Source: Chiloscyllium plagiosum (lineage: Eukaryota). Taken from it: DNA of 20,000 nt. Where the stretch lies: positions 73,409,088 through 73,429,087 of the forward strand of contig NC_057718.1 in the NCBI RefSeq assembly GCF_004010195.1, read 5' to 3'. A program made the position numbers and the translations under genes. Shown one piece after another: positions 1-20,000 of the stretch. How positions within the stretch are numbered: position 1 is the stretch's first letter; every line of letters begins with the position of its first letter. Under the pieces are notes generated by a model. That model saw nothing but the letters and a program-made list of their open reading frames with translations. It searched no databases and was not told the DNA's origin.

Positions 1-874
1 AAATTCGTTAGCAAACAAGATTAAGGAGAATCCCAAAGCTTTTTATCCCTATATATAAAGCAAGAGGGTAGCCAGGGAAAGGATTGGCCCACTCAAGGGC
101 AAAGGAAAGAATCTATGTGTGGAGCCAAGAGAGATGGGTGAGGTCCTAAATGAATATTTTGTGTCACTATTCACCAAAGAGAATGAATTGGTGGAGGATG
201 ATCTCAGGGAAGGGAGTGTCAAGTTTTTAAGTCAAGTTGTAATTATAAAGGAAGAGGTATTATCCATCTCAAAAAGTATTAAGGTAGATAAGTCCCTGAG
301 TCCTGATGGGATCTATCCCAGAATATTGAGAGAGGTAATTATATGCATGTGAGCCTCACATTGGTGGTAGGGAAATTATTGGAAAAGATTCTCAGGGACA
401 AGATCTATATGCATTTGGAAACGAATAGGCCTATTAGTGATAGACAGTATGGTTTTGTGCAGGGGAGGTCATGCCTCAGTAACTTTATCGAGTTTTTTAA
501 GGAGGTAACGAAGATGATTGACGAGGGTAAAGAAGTTGCTGTTATTTGCAAGGACTTCAGTAAAGCCTATGACACAGTCTCTCATGGCAGATTGTCCAAA
601 AGATTAAGTCACAAGGTATCAGGGGTGAGCTCGCAAGATGGATACAGAACTGGCTTAGCCAGGGTAGCAGTGGAAGGATGCTTTTCAGAATGGAGGGTTG
701 TGACTAGTGGTGTTCCACAGGGATCTTTTTAGGACCTTTGTTGCTCGTGGTCTATATAAATGATTTGGAGAAAATTGTAGCTGGTGTACGCGGTAAGTTT
801 GTGGATGATACAAAGATTGGTTGACTTATGAATTCTAAGGAGGATTGTTGGAAGATACAGCAGGAAATAAATTA

Positions 875-1153
875 AGTCATACAGTCATACAGATGTACAG
901 CACAGACCCTTCGGTCCAACTCATCAATGCCAATGAGATATCCTAAAATAAATCGAGCCCCATTTGTCCACATTGGGCCCATATCCCTCTAAACCCATCC
1001 AGATGTCTTTTAAATGTTGTAATTGTACCAGCCTCCACCACTTCCTTTTGCAGCTCAATCCATGCACGCACCACCCTCTGCATGAAATGTTTCCCGTTTG
1101 GTCCCTTTTAAATCTTTCCCTTCTCACCTTAAACCTATACCCTGTAGTTTTGG
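875..1153 (-). mobile_element. 5'-truncated CR1 3'-end fragment inserted antisense into the first CR1
   Basis: It is the reverse complement of the 3' end of the CR1 at ~16500-16796. AGTCATACAGTCATACAGATGTACAGCA corresponds to the tail TGCTGTACATCTGTATGAC, and CTCACCTTAAACCTATACCCTGTAGTTTTGG matches CCAGAACGCGAGGGCATGGGTTTAAGGTGAG. Confidence 0.9.
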
Positions 1154-1478
1154 CAAGCATGCAGAAGAGGTTTACCAGGATGCTGTCTGGATTGGAGAGT
1201 ATGAACTATAAGGAGAGGATAGAAAAACATGGGTTGATTTCTCTAATGCAGAAGAGGTTGAAGAGAGACTTGACAGAAATCAGTAAAATTTTGAGATCCA
1301 TAGTTACAGTTGACGGTCAGAATCTTTTTCCCAGAGTTGAAATGTATAAAACTAAGGCAAGAGGGAGAAAGTTCAAAGGAGATGTGAGGGATAAGTTTTT
1401 TTTTCAAAGTTTGTGAGAAGATTTGTAGCTCGGGTGCTCGTTGCTGTAGTTCTGTTCGCCGAGCTGGAAGTTTTTGTT

Positions 1479-1518
1479 GCAAACGTTTCGTCTCCTGTCT
1501 AGGTGACATCCTCAGTGC
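1479..1518 (-). ncRNA. Minimal type I hammerhead ribozyme motif (mirror copy)
   Basis: The minus strand reads GCA-CTGAGGA-T-GTCACCT-AGAC-AGGAGAC-GAAA-CGTT-TGC, with intact CUGANGA and GAAA cores. Confidence 0.7.
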
Positions 1519-1558
1519 TTGGGAGCCTCCTGTGAAGCGCTTCACAGGAGGCTCCCAA

Positions 1559-1598
1559 GCACTGATGATGTCACCTAGACAGGGGATGAAACGTTTGC
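1559..1598 (+). ncRNA. Minimal type I hammerhead ribozyme motif
   Basis: GCA-CTGATGA(1562-1568)-T-GTCACCT-AGAC-AGGGGAT-GAAA(1588-1591)-CGTT-TGC. Stem I is GCA/TGC, stem II is a hairpin, stem III is the palindrome ACGT, and the predicted cleavage triplet is GUU. Confidence 0.7.
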
Positions 1599-1850
1599 AA
1601 CAAAAACTTCCAGCTCAGCGAACAGAACCACAGCATAAGATTTTTTTACACAGAGAATTTTAAGAACATGGAATGCACTGTCGGGGTGGTGGTGGAGGAC
1701 ACAGATACGATAAAAGTTTGAGGTACTTTTAGATAGGCACATGGATATAAAAGAAATAGAGGGATATGGACCAAAAGTAGGCAGAAGGGATTAGTTTAAT
1801 TTGATGTTGTGTTTGGCAGTTCCTGTGTTGAACAGTTCTATGTTTTATGT

Positions 1851-2320
1851 ACCTGTCCTGCTACTTTAAGGGACCTGTGGACATACACTTCTTGGTGATT
1901 CCCAGGGTCCTACTGTTCATCATGTATTCCCTTGCCCAAGTGTAAGACCTCCATATTTTTCTGAATTGAATTCTACTTACCACTAATCTATATCCATCTA
2001 TATCCTTCTGTAATCTAAGGCTATTCTCACAATTTACCATCCCACCAATGTTTGTATCATCTGTGAATTTAGTGGGACTCCATTGGATACAGGCTTTCAG
2101 TCAGAAAAACACCACCTGCTTCCAGTCAATTGTGGATCCAGTTGCCAAATTTCTTTGGATCCCAAAGGCTTATTTTTCCTACCAGTCCTCCCTTCAGGAC
2201 CTTATCAAACGTCTTGAGTAGAATCATAACATCCAAAGCATTTCCCTTATCCACACACCTTGTTCCCCTCTCCAAACATTTTGATTAAGTTGGTCAGACA
2301 TGAGTTAACAAAACCATGAT
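1851..2320 (-). mobile_element. Old CR1 RT fragment, antisense, with many deletions
   Basis: The minus strand contains TTTGATAAGGTCC (FDKV, ~2198-2210) and AAATTCACAGATGATACAAACATTGGTGGG (KFxDDTxIGG, ~2041-2070). Boundaries are approximate. Confidence 0.7.
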
Positions 2321-2334
2321 TTACCTAGTAATGA

Positions 2335-2535
2335 CTGGAACTGTCTGGCCAAGGATGAAGGAAGTTGAAGCAATCAATAAATACAAAAGGAAATTGGATG
2401 GACACTGACAGAATCAAACTTGCAGTGCTCCAGGGCCCGAACAGGCAACTCTGACTAGGTTGCTTTGCGGAGAGGTGGCATGGACTTGACAGACCAAAAT
2501 AGCTTCCGATTTTGCTTTAGATGCCTCTGTAACTG
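2335..2535 (+). mobile_element. Highly diverged CR1-like 3' end
   Basis: AAAAGGAAATTGGATGGACAC and GGCATGGACTTGACAGACCAAAATAGCTTC resemble the corresponding motifs in the other CR1 3' ends in this window. Confidence 0.45.
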
Positions 2536-2870
2536 TTTAAATACAACAATAAAAGCATTATTTGCCTTCAATTTTTCAAGCAGTCTAGATTGTTATGATT
2601 CTATTTCTTCATCAAATTTATTTTTCAGGAGAAAACTGTTATGATTGTGGCTCTACATTTCCCTGAGGGTATCTGAATCTTCCAGGCAAGCAACAATTGA
2701 TTTAGATCTGGGTGTGACACCATAGTAGTTTTATTGATATAATGTCCCATGTTTCATTGCCAATGTGCACATATCCCAGAACTAATTAAAATAATAATTC
2801 CTCTCAATGAGATTGTAATGCTGTGAAGAGAAAAATAATTGTACAGGAGAATGATCACGAAGGGCTCTAT

Positions 2871-3089
2871 GCAGAGAGTTGTGAATGCATGGAATGCGTT
2901 GCCAGTTGTGGTGGTGGAAGTAGAGTCATTGGGGACATTTAAGTGACTGCTGGAAATGCACATGGATAGCAGTGAGTTGAGGGGTGCATAGGTTAAGTTA
3001 CTATATTTTACATTAGGATTAAATCTCGGCACAACATTGTGGGCCAAAGGGCCTGTTCTGTGCTGTACTTTTCTATGTTCTATGTTCTA
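2871..3089 (+). mobile_element. CR1 3'-end fragment
   Basis: GCAGAGAGTTGTGAATGCATGGAATGCGTTGCCAG (QRVVNAWNALP), followed by GGGCCTGTTCTGTGCTGTAC and a (TTCTATG)n tail at 3071-3089. Confidence 0.88.
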
Positions 3090-3823
3090 AAAGGCACAGA
3101 TAGATGTTTCTGCGGCTGACGGTGAACATTAGAATGTTGTGCTGCCTTTCTGTTGCCAGGATCAAAGACATTCGGAGAGGGTGCAGAATGTTCTCAAAGG
3201 GGAGAGGGACCAGTAGGAAGTCATTGTATACATTGGAATTAATGACACAGGATGAGAAAAGGCTGAGATTCTGAGGAGAGAATATAGGAAGATAGACAAG
3301 AATTTGAAAAGGAGGTCCTCAAGGGTCCTCTGGATTAGAATTAGAATCCCTACAATGTGGAAACAAGCCCTTTCACCCCACCGACTCTCTGAAGAGTAAC
3401 CAACCTTTCCCGTCCCCGATATTTACCCCTGACTAATGCACCTAGCCTACACATCCCTAAACACCATGGGCAATTTAGCAAGGACAATTCACCTAAACTG
3501 CACTTCTTTGGATGGTGGGAGGAAACCCGCACAGACAGCTGACAGAGGCTGGAATCAAACCCAGGTCCCAGGTGCTGTGAGACAGCAGTACTAACCACTG
3601 AGCCAACATGCTGGAGCTATTGAGGGTAGGAATAGGAGGATAGAGCAGATGAATGCGTGGCTGAGGAGTTGGTGCAGGGAGAAGGATTTACATTTTGGAT
3701 CATTGGAATCTCTTCTGGGGCAGAAGTGACCTGTACAAGAAGGGCAGATTGACCCTGAATTGGAAGGGGACTAATATATTGGCAGGGAGATTTGCTAGAG
3801 CTACTCGGAAGCATTTAAACTAG
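3090..3823 (+). pseudogene. CR1 ORF1 C-terminal part, SGNH/GDSL esterase-like domain (disrupted; interrupted by a SINE)
   Basis: Reading across frameshifts gives RMLCCLSVARIKD, EVIVYIGIND (block III GxND), RRIEQMNAWLRSWC and DHWNLFWGRSDLYKK.....NWKGTNILAGRFARAT...LN*, with the stop at 3821-3823. An esterase-domain ORF1 is established for CR1-clade LINEs. Confidence 0.8.
3334..3613 (-). mobile_element. tRNA-derived V-SINE (HE1-like), antisense, with internal deletion
   Basis: It is the reverse complement of the SINE at 13774-14093. The head is CAGCATGTTGGCTCAGTGGTTAGTACTGCTG with B-box GGTTTGATTCC, and the tail reads TGTAGGGATTCTAATTCTAAT. Confidence 0.88.
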
Positions 3824-3949
3824 TGAGTAGAAGAGGCAGACCCAGGGAGAGAGTGAGGAGAGAGATCAGTCTGAGACTGCACTGTTGGGAAAAGAGCAAG
3901 TCAAACAGACAGGGAAAGTGGGAACAAGGCAGTGAACGAAATAGGACTG

Positions 3950-4950
3950 ATAAATTAATCTTCATTTATTTCAATACAGGAGGCCTAACAAAAAAGGCAG
4001 ATGAACTCAGGGCATATTTGGTACCTGGGACTGGGAAATCATAGCAATTATAGAGATATGGCTCAAGGGTGGAGAGGACTGGCAGCTTAATGTTTCAGGG
4101 CATAGGTACTATAGGAAGGATAGTTTTTGATTAGACATAACATTACGGTTGTACTTTGGGAGGATATTCCTAGGAATATGTCCAGGAAATTTGTTTGGGT
4201 AGAACTGAGGAATAGGAAAGGGATAATCACCTTATTGGGATTGTATTCTAGACCCCCCAGTAGTCAGTAGGAAATTGAGAAACAAATTTGTAAGAAGATC
4301 TCAGTTGGGTGGTTATGGTAGAGGAGTTTAGCTTTCCAAACATAGACTGGGACTGTCATAGATGCCTAGGGCTTAGATGGAGAGGAATTTGTTAAGTGTG
4401 CGCAATAGAACATTTTCTGATTCAATATGTGGATGTACCTACTAAAGAAGGTGCAAAACTTGACCTACTCTTGGGAAATAAGGCAGGGCCTATGACTGAA
4501 GTGTCAGTGGAGGAGCACTTTGGGGCCAGTGAAGATAATTCTTTTAATTTTAAAATAGTGATGGAAAAGGATAAACCAGATCTAAAATTTAAAGCTCTAA
4601 ATTGGAGGAATTTTGACGGTATTAGGCAAGAACTTTCAAAAGTTGATTGGGGGTGGATGTTCACAGGTAAAGGCATGATTGAGAAATGGGAAGCCTTCAA
4701 AAATGGATAACAAGGGTCCAGAGACAGATATATTTCTGTAAAGGTGGAGGGCAAGGCTGGTCAGTGTAGGGAATACTGGATGACTAGGGAAATTGAGACT
4801 TTGGTCAAGTATAAGAAGGAAGATTTGTCAGGTGTAGACAGCAGGGATAGGGCGAATCGTTAGAAGAGTATAAAGACAATAGGAAAATACTTAAGAGGGA
4901 AATCAGGAGGGCAAAAAGAGGACATGAGATAGCTTTGGTATATAGGGTTA
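3950..4950 (+). pseudogene. CR1 ORF2 N-terminal APE-type endonuclease and tether (disrupted, 3'-truncated)
   Basis: Motifs IYFNTGGL..KADEL, YSRPP (~4243-4258), FSFPNIDW, QYVDVPTKEGAKLDLLL and ASEDN (for SDH). 4766-4950 aligns with 14812-14997. Confidence 0.88.
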
Positions 4951-7099
4951 CAGAGAGTGCACTTGCAAGATGACAGCAGTGGAATAGGCAGCATTCAGGC
5001 TCCTGTGTCTGGGCTTATCCTCCTCGCCTGCATTTTTATGTTTTCTGTTTTCTTCTATCCCTTTTTTTCCCCAAACCTATTTTCTAAAGTGAGCTCTTCG
5101 GCAGGAGACAACTTGATGGGGTCCAAAGTGGCAGTGGTGTCCTCAGAGGCAGCTTGACTGCAGAGATGGTTGGCTGGCCTGTGAAGCCTGGAGTGGACTG
5201 TCATTTCTGCATGGAGTGGGCCTCTGACTGAGGCATGGCATGGGCTGGTGTAGCCTGGAGCAGGAAACTCTCTCTGTGGCATAGCATGGGCTGGTGTAAC
5301 AGGCTACTCTAACAATACCAATAACAATAGCTACTTTCTCCTTAACCACCTCCCCATTACTAAGATATAAAACACAGAATTCCAGCTGCAGGAGGCCAGA
5401 CCTTAAATAGCTTCGCTAAAGGATAACGTTTCTGGACATGACTGGGCACAGGTATCTTAAGACGCTTGGGCATTTTTGTTAGGTCATTGCTGACTCCCGT
5501 AGGAGATCTCCTTTAAGTCCATCAGGTGGATCTTATTGCCAGTGTCTCTCAAAGTCGCTATTATTAAATTGGAACGGGTCCTGTTTAACGTAGTCTTGGT
5601 GAAGCTCGGAATCTCTACATCGTTACAGTTTAATGGATGGGAGACAGCTTCAGCACAACTACCAATGTTCAGTTCCCAAACTCCAGGGTGGCACTGACTG
5701 CTTGGTTTCATTCCTCAGTTCCTCAATTCATTTGCCTTTGGTTCCAACTATAAATCTTCTGGTGAAATTTTCAGAATCTTGTAGTATGTGGCCCAGCTGT
5801 CACTGTCATCAATCTCACTGTCAGGGCTAACAGTTACATTACTTTTGCAGTTGATGAGGCCACATGCTCAGTTTCTGATCTGGTTGAAGTCCCATCAGTA
5901 TAGGAGTCATCAACTGTTTCAGTTAATGTTTTTAGTACGGCCATCTGGCACAGCAATTCCAAACAATATGAACCTGCCAGCTTCCACCACAAAGAAGCCC
6001 CATGGGCAGAAATCCATGTCTTTCACAGATACCCATTAGGAATCTTTAGCTTTTGTCCTACACAATGCAGAGACCAGTTTGCTGGCAGCAGGTAACAATG
6101 CAGAAAATGAATCAAAGGAATGATGAAATAACTGTGATGCTGCATTGCATGTGACCATTCAATACATTGTAAACATCCAAGAGAAAACCCTTGTGAAATC
6201 AGTAATTGTTTATCTTCCTTTTTCACCACTCCTATATATATTACCTCTGTGATTTCAGCAGATCTTGAAACAGAATCCTCAGATCCCTGTGCTAACTGCT
6301 CAGATGTTCTTGGCCAACATCTTCTTGATCTGGATGCGAGAAAGGCCCAGCCAATGTCCATGTCATCTGCACTATTAGTCATCAGGGCAGGTAGCATCAG
6401 GTGGGGCTCTGACAATCCAGAGGCAGGGCTCAAGGCAAAAGGGTGAGGGAAGAGCATCCACTTTATGACACACATGCCCTTCCTTGCAAGCCAAGAGATG
6501 GAGAACTCTTTGCTTCACTATTCAGTGAGGCCTGAAGGCTAAGATGAGCATTTTTCAATTCCATAAAGATTAAGGTCGTAGCATGTAGACCACTGTTAAC
6601 ATGCTTTCAATTATCTTCATGCAAGTGGCCGCTCATACGATGAGCATCAGATATCAACACTAAAAGCTAAAACATCATGGCTGTCCTGCCAGCTAGTCTC
6701 CTCCAAACTCTCTGAAATCATGTAGAATGTCTCTGAACATGCTGATTAACTGTCACATGATGTTCCTGCTCCAAAAGCATTCCTATTTGATGGTCTTCAA
6801 CATCCAAATGGGCAGGGCTTTAAGTATACCATGCCTACTAATGGAGAATTTCCACTGCTGTTCAGTCTTCAATAATTATTCCTACTCACTTGTAACGTGT
6901 GAAGTATGATGTGACAATCACTGCCACTCTTGGCAGTGTAAGTGAGGTGGCATAACCAAGGTCCCAGAAGGAGAAATAAATAAAACTTCTGATTAACATA
7001 CAGATCTAACAAGTCTTATATACCACAAAATGGAGGTCCAGTATGATGAGTACATTCATTTCCAAGTATTGTTAAACTATTTATTCCTCTCTGGACTGG

Positions 7100-8075
7100 T
7101 TGACAGTGCATATTGTGACTGTGCTTTGTCAGAGTGAGTGACCTCCTCTGAGGAGATTAAATCTTCCTCCAGCATTCACCTGCTGTGAGGCTGAGGTACC
7201 TGTGGAAGAGGTACAAGACATAAATGCTTCATTGTCATCACTGTACACATTTTCAGTTTTCAATGTTTACTACCATGAATCACCTGATGAAGGAGCGTCG
7301 CTCCAAAAGCTAGTGTGCTTCCAATTAAACCTGTTGGACTATAACCTGGTGTTGTGTGATTTTTAACTTTGTACACCCCAGTCCAACATCGGCATCTCCA
7401 AATCATTGCTACCATGAAGTTAACATGAGTGAATGTTGTGTGTTACAAGACTGTGGGATGTTTAATTCTGTCTTTAGGTATTTGGAGAATCCATCTCTTC
7501 ATTGTTAATGCCCAGGCTTGTTGATTATCAATTATTCTCCAGTGCCTCCGGTATTCAAAATGCAGTTGACTGGAAGGTCATCTCCAGTTCTCTCTTCCAT
7601 TGAGAAAAAGGAAACTCTCAGTGTGAGAACTGAAATGTTTTGAGAGGATGGATGCAAATATTTGTGGAGAGCTATTCTGAGAAATTTAATGTCATTGTAT
7701 TAATTTAAAAGTTAATGTCAGTGATGATCAGATGAGTTTGTGAGATGAGTCAAATGAGATTGATAGATATAAGCATAAGGTATGGCATGTGTGAAAGTTT
7801 GGGAAGGCAGAGTGAGGTGCCTGAGGTTAGTTGCAATTAGAATTTAGATGAATGCAACATGCCTTTCCTATGCTAATAAAGGCTCTTGACCTCTTTTGAC
7901 AACTGCATACAGGAACATGGGACTAGACATCTGCAGCTTACCTCCTCAAGCCACGTTTGACTGTTTGCTTGTTTCTGGAGGAGATTCCTCCTCATACTCA
8001 GGAAACAGAATCTCCCTGTAGGTCCTGACAGCCCACAACATCATGTCTGGAGATGGAATTCTTAATTGTGGTCCT
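7100..8075 (-). pseudogene. Decayed Myb/SANT-like (MSANTD-type) DNA-binding protein gene, probably from a PIF/Harbinger transposon
   Basis: The minus strand across frameshifts gives MMLWAVRTYREILFP...TSKQ..VA/EEVSCRCLVPCSCMQ/CQKR (~8045-7890). A second segment gives RTGDDLPVNCILN..EALE (~7595-7535), resembling the TGGG motif. An acceptor TCTTCCACAG lies at 7209-7200. This is by-eye similarity only, and the 3' limit is uncertain. Confidence 0.5.
7280..7405 (+). mobile_element. Short PLE/retrozyme-like insert beginning with a hammerhead motif
   Basis: It has a perfect 10-bp TSD, CTACCATGAA, at 7270-7279 and 7409-7418 (13 bp with one mismatch). The motif is CAC-CTGATGA(7284-7290)-A-GGAGC-GTC-GCTCC-AAAA-GCTA-GTG, with the GAAA core mutated to AAAA. 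Confidence 0.8.
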
Positions 8076-8166
8076 TCAATGTGTCTTCCATTCCTGTAAT
8101 TCCTACATCTTAACCCATGGAATGCATTGCAGTCTCAGATAACAATACTTGCAGTAACTTTGCAAT

Positions 8167-8230
8167 TTAGAAAACAGAACAAAAAGTAGGAGCAGGAGTA
8201 GACTATGCAGCCCTTCAGGCCTACTCTGCC
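8167..8230 (-). mobile_element. Short CR1/SINE-type 3' tail fragment
   Basis: AGTAGGAGCAGGAGTAGACTATGCAGCCCTTCAGGCCTACTCTGCC; its reverse complement resembles a CR1-family 3' terminal stem region followed by a simple tail. Confidence 0.5.
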
Positions 8231-9424
8231 TGGTTGAGTCATTTGAACCACTTTAACTCAGAGGCTCTAACTCAGAGTTGCAGACATTCTAGAAGATCAT
8301 GGAAAAGGAGGATTCTCTGGACACTTTGGAGGTATTATGTCAATAGGTTGGTGTTCCAGACAACAAAACAGCACCATTTCCTATCTCTCACATCTTGCTT
8401 TTGCCCATGCAATTACAATTAAAATTCCAAAAGTGCCAATGATGTGCAAGGAAAGCTCAGGCAATTCAGAGGCAGGGGAAACAATTTTTTGGTAAAATAA
8501 GACACTAACTGACGATGTTTTAGCTATGGCTGGCCAATGGAGCCTCCTTGTTAAACAGAATGCTCCAGTGCTACAGATTCCTCTCAGTTCCAATGATGAG
8601 CTCATTTGCACTGTCACGTGTGAATGTCAAGTAAGACCAGCCATATGTTTCAGTGATACCTCCCTGCAGGTTCTCATTTGATCTGTAAGAAAAAGGGAGG
8701 GGGGCAGAGCTGTTTCCTGCAGATGGCTTCAGAAAGCTTACCCACTAATAAAGGGGACCTGGATCGTGGTCACAGAGAAGGTGAGAAGCTGTTAAAATAG
8801 AACCCGGGCATGGTACAACAAACAGGATAATCATGTATTCCAGTTGGTCAGAGTAAGTGTTTGTATCCAGTTGAGGTTTCTTATATGTGGAAGTGAGCAG
8901 TTACACCAAAAAATGAATACATGATCAGCATTAGTGCCACACGGGCAGCTGATGTAAAATCATATTGTGGAAGTGTGATCTTTGTTTGCACTTGGATGTA
9001 TTGTGCACTATGACAAGCTAGTCCATGTGAGTGGGATGCAGACAAGGGAGTAGGATGTCACTTGATGTATCACTGAATCTGACCATTGTCATGCAGAAGT
9101 TGTAGACCAACAATACTCGGTGTCAAGGAAGGGAGGCAGACAGAAGGAGAAGCTCCTGACAGCCATTGGAAGGAGATGCTTAAGATTGCGAGTGAAGAGG
9201 GAGTGCAATCCATTGAGGATGGCAAGGCTGGGCACAGTGTGGCGAAAATGTATCCAAGATTGTCCATTTAAGAAAGTGCAACACAGCAATAAATCATTGA
9301 GCCTGGGAGACAGTGATAACATCACTGAATCCCACTTCCAGAATGAATGAGCTGGATTTGCATGTTATTAATTGTTTGACTCTCTATTGGTAATTGGGCA
9401 AGCAGCCCTGCTTAATGCAAAGGA

Positions 9425-10282
9425 TATTATGGACCAGACTTGACCCTCTCAAAATATTTTAAGCAGATAGCCTCAACCCTAACTTTTTCTTCATGTGAAG
9501 TGCATGTTCCAGATGTGATGTGACTGGTCAAACCACTCAACATTCAGCAGAACACAGTTTATTTAAACACTATAGTTAAAATGCAAAAAAAAGGAATTTA
9601 GAATGATTAACTATTGAAAAACCTAACCAAATAATAGATATAGTAGCTATTACTAATTATCGGTTTCAATATAGTAACATTGCATAAACACACCCCTTGG
9701 CAAAAGGTAAATTCGGATGCAGATTACATACAGTTCTCTAATCCAGGAAGAAACAACATCAAGGGAGATTTCAGAGTATGTAGCAGCTAGGAATCATTCA
9801 CTGAAGCTTCCAACCCTTCTGGGACCCCAGACAGCTTCTGACTGCTCCAGCTAAAATAAATCTCGAAAGCCTGGTCTGTGAGAATTGTGTTGAGAGTGTG
9901 GTTTTGGAAAAGCACAGCAGGTCAGGCAGCATCTGAGGAGCAGGAGATTCGACATTTTGGACAAGAACCCTTCATCAGGAATCAAATTCCTGGAGAAAGG
10001 CTCTTGCCCGAACCTCGATTCTCCTGCTCTTCAGATACTGCTTGACCTGCCGTGCTTTTCCAGCACCACACTCTTGACTCTGAACTCCAGCATTTGCAGT
10101 CCCCACTTTCTCCCTGTGAGAATTGGCCACCCCTCTTGCATTGTTACAACTGTTTAAAAAAACCCAAATGCCTCATAAATTGTTGACTTAGGTCATCTGC
10201 GGTTCGGCATCTCTGCCTTTACAGCCTCACTTCAAAAAAATCCAGAACAAAATAACCTTTTCAAAGTGACAGCATCGTTACA
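9425..10282 (-). mobile_element. Solo LTR (gypsy-type, family different from the 10768 element), ~620 bp without the nested insert
   Basis: Termini are T(A)TTATG... and ...CGTTACA (TGTAACG start on the minus strand). Flanks AGGA (9421-9424) and ATGA (10283-10286) form a 3/4-matching TSD. AATAAA lies on the minus strand at 9563-9558. There is no coding sequence. Confidence 0.6.
9888..10113. mobile_element. PLE-derived head-to-head inverted repeat with degenerate hammerhead motifs, nested in the solo LTR
   Basis: It has a perfect 12-bp TSD, CTGTGAGAATTG, at 9876-9887 and 10114-10125. The arms are ~9893-9982 and 9986-10074 around a CAA spacer (roughly 80% identical). The minus arm reads ATTC-CTGATGA-A-GGGT-TCTT-GTCC-AAAATGTC-GAAT and the plus arm ATTC-CTGGAGA-A-AGGC-TCTT-GCCC-GAACCTC-GATT. 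Confidence 0.82.
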
Positions 10283-10489
10283 ATGAATTTTGTTATATTT
10301 ACAGTTCTTAATCTTTTGTGTTACCGAATAAAAGTCTCATTATCCATTTGATTGTGTGTTTGGTGTCTTTCAAATAAATGCCCATTGCATGTCCTATTGA
10401 CCATTAGGTTAAAAGCAGTGGTCAGTGAGATAGTACATGAACATCACATTGCTGTGAAGTTAGATAGCTCTTAAGACTTTTATCAGGTA

Positions 10490-10616
10490 ATAAAAGAAAA
10501 ATATTGCGAATGCTGCAATTTTGATATAGTAACAGAAAATACTGGAGAAACTCATCAGGTCTGGCAGCAGAGTTACCATTTCAAGTTTGATATAACTCTT
10601 CTTCAGAGTTTCTGAA
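10490..10616 (-). mobile_element. Older PLE-like remnant with degenerate hammerhead motif
   Basis: The minus strand reads CTGAAGA(10606-10600)-A-GAGTT-ATATCA-AACTT-GAAATGGT, then GCTGCCAGACCTGATGAGTTTCTCCAG, similar to GCTGCCTGACCTGCTGTGCTTTTCCA in the 9888 element. A small inversion, TTCAGA-GTT-TCTGAA, lies at its 5' end. Confidence 0.6.
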
Positions 10617-10767
10617 TGTTGTGCAGTGAAGTTTCTCATGGTTGTCTCTCATGATAATCTCTCATGACAAGGTTGAGAGAAATCACTTTCAATCTTCCTT
10701 CATCAGTAATCCTTCAGTGTTTCAGACAGTAAATTGCACAGAAATGCTTGAATATTATCTAGGGTAG

Positions 10768-11535
10768 TGTTATGAAATTGAAGATGTGTAGTGTACCTTT
10801 AAAAGAGAGTGAATGCAGTTTTACACTGAGATCTTACAAGCACCTGTCATACAACTAGCTAGCAGTCTCAGACTGTACTTGAAAATTGAAAATATGTAAC
10901 ATTTGGTTGTGAAACAAAAACCTGAGGTTTGGTTGCTGTTTTCATAACAATTTGAATTTAACCAATCAGTTTAAATTATACCCCAGCATACTAAAACCCA
11001 ATGATGTTTGAATTTATTGTTTTTTCCAACCTCGAACCAATGAGACAATCCAATGTTTGGGGTATAAAGAAGCAGGCATGTTGAAAGTTAGGCAGAGAGT
11101 AACTGCCATCTTGAGAGAGATTGCCATTCAACACACTCTATAAAAGGTACACTTTTCACATGAAACATCTTTGCAGTAAAGAGTAGAAGACTACCCAGGA
11201 AAATCTTCAGCTGAAAGAAGGAGGACACCATAGATGACTGCAGCTGTGTGGTTTTGAAATTAAATTGATGTAATTTTATATGGGTTGTTATTGGGACAGT
11301 ATATTACTAAAGCGTTGGAGGCAGATAACAAGCAGTAAAGGGAAAGGAGGCTTAGAGTTGTAAATAGTTGTTGTTTCATATTCACTTTTAGAGTTAAAGA
11401 ATAAATTGATATTTATTCTTTAAATAGTGGAATTTGAGAGTTACTCTGTCACTCATACATCAACAGATTTCAAGGTGAGGTGAGGTTGTTTGGGTGTTTT
11501 TAATTAGCCGAGGGGTTCATTGCCATGTCGTAACA
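10768..11535 (+). repeat. 5' LTR (768 bp)
   Basis: It starts TGTTATGAAATTG and ends GTCGTAACA (TGTTA..TAACA terminal inverted repeat), and is a direct repeat of 18699-19467. Confidence 0.95.
10960..11070 (+). promoter_or_regulatory. Putative LTR U3 promoter (CCAAT boxes plus TATA box)
   Basis: There are several CCAAT motifs (AACCAATCAG, CCCAATGA, AACCAATGAG, TCCAATG) followed by TATAAA at 11063-11068, and TATAAA is also kept in the 3' LTR. AATAAA lies at 11400-11405. Confidence 0.55.
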
Positions 11536-11538
11536 GTT

Positions 11539-11565
11539 TGGAGGCTTCAGTTCATGATTTGGACA
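11539..11565 (+). other. Degenerate primer-binding site, most similar to the tRNA-Pro complement
   Basis: TGGAGGCTTCAGTTCATGATTTGGAC lies 3 nt after the 5' LTR; the complement of the tRNA-Pro 3' end is TGGGGGCTCGTCCGGGATTTGAAC. Confidence 0.55.
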
Positions 11566-11733
11566 GTTTTAGAAATATCCAGCCTGAGATTTTGACAGAT
11601 TTGCATAGATTTTGAGTATGAAAGATTCTAGTAGATCTAAACACTTCCGATTAGTGTCCTAAATCTTTAAATAAAACATAGGTATTTGTTTAATTTTGGT
11701 TACTTGTGGTTGGTTAAATTAAAAGTGAGTGAA

Positions 11734-12910
11734 ATGGTGCTTACGATTGCTAAAGAGGTTCTGGGGTTTGAAGTTGATTGCCAAATTTTCCAAGAAAGCT
11801 TAGAAAGACAGAAGAAAGCCATAGTTTCAGAATTGGGTCTAACCAAGGACAAAAGTAAAGCTGAAATTTTAAGGGTGTTAGTCAAGCACTTAGATGTGTC
11901 AGAGAAACAGACAAGTGCAGCAGAATTTGAAAACTTAAATTATAATTGAGGAAAATAGAGTTAGAAGATAAAGATAGGGAGGGGGAGAAAGAAAGAGAGA
12001 GAAGGCTGTTAGCTGAGAAAAGAGACAGGGAAGAAAGAGAAAAAGAAAGGGAGAGAGAATTTGAACTTCAGAAGTTGTGAGTTAGTCAGAAAGATCAAGT
12101 TAACAGGATAGAGAAGAAGAGAGAAAGTAGTGATATATACAAATATGTTAAAACATTGCCACATTTTGATGAGAAAGATGTTGCAACCTTCTTTATTTCA
12201 TTTGAAAAATGGCTAGGCAGATGGAATTGTCAGAGAGCTTGTGGTAATGCTAGAAAAGACTAAGTTGGTAGGCAGAGCTAGTGAGGCCATACTGTCAGAT
12301 GAGGGGCCAAGAGATTATGAAGAGGTCAAACAGGCTATATTGAATTGGTACCAGAGGCATATTGATAGCGGTTCAGAAACACGAAAAAGGAACCAGGTCA
12401 GACTTACGTTGAGTTCAAAAGAATTAAGCATAGTCATTTTGATAGATGGGCATGGGCCTTAAAAGTAGATAAGACCCATGAGGCTCTAAGAGAGACTATT
12501 CTCCTGGAGGAGTTTAAAACTCACGTCCAGAGATGGTAAGAATTCATGTGGATGAACAAGAAAGTTCAAGAAGTGAGAAGAGCGGCAGAGATGGCAGATG
12601 AATATACATTGGTGCATAAGGCAAAGTTTAGCTTCTGGCAAGAATTTCATCCTGTGAGGAATAGAAATTGGGAGAAGGGGAGATCCTACACTACAAAACA
12701 AAGAGTAAAGCACACTGCTAATAGTTTACCACAGATTAAGAAAGAAGCCTAAGAGGCTGGAAAGGAGGTGAAAAGCCTTAGGTGTTTTCACTGTAATGAT
12801 GTTGGACACAGAAAATTACAGTGCCATTGGTTTGAGAAGGGCACTGGGAAAAGGTGTTTTCAATGCCAGAAAGTGGGACACGTAAAGGCACAGTGCTGGT
12901 CATTAAAGAA
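11734..12910 (+). pseudogene. gag: gag (N-terminal helical region, E/R-rich coiled coil, capsid with SCAN-like region, two CCHC zinc knuckles); disrupted
   Basis: ATG at 11734 (MVLTIAKE...), followed by LPHFDEKDVATFFISFEK, PEAY**RFR...DRW...LRETILLEEF and AAEMADEY. The knuckles are CFHCNDVGHRKLQC (12783-12824) and CFQCQKVGHVKAQC (12855-12896). Confidence 0.88.
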
Positions 12911-13059
12911 AGGCATTGTGGGAAAAGATGTGGTAAAATAATCTAAGTCAGTGGCATTAGTGAAAGTAGTAAAGGATACCCCAAGAAGAGCTGAGGAGCT
13001 GCAGGAGAGTGCACAGCCTGGGCAGGGGCTGGGTATGGGAATTAGTGCCTGATCTCAAT

Positions 13060-13360
13060 AAAGATATCACCACTGTGAGTTAAGTTTACTCAGAAAGAAC
13101 AGGGGAGATGGGCAAGAAGTTATAATTTTGAGAGATACAGGATCTAATCAGTCACTAATAGAAGGAGATGAACGTATTTGCACTCTTTCTGACCTGTTAC
13201 CCAAGCAAGTGGCAATTTGTAGAATAGATGGACAGAAATTTAGCATTCCTGTCTGTAAGATCAGGTTGAAGTGCCAAATCAAAACTGGGGAAGTAACTGT
13301 GGGAGTGATTAACAGAGTGTCAGTTCTAGGAATACAGTTTCGTTCTTGGGAATGATCCAA
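13060..13360 (+). pseudogene. Aspartic protease domain of pol
   Basis: IILRDTGSNQSLI with DTG at 13134-13142, and a C-terminal GIQF/LGND-like motif across a frameshift near 13330-13357. Confidence 0.85.
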
Positions 13361-13773
13361 GGTGGGAGTGAAACCCCTTGTTGTAGAGAAGCCAAAGGAA
13401 GACCAGGGAACTGGGGAGTTAAAGGAATAATACTTTGGACGTTTTCCAGACTGTCGAGTAACTAGATCCCACTATCATAAGTCACAGCACGAAACAAAAA
13501 CTAAAGAGAAAGATGAAGGAGTGGAGGTTCAGTTAGTGGACACCCTGCTTGATGTAATAGTGCAGTAAAAATCTGATCAGGCAGAGGATCAGGCAGAAGT
13601 GTTTAGTTCTGAAAGACGAATGGACTTACAACAGAAAGACAAGACAATAAAAGATATATATCTTGATGCATACTCAGAAAAGGACTCAGCATATGTTCCT
13701 GAAGGTTATTTTCTTAAAGATAGAATCCTGAGATGAAAATGGAGACCATGGCTGGTTAGTGCAGTGGAGAAAT

Positions 13774-14093
13774 GGGCAGCACAGTGGCTCAGTGGTTAGC
13801 ACTGCTGCCTTACAGCACCAGGATCCCAGGTTTGATTCCAGCTTTGGGTGACTGTCTGTGTGGAGTTTGCACATTCTCCCTGTGTCTGCGTGGCTTTCCC
13901 CTGGATGCTCCGGTTTCCTCCCACAGTCCAAAGATGTGCAGGTCAGATGAATTGGCCAGGCTAAATTGCCCATAATGTTAGATGCATTAGTCAGAAGGAA
14001 GTAGGTCTGGGTGGGTTACTCTTCGGAGGATCGGTGTGGACTGGTTGGTCTGAAGGGCTTGTTTCCTCACTGTAAGGAATCTAATCTAATCTA
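13774..14093 (+). mobile_element. tRNA-derived V-SINE (HE1-like), near full length, nested in integrase
   Basis: A-box TGGCTCAGTGG (13785-13795), B-box GGTTTGATTCC (13829-13839), V-domain-like CTGTGTGGAGTTTGCACATTCTCCC...CTCCGGTTTCCTCCCACA, a CR1-like 3' end and an (AATCT)n tail. Confidence 0.92.
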
Positions 14094-14812
14094 AGTATAT
14101 CAGACTGTGTTGCCAGACAGGAAGTGTTATGGGTGGCGCATGAACTATCAGTAGGAGGTCACCTAGGTGTGAGGAAGACTCAGGCTAAGGTACAAAAACA
14201 TTTCTATTGGCTTGAAATGAGCAAGCATGTGGTTAACTTTTGCCATTCATGTCATATATGCCAAATGATAAGTAAGCCACAGGCAGTGGTAAAACCAGTA
14301 CCATTGTTGCCAATTCCCACATTTGAAGAACCTTTCACGCAGCTTATGATTGATAGTTTAGGTCCCCTCTCTAAAACTAAAAGTGGAAACCAATGCTTGC
14401 TAACCATAATGGATGTGTCTACCAGATTTCCAGAGGTAGTTCCATTATGGAGCATTAATGCTAAAAGGATGGTAGAGGAATTAGTAGCTTTCTTCACTTG
14501 GTACATGCTATCCAGAGAGATTCAATCATACAAAAGTCTAATTTTACTGTGAGGGTGTTTAAGAAAGTCATGGAAAGCTTAGGCATATGGTACTTTAAAT
14601 CAAGTGTGCATCACCCTGAATCCCAGGGAGTTTTGGAAGGCATCAGACTATGAAGACCATGTCAGGATTATCCAAATGATTGGGATAAAGTTATCCCATT
14701 CATATTGTTTGCCATGAGAGATGCCCTAAATGAATCTACTCAATTTACTCCCTTTGAGTTAATACTCGGGCATGAAGTGAGAGGCCCTTTGAAATTAATT
14801 TTTAAAAAGTGG

Positions 14813-16796
14813 TAGAGAATGCTGGATGGCGAGAGAAATTGAGGGTTAGGTTAAGAAAAAGAAGGAATCATATGTCAGCTATAGATAGGATAGATCGAGT
14901 GAATCCTTAGAAGAGTATAAAGGCAGTAGGAGTATACTTAGGAGGAAATCAGGATGGCAAAAAGGGGACATGAGATAGCTTTGGAAAATAGGGCTAAGGA
15001 GAATCCAAAACGTTTATACAAATACATTAAGGACAAAAGGGGAATTAGGGAGAGAATAGGGCCCCTCAAAGATCAGCAAGGCAGCCTTTGTGTGGAGCTG
15101 CAAGAGATGGGGAAGACACTAAATGAGTATTTTGCAGCAGTGTTTATGGGAGAGAAGGGCATGGAAGATATAGAATGTGGGGAAATAGATGGTGACATCT
15201 TGAAAAATGTCCATATTACAGAGGAGGCAGTGCTGGATGTCTTGTAAAGTATAAAAGTGGAGAAATCCCCAGGTCCTGATCAGGTGTACCCCAGAACTCT
15301 GTGGGAGCTAAGGAATTCATTGCTAGGCATCTTGCTGAGATATTTTTATCATTGATAGTCACAGGTGAGGTGCCAGAAGGCTGGAGGTTGGTTAACGTGG
15401 TGCCACTGTTTAAGAAGGGTGGTAAGAACAAGCCTATAGACAAGTGAGCCTGATGTCAGTGGTGGGCAAGTTGTTGGAGGGAATCCTGACGGACAGGATT
15501 TATATGTATTTGGAAAGGCAAGGACTGATTAGGGATAGTCAACATGGCTCTGTGTGTGGGAAATCATGTCTCATGAATGTATTGAGTTTTTTGAAGAAGT
15601 AACAAAAAGGATTGATGATAGCAGAGGGGTAGACGTGATCTATATGGACTTCAGTAAGGCGTTCATCAAGGTTCCCCATGGGAGATTGATTAGCAAGGTT
15701 AGATCTCATGGAATACAGGGAGAACTAGACATTTGATACAGAACTGACTTGAAGGTAGAAGATGGAGGGTTGTTTTTCAGACTGGAGGCCCGTGACCAGT
15801 GGAGTGCCACAAGGATCGGTGCTGGGTCCATTACTTTTCGTCATTTTTCTAAATGATTTGGACATGAACATAAGAAGTATGGTTAGTAAGTTTGCAGATA
15901 TCACCAAAATTGGAGGTGTGGTGGACAGTGAAGAAGGTTACCTCAGATTACAATGGGATCTTGACCAGATGGGCCAATGGGTTGAGGGGTTTAAATTAGA
16001 TAAATGTGTGGAGTTGCATTTTGGGAAAGCAAATCTTAGCAGGACTTATACACTTCATGGTAAGTTCCTAGGTAGTGCTGCTGAACAAAGAGACTTTGGA
16101 GTGCAGGTTCATAGCTCCTTGAAAGTAAAGTTGCAAGTAGATAGGAAAGTGCGGAAAGCATTTGGTATGCTTTCCATTATTGGTCACAGTATTGCGTATA
16201 GGAGCTGGGAGGGCATGTTGCAGCTGTACAGGATGTTGGTTAAGCCACATTTGGAATACTGCATCCAAATCTGGTCTCCTTCCTATTGAAAGAATATTGT
16301 GAAACTTGAAAGGGTTCAGAAAATATTTACAAGGATGTTGTCAGGGTTGGAGGATTTGAGCTATAGGGAGAGATTCAATAGGCTGAGGCTGTTTTCCCTG
16401 AAGCATCAGGGGCTGAGGAGTGGCCTTATAGAAGTTTATAAAATCATGAGGGGCATGGATAGGGTAAATAGAGAACATCCTTTCCCTGGGGTGGGGAGTC
16501 CAGAACGCGAGGGCATGGGTTTAAGGTGAGAGGGGAAAGATATAAAAGACCTCAGAGGCAATTATTTTAAGCAGAGGGTGGTGCATGTATGGAATGAGCT
16601 CCAGAGGAAGTGGTGGGGGCTAGTAAAGTTGCAACATTTAAAAGGCATTTGGATGGGTACATGAATAGGAGGGGTTTGGAGGGATATGGGCCAGGTGATG
16701 GCAAGTGGGACTAGATTGAGTTGGGATATCTGGTCAGCATGGATGAGTTGGACCAAAGGGTCTGTTTCATGCTGTACATCTGTATGACTCTATGAC
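14813..16796 (+). mobile_element. 5'-truncated CR1 LINE (ORF2 RT plus 3' UTR), nested in integrase
   Basis: KSPGPDQVYPRTL, YMDFSKAF.KVPH, SGVPQGSVLGP, KFADITKIGG, LEYCIQIWSP and LERVQKIFTRML, with tail CTGTATGACTCTATGAC. Integrase sequence stops at ...LKLIFKKW and resumes with ...DYVLEVRERL. Confidence 0.95.
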
Positions 16797-17269
16797 CGAA
16801 GTTGGAGATCTCTGGATTATGTATTGGAGGTGAGGGAGAGATTAAATCATTTAGATGAGTTAGCTAAACAGACCTGAAGAGGGCACAAGATAGAATGAAG
16901 CAGGTGGCAGATAAAAACTCTGAAATTCGGATGTTTTCCCATGGGGATTAATATTAGTTTTGTTAGCAGTGATAGGAGATCCCTTCAAAGACAGGTTTAG
17001 AGGTCCATATCAAATTGAGAAAAGGTTGAGTCTGGTAGAGATGCTGGATAGAAAAAAATTACATCGAGTATGTCATGTGAATATGCTGAAACATTGTTAT
17101 AATAGAGAGAAGGAACTGGAGAAACAGGTGTTAGTTACTGTCCCGCAGAAAGAGGAATCAAATCTAGATGCCGTGGAGTTTGATGTACCTCAAAATACAT
17201 TAAACAATGAGGAAGCAGGATAGGTTAGTGAACTACCTGCCTCAGCAGCAAAGAAACCAGTTAAAATGA

Positions 17270-18516
17270 TTGTTGCAGCAGTATGAGGACATATGCAGGA
17301 ATAAGATTGGGAGGACTAATGCTGTTGTGCATGAGATAGAAGTAGGGAATGCTGGCCCAATTAAACAACACTCCTATAGGCTTAATCCTTTCAATGCCAC
17401 ACAGGTCCAGAAGGAAGTGCATGCAATGCTCAACGAAGGTATCATCAAACTGAGTCAGAATGTCAATGCCATAACAAAATCATGCTCATACCCAATACCA
17501 AGATTGAAGGACTGTACAGAGAAAGTCGGACAAGCCAGTTATATCACAAAGTTGGATTTACTGCGTGGTTGTTGGCAGGTACCTTTATCAGAGAAAGCGA
17601 AAGAGGTTTCTGCATTTGTAACTCCAAATGGGCTATATCAATTCAAAGTAATGCCTTTTGGACTGAAGAACACACCAGCCACTTCCAAAGATTCATGAAC
17701 AGAGTTGTGGCTGGATTAACAAACTGTGCAGTTTATCTGGATGATGTAGTTATCTTTAGTGAGTCATGGAAAGATCACATGCTACAGTTGGTAGAGTTTT
17801 TTTGAATGATTAAAAGAAGCAAAACTGGTAATAAATTTAAAGAAAACAGAATTCATGAAGGTAGAGGTGACATTCTTGGGTCATAACATCAGTCATGGAA
17901 GGTTGACCTCAAGGATTACGAAGACGAAGGACATCGAGAAATTTCCACAACCAACCTCAAAGAAAGAACTGCTTCAGTTTTTGGGACTCACTGGATTCTA
18001 CCGGAAGTTTATTCCAAACTTCAGCAACATAGTAGTACCACTGACAGATTTACTGAAAAAGAACACACAATTTCAGTGGACAGAGCAATGCCAGGAGGCA
18101 TTTAACAATTTAAAACCAGTATTAACCACTGCACAAGTTTTAGCTACACAATATTTTTTGAAACCCTTTCATCAATGTTAGCAGGAGTTGGAGCTCTCCT
18201 GCTACAGGAAGGTGATGATGGAATTGAACAGCCAATTGGCTACTTTTCAAAGAAACTCAATACCCACCAGATAAAGTAATCTACCATCAAAAATGAATTG
18301 TTCTTGTCGGTACTGGCCTTACATCATTTTAATGTTTATGTGACGAACAATGTGTCAGAGACACATGGATCATAATCGTCTTACATTCTTGGAATGATTT
18401 GAAGACAAGATTATGTGATATTTCATTCAATTCCTATGTTACAGACTTTTAATTTGCAAATTGTACATGTTGCGGGTCCTAATAGTGTAATAGCAGATGG
18501 GTTACCGTGGATTTAA
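17270..18516 (+). pseudogene. Gypsy-type reverse transcriptase and RNase H of pol; disrupted
   Basis: PIKQHSYRL, YPIPRL, KLDLLRGCWQVPL, AFVTPNGLYQFKVMPFGLKN, YLDD (17734-17745), FLGH, FLGLTGFYRKFIPNF, GVGALLLQ, PIGYFSKKL, DHN and VIADGL, with the stop TAA at 18514-18516. Confidence 0.93.
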
Positions 18517-18550
18517 CAGTTAAAGTGTAGATAAGATTGAGTAGATATTA

Positions 18551-18579
18551 ATGTGTGTGTATATGTGTGTGTGTATATG
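18551..18579. repeat. Compound (TG)n/(TA) microsatellite in the retrotransposon 3' untranslated region
   Basis: ATGTGTGTGTATATGTGTGTGTGTATATG. Confidence 0.8.
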
Positions 18580-18688
18580 CAGTAATTAATATGAAATAAG
18601 ATTAATATCCTATGTATAGCATTGTAATGGGATTAAGAATGAGAAAAAAATGAAGCTATCTTTTCGTTATGAATGTTCCTTTTTTCTT

Positions 18689-18697
18689 AAAGGGGAG
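18689..18697 (+). other. Polypurine tract preceded by a T-rich box
   Basis: TTTTTTCTT-AAAGGGGAG-C lies immediately before the TG of the 3' LTR. Confidence 0.8.
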
Positions 18698-18698
18698 C

Positions 18699-19467
18699 TG
18701 TTATGAAGTTGAAGGTGTGTACTGTACCTTTAAGAGAGAATGAATGCAGTTTTGCATTGAGAGCTTACAAGCACCTGTCATATAACTAGCTAGCAGTCTC
18801 AGAGTATACTGGAAAATTGAAAATATGTAACATTTGGCTGTGAAACAAAGACTTGAGTTTTGGTTGCAGTTTTCACAACAATTTGAATTTAACCAACCAG
18901 TTTAACTATGTCCCAGGATACTAAAACCCAATCAAGCTTGAATTTATTGTTTTTACCAACCTCGAACCAATGAGACAATTCGATATTTGGAGTATAAATA
19001 AGCAGACATTTTGAAAGTTAGATGAGAGTAACTGTCATTTAGAGAGAGACCATCCTTCAAAACATGTCTATCAAAGGTACATTTTTCACATGAAACATCT
19101 TTGCAATAAAATGCAGAAGACAACCCAGGGAAATCTTCAGCTGAAAGAATGAGGACACCATAACTGACAGCCACTGTGTGGTTTTGAAATTAAATTGATG
19201 TAATTTTAATATGGGCTGTTATTGGAACAGTATTTGTTATAGAGTTGGAGGCAGATAACAAGCAGTAAAGGGAAAGGAGGTTTAGAGTTGTAAATAGTTA
19301 TTGTTTCATGTTCATTTTTAGAGTTAAAGAATAAATTGATATTTATTCTTTAAATAGTGGAATTTGGGAGTTCTCTGTCACTCATATGTTAACAGACTTT
19401 GTGATGAGGTAAGCTTTTATGAGTGTTTGGTTTCATTAACAGAAGGGTTCATTGCCGTGTTGAAACA
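18699..19467 (+). repeat. 3' LTR (769 bp)
   Basis: It starts TGTTATGAAGTTG and ends GTGTTGAAACA, with about 9 mismatches to the 5' LTR in the first ~100 bp (by eye). Confidence 0.95.
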
Positions 19468-19934
19468 ATAGCACTGAACCTGTGGGAGGTAGCACTTTGC
19501 ATAGTTTTCCTCAAAGTAAAGTGCATCATTGAGAGGAAATATGAGCTGCCAGTCATGTATCTCCAATTATGGCATTCTGTTCCCCTGAAAACTGTGAACC
19601 TATCCTTGCAGGGATGGGGGAATTGCTACTGCTTCCGTATGCTCACTCACAAGCTCTCCCATGATGCCTTTGAGCCTAGATGGCTCAGGTTTGTCATGAG
19701 TCTGCTGTCCAGATGCAGGCTCATCCTCTGAGGCTTTAACTTCTGGGTTCACATGCAGGGGGAAGTGGAGAGCCTCGGCACTTCTGGATTATCCATTGGA
19801 ACTTCAAGGAGGCCTGTGAGTGGCTTTTCCTCCCTATGAGTGTCTGTAGGAAACACCCTTTCTTCCTGAGAGGAAGAGGCACCTAGGGTCAGGTCAAGGT
19901 TCCCTGTCGCTCACTTGCTTTGCCGTAGAAATAT

Positions 19935-20000
19935 AGAGCTGGAAATGTGTTGCTGGAAAAGCGCAGCAGGTCAGGCAGCATCCAGGGAACAGGAGAATCG
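19935..20000 (-). mobile_element. PLE-derived repeat of the same family as 9888-10113, cut by the window edge
   Basis: GCTGGAAAAGCGCAGCAGGTCAGGCAGCATCCAGGGAACAGGAGAATCG matches 9905-9951 (TTGGAAAAGCACAGCAGGTCAGGCAGCATCTGAGGAGCAGGAGATTCG). Confidence 0.8.

Follow-up and report, generated by a model that had tools for sequence, protein, structure and literature searches.

A fold-back insertion of Penelope-like element termini carrying two opposed minimal hammerhead motifs in the genome of Chiloscyllium plagiosum

The spacer-less palindrome described here, from a 20,000-nucleotide stretch of Chiloscyllium plagiosum DNA (the window, to which all positions below refer), is very probably a dead-on-arrival, doubly 5'-truncated insertion of an abundant family of Penelope/Poseidon-type elements, in which two pLTR ends stand head to head within a target site duplication (TSD), at an AT-rich site of an older LINE. 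The identity and orientation of its two arms, their termini, the TSD and the presence of a palindrome native to the element at the centre are plain from the comparisons given below. The coordinates of the features are collected in Table 1.

Table 1. Features of the insertion and of its host sequence in the window (PLE, Penelope-like element; C3, the hammerhead position of that number).
Feature	Positions	Strand	Remarks
Host LINE, decayed 3' part, RT-bearing type	1151–1401	+	Left of the insertion; 163/247 identical to 16306–16568
TSD, left copy	1391–1404	+	AT-rich, T run at its end; pairs with 1635–1647
PLE "tail", 37 bp	1405–1441	−	One-sided 3' extension of the left arm; ends at the outer family 3' terminus, +105 from the ATG
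PLE ORF, first 35 codons	1405–1509	−	ATG formed by A9, the extra U and G10.1; open to the arm end
Left arm, 5'-truncated pLTR end	1442–1538	−	Sense is the minus strand
Minimal type-I hammerhead motif, left arm	1479–1518	−	C3 = 1515; extra U at 1508; G10.1-C11.1 kept; predicted cut 1482/1481
PLE ORF, last 14 codons and stop	1499–1543	−	Other frame; stop at the stem II tip; mirror at 1534–1578 (+)
Junction palindrome native to the element	1534–1543		6 bp (1536–1541) or 10 bp (1534–1543) by subfamily; the copies overlap there
Right arm, inverted, without tail	1539–1635	+	Stops at the inner family 3' terminus, about +68 from the ATG
Minimal type-I hammerhead motif, right arm	1559–1598	+	C3 = 1562; G10.1-U11.1 wobble; predicted cut after 1595
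TSD, right copy	1635–1647	+	Matches the left TSD copy
Host LINE, resumed	1648–1849	+	Right of the insertion; 1668–1849 aligns 112/179 to 16589–16771

The inverted repeat (1442–1538 and 1539–1635) has arms of 97 nt that are 95% complementary with a spacer of 0 nt; its five mismatched pairs are 1511/1566, 1493/1584, 1490/1587, 1460/1617 and 1448/1629, and complementarity collapses past position 97 (A1635 is common to the arm and the TSD, and the arm length is 96 nt if this base is given to the TSD, as in the earlier note). The RNA fold of 1405–1650 has an energy of −188.7 kcal/mol (z = −26.5), a value that none of 200 shuffled sequences reached. The insertion spans 1405 to 1634/1635 (its size is given as 243 bp), and the two copies of the ~13-bp TSD, 1391–1404 and 1635–1647, differ by one substitution and by one T in length. 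An earlier note on this DNA had proposed a palindrome without spacer, with five mismatches and a TSD of ~13 bp, all of which the inverted-repeat and TSD alignments bear out; its range for the palindrome, 1405..1634, is right for the arms at 1442–1635 and wrong for 1405–1441, a 37-bp one-sided extension that has no partner in the right arm in the complementarity comparison. Both flanks of the insertion are colinear in local alignment with a longer LINE copy at 16306–16771, which carries RVT_1, and both alignment scores exceed those of all 100 shuffles; blastn of the flanks against the same long copy gave no match, and it was the more sensitive local alignment that did. Contigs of the host family leave the stretch at 1401 (a loose end behind 1401) with letters that resemble those from 1648 onward. 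By its motifs, the host LINE would be of CR1 type. Immediately to the left of the palindrome, this host LINE also contains a nested LINE 3' piece in inverted orientation (869–1153).

The identity of the arms comes from the proteins that they encode. The left arm, together with nine upstream codons, is identical at 40 of 44 positions to residues 10–53 of P0003 (two matches among three candidates), a 656-aa protein named from Chiloscyllium punctatum that has an RVT_1 match (E 3.9e-11) and a DKG motif. In the other frame, the 14 C-terminal residues are identical to the end of P0016 at all 14 positions in the left arm and at 13 of 14 in the right arm; P0016 is 88% identical to P0003 over their overlap (37% of length), and in it the RT is followed by a VVY-CxxC-YIG segment (VVY-CxxC-YIG-R-EH). 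The ORF's ATG (1507–1509) and stop codon (1499–1501) both lie inside the hammerhead motif, and each arm thus has the feature of a PLE pLTR in which ORF end, hammerhead and ORF start overlap. These comparisons support the reading of the arms as pLTR ends of an EN+ Penelope-like element with a PLE-type RT. The RT and the endonuclease are linked through two overlapping predicted proteins rather than in one intact ORF, and the Pfam GIY-YIG profile (PF01541) matches the segment in three of seven proteins scanned (P0007, E 1.8e-4; P0009, 0.008; P0121, 0.024), all below the Pfam cut-off of 22.6 bits; the same scan gave no GIY-YIG match in P0016, P0010, P0005 or P0006. The parent ORF would end in a C-terminal GIY-YIG endonuclease, apparent by alignment and weak by profile.

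The PLE origin suggested in the earlier note has in this way gained direct protein evidence, the N-terminus of an RT protein and the C-terminus of an RT/GIY-YIG-type protein, and its term "ORF-less" is apt for the RT and the endonuclease and inapt for the arms, each of which retains the ORF's stop and start codons. A DNA transposon or MITE with symmetric TIRs, the identity that the note had named as fatal to its reading, is rejected, since the two ends here lack symmetry and the arms encode the termini of a PLE ORF. It is likewise extremely unlikely that the palindrome moves as a non-autonomous unit of its own, whether MITE-like or copied whole in the manner of a retrozyme: a TSD on its borders and long inverted arms would suit such a unit, but the arms are asymmetric, one alone having a tail, they encode the ends of a PLE ORF and do not form a tandem, there is no second copy within the window, and copies of the family pass its centre into normal upstream sequence. 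The non-LTR retrozymes (Li et al. 2026, bioRxiv 10.64898/2026.07.22.740005) are, like this locus, non-coding, PLE-derived and equipped with type I hammerheads, but they are described as head-to-tail tandems able to form an active dimer, whereas the motifs here are head to head on opposite strands; membership needs at least two head-to-tail units on one strand, and this candidate was also rejected.

An extra Zn-finger in the RT-endonuclease linker is given as a mark of Neptune and Nematis (PMC8557442). The linker held only 0–2 Cys in all five proteins checked, and by this cysteine criterion, which is not a phylogeny, the family would be of Penelope/Poseidon type (as against Neptune, Nematis and Naiad). 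The best full-length relatives of the shark PLE protein are 48–50% identical to it, and the closest include flatworm proteins (Dicrocoelium, 50% over 94% of length; Schistosoma, 48%; comparison of P0003, P0005, P0006 and P0011), a likeness by which transfer is not implied. P0005 begins with a peptide resembling that of the window, and the 35-aa peptide had a single, low-complexity-like match, P0124, among the 50% representatives. Exact-pattern scans of viral contigs (twice) and metagenome contigs (twice) returned 0 loci each and no other flanked DNA copy.

To place the termini within the family, four runs (X1, X11, X18 and X21) were aligned to 1120–1538 at 84% likeness. Depth over 1400–1538 is orders of magnitude greater than in the least repetitive flank bin (contig runs, organisms A and B), contig depth not being equal to copy number. 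The family has two 3' ends. The outer one is marked in all four runs by loose ends before 1403–1405 with AT-rich flanks of low agreement (those before 1403/1404 are the basis for the end of the tail), and the inner one, in the RNA run, by loose ends that precede 1440 and 1445; among the element pieces listed, 5 of 19 end at 1441–1445 and 2 of 19 at 1394–1400, after which come at least 95 unlike letters (the contig pieces listed are a selection, 24 of 22,290). Measured from the ATG, the outer end is at +105, the inner end at ~+68 and the cut site 28 nt on, and the end of the right arm is the mirror of the inner family 3' end. At 1444/1633 both arms have the same letter, from which the family majority differs (71% of depth in X1 and 99% in X11), and both arms therefore come from one subfamily. 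No strand-change joint is present among the 15 joints listed (of 59).

The centre of the insertion is a palindrome that the element possesses in its own right. Beyond 1537, family copies go on with ordinary upstream sequence (three of four runs have loose ends behind that position), and in them the palindrome is 6 bp long in the X11/X18 form and 10 bp long in the X21 form and, by implication, in the P0003 and P0016 frames, so that the two copies overlap by 6–10 bp. The arms carry the majority letters at 1468–1482, which points to the 6-bp form and does not settle the matter. Perfect palindromes of at least 6 bp are centred on 1.3% of window positions and those of at least 10 bp on 0.12%. These observations bear on the idea that the centre is simply the 5' end of the RNA, where the RT ran off and the ends were joined, the native palindrome being incidental. 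Window copies at 7284 and 9978 do begin in a similar manner, ~4 nt before C3, but the centre here is 23 nt upstream of C3, so the idea fits those two copies better than this one; moreover, family copies and RNA reads share upstream sequence past the centre (three of four runs), no pile of RNA ends is listed there, and a chance landing on the palindrome centre has a probability of ~1% or less. We consider an origin at the RNA 5' end improbable.

Inverted pLTRs with tails, junction palindromes, pairs of hammerheads on opposite strands and Penelope siRNA are all already in print. In Pen2a_Av (Arkhipova et al. 2013, PMC3846280) the inverted pLTR shares an overlap of 15 bp with the direct one and falls 37 bp short of full pLTRs; one end bears a tail of 31 bp, the TSD has 9 bp, and palindromes occur at the junctions. 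This element and its relatives (PMC3846280, PMC8557442) share with our locus a shorter, overlapping inverted pLTR, a one-sided tail of 30–40 bp, a short TSD, a pLTR that includes the first ORF codons and a palindrome at the inverted junction; the corresponding PLE layout features here are the 37-bp tail, the inverted arm at 1539–1635, the ~13-bp TSD and the AT-rich target. The locus differs from them in that its units are cut to ~100–135 bp with nothing between, its TSD is ~13 bp rather than 8–10 bp and its overlap is 6–10 bp rather than 15 bp. Craig et al. 2021 (PMC8557442) called the way in which PLEs form inverted repeats and tails unresolved. For Poseidon of Anolis carolinensis (Frangieh et al. 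2024, PMC11167929) it is reported that the ORF starts at stem II, that the cut is 26 bp on, that RT starts at +111–118, that the tail corresponds to what lies between two start sites, and that both target strands are cut and extended. Poseidon and our locus have in common the stem II ORF start, a cut 26–28 nt on, an element end at ~+105 to +118, a tail lying between two RT start sites, an AT-rich target and no RNA ends seen at the cut site; they belong to different families and hosts, and the likeness is one of layout, not of protein sequence.

The best mechanism, and on balance a probable one, is that two reverse-transcription starts were joined at the native palindrome. The element's RT-endonuclease would nick both target strands ~13 bp apart, two short cDNAs would be primed, one from each internal start site (+105 and ~+68), the cDNA 3' ends would anneal through the self-complementary 6–10-bp site, and fill-in would give a spacer-less palindrome with one tailed arm, in which the ribozymes would ride as passengers while the copy decayed neutrally. 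In its favour, the end of the right arm coincides with the second natural 3' end of the family, and both termini, the native junction palindrome and the geometry of Anolis Poseidon agree; a second family with the same layout in the window (~9887–10112, below) was also counted for this explanation. Against it, the depth step at the inner terminus (1441/1442) is inconsistent, being seen in X1 and X21, absent in X18 and reversed in X11, and one junction cannot separate joining from snap-back. In the latter, a single cDNA would fold back at the native palindrome and copy itself, and resolution by the endonuclease would leave the one-sided tail. Snap-back has been published for head-to-head PLE junction palindromes (PMC3846280), the tail has been ascribed to endonuclease resolution (PMC8557442), and it too predicts a junction at the native palindrome and a subfamily letter common to both arms. 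However, it offers no obvious cause to stop at the second natural 3' end, which corresponds to an RT start site in Poseidon (PMC11167929), and a loop-less hairpin with a stem of 3–5 bp would be a poor primer. Snap-back is thus a possible but rather unlikely origin of this copy.

More tentatively, the joining of two starts may be put in the form that the locus could be the smallest trace left when a dimeric PLE protein carries out double target-primed reverse transcription, the cDNAs being annealed at the self-complementary site of the pLTR. If true, this would explain the inverted pLTR, the one-sided tail and the junction palindrome in one step and would replace the self-priming model, and every such insertion would bury its own ribozyme and could make family-wide dsRNA. 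The combination of double priming with annealing was not found in the open-licence literature searched. The link between the two family termini, the native palindrome and two-strand priming is testable. The locus itself matters little, being one of very many Penelope-type stubs in the genome; its value is that of a clean specimen, which makes a sharp prediction for the Poseidon in vitro system (PMC11167929) and for a genome-wide count of junctions. The whale shark paper (PMC8455134) does no more than list Penelope as present.

Each hammerhead motif has a stem I of 3 bp, the box CUGANGA, one additional U between A9 and G10.1, a stem II of 7 positions that contains one mismatch and closes in a loop of 4 nt, and then GAAA, ACGU and U17. 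Both arms have the CUGANGA and GAAA boxes, U16.1-H17, the palindromic 15.2-16.2 and the extra base 9/10.1, and the conserved G10.1-C11.1 pair is kept in the left arm and is G-U in the right arm. In the window, a strict descriptor of the minimal type-I motif gave two matches with 0 mismatches and one with a single mismatch (7284), and it found no match in any of 12 resampled windows. The earlier note's two outward-facing minimal hammerhead motifs are recovered by this descriptor at C3 = 1562 (+) and 1515 (−), and the ACGU stem III, the GUU triplet at 1593–1595 and the 3-bp stem I are all as it described. The check by covariance or motif search that it had recommended gave a divided answer: the strict descriptor finds both motifs, but Rfam has no hammerhead match for the palindrome or for one arm alone, and the predicted hammerheads are thus called on motif and structure, not on Rfam. 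Sub-threshold Rfam microRNA models matched the hairpin only, which is an artefact of any long stem, and a microRNA was rejected. Free folding of single arms gives no reliable hammerhead fold (48-mers, z of 0.26 and −0.53), as expected because the motifs lack stem III, and so neither supports nor refutes a hammerhead.

The minimal motifs of Cervera and De la Pena (PMC4209133) are marked by the extra base, the G10.1-C11.1 pair and the palindromic 15.2-16.2, and are reported there to be uncleaved as monomers and cleaved at a low level as dimers; dual motifs on opposite strands, about 100–700 bp apart, are also described. The motifs here agree with them in being of type I, without stem III in the monomer, with a palindromic 15.2-16.2, a long stem II and an unpaired base between 9 and 10.1. 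They differ in that stem I has 3 bp (4–5 in Schistosoma), the C3 positions are just 47 bp apart (~100–700 bp between those dual motifs), the right motif has G10.1-U11.1, and U17 creates an 8-nt self-complementary stretch. The duplex of this lengthened stretch has an energy of −5.3 kcal/mol as against −1.7 kcal/mol for the 4-bp active duplex, the cofold minimum in both arms is the 8-bp alternative duplex, and the 8-nt duplex would tie up A13, A14 and the scissile base. The ribozymes were said to be "intact", which is so for the boxes in both arms and not so for the G10.1-U11.1 pair of the right arm or for U17, which favours the inactive duplex. Among the variable places listed for family copies (40 of 88 rows), position 17 varies only between U and C, and none of the 10 listed in 1405–1538 falls in the boxes. 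The RNA reads are enriched for a related C17 subfamily, which also differs at 1468, 1470 and 1474 (112 of 214 reads versus ~5% of DNA-run depth). A C at this position would abolish the 8-nt self-complementary stretch, and the more expressed subfamily may have the better ribozyme.

Transcription through the insertion would be expected to mask both motifs. The hairpin has a calculated energy of ~−178 kcal/mol on either strand versus ~−5 for the hammerhead helices, and the antisense arm is transcribed first in both directions; read-through RNA would thus make the antisense arm before the motif and lock the latter in a duplex of ~97 bp. The masking proposed in the earlier note is supported, as a prediction, by these folding energies and by the antisense-first order. 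Since the motifs lie on opposite strands, the cis dimer on which minimal hammerheads depend is also out of their reach. Transcripts of the family do exist: 431 reads were found, with a depth over the element of 93–222 versus 14–31 by direction, or ~8:1 for the hammerhead strand (under the direction convention of the mapping), and with read directions near 1:1 in the host flanks. Only 19 of the 431 reads reach a likeness of 99% or more, and in 1246–1259, the flank bin with the least repetition, the RNA depth is 0, although the RNA sample is ~2% of a polyA single-cell run and absence of signal in it is weak evidence. The family-level RNA reads of this ~2% show no listed pile of RNA ends at the cut site. 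In a check for A-to-I editing, A>G and T>C places were not in excess in RNA over DNA (11 and 8 versus 12 and 5), and no editing signal is separable from family variation.

It is very unlikely that the locus is functional, as an siRNA-yielding or ADAR-edited hairpin or as a ribozyme switch held by its antisense. A read-through transcript would form the ~97-bp duplex and the family is transcribed ~8:1 from the hammerhead strand, and Penelope inverted repeats yield siRNA in transgenic Drosophila (PMC3681739, in which siRNA from such repeats and the dsRNA idea are already in print). On the other hand, its changes look neutral (two of five are CpG transitions, and one hits the conserved G10.1-C11.1 pair), its surroundings are a field of decayed repeats, the RNA depth in bin 1246–1259 is 0 (~2% of the run read) and there is no A>G or T>C excess in RNA over DNA.

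The word "young" in the earlier note overstates the case, as 5 of 97 positions differ between the arms, two of them by CpG transitions. The left-arm letters at 1448 and 1493 are private, versus 98–99% of family depth. At the epaulette shark mutation rate of 7 × 10^-10 per base per generation (PMC10587355), three non-CpG changes in 194 bases correspond by our own arithmetic to ~2 × 10^7 generations, a rough figure that depends on three events, has a wide interval and is affected by RT errors. This is not a recent copy but simply one of those with less decay.

Other hammerhead-bearing copies are present in the window. A second head-to-head palindrome (~9887–10112, within 9875–10124) belongs to a different hammerhead-bearing family and has arms of ~90 bp (9893–9982 and 9986–10074), a 3-nt centre, a ~38-bp tail on its right arm and a 12-bp TSD; it is more decayed than the palindrome at 1442–1635, and another copy of this 9893 family (19921–20000, minus strand) runs off the end of the window. 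A single, non-inverted copy of a third family (7269–7417), flanked by a 10–11-bp TSD, starts 4 nt before a minimal hammerhead (C3 = 7284) in which G12 is changed to A, and a decayed hammerhead-like copy of a fourth family lies at ~10490–10615 on the minus strand (C3 = 10606). With copies at 1442, 7284, 9893 and 10606, there are therefore at least four hammerhead-bearing families in these 20 kb. The window also contains two LTRs (10768–11535 and 18699–19467) that are ~7.93 kb apart and 77–95% alike by block; between them is the decayed body of a Gypsy-type element, in which pieces of an integrase zinc finger and of RT are present, interrupted by a LINE (~14810–16800) and a SINE-like piece (~13777–14085).
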